A DNA stretch of 62,567 nt, the filler included. It is 8 parts of 8 records of this genome, joined end to end, with 100 filler letters (N's around TTAATTAATTAA, not from the genome) between each part and the next. Parts side by side here need not be neighbours in the genome. Positions count along the whole stretch, not along the records: positions 12,604 to 17,881 come from SRR31147125_33780; 7 more parts are not named here. The stretch is one strand, 5' to 3'. Every line of letters begins with the position of its first letter. Position 1 is the stretch's first letter. Positions 1 through 62,567 of this stretch are shown here, piece by piece. The notes below the pieces were generated by a model. The model did no database searches. It saw only the letters and a program-made list of their open reading frames with translations, and was not told the origin of the DNA. The position numbers were made by a program, and so were the translations under genes.

Positions 1-163
1 ATGTAGGAAATCCTTCATCGATTTCCCACATTCTTTCGGTCAGTTGATATAACTGACCTTTAGATCAAATCTGATACTGCCGTTTCATTTTGCACCATTT
101 TCCCTACTTCTCTGATTCCATCCCTTTGACATGGATAACAGGTCATATTACAATGCCATTAAG

Positions 164-724
164 ATGAATGCTATTTTTGTTTACGCTTCCTGGAAAGGCA
201 CAGTAAAGAAGGTCGGTGAGGAAATCATTGCCAAAATGGGGGTCGAGCTGGATATGCATGATATTGATCATGAACCCGTACCCATGCCTGACTTGACAAA
301 TTATGATGGTGTTCTCATAGGATGTTCAGTGCATCACGGACATATTCAGGATTCTATACGCCAGTTGCTCATGAATAACTGTCAGCCCGATAAAGATATT
401 ATGCGCGGCCTGTTTTGCTGTTCCGCAAATGGTCAGAAAATTACAGAGAAAGTACTGGAAGAAGATATCCCAAAACCAATTCTCGACTCATTTTCAGCCG
501 TTGGCTTAATGAACGGCCGGGACTACGAAAAGAAACAATCCTTCTGGGAACGTCATTTTCTGAAACAGCGCAGTTTCAACGAACAGAATATGGTTACGTT
601 GAATGATTTGAAAATCCGTAAGTTCACGGGACAGTTCTCATACTACTACAAGCAATTCATCATAAAAAAAGAACACGATCTTAAGCATAAAGACCGTGTT
701 CATTATAAACCAAGAAAAATATAA
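164..724 (+). CDS. Flavodoxin-domain protein (HemG/Flavodoxin_5-like)
   Basis: N-terminal VYASWKGTVKK phosphate-binding loop and YDGVLIGCSVHHG segment typical of HemG-like flavodoxins; ATG at 164 chosen over ORF start 131. Confidence 0.7.
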   Translation: MNAIFVYASWKGTVKKVGEEIIAKMGVELDMHDIDHEPVPMPDLTNYDGVLIGCSVHHGHIQDSIRQLLMNNCQPDKDIMRGLFCCSANGQKITEKVLEEDIPKPILDSFSAVGLMNGRDYEKKQSFWERHFLKQRSFNEQNMVTLNDLKIRKFTGQFSYYYKQFIIKKEHDLKHKDRVHYKPRKI

Positions 725-782
725 CTGGGCTATTATGTTACCATCTTAGTACGATAACAGCTGAGTCACCTGAACAAGACGA

Positions 783-1319
783 TTAGGGTACAGGCTGACC
801 AAGGATTGTCGGCAGAACAGCCGGGGATGCTGCTCTTCCTTTCATTTCGGTATCGAATGTATACAGTGCATTGTTATCGCCTTTGATCATCTTGAGCCTG
901 GTAAGAATATTGTCCGCTGTATCTTCTTCCTCAACCTGTTCATCCACAAACCACATCAGAAAGCTTTCGGACGCGAAATCGTTGTGTTTTCTGGAAATAG
1001 CGACCAGATTATTGATCAGGCTGGTTACATGCGCTTCATGCTCCGCTACTTGCTCGTAAACACCATCTACTGATTCCCAGTCAACTTCCGGTCCATCAAT
1101 CGGTTTCAGGGTGACACGGCCTCCGCGTTCATTCACAAAGTTATACATCTTCATAGCATGCATGGTCTCTTCCAGATACTGACAGCGCATCCAGTTGGAA
1201 AAACCATTCAGGTTTTGATCCTCAAACCAGGTACTCATGGAGAGATAGAGATATGCCGAGTAAAGTTCGGCGTTTATCTGTTCATTAAAGGCATCCTGCA
1301 TTTCTTTTACCATTTTCAT
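783..1319 (-). CDS. ftnA: Non-heme ferritin
   Basis: NEQINAELYSAYLYLSM, EETMHA, HEAHVT, WFVDEQVEEE ferroxidase motifs; AAGGAG RBS before ATG at 1319. Confidence 0.95.
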   Translation of the reverse strand: MKMVKEMQDAFNEQINAELYSAYLYLSMSTWFEDQNLNGFSNWMRCQYLEETMHAMKMYNFVNERGGRVTLKPIDGPEVDWESVDGVYEQVAEHEAHVTSLINNLVAISRKHNDFASESFLMWFVDEQVEEEDTADNILTRLKMIKGDNNALYTFDTEMKGRAASPAVLPTILGQPVP

Positions 1320-1445
1320 GTGTTGCTCCTTATGCAATATCACTCAATTCTTTAACTTTTTAATGCATCAATTTTGTCATTTCCTATATGTAATATATGG
1401 GTAAGCCGGGGTTTTTTCAACTTAAAACAGTTTTGGAAGAGAAAG

Positions 1446-2435
1446 TTATACCAACACCTGCCTGATTATCCGATAGAAATTGGCGTATGCTATTTTTTCA
1501 ATGTCATTGGCTGCATACCCTCTTTGTTTCAGTCGCTTCATCAAATCGGGGACCTGACTGGGTTTCATTAAGTCGTTGAGGTTTTTTCTTGCCCGAATCT
1601 CATCCTGGGTGTTCCGGTCCGGTTCTAAATCAATCAGAAAATCCATGAAATCAAACCCGAATCCGACGTGGTCAATTCCCATCAGATTAACCATATAGTC
1701 AATCTGATTCACGGCGCCATCCAGATTTTGCGTCTCCGTATCCTGACTGATGTGTCCTTTTATGCAGTTCAGTCCAACGACTCCGCCATTTTGGCTGATT
1801 GTTTTCAGCACATCATCGCTGAGATTTTTTTTACTGCCGCTTACGGCTAGGGCATTATTGTGTGAGGCGATTATGGGATGTGAAACCATTTCCAGGATAT
1901 CGAATATTGTCTCAAAATTGGAGTGCGAGACATCGATAATAATACCGAGCTTCTCCATAATCTCGATTGCTCTGCGCCCAGCCGGAGTGAGGTGTTTTCC
2001 GGTACCATGTTTTATTCCGCCGCCGAATGTATTATCCTGATTCCAAGACAGCATGGCACTTCTGACACCGAATCTGTAGAGAGGATAGAGGAATTCCGGA
2101 TCATCATCGAAATATCCCAATCCTTCCAGACCGATTATCGCACCGATTTTTCCTTCCTTTTCAGCTGACAGAAGGTCATCGTACGTTTCAACAACCTGTA
2201 GAATATCCTTGTTATTCTCAAGCTCTACAGCGGCCAGTTTTATCTGCTGAAGAGCCTGCTGCCGGGTTGCTGCCAGGTCCATCTGCTGTTCCACATATAC
2301 AGCAAATAGAGCCGCAGTAATTCCGCCCTGGATAAACTCCTGCAGATGGTATTTTCTGAAAATATCCCGTTCTCCGGCACAACCTTTATGGTAGATATGG
2401 TTAAAGATATCGATATGGGCATCAAAAACAGGCAT
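1446..2435 (-). CDS. Membrane (renal-type) dipeptidase, peptidase M19
   Basis: DAHID, GLEG, IIDVSH, IIASHNN, HVGFGFDF motifs; GGAGG RBS. Confidence 0.92.
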   Translation of the reverse strand: MPVFDAHIDIFNHIYHKGCAGERDIFRKYHLQEFIQGGITAALFAVYVEQQMDLAATRQQALQQIKLAAVELENNKDILQVVETYDDLLSAEKEGKIGAIIGLEGLGYFDDDPEFLYPLYRFGVRSAMLSWNQDNTFGGGIKHGTGKHLTPAGRRAIEIMEKLGIIIDVSHSNFETIFDILEMVSHPIIASHNNALAVSGSKKNLSDDVLKTISQNGGVVGLNCIKGHISQDTETQNLDGAVNQIDYMVNLMGIDHVGFGFDFMDFLIDLEPDRNTQDEIRARKNLNDLMKPSQVPDLMKRLKQRGYAANDIEKIAYANFYRIIRQVLV

Positions 2436-2672
2436 TTCCATTCCTCCCGACCCTTTGAACAATTTGTATCCCACCTCACACCATTGTAGTTGGCTGGCCA
2501 GTTTCCGGCAACACCTGCATTCCGATCTGCAATCCGGTCCTGAAACGTATCTGAAAGAAAATACCTATTCGACAGCGCCAGGCACAGGCCTCTATATTTA
2601 CAGTACAGGCCGAACGGAGTATAGTAGTAAAGCCCCATTTCCGGGAAAATGCATAATTAATTTGAGGAACCG

Positions 2673-5196
2673 ATGACTGACTTTGTCCACCTGCACAACC
2701 ATACCGACTACTCCCTGCTTGACGGTGCCGCCCCTATTTCAAAACTGGTGGGTAAAGCGGCTGAAATGGGTATGAAACATATGGCAATTACAGATCACGG
2801 TAATATGTTTGGTGCCATTGAATTCTATAATGCCTGTAAAAAAGCAGGTATAACGGCCATTATCGGGAGTGAATTTTATGTAGCCTCCGAATCACGTCAT
2901 ATTAAATCCGGCAGTGAGGCCGGCAACAGATACCAGCATCTTATATTGCTGGCTGAGAACTTTACCGGCTATAAAAACCTGATGAAGCTCTCCTCCTTTG
3001 GGTTTACCGAAGGATTTTACTATAAACCGCGCATCGATTCTGAACTGCTCGAGAAATATCATGATGGGCTGATTTGCCTGTCAGCCTGCCTCGGCGGGGA
3101 AATCCCTTCCCTGCTGTTTGCGGACCAGTATGAGAAGGCAAAAGAGCGTGCGCTCTACTATTTAAATCTTTTCGGAGAGGACCACTACTACCTGGAGCTT
3201 CAGGACCATGGGCTGGAAGAGCAGAAGAAAGTAAATCCGCTTATGCTGCAGCTCTCTAAAGATACCGGCATACCGCTCGTTGCATCAAATGATATTCATT
3301 TCATCGATCAGGAAGATGCCAATGCCCAGGACATTCTGATCTGTATCGGTACAAACCGCAAAAAAAATGAAGAGGGCCGAATGCGGTTTAAGTCGGACCA
3401 GTTCTACCTGAAATCCGGGGATGAAATGGCCGAACTCTTTCCCTACGCGCCGGAAGCTATTTCCAATACCGTTAAGATAGCGGAAATGTGCGACGTGAAA
3501 CTGGATCACAGAAAATGGGAGCTGCCCGAATTCGATTTACCCGAAGGGTTCCATCATGTTGATGAATACTTGACCCATTTAACTTATGAGGGGCTGAAAA
3601 CACGTTATGGGACGATAACCGATGCGATGAGAGAACGTGTCGAGTATGAACTTGGCGTTATTACCAGCATGGAGTTCTCCAACTACTTTCTGGTAGTATG
3701 GGACTTTATTCACTGGGCAAAAGAACATGATATACCCGTTGGCCCGGGAAGAGGTTCCGGAGCCGGTTCTATCGTTGCCTATAGTCTGACCATTACCGAT
3801 ATCGATCCACTGCAGTTCGATTTGCTGTTTGAACGGTTTCTCAATCCGGAACGAATAAGCATGCCCGACTTCGATATCGATTTCTGCTTCGTACGTCGAC
3901 AGGAAGTTATCGATTATGTTACAGAGAAATATGGTACAGAGCGTGTAGGACAGATTATTACGTTTGGGACATTAAAGACAAAAGCGGTTGTGAAAGATGT
4001 TGCCCGGGTGCTTGATATACCATTCGCGGAGTCGAATGAGATTTCCAAGCTGATTCCGAACGATCCCAAAATGACTCTGGCTAAAGCCTTCGCGATGGAG
4101 CCTAAACTGGCCGAAATGGAAGCCCGCGGTGAGTTGTATCAGGAGCTGTTTGAAGTCAGCAGGAAGCTGGAGGGGCTGCACCGCCACTCTTCAACTCATG
4201 CCGCCGGTGTTGTTATCGGGCGTCAAATACTAACCGACTATGTACCGCTCTATCGTGATGCCAAAACCGAAGCAATAACTACCCAGTATTCCATGGAGCA
4301 TCTTGAGAATTACGGGTTGGTAAAAATGGATTTTCTGGGTCTGAAGACCCTTACCCAAATTGAGAACGCGGCTAAACTTATCCGCAAACGTATTCCTGAA
4401 TTTTCCGTGGATGATATCGAGGACGGGGATCCGGCTACGTATGCCATGCTGAGTGCCGGTAAAAGTTCCAGTATATTCCAATTTGAGAGTTCCGGCATGC
4501 AGGGTATGCTGAAACGGGCCAAACCGAACTCCATAGAAGATTTGATTGCATTGAACGCGCTGTATCGTCCTGGACCGATGGAAAATATCGATTCATTTAT
4601 AGATGGTAAGAACGGCGTAATTGAGATTGACTATTACCATCCGGATCTTGAGGAGACGCTCAAACCGACCTACGGTGTTATCGTCTACCAGGAACAGGTA
4701 ATGAAAGTTGGCCAGATTATCGGCGGTTTCTCACTGGGAAAAGCCGATATCATGCGCCGGGCCATGGGTAAGAAAAAAGTCAGTGAAATGGAGAAGCTGC
4801 GCATCGAATTCATTGAAGGTGCCGAAAAACACGGCTACTCTCAAGAATTCGCCGCCAGTATGTTCAAAGATCTCGAACCTTTCGCCGGTTACGGATTCAA
4901 CAAATCGCATGCCGCCGCCTATTCCGTTGTTGCGTATCATACTGCCTACCTGAAAGCAAATTTTCCGGTAGAGTTCATGGCGGCAACCCTGACTAATGAG
5001 ATAAACAATACAGATAAACTTGCCCAGTATATCAAAGAGGCTCAAACCATCGGTCTTGAAGTACTGCCGCCCAATATTAACCTTTCCAGCGATGTGTTCG
5101 GTGTGGCTGATGGCAACCTGGTTTACGGATTGAACGCTATCAAGAATGTCGGTTCCGGCGCCGTTCAAAATATTATCACCGAGCGTGAGGCCAATG
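2673..5196 (+). CDS. dnaE: DNA polymerase III alpha subunit (3' truncated by contig end)
   Basis: FVHLHNHTDYSLLDG PHP domain, GPGRGSGAGS, PDFDIDF, STHAAGVVI, GLVKMDFLGL, YGFNKSHAAAY. Confidence 0.98.
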
Positions 5197-5296
5197 NNNN
5201 NNNNNNNNNNNNNNNNNNNNNNNNNNNNNNNNNNNNNNNNTTAATTAATTAANNNNNNNNNNNNNNNNNNNNNNNNNNNNNNNNNNNNNNNNNNNN
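5197..5296. other. Artificial contig linker (N44-TTAATTAATTAA-N44)
   Basis: N runs around a six-frame stop cassette; the same linker recurs seven times. Confidence 0.99.
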
Positions 5297-5512
5297 CCCA
5301 GCAAAGAGAGCGCCCGTTTTCCGGCTCAAAAGGTGATCCGCGCTGTCGTGGCTGATAAATGACTTCGGATGGCGCGCTGTCTGATAGATCCGCTGAACAT
5401 TGTCAATGTCGACGGTTGAATATAAGCTGCTGGGTCGACATTGTCCGGTGCGTCCAGACGTTCAGAGACAGGTCCCCCTGCGCTTCTTAAATGTAAAAGT
5501 GCGACTCTTCAT
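5297..5512 (-). pseudogene. Remnant of alpha/beta-hydrolase (type often fused to OsmC), internally deleted and frameshifted
   Basis: GGAGG RBS then MKSRTFTFK...RLDAPDNVDPAAY (family N-terminus) joined directly to TVDIDNVQRIYQTARHPKSFISHDSADHLLSRK (C-terminal catalytic-His segment); central nucleophile region absent. Confidence 0.65.
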
Positions 5513-5636
5513 CGGTATCCTCCACCCTTTCTTTCAAATCTGCAGAATTAAATTGACTGGGAATGCAATCATTTCGTGACTTTGCTGTTAAAATAATTTA
5601 TAGACTGCCGAAGAGCAATCAAAGGAGCAGGAAATT

Positions 5637-6730
5637 ATGGCACGCAAAATCTTTATCGCTGCGACAGGGATGAATAGCGGAAAAACGACAACCAGTATCT
5701 CCCTGATGCATATGGCCCGCAAAAATATGATCGGGTTGGATTTATCAAGCCAATCGGGCCTAAACCGGTTGAATTTGAAGGCCATGTCGCTGATAAAGAT
5801 GCTCTGGTTATGGCGCGTTGTTTTGGTTCGATGGATGATCTCCCCCTGATGTCTCCGTTTGTTTTGAAGCAGGGTGACACGCGACGCATCATGGATGGCG
5901 AGATCAGCAAAGAAGACGTTGCCAGCAAAATGCTCGATGCGATTGATGAGCTCGATCGCAAAAATGATTTTCTGATTATTGAGGGGGCAGGACATACCGG
6001 TGTCGGGACTGTTCTCGGTTGCAACAACGCGCGGATCGCCAGGGAAACTGGTGCTTCCGTGATGATGGTGACCGGGGGCGGCCTGGGCAATGTCGTTGAT
6101 GCTTCGAAGATGAATCTGGCTCTGTTTCAGAAAGAGCAGGCGAAGGTCAAAGCGATACTGGTAAATAAAATTATTCCGGAAAAGCGTGATCAGACGCTGA
6201 AGTATCTTGAGATGGCTTTTGCTGATGAAGATATTCATGTTCTCGGTGGGTTTAACTATCAACCGATCCTTGCAAACCCGACTCTGAGGCGTATCGCGAA
6301 TGTCCTGAAGATCAAGCTGCATGCGACAGAAGAGCAGGGACAGCGGATTGTTCATAATGTTCAGATGGGAGCGGCATCTGCGCAGCGGGTTGTCGAACTG
6401 TTGCAGGACTCCTCGCTTGTCATTGTTAATCGCAGCCGGGATGAGCTTCTGGTCACCATTTCACATCTGTACCAGTTACCGGAATACCATGATAAAATTG
6501 CCGGTCTGATCATTCCAGGGGTCGGAGAGGTGAGCTATATTACGCAGAAAATTATCGACAGTAGCGGGATTCCGTATATCCGTGCCGGTCGAACCTCGTC
6601 CTCTGTTTTTGAGACCATACGGGACGATGTCTCGAAGCTGACTGCTGAGGATACTCACAAGATTGACCTGATTACTGATCTTGCTGAAAAACGTTTGAAT
6701 TTTGATGAAATTGACGCATTGCTTGATTAA
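5637..6730 (+). CDS. BioD-like P-loop (AAA_26) + DRTGG protein, resembling the N-terminal part of phosphotransacetylase; one frameshift near 5722
   Basis: IFIAATGMNSGKTT Walker A, continuing in another frame as YDRVGFIKPIG, then LIIEGAGHTGVG and a DRTGG-like C-terminal half; shift at an A5 run. Confidence 0.85.
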
Positions 6731-6750
6731 ATAAATAGAGGAGATCAGAA

Positions 6751-6945
6751 ATGTTGATTCGTGTCCGATATAAAGATGGTCGTATCGATCTTGTTCCTTC
6801 TCAAAAGCTGGACGAGTTGATTGTCATGAGCGAGATCGAGCAGTTTGAACGCTCAACGGGGTGGGTGAAACTCGGCGAAGACCCAGTCAGAAGCACAATA
6901 CGGGGGATTTATTCTGGACCTGAACGGCGAAAGCTGAACCTGTAA
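6751..6945 (+). CDS. GSU3473-family small protein
   Basis: MLIRVRYKDG...LDELI...FERSTGWV...DPVR...YSGPERR; GAGGAG RBS. Confidence 0.85.
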   Translation: MLIRVRYKDGRIDLVPSQKLDELIVMSEIEQFERSTGWVKLGEDPVRSTIRGIYSGPERRKLNL

Positions 6946-7071
6946 TTGTGTGATTATTTTAAGCTTTTATGTGGGCCTGAGTTAATTAACCTGTTGATTT
7001 TCCAGTCTTTATCCCTTTCTTTTGTGCCTCAGTAGTGTTAGCATGAGAAAAGTCGAGTAAAGGAGGCTGCT

Positions 7072-7263
7072 ATGAAAGAAGTTGCAGTCGTCTATCAGGA
7101 CGGCATGATGGACATGGTTGAATCAGCAATTTTACAAAAACTGATCGATGCTGACGGGATCGTCAAGTTTCAGCGTTCGGACGGGTGGGTCTATCCTGGG
7201 ATTGACCCTGTCAGGAGACTACCGAATCCCGGCTATGCTGGCCCGGAAAGGCGTCTGTTCTAA
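7072..7263 (+). CDS. GSU3473-family small protein (second paralog)
   Basis: VVYQDG...LQKLI...FQRSDGWV...DPVR...YAGPERR; AGGAGG RBS. Confidence 0.85.
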   Translation: MKEVAVVYQDGMMDMVESAILQKLIDADGIVKFQRSDGWVYPGIDPVRRLPNPGYAGPERRLF

Positions 7264-7275
7264 ATAGTTTGAAGT

Positions 7276-7308
7276 AAAAAGCCCGGTTGTTCAACCGGGC
7301 TTTTTTTT
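7276..7308. terminator. Bidirectional rho-independent terminator
   Basis: A5-GCCCGGTT-GTTC-AACCGGGC-T8 between convergent genes. Confidence 0.9.
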
Positions 7309-8155
7309 AGAATTTCAGATTCGTCAGTTTCTGTTTGTACTCTTTGAGTTGAGTCATGACCTGGGACCGATTTTTCCGACCGATACGCAGGAGCACTTTC
7401 TGACCTGCTGATCGTTTTTCCAGAAGAGGATCGGCGTAAGTGTAGAGGACACCCGGCTGAGACAGCAGGATCGGTTCAGGGATGTCCGGTGTCTCTAGAA
7501 GGTGGTTGAGGACATAAACCAAACGATCATTGAAGTAGGCGTTTTTATATCCCAACTGCTCATACGCAGTCTGAAACAGGGGATAGAAATGGACATAAAT
7601 TTTAACGACAACATCGCTGTCCAGTGAGTTCAGTAGTGTGACATAGGGCCGGTAACGCTTGTTGTTTCGACTGCTGCTTTGCGGGGCTTCCTGAGTTCCG
7701 GAGACAATAAATTTCCCCCCGGTGGTTTGATTGGCAAGTGCGCCCTGGGGATTTTCTTCTGGAAGGGTGTCGACGGTTGCGACCATCCGTTGAATGAAGT
7801 TTTCAATGAACAGCAGATTTCCGAGCGAGTTTTCACTTAATAAACTCGCCAGAGCTTCCTGAATACTCTGATCGCTCTCTTCAACTTCAGGGAGCGTTTC
7901 GGGTAGTACGGGAGTTACTTCTGCACTTGGTGCCTCTTCAGAGGGTTCATGCCCCGCTGCGTCTTGTTCTGTGGAGGCGACCGGGACCGGGTAATGAACA
8001 ATCGGCTTTTTGATCGGCTCTTCCGGCGGTGGCGGCTGAGTCGATGCCTGGGGTGTTTCTTGCACCGTTTCAGAGGATTGCTTTAAGTAAATAGCTGTTA
8101 TCAGAGCGACAACAAGGATCAGTAGTGTGAATATGGCCAGGTTTGTTTTTCTCAT
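7307..8155 (-). CDS. DUF3014 domain membrane-anchored protein
   Basis: N-terminal TM, Pro-rich linker, RYRPYV...YPLFQTAYEQLGY...FNDRL...YTYADPLLE...AGQKVLLRIG. Confidence 0.85.
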   Translation of the reverse strand: MRKTNLAIFTLLILVVALITAIYLKQSSETVQETPQASTQPPPPEEPIKKPIVHYPVPVASTEQDAAGHEPSEEAPSAEVTPVLPETLPEVEESDQSIQEALASLLSENSLGNLLFIENFIQRMVATVDTLPEENPQGALANQTTGGKFIVSGTQEAPQSSSRNNKRYRPYVTLLNSLDSDVVVKIYVHFYPLFQTAYEQLGYKNAYFNDRLVYVLNHLLETPDIPEPILLSQPGVLYTYADPLLEKRSAGQKVLLRIGRKNRSQVMTQLKEYKQKLTNLKF

Positions 8156-8236
8156 CGATTATGCTCCCAACAGATTTTTCATCTATTATGATCCTATCTC
8201 TTCTTCTTTTCCAGCGTATATTCATCAGGTAGCAAA

Positions 8237-9136
8237 GTGATAGAGCAATTGACAACAGAAATAGAGAAAAAACTTCCATCGACAGAGGAATCACAGCGTC
8301 TGTTTCATGGGCGTGGACAGTGTTTCCCGAGTTATGAAGATCTGACAATTGACTGGTGGAACCCGGTTATTATGATCACTCTGTACCGGGAACGGGCCGA
8401 ACCCTGGCTGCAGACTCTGGTGTCATATCTGCGTCAGAAAATCCCTGAGTCCGCAGCTGTTGTTGTTCAGGAACGCTATGACAAAGGGTGCCCCAGTCGA
8501 TTGCTTTACGGATCAATTCCGGAGGATGTTTGCGCACTGGAAAATGGCTTGAAATATCATCTCGATTTTTCCGGCGCGCAGAATATCGGTTTTTTCCCGG
8601 ATATGAAATGTGCGCGGTCCTACGTAAAGAGGGCCTCGCGTGGCAAGAACGTTCTCAATCTCTTCGCCTACACCTGCAGTTTTTCAGTTGCGGCGATTGC
8701 CGGCGGAGCCGGGCAGGTTGTCAATCTTGATATGAATCGCAATTCCTTGAAGGTGGGGCGATTGAATCATCAGCTGAATCAGTTAGATCTGCGACGTGCC
8801 AGTTTTTTACCGCTGGAGTTGTTCCGCAGTTTCAGCCGGTTGAGAAAACTGGCTCCATTTGAGCTGATCATCTGCGATCCACCCGCTGAGCAGGGGCGCA
8901 GTTTCAGTGCCGAGAGAGACTGGCCAAAGCTTGTCAGAAAGGTTCCTGAACTGCTCGGTCCTGACGGGCTGATGCTGTGCTGTCTCAGCAATCCTCACAT
9001 CTCAAATGCAGACCTGCTCGATCTGTTTGCCCGGGAGCAGCCTGGTGCGCGGTTGACTCAAACAGTCAAGGCTGATGCCGATTTTCCGGAGCGTTTACCT
9101 GATATCGGGAGTCGAGCACTGCTCTTTCAGTTTTAA
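8237..9136 (+). CDS. Class I SAM-dependent methyltransferase (RlmI/RlmK-like)
   Basis: RLFHGRG, QNIGFFPDM, VLNLFAYTCSFSV, LIICDPP. Confidence 0.88.
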   Translation: MIEQLTTEIEKKLPSTEESQRLFHGRGQCFPSYEDLTIDWWNPVIMITLYRERAEPWLQTLVSYLRQKIPESAAVVVQERYDKGCPSRLLYGSIPEDVCALENGLKYHLDFSGAQNIGFFPDMKCARSYVKRASRGKNVLNLFAYTCSFSVAAIAGGAGQVVNLDMNRNSLKVGRLNHQLNQLDLRRASFLPLELFRSFSRLRKLAPFELIICDPPAEQGRSFSAERDWPKLVRKVPELLGPDGLMLCCLSNPHISNADLLDLFAREQPGARLTQTVKADADFPERLPDIGSRALLFQF

Positions 9137-9435
9137 AAATTACCGAACAGTTCCCGAGCACGTTCTTCCTCTATCCTCTCCAGTGCCGGGGGGCTGTTGT
9201 TCAGCATTCCCGGAGAAACCAGATAGTAGTGCCACAGCCCTTTATCCAGCGGGTTGCGAAAGAGTTTTTCAGCGCTCTCATTGATATGTGCAAGCATTTC
9301 AAGTCTGTTCTCAACGAGCCATTCTATTCTAATCCAGCCGGAATCTTTAACGACTTTGCTGCCGAGATCGAGCCAGAACCCCTGAATTGCTGTTGTATCA
9401 TCTGCGAGTTCAAAATCTTCAGTTTCCAGAGACAT
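9133..9435 (-). CDS. Imm27-family immunity-like protein
   Basis: G.W...VV.D....RIEWLV...L...LFRNP.D..LW.......PP.L pattern recalled for Imm27; GAAAGGAAG RBS. Confidence 0.7.
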   Translation of the reverse strand: MSLETEDFELADDTTAIQGFWLDLGSKVVKDSGWIRIEWLVENRLEMLAHINESAEKLFRNPLDKGLWHYYLVSPGMLNNSPPALERIEEERARELFGNF

Positions 9436-9574
9436 ATCGATATCTTCCTTTCATCGTGTGTTCTGTGTGGATTCTAGCGGATCTCCTCGCCAGAGTAAAT
9501 CATTTGGCGGTTGATTCTTGTGTTGCTCAAGTTATACTGAAAGTCCTTACAAAAACTCGGATGAGGAGGGTTTG

Positions 9575-9772
9575 ATGCCGGTTATAACAGTGCGTGCGAT
9601 CGAAGGAATCAGTGCAGAGAAAAAAGAGGAGTTAATTGAGCGGTTGACCACTGCCATGAAGGATGTTCTTGGTAAAAACCCGGAGACGACCCATGTTATT
9701 ATTGAGGAGATTCCGGCGGAAAACTGGGGGCTTCGTGGTAAGACAGTTGCCGCGATTCGCTCTGGCGAATAG
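9575..9772 (+). CDS. 4-oxalocrotonate tautomerase family protein
   Basis: GAGGAGG RBS then MPVITV (catalytic Pro1), EKKEELI, VIIEEIPAENWGLRG. Confidence 0.93.
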   Translation: MPVITVRAIEGISAEKKEELIERLTTAMKDVLGKNPETTHVIIEEIPAENWGLRGKTVAAIRSGE

Positions 9773-9795
9773 ATGTAGACTGAGCAATAAAGAAG

Positions 9796-9829
9796 AAACG
9801 GTCGTTCCAGTTAGAACGACCGTTTTTTT
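9796..9829 (+). terminator. Rho-independent terminator
   Basis: AAACGGTCGTTC-CAGTTA-GAACGACCGTTT followed by T run. Confidence 0.85.
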
Positions 9830-9848
9830 ATGAGTTCGATTGTTGTTG

Positions 9849-10166
9849 CTATTTACAATTGATGGAGTCACCAAAAATTGCAGAAACAATTCTTGCGGCT
9901 TCGGGGGATGTGACCTGGTAAAATACTTCGACACCCTCTCGGCGGCCGGTAATGATACTCTTGTTTTTCAGCAGGGCCAGATGTTGTGATACTGTCGCCT
10001 GCGGTAAAGAAAGGCACTCCCAGATTTTTTTGACATTGCACGATTGAGACATCAGTCCAGCGACTATCTTCAAACGGATCGGATGTCCCAGGACTTTGAG
10101 AATCTCTGACTCCCTGTCATAATCCAGGCTGGTGTCGAATGGTATTTCTTGATTGATCTCTGTCAT
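9849..10166 (-). CDS. ArsR/SmtB family transcriptional regulator
   Basis: LKVLGHPIRLKIV...LPQATVSQHLALLK...REGVEVFY. Confidence 0.93.
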   Translation of the reverse strand: MTEINQEIPFDTSLDYDRESEILKVLGHPIRLKIVAGLMSQSCNVKKIWECLSLPQATVSQHLALLKNKSIITGRREGVEVFYQVTSPEAARIVSAIFGDSINCK

Positions 10167-10282
10167 GATTGTCTCCAAGGATATTTTGAATATATGGATA
10201 TTAATGATAAGTACAATTTCCGTCAAGAACAAGATTCCATATTGTTGAGAATTGTCTGATGTTTATGAGTGAAAAGGGACCT

Positions 10283-11089
10283 ATGAACTATTTTTGTCTC
10301 CGCCTTCGGGTTGTCATAGCGGTTGCTTGTTTTCTCGCTATCCCTTCTGCGGTGTTTTCTGAATCGCTGACGGATAAGCACCCTGTCTACTCGCTGGTCG
10401 GAGAAGAGCTGAAATATGATATCTCCTTCCTCTGGTTTGATCGCCTTGCCGAGGGCGTGATTGTCTTGGAGCAGGGTGAGGATGATCAGTCTTTTCTGGT
10501 GACGATGGAAGCGAAGACGCTTGGTGTCGCAGCTTTTTTTACCCGCAACAGGATTGAAAAATACAAAACGATGATGCGTATCGGTGAAGACGGACGTCTT
10601 TTCCCGCTTTGGCACAGTACGCATACTCTGCGGGATAAGGGTTCGGGTGTCTCTGAGAAGGTGACACGCTACACCTTCGATTATGAGAAGCAGCGTGTTC
10701 GTTATCAGAAAATAAAGAACAAGAAGGCCTCCAAAGATCGCTGGTACGATCTTAATGAGGAGCAACCTCTGTTCGATATCTTGAGTGCTCTCTATAATCT
10801 GAGACTCGGTTTTTTTGGTCCGGTCGGCCAGGAGAAAATCCTGATTCCGACGTTTCACCGCAAAGGGCCTCAGGATATCGTTGTTGCTCCGTTGCGTGAC
10901 TTGAGTCGCAAAGATGGAGATTTTTTTAAGAACGAACATGTCCGCACAAGAATTCTTGTCGACCCCTCTGTTTTTGGAACAAAGGGTCGTGATATCTTTG
11001 CTGCATTCGATGGCCAGATGAGACCATCACGCGGCATTATCAAAAATGTGATCGGGCTTGGAGATGTTCGCGGAACACTCCGCTATTAG
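10283..11089 (+). CDS. DUF3108 domain exported protein
   Basis: Signal peptide, GEELKYDISFLWF..LAEG, DILSALYNLR, C-terminal GDVRGTL. Confidence 0.75.
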   Translation: MNYFCLRLRVVIAVACFLAIPSAVFSESLTDKHPVYSLVGEELKYDISFLWFDRLAEGVIVLEQGEDDQSFLVTMEAKTLGVAAFFTRNRIEKYKTMMRIGEDGRLFPLWHSTHTLRDKGSGVSEKVTRYTFDYEKQRVRYQKIKNKKASKDRWYDLNEEQPLFDILSALYNLRLGFFGPVGQEKILIPTFHRKGPQDIVVAPLRDLSRKDGDFFKNEHVRTRILVDPSVFGTKGRDIFAAFDGQMRPSRGIIKNVIGLGDVRGTLRY

Positions 11090-11220
11090 CAGGCTGTTGA
11101 ACCCTACTTGTGTTGTAACTGCGGTGTTGTGAATTGCACTTTTTAGCAGTGTTCACCTTGCATTTGTTGCTTTGAAAAAGTTTTTCAGAGCCTGATTTGG
11201 CCCTGAAAATGAAGGAGGAG

Positions 11221-12503
11221 ATGATGCAGAACCAAGATCGGGTATTCGTTATCGGGCACAGAAATCCGGATACAGATTCAATCTGCAGTGCGATCGCCTA
11301 CGCGGCACTCAGACGTCTGCAGGGGCTTGAAGGTGTCCAGCCTGCCAGGGCCGGAAACATCAATCAGCAGACACAGTTCATTCTCGATCATCTGGATGTC
11401 GATATGCCTGAGCTTCTGGCTGATGTCCATCCACGGATCAGAGATGTGGTCACTGAGCAGGTGGTTTCTATTCATGAGAAAGAACCGATGTCTCGTGCCA
11501 TTGAGCTCTATCATCAGCATCATATCCGGATGCTGCCGGTCATCGATGATGAGGGGCGGGGCAAGGGGCTTTTGATGTTGAAACAGGCGACAGAGTTCTT
11601 CCTGGTTCCGAATGAACCGGAGAAGCTTCGCCAGGTCACAGCGTCGATCAATTCGATCCAGCGGTGTCTAGGTGCTGAAGCTGTCTCTGTGCTTGATCCG
11701 GAGACCGTCGAGACTCTCGATCTGTATGTCGGAGCCCGTCGGGAAACAAGCTTTAAGCAGTGGATGAATGAGATCACTCCGGAAAAAACGGTTCTGATTA
11801 CAGGGGATCGGCCGGGCATCCAGCGCTTTGCCGTGGAAGCGGGAATCCGGTTGCTGATCCTGTCAGGTGGTGCTGAAGTTGACCCGGAGGTCCTTGCGAC
11901 AGCGCGCGAGAATAACGTTTCCATTCTGGTCAGTCAGTTCGATACGGCCAACTGCGTCTGGTTGACCCGAATGGCGATACCGGTCGGCTCGCTGGTAGAC
12001 AGTGATTATATGACGGTTCGTCCGAACGACCTGATAGAGGATCTGCGGATCAAGCTGTCGCATGGGAAACAGGCTGGCGCCGTGGTGACGAATGCCGAAG
12101 GGCGGGTCACCGGGGTCGCGACCAAAAGTCATCTGATTAAATCATCGCCGGTCAAGTTGATTCTTGTTGACCACAACGAACTCGCTCAGGCGGTTCCCGG
12201 TGCCGATAAGGTGGAAATTATCGAGGTTATCGACCATCATCGACTGGGGAATTTTCATACCGATCTGCCGATACGTTTTATCAATCAACCTCTGGGTAGT
12301 ACCTGCTCGCTGGTCACGACCCTCTATCAGCAGGCCGGGATTGAACCGGAGAAAAAGATTGCCGGACTGCTTCTGGCGGGACTGCTGTCGGATACCATTA
12401 TCCTTAAATCGCCGACCGCGACAGAGATTGATCGTCAACTCATCCCCTGGTTGGAAGAACGCTCAGGTTTGGATCACCAGCAGTTCGGAGCCCAGCTGTT
12501 TGC
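11221..12503 (+). CDS. ppaC: Mn-dependent family II inorganic pyrophosphatase with CBS/DRTGG insert (3' truncated)
   Basis: GHRNPDTDSICSA, CBS pair around DRTGG (ITGDR), LVDHNE, IDHHR, LLSDT. Confidence 0.95.
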
Positions 12504-12603
12504 NNNNNNNNNNNNNNNNNNNNNNNNNNNNNNNNNNNNNNNNNNNNTTAATTAATTAANNNNNNNNNNNNNNNNNNNNNNNNNNNNNNNNNNNNNNNNN
12601 NNN
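12504..12603. other. Artificial contig linker
   Basis: N44-TTAATTAATTAA-N44. Confidence 0.99.
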
Positions 12604-12857
12604 CCCCCCGTCTTTTAATCCGGGAGATTTAATCCGGATATGGGGAAACACTCGGCGCATCGATCCCAAGACCCTTTCCCGCAATTTATTGAAAAAAGGA
12701 AAAGGAAAAGAAGATTCCTCCCTGCCGCTGGAGATCTCTCCAGATATGTTTCTGGAGGTTGAAGGAAAAATTGCCGCCCCCTCTCCAGGTAGTCGGCTGG
12801 ATCCTACCGGCGTTCGCAGGCGCCTTTTGAAGAAACGAAGATCCTTCCCCCCCATAA
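12604..12857 (+). CDS. 3' end of a hypothetical protein (GDLIRIWG...DPTGVRRRL), apparently fused to the kinase ORF by a C-run error
   Basis: Frame open from the contig edge; TAA one base out of frame after C7 at ~12847-12857; separate GAGGAGG RBS follows. Confidence 0.5.
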
Positions 12858-12871
12858 ACGAGGAGGCGGCA

Positions 12872-14695
12872 TTGGTAGACCGTAACCGCGTCATTCCCCT
12901 CTGGCTCCCCAATGCCGTCATCTTTGTGATTCTCTTTTTGATGATCACCATCTACTTTTCCTGGCAAATCCATGGTGTCGAAAAATCCTTCCTGGCCCAT
13001 GTGCGTCAACATGCCGATATGGTCTCCAAGATAGTTCGCCTCAATGCCGCAGGCTCTTTCAATGCCCGTCAATCCATTGAAGATGTGCTTAAACACCTTT
13101 TGGGAAACACGGCACGTTTTGTCTCTTTTCTCGACATGATCGAACCCTTTGCCGAGGATGAATTGGCAGCATTTTCCAGGGAAAGCGGCCTTGCCGGTAT
13201 CACCATTTTCAGAAATAAGTTTTCGGAATCTTCCGATGCCCTCCAATCAGCAAATCGCTCATCGCAAAACAGTATCTTTGCCCCCATTCACTCCACCGGC
13301 GTTCACAGCTCCAACCACTGGCGCAAACAAGTAGAAGGAATGGAGGAAATTACCCGGGCAAATCTTCCCACGGAACCGACACTTCTGACCGATACGTCGA
13401 AACATCTCTACACGCTACTCTGGGTTGACGACAAATATTCAGGGTACATTATGCTTGGAATTCGAAATGACAATTTGGCTGCCGTCACTGAACGCTTGGG
13501 GATTGAGAACACCATCCGTACCATCACCACCGTACCGGGAATTCGGTATGTCGATATGGTTTCAACAAACAATGAGACGACCAAGGGTGACGGATCCGAG
13601 CAGCAACGCGGTCTAAATGGATTTCCGGAGGGGCAGATCAGTGTGTTGAGTCGTTCCGACAGATCAAACAGTAAAGGGAAAGGAAAAATCAGCGAAAAAG
13701 AAAAGCCCCAAAGCCGAGAGAGCCGTGCCCATGCCGACAGTCAGCCCGTCATTATCCGCAAGGAGGGAAGAGACGTTGCCCACTCCAGCCAGATGGTCCG
13801 GGGCATGCAGCTCAATATCGGGGTGGATGCAAACTATCTAAACCACTTTACCCAACGGCTGACCCTCCATTTTTATCTGTTCGGATGTTTCTTGATAATG
13901 GCGGGCATTTTTCTCTCTTTCATTCTCTACCGCTATCAAAAAAAGGCCTTGAATCAGGCACAGCAGTATGAGAGAGAGCTTTCATCTCAAAGAGAAGAAG
14001 CGTCATTGGGCCGATCGGCAGCGGCCATTGCCCATGAAATTCGAAATCCACTCAACAGCCTGAGCATGGGATTACAGCGACTGACCCTTGAGAAGGCGTG
14101 CGACTCTCCGGCCCATTTGAAACTCATCCGACAGATGTCCGCTGCCGTGACCCGGGCCAACGGCAGCGTCACAGGGCTTCTCAATTATGCCAAGCCGAGG
14201 ATCCCCGATTTCAACCCAGTCGTACCAAAGAATCTTTTGATGGACATCATGGGCCTATATCAACCGGCATACCGTCGTCACCGAATCGAAGTCACAACGG
14301 ATATTGACTTTCACGGCAGTATTGACAGCGACGGAGATCTATTGGGGCAGGTGTTCGAGAATATTATCAAGAACGCCATGGAAGCCCAGCCCGATGGCGG
14401 GCATTTTCATTGCGGCCTTCATGGTGACTCGAATGTCCGGCATCCCCATGTAAAGCATACTTGGGAAGGCCCCTCCCAAGCCATATGGATTCAATTTCGA
14501 AACGGGAATTGCCCGGTTCCTCCGAAAGAGGCCAATCAAATCCTGGAGCCTTACTTTACCACCCGGCCCGAAGGCACCGGACTCGGCATGGCCATCGTGG
14601 GAAGTATTATCAAAAGTCTACATGGAAAAATCCACATCGCTGTGTCGAATACGAAAGAGATCCGTATCGATATTTATTTACCTTTGAAAAACTGA
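12872..14695 (+). CDS. Membrane sensor histidine kinase (ZraS/AtoS-like)
   Basis: Two TM helices, H-box AAIAHEIRNPLN, N-box ENIIKNAMEA, PYFTTRPEGTGLGM; GAGGAGG RBS before TTG at ~12872. Confidence 0.92.
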   Translation: MVDRNRVIPLWLPNAVIFVILFLMITIYFSWQIHGVEKSFLAHVRQHADMVSKIVRLNAAGSFNARQSIEDVLKHLLGNTARFVSFLDMIEPFAEDELAAFSRESGLAGITIFRNKFSESSDALQSANRSSQNSIFAPIHSTGVHSSNHWRKQVEGMEEITRANLPTEPTLLTDTSKHLYTLLWVDDKYSGYIMLGIRNDNLAAVTERLGIENTIRTITTVPGIRYVDMVSTNNETTKGDGSEQQRGLNGFPEGQISVLSRSDRSNSKGKGKISEKEKPQSRESRAHADSQPVIIRKEGRDVAHSSQMVRGMQLNIGVDANYLNHFTQRLTLHFYLFGCFLIMAGIFLSFILYRYQKKALNQAQQYERELSSQREEASLGRSAAAIAHEIRNPLNSLSMGLQRLTLEKACDSPAHLKLIRQMSAAVTRANGSVTGLLNYAKPRIPDFNPVVPKNLLMDIMGLYQPAYRRHRIEVTTDIDFHGSIDSDGDLLGQVFENIIKNAMEAQPDGGHFHCGLHGDSNVRHPHVKHTWEGPSQAIWIQFRNGNCPVPPKEANQILEPYFTTRPEGTGLGMAIVGSIIKSLHGKIHIAVSNTKEIRIDIYLPLKN

Positions 14696-14842
14696 GTCCG
14701 GTTTCAAAACGTGTCACGGATTTTTAAAGGATGCCTGATTTTCCTACGTGACTTTCTTCACCAAAATAGAGACAATGCCCTTACATTCGGATATAAACAC
14801 ACCTCACACTCACCGGAATAGCCACTTAATGGAGGAAAAACC

Positions 14843-16185
14843 ATGCGCATCCTCATTGTAGATGACGATGATACCCAACGGGAGATGCTCCAGGGATTTT
14901 TGGATAATCAAGGTTATGAAACCATCACCGCAGTTGATGGCGCGTCCGCGCTTGCGGTGTTTCAAAAAAACCCCATCGATCTTGCACTGCTGGACAACCG
15001 TATGCCCGGCATGACCGGAGAAGAGCTGCTTGAAAAGATAAAAGCCGTCAACCCGCTGGTGCATGTGATCATGATTACCGCCTACGGCAATATCGGCACC
15101 GTCATCAAGACCATGAAGCTCGGTGCGGTGGAGTTCTTGGAAAAACCGGTGGATCTGACGGTTTTGATGGAGCGTATCCAGGAAGTGGAGATGACCGTCT
15201 CCAGGGATGAAGATGTCGGTGAAGTCCGGGAGCAGCTGGAACAAAAAGCGTTGCCGTTAAAACTCATCGCCGAAAGTGATGCCATGAAAGAGGTGCTCTC
15301 CCGTGTCACCCGTGTGGCCCAAAATGACTGGCCCGTACTGGTCACCGGAGAGACTGGAACCGGCAAGGAGGTCATCTCCCGGTTGATCCATCTCATGGGA
15401 GAGCGGGAAAAAGCGCCGTTCATCGACATCAACTGCGCAGCCATTCCGGACAACCTGTTTGAAAGCGAGCTGTTCGGTCACATCAAAGGCTCATTTACCG
15501 GCGCAACCAGCCCCAGACGCGGCTGCTTTGAGATGGCCCAGGGCGGCACCCTTTTCATGGATGAGATCGGAGAGATGCCCCTATCCCTTCAATCGAAACT
15601 TCTCAGGGCCATTCAGGAAAAAAAAATTCGGAAAATCGGTAGTGAAAAAGATATCGATATTGATGTCCGCCTGATCTCCGCCACCAACCGGGACTTGAAT
15701 CAAATGTCGAAAGAGGGGGCTTTCGGGAAGATCTCTATTATCGTATCAATGTGCTTGAGATCCATATCCCTCCATTGCGGGAGAGGAAATTGGATATCCC
15801 TTTGTTAATGGATCACTTTTTGTCGAAATATGCCGGCAAGCGATTTTCATTTTCGCCTGATGCAAAAGACACGCTCATCAAATACCCGTTTCCCGGAAAT
15901 GTCCGGGAGTTGGAACACATTGTCCAGAGAACCGTCACCTTTGCCCGTACAACCGTGATCCAGCAAAAAGATCTCCCGGAAGAAGTGAGACGCCATGATG
16001 CGTCCGAACGGGGAGACACGTTGGAAGAGCGACTGCTCTCATTGGAACATGATATGATCACTTCCGCATTGGAGAAGGCAAACTGGGTCCAAACACGGGC
16101 AGCCGAAGCACTGGGGATCAGTGAACGGGTGTTGCGCTATAAAATGAAACGGCTTGATATCAGCAATCATCAAAGACGAAGCTGA
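14843..16185 (+). CDS. NtrC-family sigma54-dependent response regulator; frameshift near 15720
   Basis: REC (ILIVDDD, LLDNRMP), GETGTGKE, ESELFGH.KGSFTGA, FMDEIG, FREDLYYR split by the frameshift, FPGNVRELE, Fis HTH AAEALGISERVLRYK. Confidence 0.95.
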
Positions 16186-16289
16186 GAGGCTATTTGCATA
16201 AAAACGCCGCCGTTTCAGCGTCTCCGGTTTTTCATATTTTGTTCTACGGAATTTTTTAAATCCCAGGTATCGAAAAGATAAAAAATGAC

Positions 16290-16318
16290 TTGACACGCTA
16301 AAAAAGCTCATCTATGAC
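16290..16318 (+). promoter_or_regulatory. sigma70-type promoter for the leader/ABC transcript
   Basis: TTGACA-17 bp-TATGAC; predicted +1 falls at about 16325, the A of the leader ATG. Confidence 0.6.
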
Positions 16319-16324
16319 CTATTC

Positions 16325-16444
16325 ATGCATAGAAAGACGAACCATTTTTACTTGACAATTGTAGACTACCGAAAATTTTATTTTTTTATTTTCTTTTTTA
16401 GCAGCTTCTATTTTATGAAGTCTGCTCATGGAGAAGATATGTAA
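16325..16444 (+). CDS. Phe/Tyr-rich attenuator leader peptide (39 aa)
   Basis: MHRKTNHFYLTIVDYRKFYFFIFFFSSFYFMKSAHGEDM*: 9 Phe and 4 Tyr; its 3' end overlaps an antiterminator arm. Confidence 0.7.
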   Translation: MHRKTNHFYLTIVDYRKFYFFIFFFSSFYFMKSAHGEDM

Positions 16445-16552
16445 AAATATCGGACAAGAGAGTGAATAGAAACCATGGGCAGACTGAAAGCGCTTCAGTA
16501 AATCCATGGTTTTTTATTTTTCAGGGCTGTGGGTTTACCCGCAGCCTTTTTT
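16419..16552 (+). promoter_or_regulatory. Transcription attenuator with two terminators and two mutually exclusive antiterminators
   Basis: T1 16470-16512 + U tract; T2 16525-16546 + U6; AT1 16419-16431:16473-16485; AT2 16499-16511:16525-16537. Confidence 0.75.
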
Positions 16553-16583
16553 GTAAATGCAGTTTTTATCAGGAGAGAAAACA

Positions 16584-17741
16584 ATGCAAAAAAGAGTGAC
16601 ATCCATTTCAACCAAGGCGGTATTACTGACAATGATCCTCTGCGTACTCCCCATTTCATGGGCATTGGCAGGATCGACCTACAAAATCGGCGGAATCTTC
16701 TCATCCACCGGTCGGGCATCTTTTCTGGGGGATCCGGAAAAAAAGACCATGGAAATGTTGGTTGAAGAGATCAATGCAGCCGGCGGTATCGATGGACATA
16801 TGCTTGAAGCCGTCATCTATGATTCCGAAGGGGATCCGGCCAAAGCGGTTAGTGCCGTCAACAAGTTACTCCACAAGGACAACGTTCTTGCCATCATCGG
16901 CCCCAGCACCACTCCGACCACTCTGGCCATTGTCAACTTTATAGAGAGAGCTCAGGTCCCCCTTATCAGTTGTGCGGCCGGTGTTGCCATTACGTCTCCG
17001 GTAAAACCGTGGGTATTTAAAACCGCCCAGAGTGATCTTCTGGCGGTGGCGGCCGTTTACCAGCACATGCAGGCCAAAGGGATCAAGAAAATCGGTGTCC
17101 TCACCGTTGCCAACTCATTTGGAGAGAGTGGTAAGAATCAGCTTTTGAGTCAGGCGGGAAAATTCGGTCTGGAAGTGGTCCAGGCAGAAAGCTTCGGTGC
17201 CAAAGACACCGACACAACGGCCCAGCTTACCAAAATCAAATCTGCCTCTCCCGATGCCATTGTCTGCTGGGGAACCAATCCCGGACCGGCGGTTGTGGCC
17301 AAGAACGTCAAACAGCTGAAAATGGACATCCCCCTCTACCAGAGCCATGGTGTGGCATCTCCCAAGTTCATCGATCTGGCCGGTGAGGCCGCTGAAGAGA
17401 TCGTGCTTCCCACCGGTAAAATTCTTGTGACGGATCTTCTCCCGGATGAGGATGCACAAAAAAGTACGCTGAAAAGTTATGAGGCAACCTACAAAGCCAA
17501 ATATCAAGCCAATGTTTCCGGATTCGGCGGCTATGCTTACGATGCCATGCAGCTTCTGGCAAAAGCGCTGAAAGGCAGCGACGGCGATAAAAAGAAAATT
17601 AGAGATACACTTGAAGGCATTCAAGGTCATGTGGGTGTTACGGGAGAATTCAATTTCTCAGCCGGCGATCACAACGGTCTGTCTCCCAAAGCGTTTGTCA
17701 TGGTCGAAATCAATAACGGCACCTGGAAGCTGATCAAATAA
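16584..17741 (+). CDS. Branched-chain amino-acid-type (LivK/LivJ-like) ABC substrate-binding protein, possibly for aromatic ligands
   Basis: AGGAG RBS, signal peptide, KIGGIFSSTGRASFLG, INAAGGIDG, IIGPSTT, SHGVAS, YAYDAM, GVTGEFNFS..DHNGL. Confidence 0.92.
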   Translation: MQKRVTSISTKAVLLTMILCVLPISWALAGSTYKIGGIFSSTGRASFLGDPEKKTMEMLVEEINAAGGIDGHMLEAVIYDSEGDPAKAVSAVNKLLHKDNVLAIIGPSTTPTTLAIVNFIERAQVPLISCAAGVAITSPVKPWVFKTAQSDLLAVAAVYQHMQAKGIKKIGVLTVANSFGESGKNQLLSQAGKFGLEVVQAESFGAKDTDTTAQLTKIKSASPDAIVCWGTNPGPAVVAKNVKQLKMDIPLYQSHGVASPKFIDLAGEAAEEIVLPTGKILVTDLLPDEDAQKSTLKSYEATYKAKYQANVSGFGGYAYDAMQLLAKALKGSDGDKKKIRDTLEGIQGHVGVTGEFNFSAGDHNGLSPKAFVMVEINNGTWKLIK

Positions 17742-17881
17742 ACCGCCATAATTGCCGACGCATCATACAAATGCATGAAAATCAATATATGGCAGCGTGT
17801 TACAAATACATCGTAAAAAATCTGAAAGCGGATCCACAATTGATCCGTAAGGGAGTCGGCGATTACCGATTTACCACTTAT

Positions 17882-17981
17882 NNNNNNNNNNNNNNNNNNN
17901 NNNNNNNNNNNNNNNNNNNNNNNNNTTAATTAATTAANNNNNNNNNNNNNNNNNNNNNNNNNNNNNNNNNNNNNNNNNNNN
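17882..17981. other. Artificial contig linker
   Basis: N44-TTAATTAATTAA-N44. Confidence 0.99.
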
Positions 17982-18267
17982 AAAATTATTTTGGACAGCA
18001 GTGATTTCTTTTATTTTTTTAAAAATTGGCCCACAATCATATAACTAAAAATAGCATCGAGGAAAATTATAGCCACCATTTTTTCATTTAATTTTTACCA
18101 GGAATAAAAGTGATCTTTTTCAACCATTTATTTTCAAAAAGTCCTTGGTTTTTCTTGTTTAAATCTCTATAATTTCAACACATGAAACGTATTTAACACA
18201 TTACAAAATCATACAGCAGGTATCAAGTGCTATCAGGATAGTTTGCTAAGTAAAATGGAGTACACAT

Positions 18268-20481
18268 ATGAAAAACTTTCATTTTATTATTTTAATACCG
18301 GTACTTGTATTTTCAGCTTATGCATATGAGCCGGCTTTTGTGGTTGATGAGCCTTTTTATCAGGAGATTCATATCCCCTATTTTTTACCAGGCGATGCGG
18401 CTAACGATGTTCGTAAAATTTCAGTAGATATGAGCGGTCAGGTATGGGCAGCAACTAAAGACGGCATCTATTCTTTGGAAAAAGATGCATGGAAAGCCTT
18501 GCTTTCTGATGCAGCAAAAGGACCAGCCTATGACATCTCTGTGGACAAAAATGGTTCGGTGTGGTTTGGCGTCTGGAATGGTATTTATCGTTTTTCAGAC
18601 AATTCACTGATTAAAATTAAAAATATTGATTCACCAATCAGTAAGATTCATACAGGAAACACAATACAAGCCATGGGACCAAAAGGACTCTGGTTTATTG
18701 AAAAAGATCAGGCTACTCAACAAGAAATGCCCTACGCGCATTCTGTCCGTTCCCTCCTGCCTGATAAGAATAATGGTTTATGGATCGCCACAGATGTTGG
18801 TTTGTACCATCACACTCCTGAGAAATTGTTATTATTCCAAAATGAACATGATTTATTAGGCGCCGCTGTCACAGATATCGCTTACAGCCAGGATGGGGAC
18901 CTGTGGATTGGTGGCCTGGGCGGAATTACTGTTTATCACGACGAAAATCGTGTGGGGCATTTTACACCTAAAGAAGGTCTGATCAGCATTGACGTCAATT
19001 GTGTGGAACGTGCTCCGGACGGAACCATGTGGATTGGCACCAAACAAGGTATTGCCCGTTTTGATGGAGAATCATGGTCCATGCGCTACAGTCGGCGTTG
19101 GTTAATCAATAACGATGTTCGGGACATCGCGTTTGATGCTAACGGCAACGCCTGGATTGCAACTGCCAAAGGAGTCAGTTTGATAAAACGCCGTACACTG
19201 ACTCTGGCAGAAAAGGCTGATTATTTTCATCGCATTCTGGAAACCAGACACATACGCGCCCCCTATATTGTAGAAAAATGCCAGCTTGCCGCTCCTGGCG
19301 ACACGACCAACTGGCAGCCACGTGATGATGATAATGACGGACAATATACAAGCATGTACCTTGCCATGGAATCTTATCGATATGCCGTAACAAAAAATCC
19401 AAAAGCTAAAGAGAATGCAAAAAAAGCTTTTGAAACATTAAAATTCCTGCAAACCGTGACCGAAACACCCGGATTTGTCGCCCGCACGGTTATCCCCTCC
19501 ACCTGGGATCATATGCACGATGCCAACAGAACCTACACACCTCAGGAATGGGCGGATATTCTTGTTGATAATCCACGTGATAAAATGGTTACAACACGCT
19601 GGCGCCCATCCCGGGACGGAAAATGGTTATGGAAAGGTGATACCAGCAGTGACGAGATTACCGGCCATATGTATGGTTATTTGATTTATTACGACCTGAT
19701 TGCCCGTCACGATAAAACAGAAGCAAAAAGAGTATCTGACCATGTGTGCCGCATAATGGATTATATCATGGACGGCGGTTATACTCTTTTGGATATAGAC
19801 GGAAAACACACAAAATGGGCCGTATGGGCACCGGAGCGCCTGAATGATGATCCCGACTGGGCTCCCGAACGATGGGTTAATTCCGTGGAGATATTATCTT
19901 ACCTGAAACTTGCGTATCATGTTAGCGGTAAAAGTAAATATCAGCAAGCCTATCTGGATCTCATTCATAATCATGGATACCTGGATAACGCACGCCAGGC
20001 CAGAACGACGAATCCGGCATTTATCACGCATATTGATGATGAACTCCTCGCCCTGGCTTACCCCTGTCTGTTATGGCACGAGGATAATCCTGAATTCCTT
20101 AAGGTATATAGACAAAGCGCGTATCGCTGGCATCGCAGTAACGAGGCTGACAATAGCCCCTACTTTAATTTTACATATGCCGCTCTGAGCGGATTCGATC
20201 CAAACCTGGAAAAGTCAGTTGACTATCTTCGTGATATTTCACTGGATCTGGTCAGTTGGCGCATGGATCACACAATTCGTGAAGATCTGGGCCTGGTACG
20301 TTATCCTGAATTTGAAACCGTCTACATTGCGAAAATGCTGCCGGCAAGTGAAATTGCCCTTTTCAGATGGGATAACAATCCCTGGCAGGCCATCCGCGGT
20401 GACGGAGGATATACAGAAAGTGATGGTGTTTTCTACCTGTTACCCTACTGGATGGGTCGTTATTATAATTTAATAAAATAA
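18268..20481 (+). CDS. Secreted protein: beta-propeller (Reg_prop-like repeats) + uncharacterised helical catalytic-like domain
   Basis: Signal peptide; repeated D..G.(L/V/M)W(I/A/F)(A/G)T..G(I/L) blades; C-terminal ~420 aa with DDDNDGQYT, WKGDTSSDE, RWDNNP. Confidence 0.75.
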   Translation: MKNFHFIILIPVLVFSAYAYEPAFVVDEPFYQEIHIPYFLPGDAANDVRKISVDMSGQVWAATKDGIYSLEKDAWKALLSDAAKGPAYDISVDKNGSVWFGVWNGIYRFSDNSLIKIKNIDSPISKIHTGNTIQAMGPKGLWFIEKDQATQQEMPYAHSVRSLLPDKNNGLWIATDVGLYHHTPEKLLLFQNEHDLLGAAVTDIAYSQDGDLWIGGLGGITVYHDENRVGHFTPKEGLISIDVNCVERAPDGTMWIGTKQGIARFDGESWSMRYSRRWLINNDVRDIAFDANGNAWIATAKGVSLIKRRTLTLAEKADYFHRILETRHIRAPYIVEKCQLAAPGDTTNWQPRDDDNDGQYTSMYLAMESYRYAVTKNPKAKENAKKAFETLKFLQTVTETPGFVARTVIPSTWDHMHDANRTYTPQEWADILVDNPRDKMVTTRWRPSRDGKWLWKGDTSSDEITGHMYGYLIYYDLIARHDKTEAKRVSDHVCRIMDYIMDGGYTLLDIDGKHTKWAVWAPERLNDDPDWAPERWVNSVEILSYLKLAYHVSGKSKYQQAYLDLIHNHGYLDNARQARTTNPAFITHIDDELLALAYPCLLWHEDNPEFLKVYRQSAYRWHRSNEADNSPYFNFTYAALSGFDPNLEKSVDYLRDISLDLVSWRMDHTIREDLGLVRYPEFETVYIAKMLPASEIALFRWDNNPWQAIRGDGGYTESDGVFYLLPYWMGRYYNLIK

Positions 20482-20568
20482 TAACGGTCTTTCGAAGGAC
20501 TTTTTCCGACCCTTTTAATATTATATAACAGACTTGGTCATTAAGCATATCATTTAAGAGGACTAAAA

Positions 20569-21999
20569 ATGACAACAAGAAGAGAATTTACAAAAAAAGT
20601 TTATTGGCAACATCCGGTTTGTTCTTGCTAGCAGGAACAGGATTTTTGCTTCTCCTGCCAGTCAATTTATATCAAACCGACCTGCAAAAAATGAGCGAAA
20701 ATTTGTTAGTTCAGCTGTGGACAGTACCATCCAGAAAGTAAAAGCTGAGATTAAAAATCCTGAACTCGGCTGGATGTTTGAAAATTGTTTCCCGAACACT
20801 CTTGATACAACTGTCAAATTTAAATATATAGATGGTAGGCCGGATACTTTTATCATCACCGGTGACATAGATGCCATGTGGCTGCGCGACTCTACAGCAC
20901 AGGTGTGGCCATATCTTTCGTTAGTCAATAAGGATCAAAAACTTAAAGAGTTAATCGCTGGTTTGGTTAACCGACAGACAACATGTATCCTCACTGATCC
21001 GTACGCCAATGCTTTTTATGATTCTCCCAGAACAAGTGAATGGCAAAGTGATATAACTGCTATAAAACCAGGTTTGCATGAACGAAAATGGGAGATTGAT
21101 TCCTTATGTTATCCGGTTAGGCTCGCTTTTCATTTTGGAAAAAAACCAACGACACGTCCTGTTTTGATAATAAATGGCTGGATGCCGCCAGATTAATTGT
21201 AAAAACATTTAAGGAACAACAACGTAAAGAAGAAGATGGACCCTATTCATTTATGAGACGAACCGAAAAACCAACGGATTCGCTTCCAGGCAATGGATTT
21301 GGAAATCCAATAAATCCTGTAGGACTTGTTGTCTCTTCTTTCCGACCATCTGATGACGCCACTATTTTTCCGTTTTTGATTCCATCCAATTATTTCGCTG
21401 TGGTTTCATTAAAACAAATGGCTGACATATGCGAGACGATTTACATAGAGAATGCGTTTGCACAAGAATGCATTCAGTTAGCTGATGAAATTGAAGCAGC
21501 ATTACAAAAATATGCAGTGGTTGAACATATGTCTTTTGGTAAAATTTTGGCTTTTGAAGTGGATGGTTTTGGTAATAAATTATTCATGGACGACACCAAT
21601 GTTCCAAGCCTGATTTCATTGCCTTATTTAGGTTGTCTGGATCAAAAGGATCCTTTATATCAAAGGACGCGACAATTCATCTATAGTACAGCCAATCCAT
21701 ACTACTGGCAGGGTAAATATCTAAAGGGATTAGGTAGCCCACATACGGGCAAGGATTTGATCTGGCCAATGAGCTTAACGTTACAGGCGCTTACAAGTAA
21801 TGATGAAAATGAAATCCGTTCCTGCCTGAAAATGATACTCAAATCTCACGCCGGCACTGGATTTATACACGAATCTGTTAATAAAGACAATCCAAAGATA
21901 TTTACCAGATCATGGTTTGCCTGGGCCAATACCCTATTTGGTGAATTAATTCTGGATTTATATCATCAGAAGAAAGATATCCTGACAAATGACATCTGA
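20569..21999 (+). CDS. Glycoside hydrolase family 125 (exo-alpha-1,6-mannosidase-like), Tat signal; two frameshifts (~20600, ~21140)
   Basis: MTTRREF Tat motif; MFENCFPNTLDTT, ITGDIDAMWLRDS, ERKWEIDSL, FRPSDDA, MDDTNVPSL, GSPHT, FTRSWFAWAN. Confidence 0.92.
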
Positions 22000-22062
22000 T
22001 ACAATGATCATGTTTCTCCCAAAAGTGATACTTTGGTCCTAATCGTAAGTTCTATCAAAATG

Positions 22063-22094
22063 AAAAAAGCCCGGTTAAAACCGGGCTTTTTTTT
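22063..22094. terminator. Bidirectional terminator
   Basis: A6-GCCCGGTT-AA-AACCGGGC-T8 between GH125 and leuS. Confidence 0.88.
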
Positions 22095-22116
22095 ACACAT
22101 TGCGTTTTTTTATGTT

Positions 22117-23163
22117 CTATTTTACCACAAAAATAACCAGCTTTTTCGGAACCACAAAAGATTTCACAACATTTTTGCCATCCAGGTAACCACTTACCTT
22201 TTCATGGCTTTTCGCTGTTTCCAGTATTGTCTCGTTGTCAGCTGAGGCTGATACAGCTATTTGTGCTCGTATTTTGCCGTTTATTTGTACACCCAGATTT
22301 ATTGTATCCAGTTCCAATTTTGATTCATCATAGGTAGGCCAGGTTGTATTAAATACACTGCCTTTCTGTCCGAGTGATTTCCACATTTCCTCAGCCATAT
22401 GTGGTGTAAACGGAGCGATCAGTTTAACAAGATTGATAACAACATCAGAAAACAGGTTTTTATTCTGCTGATCCGGAGTAACCTCCTGAATGTATAAATA
22501 CATCTCATTGACAAGTTCCATAATGCGGCTGATGGACGTATTAAAATGAAACCGGTCAAGATCTGTTGTGGCATTCTTGATGGCATAATGCATCTGTCGT
22601 TCTACTTTTTGATACTTTACTGTTTCCGAGCCAGTTGGACGTTGATCGTATATATTAAAAATTAATCTCCACACTCTTTTGAGAAATCGATTTATACCAA
22701 CAATACCCTCATCACTCCAGTCACCACCTTCTTCATAGGATCCCATAAACATCATATACATTCGAAAGGTATCTGAACCATATTTCTCAACGAATTGATC
22801 CGGATTTACCACGTTACCCTTTGACTTGGACATTTTGGCGCCATTGCTGGTAATTATTCCCTGATGCACCAGGCGTTTAAAAGGTTCGTCAAAATTGATT
22901 AATCCAAAATCATACAGAGCTTTAGTGAAAAATCGGGCGTATAACAGATGCATGGTCGCATGCTCGGCACCACCAACATATTGATCCACTGGCAGCCATT
23001 TATTGATTAATTCTTTATCAAATGCTTTATCGGATAAATGTGGATTTGGAAACCGCAAAAAATACCAGGATGAACAAACAAATGTATCCATTGTATCAAT
23101 TTCTCGCCGTGCCAGACCACCGCACTGAGGACAGGTCGTGTTTACAAAATCCGAAGCCGTTCC
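22117..23163 (-). CDS. leuS: Leucine--tRNA ligase, C-terminal part (5' truncated)
   Basis: DTMDTFVCSSWYFLR, YVGGAEHATMHLLYARF, KMSKSKGN, VQINGKIR. Confidence 0.98.
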   Translation of the reverse strand, partial: GTASDFVNTTCPQCGGLARREIDTMDTFVCSSWYFLRFPNPHLSDKAFDKELINKWLPVDQYVGGAEHATMHLLYARFFTKALYDFGLINFDEPFKRLVHQGIITSNGAKMSKSKGNVVNPDQFVEKYGSDTFRMYMMFMGSYEEGGDWSDEGIVGINRFLKRVWRLIFNIYDQRPTGSETVKYQKVERQMHYAIKNATTDLDRFHFNTSISRIMELVNEMYLYIQEVTPDQQNKNLFSDVVINLVKLIAPFTPHMAEEMWKSLGQKGSVFNTTWPTYDESKLELDTINLGVQINGKIRAQIAVSASADNETILETAKSHEKVSGYLDGKNVVKSFVVPKKLVIFVVK

Positions 23164-23263
23164 NNNNNNNNNNNNNNNNNNNNNNNNNNNNNNNNNNNNN
23201 NNNNNNNTTAATTAATTAANNNNNNNNNNNNNNNNNNNNNNNNNNNNNNNNNNNNNNNNNNNN
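23164..23263. other. Artificial contig linker
   Basis: N44-TTAATTAATTAA-N44. Confidence 0.99.
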
Positions 23264-23345
23264 TCTTTTTCTGAGTAAAGTACCTAATCATTATAATTTA
23301 TTCTCTCCAATCCAATACATCTATCAGGTACGTTATGATCAAAGA

Positions 23346-24347
23346 TTATATATCCACGACCTTGCTACCATTTCGCAAAGATTCTTCCGCAGCTTCAAGA
23401 GCTTTCACAACCCTTAAAGCATTATATCCATCCGTTTGAGGTGTTTTATTATTGAGACAACAATCAACAAAATGTTTCATCTCTTTGTTTAAAGGTTCAA
23501 AAGTTTCCAGTTGTGGACTGATAACATCTCCCGTTCGATAACTCAGTTGATATTCACCAAAAGTTTCAGGATTGACATAATCGACACCTTTGTCATATAT
23601 TTTCACCTTTTCGATATTTTCAGTGTCATCATAAACAAGCATTTTATTACTGCCTACAATAGCTGTCCGGCGCAATTTACTCGGTGCAAGCCAGCTTACC
23701 TGAATATGGGCAATACAACCGGATGCAAATTCCATATTTATAAAGGCAACATCAGGTATATTTTTTTGTACATAATCCTTTCCCATAGCAGAAATGCGCG
23801 TAGGTTGCTCATCTAGCCAGTGAAAAAGAATTGAAAAATCATGCGGAGCCAAATCCCAAATAACACTTACATCTTTTTGATGTAAACCCAGATTAACTCT
23901 TGAAGTACTAATATAATAAATATCTCCCAACTCACCACTATCAATTATCTGTTTTATCTTTTTGACGGGCGGACTGTACTCAAATGTATGGCCAACCATA
24001 AGCACGAGACTCTTTTCTTCAGCTTTTTGGATAAGTTGTTCAGCCTCGTTTTTTGAAGGAGTAAAAGGTTTTTCAACAAAGACGTGCTTTCCTGCAGACA
24101 AACTTTCATAGGCTAAAGGATAATGAGTTGAAACCGGTGTGGCAATGACAACCGCCTGTACATTTGTATTGCTGAGGAGCTTCTGATAGTCTCTTTCAAC
24201 ATGAATTGAAGGATACCTGGTCTTAATCTTTGATAACTTTTTTTCATCCAGATCACAACAAAAAATCTCATTGCATAAATTGGTTTCGTACAGATTTCTC
24301 ACCAGATTGGGACCCCAATAGCCTAATCCAATCACTGCAACATTCAT
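23346..24347 (-). CDS. Gfo/Idh/MocA oxidoreductase (nucleotide-sugar dehydrogenase, WlbA-like)
   Basis: VIGLGYWGPN, ATPVSTH, HVFVEKP, DLAPHD. Confidence 0.92.
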   Translation of the reverse strand: MNVAVIGLGYWGPNLVRNLYETNLCNEIFCCDLDEKKLSKIKTRYPSIHVERDYQKLLSNTNVQAVVIATPVSTHYPLAYESLSAGKHVFVEKPFTPSKNEAEQLIQKAEEKSLVLMVGHTFEYSPPVKKIKQIIDSGELGDIYYISTSRVNLGLHQKDVSVIWDLAPHDFSILFHWLDEQPTRISAMGKDYVQKNIPDVAFINMEFASGCIAHIQVSWLAPSKLRRTAIVGSNKMLVYDDTENIEKVKIYDKGVDYVNPETFGEYQLSYRTGDVISPQLETFEPLNKEMKHFVDCCLNNKTPQTDGYNALRVVKALEAAEESLRNGSKVVDI

Positions 24348-24634
24348 AATTTCTCCTCCCGAGATTATGGAATCATTGATTAATCCTAAAATACAACTCT
24401 ACTTGGAGCCTTTAATCCAATTATTTCTTTCTCAAAACATTAAATATTTTCTCTTAAGATTTTTGTATGATAATGTTATCAGCGTAAATCCAAATTAACT
24501 CTTAAAATGTCAGACACTAAAAATTAGCCCACTAGTGAGAATTCAATATTATATAATATAATTACTTTAATACTTTTATTCAATTGTTTTATAACCACCT
24601 TAATACACCATAAATTTATCTGGAAATTCAAGCC

Positions 24635-25363
24635 TTAGACTTTTTGCCTATAAAACAGGTTATATTTTAATATGCATCTTAGAGCGCTCAGAGCATCCTT
24701 CCAGCCAATTTTTTTGCCTTCATCATAGGTTCGCCCGGCATAAGATATACCCACCTCATATATACGGCATTTTCCATGCCTTGCAAGTTGAGCAATTTTC
24801 GCTGTTATCTCTGGTTCGACACCAAAGCGCTTCTCCTCAATCGTGATACGTCGAATTATACTGGAACGAAATATCTTATAACATGTTTCCATATCGGTCA
24901 AATTTATATCAGCAAACATATTTGACAGCAGTGTTAAAATTCTGTTTGCAACAGAATGCCAAAAATAAAGCACCCGGTGTGGCTCTCCACCGGCAAAACG
25001 GGAACCAAATACGACATCTGCTTTGTTTTCAATAATCGGGCTAAGTAATTTTGGATATTCAACCGGGTTATATTCAAGATCCGCATCTTGTACTAGAATA
25101 ATATCTCCTGTCGCAGCCTGAAATCCGGTTTGTAGTGCAGCTCCTTTCCCCTTATTGACAGAATGGCTTATAATTTTAACATTATTATTTGCATGAAATC
25201 TTGATAACTCGCCTAGGGTATTATCTGTAGAACAATCATTAACAACTATTATTTTTTTAACTAGATTAAATTTGTTGAGGTTTATATCCAGAACTGAGTT
25301 AATCACCTGAGTTATATATTTTTCCTCATTGTAGACCGGAATAACGACCGATAGTATCTGCAT
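24635..25363 (-). CDS. GT2 polyprenol-phosphate glycosyltransferase (DPM1-like)
   Basis: SVVIPVYNE, VVNDCSTD, NKGKGAA, QDADLEY, DMETCYK, FGVEPEIT. Confidence 0.92.
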   Translation of the reverse strand: MQILSVVIPVYNEEKYITQVINSVLDINLNKFNLVKKIIVVNDCSTDNTLGELSRFHANNNVKIISHSVNKGKGAALQTGFQAATGDIILVQDADLEYNPVEYPKLLSPIIENKADVVFGSRFAGGEPHRVLYFWHSVANRILTLLSNMFADINLTDMETCYKIFRSSIIRRITIEEKRFGVEPEITAKIAQLARHGKCRIYEVGISYAGRTYDEGKKIGWKDALSALRCILKYNLFYRQKV

Positions 25364-25379
25364 TTCACTCCTGCTCTTA

Positions 25380-26930
25380 TTACATCTTTGAAAGTTTACA
25401 ATAAATTGCTTTTCTCTTTAAACCTGGAATCCCTGCTATGAGTGTCGGCTCTATGTTGAAATGTTTCTGCAATTCCTGCTCTAAAGCAGAATAATTATCA
25501 CCTGCATAAAGAATTCCATCATATGGGCTAGTAAGTAATTTCTTAACAATAGATGAATGATTTTCTGATTTTTTAGAAAATGATGAAAATCTTTCATCAG
25601 GTAAATAATAATGTATTGTTGGTAATAGATCTCGATCAATTAATATTTTTTTGTTATAAAGTTGCTCATCCTTTATATAATCGACAATATTCTTCAACCA
25701 TGTATGGGAATTAACATTTGACCTGAACTGCTTAATCTGAATAAAAGATGAAAAAAACATTATAACAATAATTACAACGGTTGTGAATGATCTCGTTAAA
25801 GTTGTAGTTTTAGATAAAACATTTGCTATGACCATTCCACTTAAAATAAATAAAGGCGGTAAAAGAGATGAAATATACGTGGGCGATGGTGACGTATTAC
25901 GAAATGTGGTTATAAAAACTAAAAAAGCATAGATAATAAATGGTGAATACCATTTATACCGCTTCACTTTAAACAAAGCAACTACTGTAGCTATTATTAT
26001 CAGTGCAAATATGGCAGGTGAACCAATAATCCGGTCCAGCCACACATGCCAGACGGATTGAGCGCCATAAGCACCGCCCCGAACAATAACAAAATAAGTA
26101 AAGAACACATAATTTTTAAGTAAACTAAGTTTTAACAATCCTCCAGGCCATACTAATAATATAACTCCTAAAAATAGCCCAATTAAGTACTGTAAATGCC
26201 TTTGAAAGTCTTTTCTTGACCAATTCTCAAATAACTGTCTTCGATTGATAACAAGACAAGCGACTAGTGTAAACAATAACAACAAGGCGTACTCAATCAC
26301 CATAAAACTGAATGCTAAAGCGATAACGGCATAATATAAGTAACGCACATCATTTGACTGTAATAATTTCGCAATCAAAACAAGAGTGATAATGACCATT
26401 AAAACATAAAGTCCATGCGGTGTGATTTGTGCAGCAGTTATAGAATTTGTGAGACTTGACACTAAAAACAAAGAAGAGAATACTGCGGATAATCGCGCAT
26501 TTTCATTGCACAAAAAGTAACAACCGGCATAAATTGCTACAATAGATAATAAAAGAGTAAGATAAGATATGAATCTCGCCATATGCTCACTGCTGCCCAG
26601 AAAATTTTCTAAAAAAGCCAGTGCATAAAAAGAGAGAGGACCATGATAGTGACGATAAAATGTTATATCATTACTACTCCTAATCATCTCTGATAAAGAT
26701 GTCGTCTTTTCTTTCTTTGTTCCTTTTTCTAATCCTTGTTTTATGAACGTTGTAATTGGAATAGCATTTTGATCTATATAGTTAGCGAATATACCTTTGG
26801 AAACAGCAAACATATAATCTGCTTCATCATACGTAAAGTAATCTTTGGAGATAATATTACTAAATGTGATTAAACTAATACAAAGGAAGCAAAAAAGAAT
26901 GGCAATATCGATTATATTTTTTTTCATCAT
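25380..26930 (-). CDS. Polytopic GT-C type (ArnT/PMT-like) glycosyltransferase
   Basis: First loop YDEADY, HGPL motif, about 11 hydrophobic segments, adjacent to a GT2. Confidence 0.65.
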   Translation of the reverse strand: MMKKNIIDIAILFCFLCISLITFSNIISKDYFTYDEADYMFAVSKGIFANYIDQNAIPITTFIKQGLEKGTKKEKTTSLSEMIRSSNDITFYRHYHGPLSFYALAFLENFLGSSEHMARFISYLTLLLSIVAIYAGCYFLCNENARLSAVFSSLFLVSSLTNSITAAQITPHGLYVLMVIITLVLIAKLLQSNDVRYLYYAVIALAFSFMVIEYALLLLFTLVACLVINRRQLFENWSRKDFQRHLQYLIGLFLGVILLVWPGGLLKLSLLKNYVFFTYFVIVRGGAYGAQSVWHVWLDRIIGSPAIFALIIIATVVALFKVKRYKWYSPFIIYAFLVFITTFRNTSPSPTYISSLLPPLFILSGMVIANVLSKTTTLTRSFTTVVIIVIMFFSSFIQIKQFRSNVNSHTWLKNIVDYIKDEQLYNKKILIDRDLLPTIHYYLPDERFSSFSKKSENHSSIVKKLLTSPYDGILYAGDNYSALEQELQKHFNIEPTLIAGIPGLKRKAIYCKLSKM

Positions 26931-26936
26931 TATTAA

Positions 26937-28040
26937 TTAGTTAAAATATTTTGTTATCATTTGTGATACGAATTCAATTTCTTCTTTTTTAAGCTGCTCA
27001 GACATAGGTAAAGAAAGAATTTTGCTCGAGAATTCATCACAAACCGGAAAATCTCCATTTTTATAACCTAACTCTGAATAGGCTTTCTGGAGATGACATG
27101 GAATTGGATAATGAATTCCAGTATAAACCTGATTCTCAGCCAAATATTTTTGCAGTTCATCACGATTTTCGGTACGAATGACGAATAAATGATATACGTG
27201 TTTGCTATCCGGCATCTCTGGAGGTAAAATAATATCATCGCAATTTGCTAGCAATTGCCTGTATAGGTCAGCATTCCTTCTTCTGGTTTCAGTCCACTCA
27301 TTGAGATATTTTAATTTCACGTCCAGAATAGCACCCTGCATGCCTTCCATCCGATAGTTATGCCCTATAATATCATGATGGTACTTTTGGGCCATGCCAT
27401 GGTCTCTTATCATCATTAATTTTTCATATATGGCCTCATCATTAGTAATAATGGCTCCACCCTCACCATAGGCACCAAGATTTTTACCCGGATAAAAACT
27501 GAAACAACCGCATACTCCAAAAGTTCCAACAGATTGTTCATTTAATTCTGCCAAATGCGCCTGGGCACAATCTTCAATGAGGGTTATCTTATTGTTATCG
27601 GCTATTTTTTTTATTTCAGCAAGCTGAGCAGGCTGACCATACAAATGAACGGCTATAATAGCTTTTGTCTTGCTCGTAATGGCATCCTGAATCTTTGAAA
27701 CATCAATATTATAATACTGTGGTTCGCAATCTACAAAAACGGGAATCGCCCCGGCTAAACTGACGGCTTCAGGAGTTGCAAAAAAAGTGTTAGCAGGTAC
27801 AATGACTTCATCCCCCGTTTTTATCTCCAAAGCCATCAAAGCGGCATGTAATGCTGCAGTGCCAGAGTTTACACCGACACAGAACCTACTTTGATGTTTT
27901 TCTGCAAAATTCTCCTCAAAGGATTTTACAAACGGCCCTGCAGCAAATGCACTCTTGTTTAATACATTTTGAATAGCTTGATCAACATCTTCTTTAATTG
28001 ATTGATACTGAGCCTTTAAATCCAAAAAATTCACTTTCAT
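26937..28040 (-). CDS. DegT/DnrJ/EryC1/StrS sugar aminotransferase
   Basis: VNSGTAAL, VHLYGQ, EDCAQAH, SFYPGKNLGAYGEGG. Confidence 0.96.
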   Translation of the reverse strand: MKVNFLDLKAQYQSIKEDVDQAIQNVLNKSAFAAGPFVKSFEENFAEKHQSRFCVGVNSGTAALHAALMALEIKTGDEVIVPANTFFATPEAVSLAGAIPVFVDCEPQYYNIDVSKIQDAITSKTKAIIAVHLYGQPAQLAEIKKIADNNKITLIEDCAQAHLAELNEQSVGTFGVCGCFSFYPGKNLGAYGEGGAIITNDEAIYEKLMMIRDHGMAQKYHHDIIGHNYRMEGMQGAILDVKLKYLNEWTETRRRNADLYRQLLANCDDIILPPEMPDSKHVYHLFVIRTENRDELQKYLAENQVYTGIHYPIPCHLQKAYSELGYKNGDFPVCDEFSSKILSLPMSEQLKKEEIEFVSQMITKYFN

Positions 28041-28103
28041 TTTCCCAGCCTTTCATTTAATATGAGATTCCGCTGTTCAAGTTCAATTTTTATTTTTATG
28101 TCA

Positions 28104-29252
28104 TTATCTTTTAATTATGCTCGAAATTATTTCAAAAACCCTTTCAATACGAATCTCTCTAATACAGGCAAAATTTTTATCTTTACAGGTGCGTTCCGGA
28201 ATAAATCTTACACAAGGTCTGCAATCAATATTTTCATTAATAATATTTACCACGTGTGATCCACGAGCACCATTTCTCTTTTCATCAGTCCCGCCCCAAA
28301 CAGCATAGATAGGTATCCCTGTTAATGAAGCTGTATGCATAATGCCGGAGTCGTTAGATATCATGATTTTACATAGAGAGATAACAGCAATAATATCTTC
28401 CAAATCTTCACTCTGAAGAACGACAAACTCATTTTCTGTTTTATTCAACACCTTTTGCTCATCTTGCTCATCAGGCCCTAAAATAAAAACAACCTTGGCA
28501 TCAAATTCTTCATACAATAAATGTGCCAACCCAATAAAATTTTGTAAAGGCCATCTTTTATAATCCGTTCCCTTCTTACTACCAGGATGTATAATACAAG
28601 TAAAATCATTCTCTGACAAATTATTCTGCCGAAACATATTTTGCGCAAAAGAAATACTTTTTTCCGATATCCTGAATTCCGGATAGTGATAAAATTTTTC
28701 CTTTTCTAAAGAAAACTTTTCAAGTAAACCAAAATTTTGTTCCACATCATGGAGATCTTCAATAATAGGGACAAGTTCATAATACAGGTTCTTTATAAAC
28801 TTAAAATAAGGATGAAGGCTTTGATAATCATGAGAAATATTATAATGCACATTAATAAAAAATGGCAGTAATTCAATTGGAAAATCCAGGGTGGGAAACG
28901 CAAAGAAACAAAAATCATATTTTGATTTTCCTAATTCCCTAATTTGCTTTATTTTTTCCAAAATGCTTTTCTTGTAAACGTATACATTATCAGCAGATCC
29001 AATTCCCTCAAAAATCGTTTTTGAAGCCTTGCTCGCCACAAGAATGTCAATTTTCCCATTACGGTTGACTCGTCTTAATGAATCCAGGAGGGGTAAAGAT
29101 AATACAGCATTTCCAATTCCGGAACAGGAAATAATCAATATCTTACTTTCCTGCAAAACCGGTAGCTTTTCAAATTTGACAAACAATTTTCGAATATAAA
29201 TTATTATCCGGAAAATAAATCCAAAAAAATACTTTAAAAATTTTCTCATCAT
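28104..29252 (-). CDS. Glycosyltransferase family 9
   Basis: SGIGNAVL, HPGS...KRWP, ISNDSGIMH, CRPC. Confidence 0.9.
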   Translation of the reverse strand: MMRKFLKYFFGFIFRIIIYIRKLFVKFEKLPVLQESKILIISCSGIGNAVLSLPLLDSLRRVNRNGKIDILVASKASKTIFEGIGSADNVYVYKKSILEKIKQIRELGKSKYDFCFFAFPTLDFPIELLPFFINVHYNISHDYQSLHPYFKFIKNLYYELVPIIEDLHDVEQNFGLLEKFSLEKEKFYHYPEFRISEKSISFAQNMFRQNNLSENDFTCIIHPGSKKGTDYKRWPLQNFIGLAHLLYEEFDAKVVFILGPDEQDEQKVLNKTENEFVVLQSEDLEDIIAVISLCKIMISNDSGIMHTASLTGIPIYAVWGGTDEKRNGARGSHVVNIINENIDCRPCVRFIPERTCKDKNFACIREIRIERVFEIISSIIKR

Positions 29253-29399
29253 TTAGAATGTATTTAATTCAGGTCTCAGCGTAATGACAATCTATTTAAT
29301 TCTTTGCTAATTTCCGATCTGCATCTCTACATGATGTTTTGGACTTTTTATATAAAGTAGGTATTCTAACCATATTCAGGTTAATACACTCTCAAAATA

Positions 29400-30857
29400 T
29401 TATGATAGATCCCGACGCAGCAATTTAATGCTGGACCTTTTTATACTATCGATGACCGATTTTTCAAAAAAGTTGAATTTGAATAGTATTATTGGGAACA
29501 AGACAAATAGAAATACTTTACCAACGATAGAAAAACATCCACCAAAAGGTAAGAATGTACTCATCAAATATAATAATGTTGACGTAATAGCCAACAAAAA
29601 TATTTTCCTGACATTATAAGGGATTTTGTAATAATTTTGAGATATCTTACATATTGCTAATCCAAGTATCATATAGGAAATCATTTTTGTTAAACCCGAA
29701 CCCATCATCTCCATCTTTGGTACTAATAAAAAATTTAATCCCACATTGATCACAGCCACAAGTCCCATGACCATTGGAAACAGATACGTCTTTTTTTCAA
29801 CGTTAATGCCGACAGATGTATAATAATACATACCATAAAAAATAAATGACAGGCTTATTAACGGTACAACTTGTGCACCGTCAACCATTTTTTCAGTTGC
29901 GAGAATAAAAAGAATATCTTTGGCAAAAATAGATATACCAAGCCCTAAAAAGGACAAGACAAACAGGTAATAATTGAAAAGTTTTGAAAAAGTCTTGGGA
30001 GCGTCAGGCTCTTTGGCAAGCGAAAACAGCATGGCAGGCCACGCCATCTGAAAAGCATTCACAGCCAATGACATAATCATTCCAATACGAAAAGCCGCTC
30101 CATATGAAGCTACCTGCTCAAGTCCCCAATAATATCTCAAAAAATATCTATCTGACATCATCAGGGTCAAATCACCAATACTATTAGGTACAAGGGGTAA
30201 ACCAAAACTTAACATATCCCGAAGCTCTGAACCTGAAAAAAGAACCCCTATTTCTTTCCTTATCACAACCAGGTAGATTAACCAAAAGAGTGCGGCTGTA
30301 ATTGTATTGGCAAGCAATATACCTTCTAAACCCCAATCGAATATCACAAGAAATAAAATATTGAGTAATATACCTATAATAAAATTTGAACTCGATATCA
30401 TGGCAAATTTAACCGATTTTTGATCGATCCGCAATATGGCCATTGGTATCGAATTAAAGATAAGAAACAGATCACATATAAAAAGAATCTGCAATAATTG
30501 TGCGTATTTAGCATCACCAAACAAAAATAAAGAAATGGCATCCGAATAAAAAAAGAGTAACGTTATTCCTATACCAGAACAAAAAATAACAAAGTAAAAG
30601 GCTGTACTGATAACGACTTTTCTATTAGTATTCTCTTTGTACAGAATACTCCGAAACAAGGCCGAACTCATACCCAACTGTAATATCAAAACGATACTGG
30701 TAGATGTAATCAGCAATATTTCAAGAATGCCATATTCAGCTTTTGTCAGGTAACGTGTATAAAGAGGGAGTAAAATGATGCTTACGGCTCGATTTAGAAC
30801 TGTTCCGACAGCATAAGCTACAGAATGTTTTAATAAACGCTTTATTAAATTATACAA
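29400..30857 (-). CDS. wzx: Wzx-type oligosaccharide flippase
   Basis: ILLPLYTRYLT..EYG, FGLPL, DRYFL, about 12-14 TM. Confidence 0.9.
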   Translation of the reverse strand: MYNLIKRLLKHSVAYAVGTVLNRAVSIILLPLYTRYLTKAEYGILEILLITSTSIVLILQLGMSSALFRSILYKENTNRKVVISTAFYFVIFCSGIGITLLFFYSDAISLFLFGDAKYAQLLQILFICDLFLIFNSIPMAILRIDQKSVKFAMISSSNFIIGILLNILFLVIFDWGLEGILLANTITAALFWLIYLVVIRKEIGVLFSGSELRDMLSFGLPLVPNSIGDLTLMMSDRYFLRYYWGLEQVASYGAAFRIGMIMSLAVNAFQMAWPAMLFSLAKEPDAPKTFSKLFNYYLFVLSFLGLGISIFAKDILFILATEKMVDGAQVVPLISLSFIFYGMYYYTSVGINVEKKTYLFPMVMGLVAVINVGLNFLLVPKMEMMGSGLTKMISYMILGLAICKISQNYYKIPYNVRKIFLLAITSTLLYLMSTFLPFGGCFSIVGKVFLFVLFPIILFKFNFFEKSVIDSIKRSSIKLLRRDLS

Positions 30858-31030
30858 TATGAGTGCTCATTGAAATAAAACATTAGACAATTGTATCTTT
30901 TCGCATTAGAGAAATTCATTTTATGTTAAAATCCAAAAATCCATTGGGAATTTTTATAGAGAATAAAAAAATATTCTTTAGAGCTTTCTATAAGAGTCTG
31001 GGTGGAATAACTCAATCCATTCAATCCGTA

Positions 31031-32458
31031 TTAGAACTCTTTTTTCTGAATATTTTTTGCAATTCTATCCGCCGCATATGTGAGCCCAAATCCTATCCAT
31101 AATAAATTACCTTCCAATCCGCCAGGACTAAAAAATGAATTTATTAAATATCCCAACATACCTGCCACAACGCCAATCTGACATGCTTTTAAAAGGGGTA
31201 TTTTAATTTTGGGAATTGACTTTAAAACAAATTTAAAATAAAGAAAAACAATACAAGCAAAAAGAAAAAATCCTATTATTCCTAATTCTGAGAGGATTTC
31301 AATAGGCAATGTATGAGATTCTACTACATCATATAGTGCTTGTGCAGGTGGTTTATATAAACTTTCATAATAAACCGGAAATCCTCTAAATCCCACACCC
31401 AATAACAATGAATTATAAAGCATATCTAGACCACCCATAAAAAGATACACCCTGGTTGAATTGGAAGGATCACCAGATGCATCTGTTAGAGAACTTAGCC
31501 TTTGGATAATACTTTGAAAAAACACACTTTGCCACATAAATACAGCGAGAAAACCTATAACGATTATTCCTGAAGTAAATATTATTTTTTTATATTTCGA
31601 ATAATTTATAACGATTAACAATCCAGGAACAGTAGCTAACCAGGCCGCTCTGGAAAAAGTACCCATCAAGGCAACCAAAATAACACCAAGAATTATTAAT
31701 ATACTAATTCGCCATATCCAATTTAAAGAACCGTTAAGAATGATGGATACTCCCAATACGATTGCCACCATTAAAAACGTGGCAAAATAATTTGGATTTT
31801 CAAAGGTAACACCAAATCGCTCATATACTTTAAAAGCTCCAACAGCAATTTGCATCATTGAAGAGGAAGTTCCAACAATCGATTTCACCGAGATAATCGA
31901 CAATGTAAAGGCGCTTAGGATCAAAGTTGCAACTGAAATATAAATACCAAAAGGTGTATCAACCGCATTAATAATTACATACATGGTTAAAACGAGTGCA
32001 ATCAATCGTACGAAATGAACATAGCCCTCTAATTTTGCCGGTGTATATAGCAATGAAATCGCGATCATGAGTAAAAACAATATCAATGGAATATCAAAAG
32101 AAGTGGAATTGAATGACAATTTACCTTTATAAAATGTTTTAATGAAAAAGGTCAGAAAAGTAAGAAAAACACCGAGATGAAATACAGTTACCGGTAGCCC
32201 CCCAATACGTCCCATTGAGTCCATTGATGTACCCAGCACCATAACTGCCACACCAAGAGCCGGGATCTTTAGAAATTGATATCCGCAAACACCAATCCCT
32301 ATAAGGGCAAAAAGGGCGATAAATGCGATGATAAAGTTAAATTTGATACCTAGAATAAAATAGAGCGAGAAAACCAATATAGATATCGAAAAAAACTCTT
32401 TGCTTATATTACAAGCGTACGTTTCTGTTAAACTATTATCTAAGGACTTATTATTCAT
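31031..32458 (-). CDS. O-antigen ligase/polymerase (Wzy_C) family
   Basis: FENPNYFA, TFSRAAW, SNSTR, LLGVG, HTLPIEILSELGIIG. Confidence 0.88.
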   Translation of the reverse strand: MNNKSLDNSLTETYACNISKEFFSISILVFSLYFILGIKFNFIIAFIALFALIGIGVCGYQFLKIPALGVAVMVLGTSMDSMGRIGGLPVTVFHLGVFLTFLTFFIKTFYKGKLSFNSTSFDIPLILFLLMIAISLLYTPAKLEGYVHFVRLIALVLTMYVIINAVDTPFGIYISVATLILSAFTLSIISVKSIVGTSSSMMQIAVGAFKVYERFGVTFENPNYFATFLMVAIVLGVSIILNGSLNWIWRISILIILGVILVALMGTFSRAAWLATVPGLLIVINYSKYKKIIFTSGIIVIGFLAVFMWQSVFFQSIIQRLSSLTDASGDPSNSTRVYLFMGGLDMLYNSLLLGVGFRGFPVYYESLYKPPAQALYDVVESHTLPIEILSELGIIGFFLFACIVFLYFKFVLKSIPKIKIPLLKACQIGVVAGMLGYLINSFFSPGGLEGNLLWIGFGLTYAADRIAKNIQKKEF

Positions 32459-32578
32459 AAGATTAAACAGGACATTTTATTAACAATAAATGATCAATGA
32501 AAACTTTGGATAAAGAATATACTGAATTATCTGGTGATATTTTATCATATATCTATTTGATTTGCTTAAAGCAAAATG

Positions 32579-33820
32579 CTATTTTTTCCTGGATGGATTC
32601 AACCGTTTCAAATCATGTTTCAATTCTTTAGCGATCCAATCAATTTTCAGAACTTCCTCATTCCCTTCTCTCCGACCTCTATTTATAAAATCCAGAACAA
32701 AGGCAAGTAATACACTTATAAAAAATGCAAAACTGGTGGAAACAAGCACAATTATGGATCGTTTGGGACGACTTTTATAAGTAGGTGCTTTAGCATATTG
32801 CAAAACCTGAATGGAAGGTGTATCTTCCTGTTCCCTGATTTTTGCCTGTTCATATTGCTGTATCAATAACTCAAAGATAACTTCCTGTATTTTAAGCTCA
32901 CGCATTAGACGGGCATATTGCAAGCCTATTTCAGGAACCTTACCTAAAGGTAAGTATATATCGCTGGCTATCTCCTTGTCATTAGATTGAATATTCGTGT
33001 CGCTTATACCGTTTTTAATTTTCGTCAGTTCTTTTTCAATCTCATTGATACGATTTTTCAACTCGGTGACTTTTCCATGTGACGGTCCAAAATCAGAACG
33101 GAGCACACCCAATTGAACTTTTAGACCCGTTTGTTCAGCAATTAGTTCGGCTGCCCCCTTTATAGTAGCCTCAGTTTGATCTTTTATTGAAACGGTATTA
33201 TTTTCCTCTTGAAATTTTTTAAATTCTTCTTCAGCCTTTGCGAGTTCAACTTTTGCCTCATTTAACCGTCGCTCAATAAAAAGCCTTGTACTCTTGGCTG
33301 AGGATTGGCTCGTTATCATGTTTATTTCATCAAGTTTTTCTAGATAGGAATTTGTAACTTGTGCTGCAAGTTCCGGATCTTTTTTTGCTTCAAACGCGAT
33401 ATGTATGCTTCCATCTCTGGCCACCTCGGCAGATAGATGTGAATTTAATTTTCTTATAGTCAAATCCAGATTTTTTGATTTGTATTTTTTTTGAAAATCA
33501 TATTTCTCAATAATATATTCAGCAACTCTGCGACTCTCCAGAATAGTCAAAAATACATCGGAGCGTGTTGCAAGCATTGGTAACTCATATCCAGATGGAC
33601 CGAAGAAGGATCCCGCTATCTCTCCTATCCCTCCCATTCCAAGTGAAATCCCCTTACTCTCTGGGGGCAATATTATTGCTTTTGCTTTGTACCAGTTTGG
33701 CAAAAACAAACTCACAGCAACTGAAATTAGGATCATTGCAAAGACATTAATATAAATTAATCGCCTCCACTTCACCAAAACACTTACAATATCAACCAGG
33801 TTAATTTTCCGCTCTGTCAT
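32579..33820 (-). CDS. wzz: Wzz/GumC-type polysaccharide co-polymerase
   Basis: N- and C-terminal TM, Y.A.A.ILPP, coiled coil, Pro-rich AKAPTYKSRPKR; no kinase domain. Confidence 0.85.
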   Translation of the reverse strand: MTERKINLVDIVSVLVKWRRLIYINVFAMILISVAVSLFLPNWYKAKAIILPPESKGISLGMGGIGEIAGSFFGPSGYELPMLATRSDVFLTILESRRVAEYIIEKYDFQKKYKSKNLDLTIRKLNSHLSAEVARDGSIHIAFEAKKDPELAAQVTNSYLEKLDEINMITSQSSAKSTRLFIERRLNEAKVELAKAEEEFKKFQEENNTVSIKDQTEATIKGAAELIAEQTGLKVQLGVLRSDFGPSHGKVTELKNRINEIEKELTKIKNGISDTNIQSNDKEIASDIYLPLGKVPEIGLQYARLMRELKIQEVIFELLIQQYEQAKIREQEDTPSIQVLQYAKAPTYKSRPKRSIIVLVSTSFAFFISVLLAFVLDFINRGRREGNEEVLKIDWIAKELKHDLKRLNPSRKK

Positions 33821-33884
33821 AGTAATTCCTTAATATAAATAGATAACATTTTTTATTCTATCTAAAATTAGTTCACATTCCCAA

Positions 33885-35795
33885 TCAATTCTCTTTCCTC
33901 ATTGCCCTCTTTACCATAAACAATCCCAACATTGAAAATACAACAAGTGAAACAACCTGACCCCATGGTTCGGGCCATGTTAGTCCGATTCCTCCTGGTT
34001 TGCCGGCAAATACGGCATAGGCTGCGATGAGCACCCCTACAACACCCTCTCCGGCAATCAATCCGGAACCCAATAGGACTCCTTGTTCTTTTCTCTTGTT
34101 TAATTCCCCATTATCAGAAGTTGATTTTCTCTCAATTAAATAGCTGATACAACCACCCACAAAAACAGGTGTCATAGCAGATAAAGGTAGATAAATTCCG
34201 ACTGCAAATGGCAATGATGGTATACCCAGGAGTTCGGACATACCTGCGATTGTGGCGCCGATTAACACCAAATCCCATGGCAAATCTGCTTGCAGGACAC
34301 CTTCGATAACAGTCTTCATCAATGTTGCCTGCGGCGCCGGCAGATCCGGAGAGCCAAACGTAAAGGCTCTCCCTAAAAGCCAGACAGCGCCGGCAATGAA
34401 AAACGCCGAAGAGATGGCACCAATGATCTCCGCGGTTTGCTGCTTTCTCGGAGTGGCTCCGATAATGTAACCCGCTTTGAGATCCTGGGAAATATCACCG
34501 GCAATGGATGATGCAACACAAACAACCGTTCCCACAGTCAAGGCTGTTGCTTTGCCAATAGCATCTGTCCAGCCCAGCAAATAAAAAATAAGACTGGTAC
34601 CAAGTAACGTCACGATCGTCATGCCTGAAGTTGGATTTGAGGAGACACCAACCAAACCCACAATTCTCGCGGACACTGTAACAAACATGAATGCAAACAC
34701 AGCCACACAAAGGGCGCCAACGATCCTTGTTACCAACGTTGATGAAACACCTAACACATGAGGTGTTAAGATAATAGCAAGCGCAACAAGCAATGCACCA
34801 AAAAGAACAACCGTTATGGGCAAATCATTGTCCGTACGAATTTTTTGAGCCAAATCTCTGCTGGAACGGGAGCGTAATTCATGAACACCTATTTTAAAGG
34901 ATTGATACATGGTCGGAATAGACTTTATAACCGTAATAATCCCGGCAAAAGCCACGGCTCCGGCGCCGATATATCGAATATATCGCGTCCAGATCTGGTG
35001 AGCTGACATGGCAGAAATGGATACCGACGTTTCAGGAAAAAGAGGATTTGAGAGACCATGTCCGAATAAATCAATAAGAGGGATAATACCTATCCATGAA
35101 AGCAGGCCACCAGCAACCATAATAGCTGATATGCGGTAACCAAGAATATAACCAACACCCAGCAATGCGGGGCCGGCTTCAAGACCGATTTCCGCCTTGC
35201 GCAAAAACGGCAATTTTAAACTTATCTCTTCAGGCCAGAGTTTGAAAAATCCTGTCATGATTTTATAAGCAGCACCAACGCCTAAACCCTGCAAAACATT
35301 TTTTGCGTGGGCACCGCCTACATCCGATGCTATGAGAACCTGTGCCGCAGCTGTGCCTTCCGGATATGGTAACGTACCGTGTTCTTTGACAATTAAAAAT
35401 CGCCGCAACGGGATCATAAAAAGAACCCCCAGCACGCCTCCCAGCATGGCCAAAAATCCAATCTGTAACAGAGACGGGTCAAAACCCCAAAGAAAAAGGG
35501 CCGGGATCGTAAAAATGATTCCCGAGGCCAGGGACGAACTGGCAGATCCTGTTGTCTGGGCAATATTGTGTTCAAGAATATTTGAAGAACCCAGGATCGG
35601 TTTTAACAATTTAAAAAAAGCGACCGATACAATCGCAAGCGGAATGGCCGTACTTATGGTAAGTCCAACCCGTAAGCCAAGATAAGCGTTGGCAGACCCA
35701 AAAATAATACCAAAAATAATACCGGCGAGAACAGCTTTAAGACTGAAATCATGATATTGAGTTTCTGCAGAAACATAAGGTTTAAAGTCTGACAT
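33885..35795 (-). CDS. OPT family oligopeptide transporter
   Basis: ANAYLGLRVGLTIS, LPYPEGTAAA, NPTSGMTI, QDLKAG, APQATLM, SGLIAGEG. Confidence 0.95.
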   Translation of the reverse strand: MSDFKPYVSAETQYHDFSLKAVLAGIIFGIIFGSANAYLGLRVGLTISTAIPLAIVSVAFFKLLKPILGSSNILEHNIAQTTGSASSSLASGIIFTIPALFLWGFDPSLLQIGFLAMLGGVLGVLFMIPLRRFLIVKEHGTLPYPEGTAAAQVLIASDVGGAHAKNVLQGLGVGAAYKIMTGFFKLWPEEISLKLPFLRKAEIGLEAGPALLGVGYILGYRISAIMVAGGLLSWIGIIPLIDLFGHGLSNPLFPETSVSISAMSAHQIWTRYIRYIGAGAVAFAGIITVIKSIPTMYQSFKIGVHELRSRSSRDLAQKIRTDNDLPITVVLFGALLVALAIILTPHVLGVSSTLVTRIVGALCVAVFAFMFVTVSARIVGLVGVSSNPTSGMTIVTLLGTSLIFYLLGWTDAIGKATALTVGTVVCVASSIAGDISQDLKAGYIIGATPRKQQTAEIIGAISSAFFIAGAVWLLGRAFTFGSPDLPAPQATLMKTVIEGVLQADLPWDLVLIGATIAGMSELLGIPSLPFAVGIYLPLSAMTPVFVGGCISYLIERKSTSDNGELNKRKEQGVLLGSGLIAGEGVVGVLIAAYAVFAGKPGGIGLTWPEPWGQVVSLVVFSMLGLFMVKRAMRKEN

Positions 35796-36129
35796 AGGAT
35801 TCCTTAGTATTTTGTATAATTCAACAGCCTGCACGGGAGCACGTCACCGTTATCATGCTTTAACTCAAATTACTGGCAACAAAACAACGTGTTAAAATAA
35901 ACAGAAATCTAATTCAAACAATACAGTTTGACAATAATTCATCAAACTATATATAATCAATACGATAAACTATAATCATCATGCCTGACTGTTCAATAAG
36001 AAAGGTAAATAAAATAATACGTTTTATCAAGAAAGATTTATTATTACATGACTTTGATATGGCACTAATATTTTAATTGCTTTTTATAAAGTTATAAAGT
36101 ATATTTAATATTTAAAATTATATAGAGAT

Positions 36130-36819
36130 ATGCTTATAAACGACAATCTAAAAAGAATCCAGGACAATATAGCGGCAGCGTGCGCCAGATCAGGACGCGA
36201 CCCAAAAGATATTCACATCATTGCAGTGACAAAAACAGTTGGTGTCCCGCAGATTGAAGAAGCTATCGAGGCTGGTATCCGGATCATTGGTGAGAACAGG
36301 GTTCAGGAAGCATGGACGAAATTTCAGCACGTCAGTGAACCTGTATCCTGGCATATGATCGGTCACCTGCAAACGAACAAGGTGAAACGAGCGCTCCAAT
36401 TCGCTGATGTAATTCACTCTGTAGATTCACAGCATCTGGCAGAAGAAATTGACCGGAGAGCGGCTGAGCAAAACAAACGTGCCAATATCTTTATCGAAGT
36501 AAATACATCCGGAGAGGAATCCAAATTTGGCTTGACACCGGACAACACACTGGAATTTATATCGTGTCTTTCTTCATTAAAGAACATTAACATCACGGGC
36601 CTCATGACCATTGGTGCTTTTTTACCGGATGTGGAACAAGTGAGGCCATGCTTTAGAAAATTAAAAAAGTTAAAAGATAAAATATCTCTACATACATTTG
36701 AAAATGTCGCTCTCGAACACCTGTCAATGGGAATGACGAATGACTATCAAGTCGCCATAGAAGAAGGTGCGACACTGGTTCGAATTGGCAGAGGACTGTT
36801 TGGTGATCGACATTATTAA
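36130..36819 (+). CDS. yggS: PLP homeostasis protein YggS
   Basis: IAVTKT, GENRVQE, WHMIGHLQTNK, LSMGMTND, VRIGRGLFG. Confidence 0.96.
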   Translation: MLINDNLKRIQDNIAAACARSGRDPKDIHIIAVTKTVGVPQIEEAIEAGIRIIGENRVQEAWTKFQHVSEPVSWHMIGHLQTNKVKRALQFADVIHSVDSQHLAEEIDRRAAEQNKRANIFIEVNTSGEESKFGLTPDNTLEFISCLSSLKNINITGLMTIGAFLPDVEQVRPCFRKLKKLKDKISLHTFENVALEHLSMGMTNDYQVAIEEGATLVRIGRGLFGDRHY

Positions 36820-36863
36820 ATTGAGTTAATACAGTATTCAAAAAAAAGTTTGACAAAGGAGTC

Positions 36864-37022
36864 ATGTTTATTTTTACTAATTTTATATCCGCTTTGGCAG
36901 AGATACTGCACTTGTTTTTTACACTCTATATGTATTTGATAATTGCCAGAGCCATCGTATCATGGATAAATGTCAATCCATACAATCAGCTTATGCAATT
37001 CCTTTATCGCGCTACAGAACCC
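36864..37022 (+). CDS. yggT: YggT family membrane protein (3' truncated)
   Basis: IIARAIVSW..NPYN...FLYRATEP; follows yggS. Confidence 0.9.
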
Positions 37023-37122
37023 NNNNNNNNNNNNNNNNNNNNNNNNNNNNNNNNNNNNNNNNNNNNTTAATTAATTAANNNNNNNNNNNNNNNNNNNNNN
37101 NNNNNNNNNNNNNNNNNNNNNN
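37023..37122. other. Artificial contig linker
   Basis: N44-TTAATTAATTAA-N44. Confidence 0.99.
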
Positions 37123-37807
37123 CCCCTTTGATGACTCGTTCTATACCCCATGATGGCCCTGATGGATTTTGCACGCAAGTGGGGTTGTTTTTCAACGGAT
37201 CGAAATAATCATAACACCATTCCCATACATTGCCCAGCATATCAAACAATCCGAATTGATTTGGTGGGTAGCTGGCAACCACGGTTGTGCTTTTTTCCTG
37301 CAAAGATTTTTTTAATTCTTTAATGCTTTTTGTATTATTTGAACCGATATTCACACTTTTTTGAATTGATTCCGGATCCTTTTTAACACGAGTCCCCAAA
37401 GCAGCGCGCCATTCTGATTCCGTGGGCAAACGGTATCCATTTTTTGTAAAGTCACAATCTCCGGTGGACAGATCAAAGCAGGGTTGCAGCCCTTCGCTTT
37501 GACTTCTCAGGTTACAATAACGGATGGCTTCCCACCATGTCACATTCTCAACAGGCCTGGAGTCATGTTTATTGAAAGAGGGATTATATCCCATGACATT
37601 AAAAAAGTCCTTTTGCGTGGCTTCGGTTGTTGACATGAGGAATTCACCCACACTCACAGATATGGGAATACTTGTTTCGGCATCTGTGATCGCATAGGTA
37701 GTGGAAGGGATGATGATAAATTCCGGGGGATTTGAATGAGCCAATTGAATATTTGTTATTAAAAAAAAGGCAATTATAAATATGAATTGTTTCATGATTT
37801 TCACCAT
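37123..37807 (-). CDS. Exported FGE-sulfatase (SUMF1/EgtB/PvdO) domain protein (3' truncated)
   Basis: Signal peptide, PVENVTWWEA, YRLPTESEW, PNQFGLFDMLGNVWEWC. Confidence 0.9.
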
Positions 37808-38317
37808 GTTAAAAGTAAATTGCGATACCAGGCTTTATTTTTCAAAATGACTAACAGTCGGTTTTTTAATTGAAATAAATCACTCCGGATAAAACTGAGG
37901 TCTTCGATTGAAGCCTTTTTAACATTAAATTTCGTTTGGCCATAACCCACCTCATTTTTTGTTATTTTTAAAGTACTACTTTGATCATATTTGATCAACT
38001 TAAAAATGAGGTAGTGGTCAAATGACCTAACAGGTAATAAAACTTGTGAGAATAAGCAACGACAGTTGTACCTTGTATGATAAATTAATTTGCATCTGTT
38101 TTGGGCATGTGATTCGAAACGGAAATAACATTGTTTTATGTTGCGAGCATTATTTTTATCACGAGTTAACCCAGACATTTTGGGGAAATGACATTATTCC
38201 TTTGTCTGGAAAAGTCGTTTAACCCACCGGTATTAGTAAAAGAGTTTACTCTTTTTGGTTTTAGTGAAGAGACAAGATGCGTGTTTAGGGATAAATGATA
38301 TGTTTTATATCAAAATG

Positions 38318-38333
38318 TGGCATTCTTATTGCT
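38318..38333 (+). promoter_or_regulatory. sigma54 (-24/-12) promoter
   Basis: TGGCAT-TCTTA-TTGCT has the exact GG-N10-GC spacing. Confidence 0.6.
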
Positions 38334-38712
38334 ATTTTATTTGTGAAATGAAACGAAAGATAAAAAATAATCACTCTCGTTCATCAAAAGTGTGTTATTA
38401 CATTAAAAAGTGTGGCATGTTGTTCCCTGGTTGTGGCAAGTATGCCCCAATAATTGATGGCCAAGAGAATTGTTTTACGTAGAAATTAAATGAAAAAAAT
38501 ACATACTATAAATTGTGAATGATATGGAATATGTAGATCGAAAAAATCAGTCTCTGGTAAAGGGTTATTACAGCAAACAAAGTATTGAATTTCTTTGCGG
38601 TGAGGATGTTTTTACCTGGAAAAATTTCAAGTTACTTTTTAATATTATTGTAGATAGAAGCAGAGTGACAGTTGTAAGTCCTATACGATGCATATTGGAG
38701 AGGAGATGAATC

Positions 38713-38931
38713 ATGACGAATTTTTCTGAAATGTCAGCCATGAATGAAACAAAGGAAACATTCATTATAAATATTAATAACAGGGAATACACGATAGTTG
38801 AACAGTACGATCCTGAAATTGATTACGCTGTCAGACAATACTTTGTTGATGAAGAAGAAATTGCAAGAGAATTGATCGCACCAGATGTTATCACTGAGAT
38901 AGACAATGCGATAGATACGATGGCTGCCTAG
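38713..38931 (+). CDS. Small acidic hypothetical protein (72 aa)
   Basis: Strong GGAGAGGAG RBS, ATG start, followed by an inverted repeat; 17 D/E versus 4 K/R. Confidence 0.7.
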   Translation: MTNFSEMSAMNETKETFIININNREYTIVEQYDPEIDYAVRQYFVDEEEIARELIAPDVITEIDNAIDTMAA

Positions 38932-38951
38932 AATTCGACTGTATCTTTTTT

Positions 38952-38994
38952 TGTCATTTTTTGCATTTGTGTAACAAAAAATGACATTCTTTTT
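38952..38994 (+). terminator. Probable terminator hairpin
   Basis: TGTCATTTTTTG...CAAAAAATGACA (12-bp inverted repeat) followed by TTCTTTTT. Confidence 0.5.
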
Positions 38995-39019
38995 CCTTGA
39001 AAATGAATGTTTTCAATGT

Positions 39020-39127
39020 TAAAGATAAGGGCTGGAAAATTTAGGTTCTTCGAATCATAATGATACTCGACGTTATCGATACATATGTCCTGCTATGCTC
39101 CTCTATGGACTCCGGCCCTTATCTTTA
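39020..39127. ncRNA. Candidate structured RNA or inverted-repeat element
   Basis: TAAAGATAAGGGCTGGA ... TCCGGCCCTTATCTTTA (17-bp stem, one U-G) enclosing ~74 nt with internal hairpins. Confidence 0.4.
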
Positions 39128-39219
39128 CAGAATGGGGATAAAAGAAAATGCCCCCTTAGCTTCCTGTCCTGCACGTCACGTTTAACCATCCGGAACGCCT
39201 AACAATTTCCTGATTGATA

Positions 39220-39674
39220 TTACATGTCCGTGATATCTTCCTGCTCCATGGGATTTGCAAAGTTATCTTTTTGTAAAAATTGAACCCATTGCGCGTTTAC
39301 CTGAACAGGCATAAATCCCGTATTCGGTTTTGCGTTTGGCATGGACTGAAGCTCTCCCATGACCAGTACAGCGCTTCCCTTGCGAAGAGATTTTGAACAT
39401 TGGTGTGCCTGTTGAGCCCATACAACGACACTGACATAGCAGGATTTTCTCTCCAAGTCCGGATCTGTCCCGTTGATCTCCGGGAAGGTTTTAATAATAA
39501 AGTTGGTGACCGAGATCCCTTTTTTGTACATCGTAATGGTGGATCATGGACCAACTTGCCGGCAATGGTCACTCGATTTACATCAGGAAACTCATAATTT
39601 TGCTCATCGCTATTCGTTGAACGACCAAGCTCATGGCTTAACTGGTTCTGTTCAGTGATATTGTCTGTTTTCAA
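39220..39674 (-). CDS. ssb: Single-stranded DNA-binding (OB-fold) protein; frameshift at ~39522
   Basis: VNRVTIAGKLVHDPPLR joins VTNF...VSVVVWAQQA...LRKGSAVLVMGELQ...VQFL. Confidence 0.82.
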
Positions 39675-39913
39675 AAGAAGGTCCCATTTGTTGTGCTGTT
39701 GTGATTTGACAATTTAAAAAATAAAATGATAAATAAGGGAGGTTCAATTCCGGTTACACCTCACCCGCACGTAGCCAATACAAAAGAAAATTTTGGTTAG
39801 TTCTTTACGTTAAAAGACACACTTTTTAGGGTAACAATTATTATATCCAGGATATAGATAGCATGTTAAAGAATAAGCGTCATTAATAAAGTAAAAAAAG
39901 AGTTGATTGTTCG

Positions 39914-40432
39914 TCAAAAAATAGCCCCTTCTAAGCGAAGAAGTATGTCTTTAATATGGAGACCGCCTGAATAACCTCCTGACGAGCCATTTGATTGTAC
40001 AACACGATGACAGGGAATAATAATAGGTATTGGATTGGCACCGTTGGCTGATCCGACAGCTCTGACTGCCCTGGGATTTCCTATCATGGCGGCCAGTTTC
40101 CCATAGGTGGATATCTCACCCCATGGTATAAACCGCAGTTGATTCCATACTTGTTGTTGAAAAGGTGTACCTTGTAAGTAATCAATTGTCATGTCAAAAT
40201 GGATCCGCTTGCCCTGGAAATACACATCCAGGTCTGAGGTTATTTTTTTGAAATGCTTTTTATCCTTAATTAATCGAGCTGAAAAATTATTTTCAAGAGA
40301 AGCAATAACTTGTTGTTTGTTTTCATGCACTAAAAAGCGTAATTGGCAGAGGCCTTTATCTGTAGAGGCGATAAAGAGATCGCAGGGGGACCAGGTATAG
40401 ATGGAATAATATATGATTTGTTTTGATCCCAT
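39914..40432 (-). CDS. ogt: Methylated-DNA--protein-cysteine methyltransferase
   Basis: GTPFQQQVW, RAVGSANGANP, IIPCHRV active site. Confidence 0.95.
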   Translation of the reverse strand: MGSKQIIYYSIYTWSPCDLFIASTDKGLCQLRFLVHENKQQVIASLENNFSARLIKDKKHFKKITSDLDVYFQGKRIHFDMTIDYLQGTPFQQQVWNQLRFIPWGEISTYGKLAAMIGNPRAVRAVGSANGANPIPIIIPCHRVVQSNGSSGGYSGGLHIKDILLRLEGAIF

Positions 40433-40605
40433 ATAAATTTCTATCTATTTAATGTGCGGATTACAGGGTTACGTTTGTGCATAATTATAAAATATTAGAT
40501 TTATATAAACAGTCAAGTAAAAGTTAAAAATAATATTCAGTACTCAATTTACAACACCCAATCATCAAACCGCGGAGTTTTAAATTGTTTGGAAAATAGC
40601 GTGGT

Positions 40606-42698
40606 TTAGTGAGATGGAAAAGAGATCGTGAATTTCGTGCCATTATCCCGACACAACTCAATGTGGCCATCCAGCTGTTCGGTCAAGGTGCAAATGAGCT
40701 GCAAACCCAGGGAATCTGTATTGCGAAAATCTATATCAGGAGATAGTCCTATACCATTGTCCTGGATTACCAGTTTAAGCATTCCATTCTCAATAGATTC
40801 CATAGCAATACAAATTTCACCCTCTTTATCATCCGGAAATGCATATTTTAAGGAATTTGATATCAATTCGTTGATAACGAGTCCGCATGGTATAGCTGAA
40901 TCAATAGCTAATGAGATGTCCTGTGCTTTAATTATGAATTTTATAAACTTTTGTTTTTCAGTATATGCATCAAAGAGGTGATGTGTCAAATGATGTATAT
41001 ATTCGTCAAATTTTATTTTTGCAAGATCATTCGACTGATATAACTTTTCATGAATCAGCGCCATTGTTTTGACGCGCGTTTGACTTTCTTTAAACAAGGA
41101 AAGTGCTTCATCATCCTGAATGAACTGCGATTGAAGGCTCAGTAAACTCGAAATGACTTGCATATTATTTTTTACCCGATGATGAATTTCTTTTAAAAGA
41201 ACTTCTTTTTCTTTTAATGAATTTGTAATTTGCTGTTCTGCCAGTTTTGTTTCTTCAAAAAGAGAGCGATATTTTAATTCCGACTCGTGTTGTTTGACTT
41301 CTACCTGTTTTCTATCGGTGATATCCTGCAACAAGCCAAGAGTACCAACAATATCACCATTATCATTTTTGACCTGAACCGAAGAGTCTGTTAACCATTT
41401 TTCCTGCCCCGATTTAGTGAGGATTTTAACATCTGCTTTCCAGGACAATCCTTTTTCCAGTTCGATTTTTTTTGATGCTTTTAAAAGAGGTGTGTTTTGC
41501 ATATTTTTCAAAGGTACAACATCCTGAGAGATCTTTTTAAAAAGTTGTGGAGAAAATTCATTTGAGGCATAGCCGGTTAGCCGTATAATACCATCACCAA
41601 TAAATTCGTAAAATTCATTTCGGAAAATTTTATAATAAGGTACAGCGCCGGTAGCCTCAATGGCGCTTCTGTACAGTCGTTCGCTATTTTCCTTTGCTTT
41701 TTCAGCCTTCTTTTTTTCTGTTTCGATTTTTTTTCGCTCGATCGCAAAGGCAATATGTTCTGAAACAAAGGAGAGTAGATCGAGATCTTTTCTGGAATAA
41801 AGGGCATTTTTTATATAGCTTTGTACAACAACAACGCCTATTATACTCTGGTTTGTTTTAAGAGGCGCCCCCATCCATGAGGGAGAGGGTGTGCCGATGA
41901 GATCCACTTCTCCTTTATTAGCAAGATGTTTATGTGTTTTTTCGTCTATAAGGATGGCTTTGCCGCTTCTTCTGACATAATCCGTCAAACTTTTTTTAAT
42001 TGAATTGTCGTAAATTGATCAATATCGTCATAGGCATCGACAAAATAGGGAAAGGTATATGCTTCTTTATTTTCATCGTAAAGGGCTACAAAAAAGTTAG
42101 TGGTATCCACTAATCTGCTCAATTCGATATGGATGACATTAAGCAGTTCATACAGGTTATCTGACAAATTTGTTGATTCCGAGATATTGAAGAGGACAGA
42201 GTGAAGCTCTTCTGCTCGCTTACGTTCGCGAATTTCCTTTTCCAGTCGTTCTTTTTCGCTTTGATGGCTGTTGTTTTGATAAAAAGGATTGTGACTACGG
42301 ATAATGAGGAGATATTGCTCTTTGTTTAAGGCTAGCAATCTGGCATTTACAGAATTGTTTGTTGTAGAAATGGTATAAGAATTGTTTATGCTCGTATTTT
42401 TATTCTGTTGTACATCCCTGACGATATTCATAATGCTATTTGTCATGTTTTGCGGAATGATCCCGGTTATGCTTTTTCCAGTGTCTCTTTGGGAGATGTT
42501 GATGTTTTTCTGATAGGTACCTTGAATATCTATTATAATCCCATCCTGATTTAGAAAGACGAGTATATCGGGAAATTTTTCAATAACAGCGTGAATGTCT
42601 TGGTTTTTGTTTGTCATTTGTTTGGAAATTGAATCTTCAATGAGAGAAGTCTCATGTTTATCATATTTAGAATAGTCAGATGAAATGTTTTGTTTCAT
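40606..42698 (-). CDS. Soluble PAS-GAF-PAS HisKA_2-type histidine kinase; frameshift at ~41995
   Basis: GAF split across ORFs 41985-42698 and 40606-41988 at a T run; LLKEIHHRVKNNMQVI, NELISNSLKYA, DNGIG, SLGL. Confidence 0.9.
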
Positions 42699-42813
42699 AG
42701 TAAAATAGTCCGGATAATTTTGTCAAAATGATCGTTTTTTTGTGACAAAGTGGATAAAAACCAGGTGAGTGAATTCAAGATGTCCCTTTACATTTGTTTG
42801 TGCCAGACATTGT

Positions 42814-43431
42814 TTAGAAATTGTTTTCCTTTTTAAGTTCTCTCATTTCCTGCAAGAGTTTTTCTTTGCATTCCGGGCAGATTCCATGACTAAATTGAGC
42901 TTCTGTGTGTTCACTGATATATTGTTCCACTTGATGCCAATAATTTTTATCATCCCGAATTTTTTTACAATATGAGCAAATAGGCACGAGTCCCTGTAAT
43001 TGTTTTACATTTGAAATAGCTTGTTGTAACTCTGACAGTTTATTGGCAAGGTCTGTTTGCAGCTGGACGAGCCGGGTTCCGACCTTGATACGCGCTTGAA
43101 GTATTTCACGATCAACTGGTTTTGTAACATAGTCGTCGGCTCCGGCTTCCAGGCCGGCAATGATATCTCTTTTGTTGTCACGGGCGGTTAGTAATATTAT
43201 ATATATTTGCTTACCAGCGTCGCTTTTTCGCATGTGTTTGCATATGTCAGTCCCACTTAAACCGGGCATCATCCAGTCAAGTATGGCTATTTTGGGGGAT
43301 TTTTTAGATTGCAATATTTCTAAAGCCTTGTTGCCATCTTCTGCGACATCAACATTATAGCCCCACTTTTTAAGCATAACCTGCAGAACAAACCGGGCCG
43401 TGTTGTCGTCATCTGCAATCAGAATCCTCAT
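42814..43431 (-). CDS. Response regulator with C-terminal Cys/His zinc-ribbon-like domain
   Basis: ILIADDD, ILDWMMP, DDYVTKP; PICSYCKKIRDD..YW...FSHGICPEC. Confidence 0.9.
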   Translation of the reverse strand: MRILIADDDNTARFVLQVMLKKWGYNVDVAEDGNKALEILQSKKSPKIAILDWMMPGLSGTDICKHMRKSDAGKQIYIILLTARDNKRDIIAGLEAGADDYVTKPVDREILQARIKVGTRLVQLQTDLANKLSELQQAISNVKQLQGLVPICSYCKKIRDDKNYWHQVEQYISEHTEAQFSHGICPECKEKLLQEMRELKKENNF

Positions 43432-43461
43432 TCAAATATCTCCTTTGACCTTAAACCGATA

Positions 43462-43839
43462 TTATGATATTTTCAATGCGGTTTTTATGGTATGGTTCAG
43501 TTGTTTTTCGTGAAACGGTTTTAGTAAATATCCGTGTGGATTTACAGTGCTGGCTCTTTGTTTTGTTTTCTGATCCGAATGCGCTGTTAAAAAAATAATG
43601 GGTATATTGTAATGCTTTATTATATGTTGAGCTGCATTGATGCCATCCAGTTTACCCTTTAGCATAATATCCATGAGTATTAAATCCGGTTTTTTATTTG
43701 TGACCATTTGGATGGCTTCTTCACCAGTCGAAACAATATCCAAAACATCAAAGCCGAGTCGGCTGAGCATACCTTTAATATCCAAAGCCACGATTTTTTC
43801 ATCTTCCACTACCAGTATTTGTTTTTTTGATGCTGACAT
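43462..43839 (-). CDS. Single-domain response regulator
   Basis: ILVVEDE, ILMDIML, FLTAH, YLLKPF. Confidence 0.92.
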   Translation of the reverse strand: MSASKKQILVVEDEKIVALDIKGMLSRLGFDVLDIVSTGEEAIQMVTNKKPDLILMDIMLKGKLDGINAAQHIIKHYNIPIIFLTAHSDQKTKQRASTVNPHGYLLKPFHEKQLNHTIKTALKIS

Positions 43840-43971
43840 GCAACCAATCTTTCTTATTTACGAGAAAAAGATTTGTACGTTTTAGATGGTTTTACGTCCA
43901 ATACTAAAAGTTTCTTGTTTACTTGGCATAAAATAAATAATATAAGATCAAACAATGCAAGCGTATCATTG

Positions 43972-44229
43972 TTAATATTTTGTTGTATGTTTTGGTTGTT
44001 TTATCGTGATCGTTAAAAGTTCGAGTCCGTTCATTTTGGGCATGTTTATATCCAGCAAGATGAGGCAAGGTTGCTGTTTCGTCTCATTCAGGAGATATTC
44101 TAATGCTTCTTCACCATTACCGACTGTTATCAATTGATTGTGTATGTTCAATTCAGATAAAACGCGGTGAACCGTCATAGAATCTATCAAGTCATCTTCA
44201 ACTAATAGGATAGGCTTGTTATTATGCGT
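43972..44229 (-). pseudogene. Truncated Rcp1-like response regulator with ACG in place of the start codon
   Basis: GGGGAG RBS then ACG-HNNKPILLVEDD...ILLDINMPKMNGLELL; similarity then stops, with no T/S or KP motif. Confidence 0.7.
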
Positions 44230-44760
44230 TTATTTTCTCCCCACAATGCTGTTAAATCGAGGTGAAATAGTTAAAAAAATCGCACATGATTTTTCTAACT
44301 CGATGTTATATTCTAAGATAGCTAAATTGCAAATATCATTCCTCGATAGTGTCAATTTTAGATACATTTTAATTTTGTTTTTGGTCCTTTTGTAACAAGC
44401 GCTGGTTTATTGTTCATTTTGTCAGAGATACAGAGCCTTTATAGTATTAATAATTAACTCTTTAACCCGGGAAAGGCTGTTAATGATCTTATTCACATCT
44501 AACCATGTTTATGTCAGGATGTTAGGAGGATTTTTATTTGCTATTTATGTGTAAAATTTGTAATTATTAGACATTTCGTGTGACATAAATGGGGCAATTT
44601 GAACTTTTAAACAAAGAAGGAAATAAGTGCTGGAAACAGTAAAAATGTATTGATTTTTTCATTTATATTATATATATTAATAGTCTTTGCATGAAATGAA
44701 TTGTATTGAATATATAACCTATTAAAGATGAAAGACTAGAAACTTTTTTTGAGAGATACT

Positions 44761-46842
44761 ATGAATATGAATCTACAAAAAATGCGGAATATTGGAATCA
44801 GTGCGCATATCGACTCTGGTAAAACAACCCTGACAGAGAGGATCCTGTTTTACACACAAAAGATACATGCCATTCACGAAGTGAGAGGTAAGGATGGTGT
44901 GGGCGCAAAAATGGATTCCATGGAATTGGAACGAGAAAGAGGTATCACCATTTCTTCCGCTTCGACAAATGTGGAATGGGATAACCATTCTGTTAATATA
45001 ATCGATACTCCCGGTCACGTGGATTTTACTATTGAGGTAGAACGATCATTGCGTGTTCTTGACGGAGCTGTTTTGGTTCTCTGTTCTGTTGGTGGCGTGC
45101 AGTCGCAATCCATTACAGTAGATCGACAGATGACCCGATATAAAGTGCCCCGAATTGCTTTTATAAACAAATGTGACAGAATGGGAGCCAATCCTGAAAA
45201 AGTTGTTGAGCAATTACGCGACAAGCTTAATCATAACGCTGTTCTTATGCAAATCCCCATTGGGTTAGAAGCTGATTTTGAAGGAGTTGTAGACCTGGTC
45301 AAAATGAAAGCCTATTACTTTGACGGACCTGGTGGTGAACAGATTCGGGTAGAAAACATTCCAGCCAATTTGATGGACGAGGCATTGGAAAAACGGGATA
45401 TTTTATTGGATGCTGCCTCGATGTTCAGTGATGAATTGGCAGAAGCCTACCTGGACGATAACGTGACCGAAGATCTGATTTACGATGCGGTCCGCAAGGG
45501 CACGTTAAGTCTGGATATGACACCTGTTTTTATTGGTTCTGCTGTTAAGAACAAGGGTGTACAGCCTCTTCTTGATGCCGTGGTAGACTATCTACCTTCA
45601 CCAAATGAAATCGAAAATATTGCCTTAGATTTAGACAACGATGAACAGGAAGTTGCTTTAAAAACAGACGCTAATGAGACCGCTGTATTAATTGCCTTTA
45701 AATTAGACGATACCCGGTTTGGACAGCTTACATATGTCCGGATATATCAGGGCACCATCAAAAAGGGTGATGAAATCGTTAATACCCGAAGTGGAAAAAA
45801 AGTAAGAATCGGACGACTTATCCGAATGCATTCTGATGAGATGCAGGATATCACAAGCGCTTATGCAGGTGATATTGTTGCCCTTTTTGGTGTTGATTGT
45901 GCTTCCGGAGACACGTTTACTTCAGGCGGATTGAATTTGTCCATGTCCTCTATGCACGTTCCCAATCCGGTTATCTCCTTATCTGTCAAGCCTGTTGATA
46001 ACAAGGCTTCTGAAAATATGGCCAAAGCGCTCAATCGGTTTTGTAAGGAAGATCCGACATTTCAAACTTTTGTCGATCCTGAGACAAATGATACCATTAT
46101 TCGTGGTATGGGTGAACTTCACCTGGATGTTTATATTGAGCGAATGAAGAGAGAATATGGTGCTGAAATTGAAATAGGTGCTCCTCAGGTCGCTTACCGT
46201 GAAAGTATTTCTCAGCAGGCTGCTTTTAATTATACACATAAAAAGCAATCTGGTGGTGCAGGTCAATATGGCCGGGTTGCTGGTATTATTGAGCCATCGC
46301 ACGAAGAGGATTATTTATTTATAGATCAGATCAAGGGTGGCGTTATACCAACGGAATATATTCCTTCCTGTAATAAAGGATTTAAAAGTTGCATGGGTAA
46401 GGGAGCCTTGATAGGATTTCCAATCGTAGGCGTCAAGATCACCTTAAATGACGGTGCTTATCACCCTGTAGACTCTTCAGATAATGCATTTCAGCAAGCA
46501 GCTGTTGGTGCCTTTCGTGATATATATAATAAATGTAGACCGATTATTCTTGAACCGATCATGCGTGTGGGTGTAGAAGGTCCGGCTGAATTCCAGGGTG
46601 CAATAATGGGTACATTAAATCAGAGAAGAGGAATTATTCACAGCGCTACCGAAGATAACAAGTTCACAGTTATCGAAGCAGATGTGCCTTTAAGTGAAAT
46701 GTTCGGTTATTCTACAGTTTTAAGATCTGCAACTCAGGGAAAAGCCGAATTCACGATGGAATTTACGCGTTATGCTAAAGTTCCTGAGTCAATTTCCGAG
46801 GCTCTTAAAAAAGAATTTGCTGATAATAAAAAAAGTAAGTAA
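44761..46842 (+). CDS. fusA: Elongation factor G (stand-alone, spdEFG1/mtEFG1-like)
   Basis: [74 protein letters not shown]. Confidence 0.97.
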
Positions 46843-46920
46843 TTTATATAAAAATTGTTATCTTTTCATAAACTTTTTAGTGTGGTTAATACTCCCCTCA
46901 AAAGGTAAAGAGGATTTAGT

Positions 46921-47631
46921 ATGTTAAAAAAAGAACTAATTAAAAGAAGTCCTATTCGTGTTCTGGAAAAATCAATTCATGGAGGATTGGGTAAAGGCAA
47001 CCTTGGTGTCTTTACGGCGAGAAAAGGAGTCGGTAAGACTGCGAGTCTCGTTCACTTTGCAATCGACCGTCTTTTTCATGGTCAGCGGGTGTTACACATC
47101 TCATTTGCGGACGAGCCACAACACATAGAACATTGGTATAAACAAGTTTTCAACGAAGTCGCCACTGTAAACAAACTTGAAATTGATTCAGAAAGTTTTA
47201 ACGAAATCCTACCCAGACGTCTTATACTCCATTTTAAACAGGCAGAATTTGATTTAGAACTGGTCAAATTAAGCATATTACGTATCATCAATGAGGGATC
47301 CTTTGCTCCCGATTTGATCATCGTAGATGGATATCCTTTAGATGAGGCCAACGGTGGTTTTGTAAAATTCTGGAAAACTTTTGCTGGCGAACAAAACGTT
47401 GAAGTCTGGTTTTCAGCAACGTTACATCGCGAGAAACTTCAGCTTGATGAAAATGGGATACCGGCACCGGTCAATAAATACGTGGATATGTTTTCCGTTA
47501 TCATAATGCTTGAACCAACGCAAAGTTTTATTGATCTTAAATTGCTCAAAGATCACGATTCAACAAATTTTGAAAAATTAAGGCTCAAATTAGATCCAAG
47601 AACACTGTTGATTGCGAATCGTCGGGCGTAA
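46921..47631 (+). CDS. RecA/KaiC/DnaB-like P-loop ATPase of unknown function
   Basis: HGGLGKGNLGVFTARKGVGKT (Walker A), VLHIS, LIIVDG (Walker B), VWFSA. Confidence 0.8.
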   Translation: MLKKELIKRSPIRVLEKSIHGGLGKGNLGVFTARKGVGKTASLVHFAIDRLFHGQRVLHISFADEPQHIEHWYKQVFNEVATVNKLEIDSESFNEILPRRLILHFKQAEFDLELVKLSILRIINEGSFAPDLIIVDGYPLDEANGGFVKFWKTFAGEQNVEVWFSATLHREKLQLDENGIPAPVNKYVDMFSVIIMLEPTQSFIDLKLLKDHDSTNFEKLRLKLDPRTLLIANRRA

Positions 47632-47656
47632 AATTTCGGAACATAGAAGACTATTA

Positions 47657-47686
47657 AAAGGAAGACATTTTGTCTTCCTTTTTTTA
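47657..47686 (+). terminator. Rho-independent terminator
   Basis: AAAGGAAGACA-TTT-TGTCTTCCTTT plus T run. Confidence 0.88.
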
Positions 47687-47858
47687 TATAAACCGGTAAA
47701 TCCCGAACCTGACGATTCCGTCTTATATATTTAATGTTGAAAAAGTAAGTATTTCCCCCTCCGATTTGTATTTCCCTTTTACAACAAGAGCGTGCTATTT
47801 ATTAACTGTGATTTTTCTAAATGGAAGGATTATATCTGATTTATGATGTGTAAAAAAA

Positions 47859-47958
47859 NNNNNNNNNNNNNNNNNNNNNNNNNNNNNNNNNNNNNNNNNN
47901 NNTTAATTAATTAANNNNNNNNNNNNNNNNNNNNNNNNNNNNNNNNNNNNNNNNNNNN
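47859..47958. other. Artificial contig linker
   Basis: N44-TTAATTAATTAA-N44. Confidence 0.99.
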
Positions 47959-48251
47959 TTGCAAGTGGCCGACGTTAGAACCACCCCCCTTTTATCGATC
48001 ACCAGCCAGTCTGATGCTACTCTTAATTTTTTAAGTATACCGTTATTAACCTTTAGAAAAATGATTTCTGAATAGTCATGTTTTGGATATCTATACCTGA
48101 ATTTGTATAGATGTTAGACAGACAAAAAAATTGCTACCATTGCTCGTCTTGGATTTCAAAATTCAATGTGAGCAATAATCGACATAATGATCGCTTCTCA
48201 AGGGCATAAATATTTGGCACCTGTCTCCAATTTTTGGTAAAGATCAAGACG

Positions 48252-49616
48252 TCAATGATTCAGAATGTAACCAATTCTATCACGAATTTTTTCAGAAATT
48301 GTTTTTTGTGGGCCGGCAAGCCATGCATCAAGGCTTGTGCGGTCAAAGAAGGATAATGGTGTGGTTTCAGCGCGGACATGCTCCACAGTGTGGGAATTCG
48401 TAATAAACGTCTCTTTACCTGAGACAACCCCATCGATCACGTTGATCCCCATGGCACACTGATTGATTGGGATGCCACCGCAGACACGATCTGCCATTCG
48501 GGCCAGGTCACTGCCGAGCACCAGCATCTCCAGAGAACCGGTTTTTCCAGAAGAGAGGAACCCCAGATTATGGATAAAGCCTGCGCGGCTCATAACTGCG
48601 GTGTTGATGCTCAGGCTGGCCTCTGCCACGGCCTGGGCATCGACCCTATGGGAATCCGAGCAGCCTGCGCCGATCCAGTTGGGAAGCCGGAGGTCCGTAT
48701 AGTAATCCACACTGGCCAGGCAGGCCAGTGAGTATTCAGGGGCGCCGTAGGCCAGGCTGCCGGTTTTCATATCCATGGGCAGTATGGGGGAGCCGGTAAT
48801 AAACGGGGCACCAGGATTTTCCAGTTGATGGATGACAAGCCCTGCCAGGCCTTCAGCCGCTGATTGAGCAAGAGCCCCGGACAGGGTCATGGGGCCTGTA
48901 ACACCGGGGATCAAACCGGAATAGAAGATAATAGGCAACGCCCTTTTGGCAGCAAACCGGATACGCCGGCAGGTGTCGGCACCGATGCTCAAGGGGGAAT
49001 CCGGCCCGATGAGATCCACGGCAATGGGGCGGTGAGACAAAACCTCCCATCCCCCGGCCACCTGAGACAAATACTCCCATATTTCTTGGGTTTGCGCATC
49101 ATTGTGGCCGATAAAAGTCAAGGGTTTTGCCGACTGTTCGACCATGGCCTGAACCGTTTTAATGGGGGCCTCTTCCGGCCGGATATCCGAGGGCCAGCCA
49201 AGGGAGCTGACGATATTCACATTGTCCAGCTGATCGCACACCCGGGCGGCATTGGATACATCTTTAAGCAGAGAGGGCCTGTGTACACCGGTTCTGTGAT
49301 CAAGTGTGGTCATACAGTTAGATCCGGGGGTTAGACAGGATCTATCATCCTCTGTATCCACGGCAACCTGCCCATTTCGGTGGTACAGCTTTACGGACGC
49401 AGGTGCCATTGATAGGGCATCCTGCACCATATCCGCTCCAAAAAGCAACCGGCCTTCGGCCGTTACTCTGCATCCGTTGTCCTTTAACAAGGTCCGGGTG
49501 GCCGGATCATGGACAAGGACGCCGGTTTTCTCCATGATTTGCAGGGTGGTTCCATGGATGGCAATTGTGTCTTCCCTGCTCAATGTCTGCAGGCAAGACT
49601 TTTTTCTATTCCTCAT
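48252..49616 (-). CDS. mttB: Trimethylamine methyltransferase (MttB) superfamily protein, non-pyrrolysine
   Basis: IH..TL.I.EK.GV, GVTGPMTLSGALAQ..AE.LAG, NPGAPFI, MDMKTG...YGAPE, GCSDSHRVDAQA..E; no in-frame TAG. Confidence 0.9.
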   Translation of the reverse strand: MRNRKKSCLQTLSREDTIAIHGTTLQIMEKTGVLVHDPATRTLLKDNGCRVTAEGRLLFGADMVQDALSMAPASVKLYHRNGQVAVDTEDDRSCLTPGSNCMTTLDHRTGVHRPSLLKDVSNAARVCDQLDNVNIVSSLGWPSDIRPEEAPIKTVQAMVEQSAKPLTFIGHNDAQTQEIWEYLSQVAGGWEVLSHRPIAVDLIGPDSPLSIGADTCRRIRFAAKRALPIIFYSGLIPGVTGPMTLSGALAQSAAEGLAGLVIHQLENPGAPFITGSPILPMDMKTGSLAYGAPEYSLACLASVDYYTDLRLPNWIGAGCSDSHRVDAQAVAEASLSINTAVMSRAGFIHNLGFLSSGKTGSLEMLVLGSDLARMADRVCGGIPINQCAMGINVIDGVVSGKETFITNSHTVEHVRAETTPLSFFDRTSLDAWLAGPQKTISEKIRDRIGYILNH

Positions 49617-51713
49617 TCTTTTGTTCCATGGCCAATAGAGGTGGCACCGCCCTCAAACACCGTTATCCGGCACTGCAAAGACCCGAATGGGGGTAGCCCG
49701 ACACTGGGTCCAGTGCTGCATCATCCGTCAGAAGATTTACATTCGCCTGACGCCATCCAGTGGCCATACGCACCACCCGGGGATGAATTTTACCACTGAC
49801 TTTTGCTTTTACTTCTATCCGGCCCCTGCGGGTTTCCACGGCAACCATATCTCCATCTGAAATGCCTTGTTCTTCGGCGGTCCGGGGATGGATCTCAATC
49901 CAGGGAGCCGGCACCCGCTGTGTCAGGGAGGGGATATTGCGGTATCTGGAGAGGGTATATTCAAGAAGTCGCCCCCGGAAGTCAGGGTCAGGGGGTATCG
50001 CTCTTTTACGCCATGGTATTTGATGGGACTTTCAGCGGGTTCTTCATACAACGGCAGGGGGGCAGCACCATTATCCTGCATGGTCTGAGAATAAAGCTCA
50101 ACCTTTCCCGAAGGGGTTTGAAATCCTTCCTTTTTATGAATTCCAACCCTTTTGTGGCCAAGGCTGATGGTCATTCCGGGCTGCTGTTTCAACTGTTGGA
50201 CGGTGATGCCTTTGGCGGCAAGGCGGTAATCATAGAGCGACCGGTCATCATCCCATGGAAAATATTCCTCATGCCCCAGGGCCTTGGCAAGGTCCAGCCA
50301 GAACTGCCATTCCGGCCGGCATTCCTCCGGAGGCGGTACCACCTGGTTCGCATAGGTGATGGTTTTACCGGACTGGAACTGGGCCACCCCCCACAGCTCG
50401 TTTCTTTCAAATGCCGCTGCACCGGGCAGCACAATATCTGCCATTTCAGCAGTGTCTGTCATAAACATCTCCATGACCACCAGAAAATCCAGCTTACTTA
50501 AGGCCTGTTTCACATGGCCGGCATTGGGAAAGGTCAACACCGGGTTGGCCCCGGTGATCACCATGGCTTTGATGGGATAGGGAGTCTTGTTGAGGATGGC
50601 ATCTGCCAGCATATTGGCCTGGGCATTGCGCGTCAGCTTATAGAACAGCGGATATTCCAATGCCCCTAAGGCATGAGGCGTAGGGGGCAGCATCTCTTTT
50701 AAAACAATCTCATGAAAATCGGGCAACGATTTCATCACTCCCCCGCCTCTGACATCCAGGTTACCGGTGATCGCTTCTAGGCAGGCGATGGCGCGGATGG
50801 CCTGGATAGCATTGGTATGAAGCTCCAACGCATTGCCCTGAAGTATGCAGCCGGGCCGATTCCGGCTGTACATCCGGGCAGCCTGCTCTATGGTCTCCTT
50901 GGGAATCCAGGTGATCTTTTCCACCTTTTCAGGCGGATATTGGGCGCTTAACGCTTTGAGTCGCTCCAGCCCGATGGTCCAGTTTGCTGTAAACGACGCG
51001 TCATGCAGATTGTGTTGAAATATGACATTCAGCATACCCAAGGCCAGGGCCCCGTCCGTACCGGGCCGGACCTGTAAATGAAGATCCGCGCGTTCAGCCA
51101 TGGAGGTTCGTGCCGGATCCACCACAATCAGGCGGGCTCCCTGGTTTTGCAGCGCCAGGATTTTTTGCGCCTTTAACGGGTTTGAGGCCCCGGGGTTGGT
51201 CCCCCACAACATGATGCAGCGGGCATGATCAAGATCCGGTTCCGGCAGGGCACCGCAGGTCAGTATATTGCCCAATTCCTTGGCCCAGTAGCACTGGCTT
51301 GAGGCCGAGCTGTAATTCGGGGTACCGTATACGTTGCAAAACCGCATGATCAAGGGTTCAATGTCCTGAATCACCCCTTCAAGCCCCATGTGAATGGCCG
51401 TGGCATGGGCCCCGTATTTTTCTTTGGCGGTTTGAAGGCGCTCCGCGATCAACTGGATGGCGCTCTGCCATGAAATTTTTTTCCAACGATTGCCCTGCCT
51501 CTGAAGGGGATGGATCAACCGATCCGGTGCGTTGATAATTTCTGGTATCGCCCGCCCTTTGGGACAGATATACCCCCGACTGACCGAGTCCTCCCGGTCG
51601 CCTTGTGCCCTGATAATCCGATTTTTTTCGATGTGCAGTCGAAGCCCGCACTGACCACGGCACAGCCGACAAGGGGTTTTGACCATGGTTCGTCCGTTAT
51701 TTAAATCCGTCAA
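49613..51713 (-). CDS. Cytoplasmic Mo/W-bis-PGD oxidoreductase (acetylene-hydratase-like), with frameshifts near 49935 and 49690
   Basis: CRLCRGQC...ICPKG 4Fe-4S motif, ASSQC (probable Cys ligand), VRPGTDGALAL, AITGNLD, TAEMADIVLP, TPSGKVEL, IEIHP..A; corrected frame ends in an ATGA overlap with mttB; no Tat leader. Confidence 0.88.
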
Positions 51714-51726
51714 TGTGAGTCCCTTC

Positions 51727-53548
51727 TTAAAGCCCCTGGATATCTCCATGGCAGTATATAAAATGGTCCTCAGACACCTTTTTTGCCTCAGGTATCATCT
51801 TGTCACATATTCCTTTGACCGTTAGTGGGCAGCGTGTCCGGAACGCACAGCCCTGATCAATGGGAGCGGTACCTGAAAAAGTTGCCCCAGATGAATTTCG
51901 GGTGGCGGTAGCCTCTTCAAGCCATCCCGGGCGCAGTTGCGGTACAGAGGTCATGAGCAGACGGGTATAGGGATGGAACGGCGGTTGAAACACCGCTTGA
52001 GTGGGACCTTGCTCACACACCCGGCCGGCATGAAAGACCACCACCCGATCAGCAATGGCAGAGACCGTGGCAAGGTCATGGGAAATAAAGAGACACGCCA
52101 CCCCCAATCGGGACTGCAGCTCTTTAATCAGTCTGAGAATGGCCTTACCCACCACCGGATCCAAAGCCGACAGCACCTCATCGCAAAGGATCAGAGCCGG
52201 TTTTGCCCCAAACGCCCGTGCCAGGGCCACCCGCTGCTTCTCACCGCCTGACAACTCCGACGGGTACCGGGTGGCGTAGCTCCGGGGAAGCTCAACCATC
52301 TCCAGCAGCTCTGCCACCCGGGCCTGCTTTTTCTGCCCGTAAGGTTGAAATACAATTCCAAAGGACGACCAATGGACTCTTCTATCCGTCTGACCGGGTT
52401 CAAAGTGGTATCAGGGGTTTGAAACACAATCTGAATTTTTTGCCACTGCCGGGGGGTACGACCTCTGACACTGGGGTGTAAAGGCCGGTCATCAAAAAAA
52501 AGCTGTCCGGCAGATGGCGGCAGCAGTCCTGCAATCACCTTGGCAAGGGTGCTTTTACCGCTGCCCGATTCTCCCACCAGGGCCACCACCTCCCCGGGGG
52601 CGATGGTCAGATTGATTCCGCGCAGAATTTGCCTCCCCCTTGACATCCTGACTGGCCATGACTTTCTTGTATAACTTGCCCAGACGCCCTGGGCCGTTAA
52701 AAGCGGAGGATGGCTTGCCTTTTTACCCGGTCTGCCGCCACTAAAATCGCCCGAATTTTTCGGTATCAGGTGTACGGAATCGAGCAACGTGCGGGTATAG
52801 TCCTGTGCCGGGCTTTCCAGCAGAGGTTGAACTTTGCGGTTCTCGATAATCCGGCCCCCATGCAGCACCGCAACCCGGTGGGCCACCTGGGCCACCACTG
52901 AAAGATCGTGGGACACATATATCGCTCCGGTGCCGTTTTTTTCAATGACCGCTTTTATGGCGTTGAGTACCTCAATTTGTGTGGTCACATCCAGCGCGGT
53001 GGTGGGCTCATCAAGAACGAGAAACGCCGGGTTACAGGCCAGGGCCATGGCCAGCATGATCCGCTGCTGCTGGCCGCCGCTCACCTGGTGGGGGTAGTGC
53101 TGTGCCATCTGTCCGGGGAGGGGCAGCTGGAGCCGTTCCAGTAGTTCCACAGCCCGTTTGCCGGCAAGGGCTTTGGGCACCATCCCGTGCACCATCAAAC
53201 ATTCGGCAATCTGATCGCCTAACCGCATGACCGGATTCAGGGCTGCAGCCGCACTCTGGGCCACATATGCCACCTTCCGGCCCCGCACCTTCCGGCGGTC
53301 ATCAAAATCTAAAGAGAGGATATCCTTGCCACAGATATTGATCCCCCCTTTGTCACCCGGGTGCCCGGCCGCAGATAGCCCAGCAGAGAAAGCGACAGGG
53401 TGGTTTTACCCTCCCCGGAGCCACCGATCAGTGCCACCACTTCACCGGGTGCCACATCAAGGCTGATATCCGTTACAATGGGCTGCCATCCACTAAGCGT
53501 GCCCCCCTCAATGGTCAGATTTTCAATGGCCAGGGAACGTATCATCAC
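51727..53548 (-). CDS. Fused DppD/DppF-type double ABC ATPase; frameshifts near 53340 and 52330
   Basis: GGSGEGKT, YPHQVSGGQQQR, DEPTTALD, GESGSGKST, YPSELSGGEKQR, HPYT, GCAFRTRCP. Confidence 0.9.
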
Positions 53549-54406
53549 TGCAGCTCCTGGGGAATGTTACGGCCGTTGTCACCTCCCAGCTCATCCACCA
53601 CCAGGTTAATGCCCACGGCAAACAGTGCAATGGCCCCGGCAGGCAGCAAGGCCGCCCATGATCCGTAAAGCAATCCGGATATATTTTCCCGGACCATTTG
53701 TCCCCAGTCAGCCGCCGGAGGCTGGATTCCCAGTCCCAGGAAACTTAAAGAGGCCAGGGTCAACACCGAATAGGCCATACGCAGCCCGAATTCGCACACC
53801 AGAAGCCCCACGGTATTGGGGAAGATTTCCAGCCGTATGATCGACCACAGATTCTCCCCCGGGCTCTGGCCGCCGACACAAATTCCCGGGTGCCGATATC
53901 CATGGCAATGGATCGGGAGACCCGGGTCACCCGTGCAGCCTGGGGAATGGCAATGGCCAGAACCAGAATAAGGTTGGAAGACCCCGCCCCCGTGATCAGA
54001 ATCAGGGCAAACAAGATCGGAGGATAAGACATCATGATATCCACTATCCGGGTAATCAGTGTGTCAATGATTCCACCGGCCTCGGCGGCAATCAGCCCCA
54101 GGGATATGCCCATGGCAAAGCCTATCAATGTAGCGGCAAAGGCCAGGCCCACGGTCAAGCGGGCGCCGTAAAGCAGACGCGAAAAAAGATCCCGGCCCAG
54201 GTAGTCGGCGCCTAAAAGCCCGACATCACCGGGGGGGCAAAGGCAGTGGTACTCAGGATTTCACCCGGGGAATGCGTAGCCAGCACAGGGCCGAACAGAG
54301 CGACCAGGATATTTAAGACCACAATCACCATGCCTGTCCGGGCAATCCGGGAAAAGCGTTTGCCTGAAGCACTGTTCGGATGGGTTTCACCCAAAAAAGA
54401 CGCCAT
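53545..54406 (-). CDS. DppC-type ABC permease; frameshifts near 54230 and 53860
   Basis: LGADYLGRDLFSRLLYGAR, EFVSAARARG, LSFLGLGIQPPAADWG spread over three frames. Confidence 0.88.
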
Positions 54407-54407
54407 A

Positions 54408-55349
54408 TCAATCTTTCCGTAATCGAGGATTGGTCATCAGCACCAGCAGGTCTGCCAGAAAATTGATACAGATGTAAAAAAAACAAAAGCACAGGGCTGT
54501 GGCCTGAACCAGGGGAATGTCCCTGAAGGAGACTGCATCGATGATCAGGCGTCCTAAACCCGGATAGGCAAAGACCGATTCCACCACCACCACCCCACTG
54601 ATCAGAAAACCAATATTCAGGGCCACCACGTTAATGATGGGGCCAAGTGTGCTGGCAAAGGCGTGCCTGAAAATGATCCGGTGTTTTGACACCCCTTTCA
54701 AAATGGCCATCTCCACATAGGGCTGACTTAACACATCCAGTATCGCAGTTCGGGTCATCCGTGTCATGTAGGCCAAAACCGTCAGGGTCAAGGTCAGACT
54801 GGGCAGCAAAAGGGCCCGGATTTTTTCCGGGAACGTCGAAAATTCCGATACCACGCTGACAGCCGGCAAAATTTGGAAAACAACGGCAAAAAGATAGACC
54901 AGCACAGCACCGGTAAAAAACTCGGGAAGCGACACCCCCACAAGGGAAGTGACGGAGACAAAACGGTCCAGGAAACTGCCGGGATATGCCGCTGAGATCA
55001 ACCCTAAAACAAGGGAGAGCGGCACAGCAATCAGTGCGGTAAAGGCGGCAAGGGACACGGTGTTTTGAAGGGAGTCCAAGATAATACCGGCCACAGGCCG
55101 ATGGGTGGTCAAAGAGTGGCCCAGATCACCGTGGACCAGGCCTGCCAGCCAGTGGGCGTATTGCGCAACAGCCGGCTGGTCCAGGTGCAGTTGTTCACGC
55201 ACTGCCGCCAGGGTCTCCGGGGTGGCATTTTGTCCCAGAACAGCAGAGGCCGTATCCCCGGGCAACAGCTGGGTGCCGGCAAATACCAGCACCGAAGCCG
55301 CCCACAATGTGACAAGACCTGAAAAAAAACGTTGAATCAGAAGTTTCAT
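54408..55349 (-). CDS. DppB-type ABC permease
   Basis: LPGDTA..VLG, HGDLGHS, YVEMAILKG, VVESVFAYPGLG. Confidence 0.93.
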   Translation of the reverse strand: MKLLIQRFFSGLVTLWAASVLVFAGTQLLPGDTASAVLGQNATPETLAAVREQLHLDQPAVAQYAHWLAGLVHGDLGHSLTTHRPVAGIILDSLQNTVSLAAFTALIAVPLSLVLGLISAAYPGSFLDRFVSVTSLVGVSLPEFFTGAVLVYLFAVVFQILPAVSVVSEFSTFPEKIRALLLPSLTLTLTVLAYMTRMTRTAILDVLSQPYVEMAILKGVSKHRIIFRHAFASTLGPIINVVALNIGFLISGVVVVESVFAYPGLGRLIIDAVSFRDIPLVQATALCFCFFYICINFLADLLVLMTNPRLRKD

Positions 55350-56943
55350 TATCCTTCGATCCAGCACGCCTCCTGGGCGTTGAACAGGCCCAGCGAAGTG
55401 ATGGGATTCAAGGTGATGTTTTTCACTTTGGTGGAGGCTGCATCCAGTTTATTGACAAAGGTGGGAATGATGGTGCCGCCGTCATCGCGGATCATTCGCT
55501 CCATGCCGCAGTACAGCTCTTGTCTTTTGGCTTTGTCAAAGGTGGATCTGGCCTCAACCAGCAGCTTGTCAAAATCAGGACGTTTCCAGAAGGTGTCATT
55601 CCATGAGGAATCGGACTTAAACGCTACGGAAAGCTGCATGTTGGCTGTAGAACGCATGCCCCAGTCACACATCAGGAAGGGCTTTTTCATCCATACCGCA
55701 GTCCAGAAGCCGTCTGTGGGTTCGTTGATCACCTTTACCTTGACGCCTGCTTTGGCGGCCATGTCGCTGAAGACAAGGGCACCCTGCTTGGCACCGTTGC
55801 CTTTGTCAGACACGTGCAGCTGAAATTCATGGTTTTCAAATCCGGCCTTTTTGAGCAGGGATTTTGCCCGGTCCGGATCATACCGGCGCTGGGGCAGTTG
55901 ATCGCAGCATTCCGGGAAGATGGGAGCGATGGGATGATCATTACCGGTCTGGGCATTGCCTTTGTACACGATCTGGTTATACCTGTCACGGTCGATCAGA
56001 AGCTTGAGCGCAAGTCTTACATCAGGGTTATCATAGGGCGCCGTTGTGCAGTTCATAATGAAAGGAACGCGGTTGGCCGATGGCGTAGAGAGTACTTGGG
56101 CCCGGGATGAGGCGTTGATCTTATCGATCAGCATGGGATTGAGCGTATCCATCAGATGAATATCCCCGGCCAGAAGGGCGTTGACCCGTGCCACACCATC
56201 GGGAATACTGAAGGTTTCCACCTCATCCACATAAGGCAGGCCGCTTTTCCAGTAATTGGGATTTCTTTCCATCAGGCATCCGTGGCCGGGTTTGAATTTT
56301 TTCAGCTTGAACGGCCCTGTCCCTACGGCGTTGTCAAAGTCGCTCATGCCGTCGGGCACCACGCACAAAAATTTAGAGGTAAACACAAAGGGAAAATCCA
56401 CATTGGGGCGAGATAGGATGACGTGCATGGTGTGTTTGTCCACCGCCTTGATCTCTTTGACATCGGACAGAAATGACCGGCCGCCTGATCCGGTTTTAGG
56501 ATCCATGACCCGGCGCATGGAATAGATCACATCCTTGGCTTGAAAATCAGCGCCGTTATGCCATTCAACCCCTTTTCTAAGCTTAAACACCCATTCATCC
56601 GCATTTTTACTGGCTTCCCAGGATTCAGCCAGCTCCGGTTCGGCTGTCAAGTCCGGGGTCGCACGCACCAGGCGGCTGTAAAGGGACTGGCAGCGCTGTT
56701 GATCTGTCGAACAATAGATTTTTGCCGGATCCAGGATTTCAGACTGACTTCCCCCTCAATGGCAAACCTTAATCGCCCACCCCGGACCGGGGTTGCCGCC
56801 ATTGCCTCAGTTTTCAGCCCGGGCAAAATCAAGTTAATGGCCGGAATGGAGATGCCTAAGCCCATCATGGCTTTAACAAACTGCCGGCGAGTCATCTGTC
56901 CGGTTTCCAATTTATTGACATATTCAAGTGATTTTTTTTTCAT
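55349..56943 (-). CDS. Family 5 (DppA/NikA/OppA) substrate-binding protein with Tat-like leader; frameshift near 56720-56750
   Basis: MTRRQF leader, PVRGGRLR, PELAESWE, LRKGVEWHNG, VGTGPFKL, RYDPDRAKSLL. Confidence 0.9.
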
Positions 56944-57136
56944 CCGAACGTCTCCTAAATAATAAACGTAAATTTGCTTTATATGCGGAATAAGCTTTCA
57001 TTTATATTAGAAGAATACCAGGAGGTCAAAATCAATATCTTAATACGTACATATGATATCTATAGATTTATTCGATTTACATATCGCTGATATGATTAAG
57101 AAATAATCCAATTTTCGTAAATATTCGGTAACCCCC

Positions 57137-57236
57137 NNNNNNNNNNNNNNNNNNNNNNNNNNNNNNNNNNNNNNNNNNNNTTAATTAATTAANNNNNNNN
57201 NNNNNNNNNNNNNNNNNNNNNNNNNNNNNNNNNNNN
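57137..57236. other. Artificial contig linker
   Basis: N44-TTAATTAATTAA-N44. Confidence 0.99.
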
Positions 57237-57380
57237 TTGGACTTAAAACCTGCAATGTGGGTTAACATATCTCAAAATGTGTTTTAAAACATATCTCGTA
57301 TCTTACTGCCTTTCAGGCTCTTATCCTTTGGTTTGAACAAAACCAATTTTTATAATGATGTTTTTTCTATTTGTCTATAT

Positions 57381-57420
57381 AATTGGTCAACCAATTTAGA
57401 ATAGCTGGTCAACCAATTTA
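57381..57420. promoter_or_regulatory. Tandem FadR/GntR-type operator sites
   Basis: AATTGGTCAACCAATT near-palindrome (57381-57396) and AGCTGGTCAACCAATT (57403-57418), 22-bp period. Confidence 0.8.
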
Positions 57421-57422
57421 AA

Positions 57423-58439
57423 ATGAAGTCGAATCTAAATATATTAACTATGAAATGTTTTAGCTACAAAAACTTTTCGTTTAAGGGATTAACAATCTTA
57501 ATCCTTTTTACATTTCTAATTTCTGCGTGCGAGGACTATCCTCAGTACACCGAGGTGGAGAGCAATCCGCCTGAAAGTGCTTTTTCAAGTTCTGTAAATA
57601 ATTTTGAAGTTTCGTTCACGAACAAAGCGTCACATGCAACTTCATATTTATGGGATTTAGGCGATGGAACAACTTCAACGGATGAAAACGTTGTCCATAC
57701 CTATTCAACTAAAGGAAAATACACTGTTAGTTTAACCGCCATCGATGGAAACGGGTTAGAATCAAGTTATTCTGCCGTTGTTCCTGTAGGATTTCCTATT
57801 GCATTGTTTTCTTATGAAGCCTTTAAATTAGATGTTACATTTACCAGTAATTCTGTAAATGCATCTTCTTATTTATGGGATTTTGGCGATGGAGAAACTT
57901 CTACTGAAGAAAATCCGGAGCATTCTTTCCCGGAAGAGGGAAGCTACACGGTTACCTTAACAGCCATTGATGGAACTGATGAAAGTTCGGTTAGCCAGGA
58001 TATTTATGTTGTAGGCAAATACCAGCCTATTATTTTAAGCCCTAGTTTTGAAGGTGAAACAAGCGTTTACCGTGTTGACTGGGATTGGAATGGAGCAAGT
58101 GGATCAGGCTCACCAACTCCTCCGGATGGAACAAACGGTGCCAAATTAGGAAGTGGTGACTGGATTGCACAAACTTTTGCGGTGGAAGCTAATACCAACT
58201 ACAAAGTTAGATATTGGTTTCAAAACGATACGGGAGCCACTGTTGGTTTAAAAATTACTGTTACCGATGGTGAAGATGCTTCAATTGTACTTTTCGATGG
58301 ACAAACAGGACCGTCCACATCGTCTGATGCTTATGGAGAAGCTAGTTTCGAATTTAATTCAGGTAGTTCAACCAGTGTTACTTTGCGTTTCGATTACGGT
58401 GATAAAGAAACCAGGCTTGACCTGATTAGTATTGAATAA
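57423..58439 (+). CDS. PKD-domain lipoprotein with C-terminal CBM-like domain
   Basis: Lipobox LISAC, two SYLWD(L/F)GDG.TST.EN..H PKD repeats, ILSPSFEG beta-sandwich-like domain; alternative start 57450. Confidence 0.88.
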   Translation: MKSNLNILTMKCFSYKNFSFKGLTILILFTFLISACEDYPQYTEVESNPPESAFSSSVNNFEVSFTNKASHATSYLWDLGDGTTSTDENVVHTYSTKGKYTVSLTAIDGNGLESSYSAVVPVGFPIALFSYEAFKLDVTFTSNSVNASSYLWDFGDGETSTEENPEHSFPEEGSYTVTLTAIDGTDESSVSQDIYVVGKYQPIILSPSFEGETSVYRVDWDWNGASGSGSPTPPDGTNGAKLGSGDWIAQTFAVEANTNYKVRYWFQNDTGATVGLKITVTDGEDASIVLFDGQTGPSTSSDAYGEASFEFNSGSSTSVTLRFDYGDKETRLDLISIE

Positions 58440-58499
58440 AACTTGTGTCTACTTAAACAGATAAGAAATAAGAAGAAGCACAATTAAAATCAGCAAAAC

Positions 58500-59219
58500 A
58501 TGGATGTATTAGAGAATTTCAAAGCGATAGAAGTAGAAAGCCCTGTTGATAAAATTATCAAGCAGATTCGTAATTCAATTGTGGCGGGCCAGTTAAAACC
58601 TGGCGATAAACTTCCTTCAGAAAGAAAGCTTTCAGAGTCGTTTGGTATTGGAAGAACTTACGTTCGCGATGCTATAAAAAAACTGGAGTTTTACGGAATT
58701 CTTAAAACACTTCCACAAAGCGGAACCATTGTTTCAGGAGCCGACATTTCGGCAATGGAAGGATTAATTGCAAATGTAATTAATCTAAATGAGAACGATT
58801 TTTTCCATTTAGTTGAAACACGTGTAGTTATGGAAACTTATGCTTGCGGGCAAGCTGCCATACGACGTTCATCTCGCGATATTGCTGATTTGGAAGAAAA
58901 ACTTGACGCTTATAAAGCTAACGTTGATGCAAATTTAGCGGGTGTAAAGGAAGACTTCAACTTTCACCTGAAAATTGCAGACGCTAGTCAGAACAAAGTA
59001 ATTAAGTCGCTTATGCTGATTCTTATTCCCGATATTCTGGAAATTTACCGAAAGCTAAATGTTTGCGGTGGAGGTAGATTTTATAAATCGTACGACGAGC
59101 ACAAAATAATACTCGACTGCATTGTAAAACAAGACTCTAAAGGAGCCGAAGAAGCAATGCGCCTTCATTTAAAAGATGTATTAGATTTTAGCCTCTCGTA
59201 CAAGGGAAGTAAAGAATAA
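58500..59219 (+). CDS. FadR-subfamily GntR regulator
   Basis: LKPGDKLPSERKL...FGIGRTYVRDA HTH; FCD with ETR..ME, D.NFH, EH. Confidence 0.95.
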   Translation: MDVLENFKAIEVESPVDKIIKQIRNSIVAGQLKPGDKLPSERKLSESFGIGRTYVRDAIKKLEFYGILKTLPQSGTIVSGADISAMEGLIANVINLNENDFFHLVETRVVMETYACGQAAIRRSSRDIADLEEKLDAYKANVDANLAGVKEDFNFHLKIADASQNKVIKSLMLILIPDILEIYRKLNVCGGGRFYKSYDEHKIILDCIVKQDSKGAEEAMRLHLKDVLDFSLSYKGSKE

Positions 59220-59482
59220 CTCAAATCAAATTATAAACAGGTAAAACGCATTTCGAACAAAAGAAATGTACCGAACTAAAATGGAAAAAATGCACAGGAA
59301 AAAAATAGTAGCTAAAAAGGATTGACTTTAGAAGCCAATCCTTTAAAGAACCACGGTGAAACTCTTATAAGATATTCAAAACTTGCAGGTAACAAATATC
59401 TAAAAACAAAGAGTAAACCGCGCTCTGCAAATATAACATACTATTGAACAAACGAATTCTTTAATTTTTAAAATCAAGTTAA

Positions 59483-62400
59483 ATGAAAAAATTCTTAAGC
59501 CTTACGATTATTTTACTGGCTTTTGCAATTGGAGCTTCGGCTCAGTCTCAGGTTACTGGAAGTATTATCGATGCAGGTAATAACGAAGCCTTAATCGGAG
59601 CAACGATAGTTGAAAAGGGAACCACTAACGGAACAGTATCCGATATAGATGGAAAATTTTCTCTTACAACAAAAAGTGAATCAGGAGTAATTGTAATCTC
59701 CTTTATAGGATATTTAAGCCAGGAAATTGAAATTACCGGCACAGCCAACCTAAATGTTGCTATGAAAGCAGACATTGCAGGTATTGAAGAGGTTGTGGTT
59801 GTGGGTTACGGTACACAAAAAAATCGCACTTAACAGGTGCTATCTCAAAAGTAAACACCGAGGGAATGGAACAAATTCCTGTTGCACGTGCCGATGAAGC
59901 TCTTATCGGAAAAGTATCGGGTGTTACTATTCAGGTTACCGACGCAAGTGCGGGAGCAAGCCCAACCATCCGCGTTCGTGGTGTTGGATCGATTACTGCC
60001 GATGCATCTCCATTGGTAGTTATGGACGGAGTTGTTGTTGACTCTGATTACCTCGGAAGTATTGACATGAACGATGTTGAATCGATTGAAGTTCTTAAAG
60101 ATGCTGCCTCGGCTGCTATTTATGGTTCGCGTGGTGGTAACGGTGTTGTAATGATTACAACCAAACAAGGTAAAGAAGGAAAAACAAAATTTACTTTCGA
60201 TGCTTATCGAGGTGTAAAATTTACAGCTAATTACGACGACTTTTTCCCAACTATTGCCGAATGGACACAATACGAACTGGATAATAACGACGGCGTACTT
60301 TCTGATAAAATGACCTATGTTAATAAGCTGGGAACCGAATCTGATTGGATTGACATAATGTTTGACGGTGGTACTATTGAAAGTTATTCTTTGAGTGCCC
60401 GTGGAGGTAACGAGCATACAAAATTTGCAATTTCGGGAAGTTACCTTGGCGACGAAGGTGTACTTTTAACTGATGATTACACTAAATTAAACTTCAGGTT
60501 AAAACTCGATACCAAAGTAAACGATTTTATTAGTTTTGGCGGTAGTGTAAATCCATCGTATACAAACAAACGCGATTTCCCAATTGGAGTACACGATGCA
60601 ATTCGTAATATTCGCTGGACACCTATTTATCATGACGAAAATACAATTCAGTATGTAGATCGCAGCATTTATCCTGACGTACAAGTTGGCGATTATGCCC
60701 GCGACAGACATTTTGACAACTACGATTTATACGGCGACGGTGGCGAAACTGACATTAGTAACACTTCGAACCAAAACCCATATGCAAAAGTGGTTGAGCG
60801 TGAAAACAGAACCTACGATTTTAAACTTTTCACTAACGTATATTTAAAATTGAAGTTGGCCGACGGTTTAAACTTTAAAACATCGGCTTCGGCATCATAT
60901 CGCAATCGTCAGGATGAAGACTGGGTAGGATCTCAGGCACATCGTAATGGAGCTTCGGCAATGGAAGCAACGTACAACACCGATGTTTACACGCATTTAA
61001 CCAGCGAAAATTTGTTTACGTACAATAAAACGTTCGATAAACATACAATTGGCGCAGTGGCTGGTGTGGCATGGGAAAAATGGGACATCTACTCGAACGA
61101 CTCGGAAGGTGTTGGTTACGAATTTGATTACATCCGCACTTTAAATGCAGCAACCGAAGTATTTACAACAACCAATAAAAGCGAAGAATCGTTACACGCG
61201 TTAATTGGTCGTTTTAACTATGCGTACGCCGATAAATATTTATTCTCACTAAGTGCAAGATACGATGGCAGCTCGCGTTTTGGTGCCGACACAAAATATG
61301 GTTTCTTTCCTGCAGCATCAGTAGGCTGGAGGGTTACGCAAGAAGATTTCATGCAAGATGTTGCTTTGGTTTCGAACCTTAAACTTAGAGCAAGTTATGG
61401 TGAAACAGGTAACAATAAAGGAATTGGATATTACGATGCAATTGGACGTTTAGGTGCTACCACAGCAATTATCGACGGACAGGCTGTTACAGGATTTAAT
61501 CCGCTTAACCTTGCGAACTACGATTTAGGTTGGGAAAAATCAGCAGAAATGGGTGTAGGTTTCGATTTCGGAATTTTAGATAATCGTTTTACTCTTTCTA
61601 CCGACCTTTATCAAAGAACCAGTAAAGACTTATTACTCGATCAGGATATTCCGTCGGTTACAGGATTTACTGAAGCAACTGTAAACATTGGAGAAGTACA
61701 AAACAAAGGTATTGAGATTGAAATTGGTGCTCGTATCTTAAACAACAAAGATTTAAACTGGAATGTGTCGTTAAATATGTCGCATAACAAAAATGAGTTA
61801 ACCGATTTCGCCGGTGCAAGCGGTTTAATTTCTTATGTCGATGCAAAACGTCCGGCTGAATATATTGCCCTGGAAGGTAATCCTATTTCGTCGTTCTACG
61901 GTTATGTATACGAAAAAGACATTCCGCTGGAATACTTGAAAAATCCATATTATCCGATTGGAGCAACTGCACAGGATGTGTATGTTAAAGATTTAAATGG
62001 CGATGGAGAAATTGATACCGACGACCGTGCTATTTTAGGTTCTCCTTATCCAACTTTTGTATGGGGATTTAACAACAGCTTTAATTATAAAGCATTCGAT
62101 TTTAGCTTTACAGTTCAAGGTTCTCATGGTGCAAAAATCCGTAACATGGATCCACAGTATCTCGAAAATCAATTCTCAAGTAATAAGGATTATACCAGCG
62201 ACTTCCCTGATGCTGACATGGTTGTACAAAAAGTTTTTACAGACCAATATGTTCAGGATGCTTCGTATATCGCTTTAAGGTCTGTTAATTTAGGATACAC
62301 TTTACCAAAGAGTTTGGCTTCAAAAGCAGGTTTAAGTAAAGCACGCGTTTACATCGCTGGCCAAAACTTAATATACAAAATGGCTGATGAATACACCAGT

Positions 62401-62514
62401 TTTAACCCTGAGGGTATTAACGGCGACGATGGCAGCCCGTTAAGAGCTGGATACCAGAGAGGTGCGGCACCTGTGCCACACGCTGTAACTGTTGGTGTTA
62501 ACCTTGAATTTTAA
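59483..62514 (+). CDS. susC: SusC/RagA TonB-dependent transporter; frameshift at ~59820
   Basis: EEVVVVGYGTQK, VRGVGSI, IEVLKDAASAAIYGSRGGNGVVMITTK, RYDGSSRFG, C-terminal F. Confidence 0.96.
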
Positions 62515-62534
62515 TCCTAAAAACAATAGAAATA

Positions 62535-62567
62535 ATGAAAAATTATAGAAGATATATAAGTATTCTC
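62535..62567 (+). CDS. Start of probable SusD lipoprotein (truncated)
   Basis: ATG MKNYRRYISIL 20 bp after the susC stop; identity inferred from position only. Confidence 0.5.
   Translation, partial: MKNYRRYISIL

Follow-up and report, generated by a model that had tools for sequence, protein, structure and literature searches.

Most described examples of leader-peptide attenuation concern biosynthetic operons in Gammaproteobacteria, Alphaproteobacteria and Actinobacteria, with a few from Firmicutes, and a 2004 FEMS survey by Vitreschak and colleagues is said to cover the attenuators of Proteobacteria. The his leader of Salmonella and E. coli has six RNA segments, which pair either as A:B, C:D and E:F or as B:C and D:E. 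Phenylalanine is sensed by the pheL-pheA and pheM-pheST leaders, which combine an ORF of Phe codons with alternative hairpins and respond to tRNA-Phe (PMC11802643, in excerpt). The same excerpt describes the aroR-aroF attenuator of Corynebacterium glutamicum (Neshat et al. 2014), in which a leader peptide with Phe and Tyr codons mediates a response to Phe limitation. Tandem riboswitches that each have a terminator, such as the tandem THI elements in Desulfovibrio, are known as well (PMC545781, in excerpt). On the side of the transported compounds, CouP (RPA1789) of Rhodopseudomonas palustris has a LivK-family fold and binds aromatic carboxylates, including 4-hydroxyphenylpyruvate; the structure 4JB0 is cited in that paper (PMC3610893).

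The locus analyzed here lies in a window (the whole stretch of DNA that was analyzed, 62,567 nucleotides), and all of its features are on the plus strand. In front of an ABC binding-protein gene, a Phe- and Tyr-rich leader ORF is followed by two terminators, T1 and T2, and by segments that can pair in alternative ways. Structural characteristics of a leader-peptide attenuator are present: codons for the presumably sensed amino acids are clustered, there is a terminator with a U tract and an antiterminator, and a 1:2 hairpin precedes them. Considered as a family, such leaders are very probably Phe-sensing, ribosome-mediated attenuators, and the leader most likely switches the transporter gene on when phenylalanine runs short.

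Candidate promoter, leader ORF and alternative helices

A candidate sigma-70-type promoter occupies 16290-16318, with a -35 box TTGACA (16290-95), a 17-nt spacer and a -10 box TATGAC (16313-18). The first-pass annotation had placed it at these coordinates, and direct reading of the sequence agrees. A stricter promoter scan did not list the site because its second hexamer ends in C, and a TTGACA(C) box is found at the equivalent position in most related loci. The leader ORF (16325-16444, stop codon at 16442-44) has 39 codons, and recounting returns the 9 Phe and 4 Tyr originally reported; homologous Phe-rich ORFs occur in relatives, and TTG 16352 is a second possible in-frame start. The regulatory run comprises codons 18-30 (16376-16414), which contain 10 of the aromatic codons. 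It had been pointed out that the reading frame might be a homopolymer artefact. For the leader this is excluded by an independent contig, probably from the source DNA run, which matches 15650-17750 except for one extra G; that G sits in the G-run at 15715-19, inside the upstream regulator gene. A search for sequencing runs returned the probable source DNA run and one wetland metatranscriptome with a small share. The only RNA-library contig, of 214 nt and equal to 16126-16339, ends at 16339 and may even be DNA; it indicates neither a transcript start nor a transcript end nor transcription of the leader.

The 241-nt leader is strongly structured, with a folding z-score of -6.2 and none of 200 dinucleotide shuffles as stable. 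Segment 1 (16400-16408, assigned from the MFE fold) lies within the Phe/Tyr run, and segment 2 (16417-16431) has two partners. Through 16417-26 it pairs with segment 1 in the 1:2 hairpin (-11.3 kcal/mol), which overlaps the regulatory codons and, with no ribosome stalled, would withhold the antiterminator strand. Through 16419-31, at the end of the leader ORF, it supplies the 5' strand of the antiterminator: 2:3 joins this stretch to 16473-16485 in 13 bp, one of them a G-U pair (-20.2 kcal/mol), and is mutually exclusive with T1. The terminator T1 (16470-16521) consists of segment 3 (16470-16488), a loop, segment 4 (16494-16512) and a U-rich tract to 16521; its outer arms are 16470-78 and 16504-12, its inner stem is formed by 16483-88 and 16494-99, and it folds at -20.8 kcal/mol. 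T2 (16524-16552, -19.2 kcal/mol) follows with segment 5 (16525-33), a TTTA loop, segment 6 (16538-46) and six T residues (16547-52). The proposed 4:5 helix (within 16499-16537, -14.8 kcal/mol) would pair the 3' arm of T1 (16499-16511) with the 5' arm of T2 (16525-16537). Both terminators, including the inner stem and U tract of T1, as well as the 2:3 and 4:5 pairings, were thus found where the first-pass annotation had located them. The 1:2 hairpin, which it had not named, rounds off the classical geometry.

These elements make up a chain of six segments, which can pair as 1:2, 3:4 (T1) and 5:6 (T2) or, alternatively, as 2:3 and 4:5. The signal sensed would be mainly charged tRNA-Phe, with charged tRNA-Tyr as a lesser one. 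When Phe is ample, translation would run to the stop codon, where the ribosome would overlie the 3' portion of segment 2; 2:3 could then not form and T1 would; a polymerase that escaped T1 would then encounter T2, which would be available because segment 4 is locked in T1. When charged tRNA-Phe is scarce, the ribosome would stall at 16376-16399 and cover segment 1, leaving segment 2 to capture segment 3 as it emerges, and therefore T1 could not form. The freed segment 4 would capture segment 5 before segment 6 is transcribed, which would delay T2 also, and with both terminators averted the polymerase would reach the binding-protein gene. The end of the main Phe run is separated from segment 2 by 20 nt, and segment 2 from the stop codon by 11 nt, distances that fit a ribosome footprint of about 30 nt.

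Constrained folding with ribosome masks, proposed earlier as a check on this scheme, gave 2:3 as the MFE structure in one of three stalled footprints and not in the other two. Equilibrium folding with masks was accordingly discarded as support for the switch, as the antiterminated fold is not selected by folding alone. Since 2:3 and T1 are isoenergetic and T2 is 4.4 kcal/mol stabler than 4:5, both switch decisions would have to be kinetic.

A leader family in the Desulfobacterota

A covariance model (R2) detects the leader in the window and in 31 of 76 loci that encode relatives of the binding protein. All of its matches are on the coding strand, either ahead of the binding-protein gene or some 2 kb farther upstream, in front of paaK-ACT, and they precede a binding-protein gene or a paaK-ACT-binding-protein operon without exception. 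One genome has two copies of the leader, one preceding the transporter and the other preceding paaK-ACT alone. An aromatic-rich ORF with 4-11 Phe is present in 27 of the 31 related leaders, and an SD-like motif with a start codon in 21. The residues of the peptide other than the aromatics vary among relatives, and so does the position of the stop codon; in three leaders (L049, L051 and L053) the ORF terminates right after the Phe run. Within the coding region, a single 3-nt gap was found in 6 of 13 aligned rows and gaps of other lengths in none. Several Desulfobacter copies are without a canonical start, one locus (L012) has lost the ORF, and related Desulfamplus loci have lost the leader entirely.

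In a set of 29 sequences that spans several orders, compensatory changes are seen in the antiterminator and in both terminators. Pairing in the 2:3 helix amounts to 88.5%, as opposed to 31-41% when slid; 5 of the 13 pairs in this helix have changed on both sides, and its score was reached by none of 500 shuffles. For the outer stem of T1 the figure is 96.4%, and both sides have changed in 4 of 10 pairs; T2 is 96.3% paired (18 sequences), with 3 of 9 pairs so changed. The 1:2 helix is 77.7% paired (29 sequences) and has three such pairs, and in one relative (L057) segments 2, 3 and 4 are altered together at one position. The first-pass annotation had asked for a conserved aromatic-rich ORF and stems in orthologs from the Desulfobacterota, and both were found, the stems with compensatory changes. 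Together with the indels confined to 3 nt, this supports its reading of a Phe/Tyr leader peptide that acts by ribosome-mediated attenuation.

In a phylum-wide sample the leader chassis was found in 31 of 151 genomes, and DAHP synthase genes proved to be preceded by the same chassis with Phe/Tyr/Trp-rich peptides. The ORFs that follow 27 phylum-wide matches include 18 for DAHP synthase, two for PaaK and one each for ADH synthase, an aminotransferase and LeuA, the leader ahead of LeuA being Leu-rich. The enriched residue tracks the pathway: it is Phe where paaK or the transporter follows, a mixture of Phe, Tyr and Trp ahead of DAHP synthase, and Leu ahead of leuA. The family appears to be widespread in sulfate-reducing bacteria and their relatives, and to be uncatalogued. 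A search of Rfam returned no family at its gathering score, with Phe_leader (RF01859) at 16.6 bits against a threshold of 55 (E = 5); the weak matches to snoR23, DnaX, rox2 and Phe_leader, all below the gathering score, were set aside as due to chance or composition. No description of the leader was found in the literature searched, mostly abstracts, and the earlier remark that no serial double attenuator of this kind was known on a deltaproteobacterial transporter agrees with what these abstracts and Rfam contain. The leader is an instance of a classical principle in a family that neither Rfam 15 nor the searched papers include.

The second terminator and competing explanations

T2 is ancient: 20 of 32 family members carry it, distant orders included, and 12 lack it. 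Complementarity of its 5' arm to the 3' arm of T1 is always retained. The 4:5 helix is 90.1% paired (18 sequences), compared with at most 45% when slid. Of the 49 leaders with a second hairpin, 41 have a 4:5 duplex that exceeds 95% of shuffles in strength, a tally in which T1 was mis-assigned in seven leaders (L012, L016, L017, L068, L106, L107 and L116) and T2 missed in one (L082). Where the second hairpin has a T-rich tail the same is true of 31 of 33, and a stricter version of the test gave p ≤ 0.017 in all 34 leaders with T2. The claim of a cascade of two terminators fits the conservation of T2 and of the 4:5 complementarity, which does not prove it. What weakens it is that the variation in 4:5 is mostly one-sided (G-U), with core pairs changed on one side only in 6 of 10 and never changed in 2 of 10, and that T2 is stronger than 4:5. 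For these reasons we put the cascade forward as an inference, and chained control of T2 through 4:5 is given slightly less than an even chance.

The competing explanation that survives best is a single decision, in which the ribosome switches T1 only. T2 would then be either a stop, constitutive or leaky, that just reduces expression whichever state prevails, or the relic of a duplication of T1. The energy difference in favor of T2 and the one-sided or invariant core of 4:5 are what it would predict, the 12 family members without T2 evidently manage with one terminator, and several DAHP synthase leaders have T2 arms nearly identical to their T1 arms, as after duplication. The complementarity of segment 4 to T2 could then be a by-product of the near-palindromic, CCATGG-like core that T1 and T2 share. 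Against this, a constitutive strong terminator 32 nt upstream of the binding-protein start codon, with no promoter found in those 32 nt, would block the gene in both states. The T2 5' arm is nearly invariant across orders, whereas the T2 3' arm has drifted and accepts a mismatch, which suggests that the 5' arm has a second partner. Moreover, the arms of T2 follow the arm types of T1 across lineages (CCATGG, CCGTGG and CCCCGG/CCGGGG), and in the window the 4:5 helix reaches across the T2 loop, which leaves segment 6 without a toehold. Taken together, we regard a single decision as possible but rather unlikely.

Less probable is that the window copy, as distinct from the family, is a decaying or silent attenuator, and that the orphan binding-protein gene is switched off from the leader promoter. 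With the ORF untranslated, lacking a Shine-Dalgarno sequence and its ancestral start, 1:2, T1 and T2 would form by default. Indeed, no Shine-Dalgarno sequence was flagged in the window 5' of either ATG 16325 or TTG 16352, and the closest relative (L004) has a GTG start preceded by an SD-like GAGGTGA where the window has GTA. For these two reasons initiation at ATG 16325 is uncertain. The losses of the leader in Desulfamplus and of the ORF in L012 are in line with such decay, and there are no permease genes in the window between the binding-protein gene and the N stretch at 17930. However, the six RNA segments and the in-frame Phe run are intact and identical in the independent contig, and the binding-protein gene is itself intact with a good Shine-Dalgarno sequence. 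As ATG 16325 lies just 7 nt past the -10 box, the window transcript may be leaderless, starting near this codon, and a leaderless mRNA could be translated. A silent copy is, on this evidence, improbable.

It is very unlikely that the region acts as an RNA switch that binds a ligand or a protein, or as an sRNA gene with two terminators, and that its ORF is an accident of T-rich sequence. T-rich DNA does give Phe codons in several frames, the fold is strongly structured, and attenuator transcripts are able to act as sRNAs in other bacteria (PMC6614838, in excerpt). Nevertheless, the frame of the ORF is preserved, all indels being of 3 nt, a start codon and an SD-like motif are found in most copies, and the enriched residue shifts with the regulated pathway. 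Beyond the alternative hairpins no conserved multi-helix aptamer was seen, and no Rfam family was matched. The idea that the ORF, small, conserved, hydrophobic and aromatic as it is, encodes a functional micro-protein whose gene is merely ended by T1 and T2 is hardly credible, given that conservation is limited to aromatic enrichment while sequence, length and stop position vary, that the last residues of the peptide fall on RNA segment 2 and vary in step with segment 3, and that the 32 nt between T2 and the downstream gene contain no separate promoter for that gene.

Predicted target genes and comparison with described systems

The gene predicted to be controlled by the attenuator (16571-17741) has a Shine-Dalgarno sequence AGGAG at 16571-75 and a start codon at ATG 16584, and encodes a periplasmic binding protein of 385 aa (Peripla_BP_6, CouP-like). 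Its best solved relatives are 3uk0, 3tx6, 4jb0 and 3ukj (E = 2e-41 to 5.5e-41), whereas LivJ (1z15) is matched at E = 1.2e-13. By sequence the protein is therefore closer to the CouP-type binders of aromatic acids than to LivJ, which binds Leu/Ile/Val. That an ABC binding protein lies downstream of the leader was correctly recognized in the first pass; its ligand is more likely to be an aromatic acid, as for CouP, than an amino acid, as for LivJ. A gene for an NtrC-type regulator adjoins the leader, a neighborhood conserved only in L004. A sigma-54 promoter for this type of regulator was considered and rejected: none of the 25 matches in the window to the -24/-12 consensus TGGCAC-N5-TTGCW (up to two mismatches) falls in 16186-16584.

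Across the family, Phe-dominated peptides would control a CouP-like ABC transporter and an operon of paaK (phenylacetate-CoA ligase-like) and an ACT-domain gene, and peptides of mixed Phe/Tyr/Trp content would control DAHP synthase. If Phe starvation does induce these genes, an anabolic role in salvage is to be preferred to a catabolic one. That such starvation induces the uptake and activation of aryl acids for Phe synthesis is a plausible reading, given somewhat less than an even chance; the gene content suggests phenylacetate, phenylpyruvate or similar compounds as substrates. A more far-reaching reading is tentative and probably too ambitious. It holds that one stall is relayed through complementary CCATGG-like arms to two serial terminators, that the chassis is reused for DAHP synthase and leuA, and that a CouP-like importer, PaaK and an ACT-domain protein form a new Phe-starvation regulon. 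A single stall relayed in this way would square the off state and keep the on state. If correct, the reductive synthesis of Phe from scavenged phenylacetate or phenylpyruvate would be a regulated anabolic route operating in sulfate reducers and syntrophs. The leader defines a large attenuator family in the Desulfobacterota, and the genes it would regulate offer a physiological label for the paaK-ACT-ABC clusters, which are widespread in anaerobes and poorly understood. A single sensor seems to govern two terminators through chained helices, a natural arrangement that may also be of interest for low-leak synthetic regulators.

Compared with E. coli pheL-pheA and pheM-pheST (RF01859), the leader shares an ORF with a Phe run, the 1:2, 2:3 and 3:4 helices, an intrinsic terminator and the predicted sensing of charged tRNA-Phe. 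It would work like Phe_leader but, by its score, is not a member, and it belongs to another phylum. Its targets differ from pheA and pheST, as a transporter and a CoA-ligase operon would be regulated here, and a second terminator would be chained to the first. The his leader is similar in that one stall is passed along successive alternative helices; there, however, only the last helix is a terminator, whereas in the window 3:4 and 5:6 are both terminator-like with U tracts. The CouP group contains the closest solved relatives of the window's binding protein, which is why a CouP-like ligand is predicted; CouP itself belongs to a catabolic cluster under the repressor CouR (PMC3610893, in excerpt), whereas attenuation is predicted for the window gene. 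The C. glutamicum aroR-aroF attenuator controls an aromatic-pathway gene and is a parallel to the DAHP synthase branch described here; it is actinobacterial, its Phe-Tyr-Phe motif is short and, as far as its excerpted description goes, it has one terminator, while the window copy would control a binding protein and not DAHP synthase. Finally, the tandem THI riboswitches resemble the leader in placing two serial terminators in one 5' leader. The tandem THI elements are two independent sensors, whereas the window leader would depend on a single one, the ribosome on the leader ORF, with T2 relying on that sensor and having none of its own.

The leader and its copy in the window

The intergenic region at 16186-16583 separates an NtrC-type sigma-54 response regulator gene (14843-16185; domains Response_reg, Sigma54_activat, AAA_lid_14 and HTH_8) from a periplasmic binding protein gene of the Peripla_BP_6 family, which begins at ATG 16584. 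The first-pass annotation had placed here a promoter, a leader ORF and two terminators, and each was found at its position: a candidate promoter (TTGACA at 16290-95, a 17-nt spacer, TATGAC at 16313-18), an ORF of 39 codons with 9 Phe and 4 Tyr (16325-16444), T1 (arms 16470-78 and 16504-12, with an inner stem and a U tract) and T2 (arms 16525-33 and 16538-46, with T6 directly after). Folding likewise bore out both 13-nt complementarities, the 2:3 antiterminator (16419-31 with 16473-85) and 4:5 (16499-511 with 16525-37). The minimum-energy fold adds a 1:2 hairpin absent from that annotation (16400-08 with 16417-26), which completes the 1:2, 2:3, 3:4 set of a classical attenuator, T1 being 3:4. 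The leader folds with z = -6.2 relative to shuffles, none of 200 being as good.

A homopolymer artefact in the ORF frame had been considered, and the T-rich leader is without any indel in an independently assembled contig, which derives from the probable source run of the window and is not independent biological support. Between 15650 and 17750 this contig differs from the window by a single additional G, in the G-run at 15715-15719. The regulator gene is broken into two frames in the window; because the additional G joins the two into one ORF of about 448 aa, comparable to that of the closest relative (L004), the frameshift was introduced in assembly and the gene is no pseudogene.

The window's copy of the leader has weak points of its own. 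There is no Shine-Dalgarno-like motif before its ORF, and the window has GTA at the position of the GTG that follows GAGGTGA in L004. The ATG at 16325 stands 7 nt past the -10 box, a distance from which we would guess that the mRNA may be leaderless. On the 3' side of the binding-protein gene are a 52-codon ORF and 338 N (17930-18267), with none of the permease genes, so that the gene is either an orphan or the assembly is broken there. Furthermore, some Desulfamplus relatives have kept the promoter and lost the leader. Together, the start signals, the missing permeases and these losses mean that the window's copy could be on its way out. Nearly all relatives have permease and ATPase genes at the place where the window lacks them, and in the window (17771-18267 region) a 737-aa Reg_prop protein begins immediately past the N stretch. 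Window 16126-16339, from the end of the regulator gene to the first codons of the leader ORF, has an identical 214-nt counterpart among the contigs of a wetland metatranscriptome library; this contig shows that the same organism or a near-identical strain was present in the wetland, and does not indicate transcription of the leader.

Conservation of the leader and its peptide

With the binding protein as query, 76 loci were found in genome contigs, mostly from Desulfobacterales, Syntrophobacterales and Desulfarculales. A covariance model built from 13 close leaders (R1) gave 30 plus-strand matches, the window and 29 loci, and nine on the minus strand, of which eight were partial matches to the near-palindromic T1 and one a weak full-length match in L022. 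A second model built from 29 leaders (R2) found the window and 31 of the 76 loci at E <= 0.05, on the coding strand in every case. Members of Desulfobacteraceae have the leader immediately in front of the binding-protein gene, and LivH/LivM-type permeases and two ATPases come after that gene. The leader sits about 2 kb farther upstream in Syntrophobacterales, Desulfarculales, Desulfatibacillum and others, before a phenylacetate-CoA ligase-like (paaK-like) gene (TIGR02155, 625-639 bits, slightly below the equivalog cut-off of 646), a gene for a protein with two ACT domains and the same transporter genes. A single genome has the leader twice, in front of the transporter and in front of the paaK-ACT pair alone. 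In L004 the operon's two permease genes are separated by a saccharopine dehydrogenase-like gene (6301-7620).

Helices were tested on a MAFFT alignment of 29 sequences that was not fitted to any structure. The 2:3 antiterminator is paired in 88.5% of cells, versus 31-41% with the partner slid, and 5 of its 13 pairs are changed on both sides; its covariation score was reached by none of 500 shuffles, a control that overstates significance because the aligned sequences are related. The 1:2 helix is paired in 77.7% and the outer stem of T1 in 96.4% of cells, and two-sided changes affect 7 of their 19 pairs. Segments 2, 3 and 4 change together at one position in L057, and 2:3 carries double changes in L054 and L048. 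Such explicit compensatory changes, with the slid controls, are the stronger argument from the alignment.

An aromatic-rich ORF with 4-11 Phe is present in 27 of the 31 leaders of the transporter and paaK group, and a Shine-Dalgarno-like motif precedes the start in 21. The four counted as lacking the ORF are L007, cut by the contig end, L068, L012, from which it is deleted, and L055, where a wrong frame was chosen and the sequence has a 20-codon ORF with six Phe. Beyond Phe enrichment the peptides vary freely; conserved C-terminal residues overlap RNA segment 2 and are conserved because that segment pairs. The stop codon lies directly past the Phe run in L049, L051 and L053, and past segment 2 in most others. 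The earlier proposal of Phe/Tyr leader-peptide attenuation thus stands, on the conserved Phe-rich ORF, the compensatory changes in 2:3, 1:2 and T1, and coding-part gaps that, in the 13-sequence alignment, are only single 3-nt gaps (6 rows). In one Desulfobacter MAG (L012:3835-3971) the leader-peptide region is deleted and T1 retained, and in L016, L017, L027 and L068, also Desulfobacter, the Phe-rich frame lacks a canonical start codon; all five may be decaying copies or use unusual initiation.

The family extends across the phylum. In an even sample of 151 genomes from the phylum to which one carrier belongs, 31 had R2 matches at E <= 0.01, with segment 2, segment 3, T1 and mostly T2 in common. 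DAHP synthase accounts for 18 of 27 downstream ORFs (16 above the NF006421 cut-off, two below it at 254-256 bits); the other nine are two PaaK-like proteins, one ADH synthase, one aminotransferase, one 2-isopropylmalate synthase, one with a weak YbgF-like match and three without a family. ADH synthase is an alternative, archaeal-type entry into the shikimate/aromatic pathway. Phe dominates the paaK and transporter leaders, those of DAHP synthase mix Phe, Tyr and Trp (at least two Tyr in 18/18, Trp in 15/18), and 6 of the 22 codons in the leuA leader are for Leu. Across the family the sensed residue tracks the regulated pathway, which on these sequences marks control by a leader peptide and speaks against both a riboswitch and a functional micro-protein. 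In L116 (minus strand, 1501-1602) the Leu-rich ORF and a T1/T2 with CCATGG arms precede the 2-isopropylmalate synthase gene, and the unconstrained fold contains both 2:3 and 4:5, so the two-terminator chassis extends beyond aromatic amino acids. Aromatic-rich leaders precede the ADH synthase gene in L103 and a PLP-dependent aminotransferase gene in L110.

The second terminator

Of 30 leaders inspected, 18 have downstream of T1 a hairpin with a U tract and a T2-like 5' arm (GGCYGTGG); L052 and L043 have one too, which brings the count to 20 of 32, the most distant members included; judged by this distribution, T2 is no local oddity of the window. It is paired in 96.3% of cells, and three of its pairs show two-sided changes. 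The 5' arm hardly varies, while the 3' arm drifts and tolerates mismatch, as expected of a 5' arm that has another partner besides the 3' arm. In the wider family T2 arms match the T1 arm type (CCATGG with CCATGG, CCGTGG with CCACGG, CCCCGG with CCGGGG). Of 62 leaders, L055 and L090 being identical in sequence, 49 have a second hairpin no more than 50 nt away, 33 of these with at least 5 T within the next 10 nt. The 4:5 duplex beats 95% of composition-preserving shuffles in 41 of the 49, and in 31 of the 33 with T-rich tails. In the alignment 4:5 is paired in 90.1% of cells versus 35-45% when slid.

The window's hairpin energies (1:2 -11.3, 2:3 -20.2, T1 -20.8, 4:5 -14.8 and T2 -19.2 kcal/mol) mean that the read-through state is not the equilibrium state. 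The decisions at T1 and T2 would both have to be under kinetic control, as they are in known attenuators. In the window 4:5 reaches over the T2 loop, leaving no free toehold for segment 6. Of the proposed cascade of two terminators, the conservation of T2 and of 4:5 pairing held up; the cascade itself we infer, since the 10-pair core of 4:5 shows mostly one-sided variation (six pairs, with none in two). The data are well compatible with it, and it would best explain a strong terminator 32 nt before the start codon. In three Tyr-rich DAHP synthase leaders of the phylum sample (L092, L095 and L100) the hairpin after T1 lacks a U tract, and its end lies immediately upstream of the Shine-Dalgarno sequence, which suggests a translational rather than transcriptional second stage.

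The regulated transporter and known systems

The best solved relatives of the binding protein are 3uk0, 3tx6, 4jb0 and 3ukj (E 2e-41 to 5.5e-41), LivJ/LivK reaching only 1e-13 to 1e-11. 4JB0 comes from a study of CouP from Rhodopseudomonas palustris, excerpts of which describe a LivK-family protein with nanomolar binding of coumarate, ferulate, caffeate, cinnamate and 4-hydroxyphenylpyruvate (PMC3610893). Given a CouP-like protein, the paaK and ACT partners and the proposed induction by Phe-tRNA shortage, the simplest reading would be a salvage route in which aryl acids are imported, activated to CoA esters and converted to Phe. In rumen bacteria and methanogens, a 2-oxoacid:ferredoxin oxidoreductase carboxylates phenylacetyl-CoA reductively. 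Alternatively, the substrate could be Phe itself.

The proposed mechanism resembles that of the pheL-pheA, pheM-pheST and C. glutamicum aroR-aroF attenuators, as described in excerpts of PMC11802643. An Rfam search did not place the window leader in Phe_leader. Searches of the literature and Rfam, with subscription journals mostly outside them and absence therefore unproven, found no published description of this leader; within the same literature there was no report of a paaK or CouP-like transporter operon controlled by a leader peptide, nor of an attenuator with one sensor and two terminators. The his leader has chained helices. The present leader is alike in this, but two of its helices are terminators. 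Tandem riboswitches, as excerpts of PMC545781 describe them, also place two terminators in series, but each terminator there has a sensor of its own.
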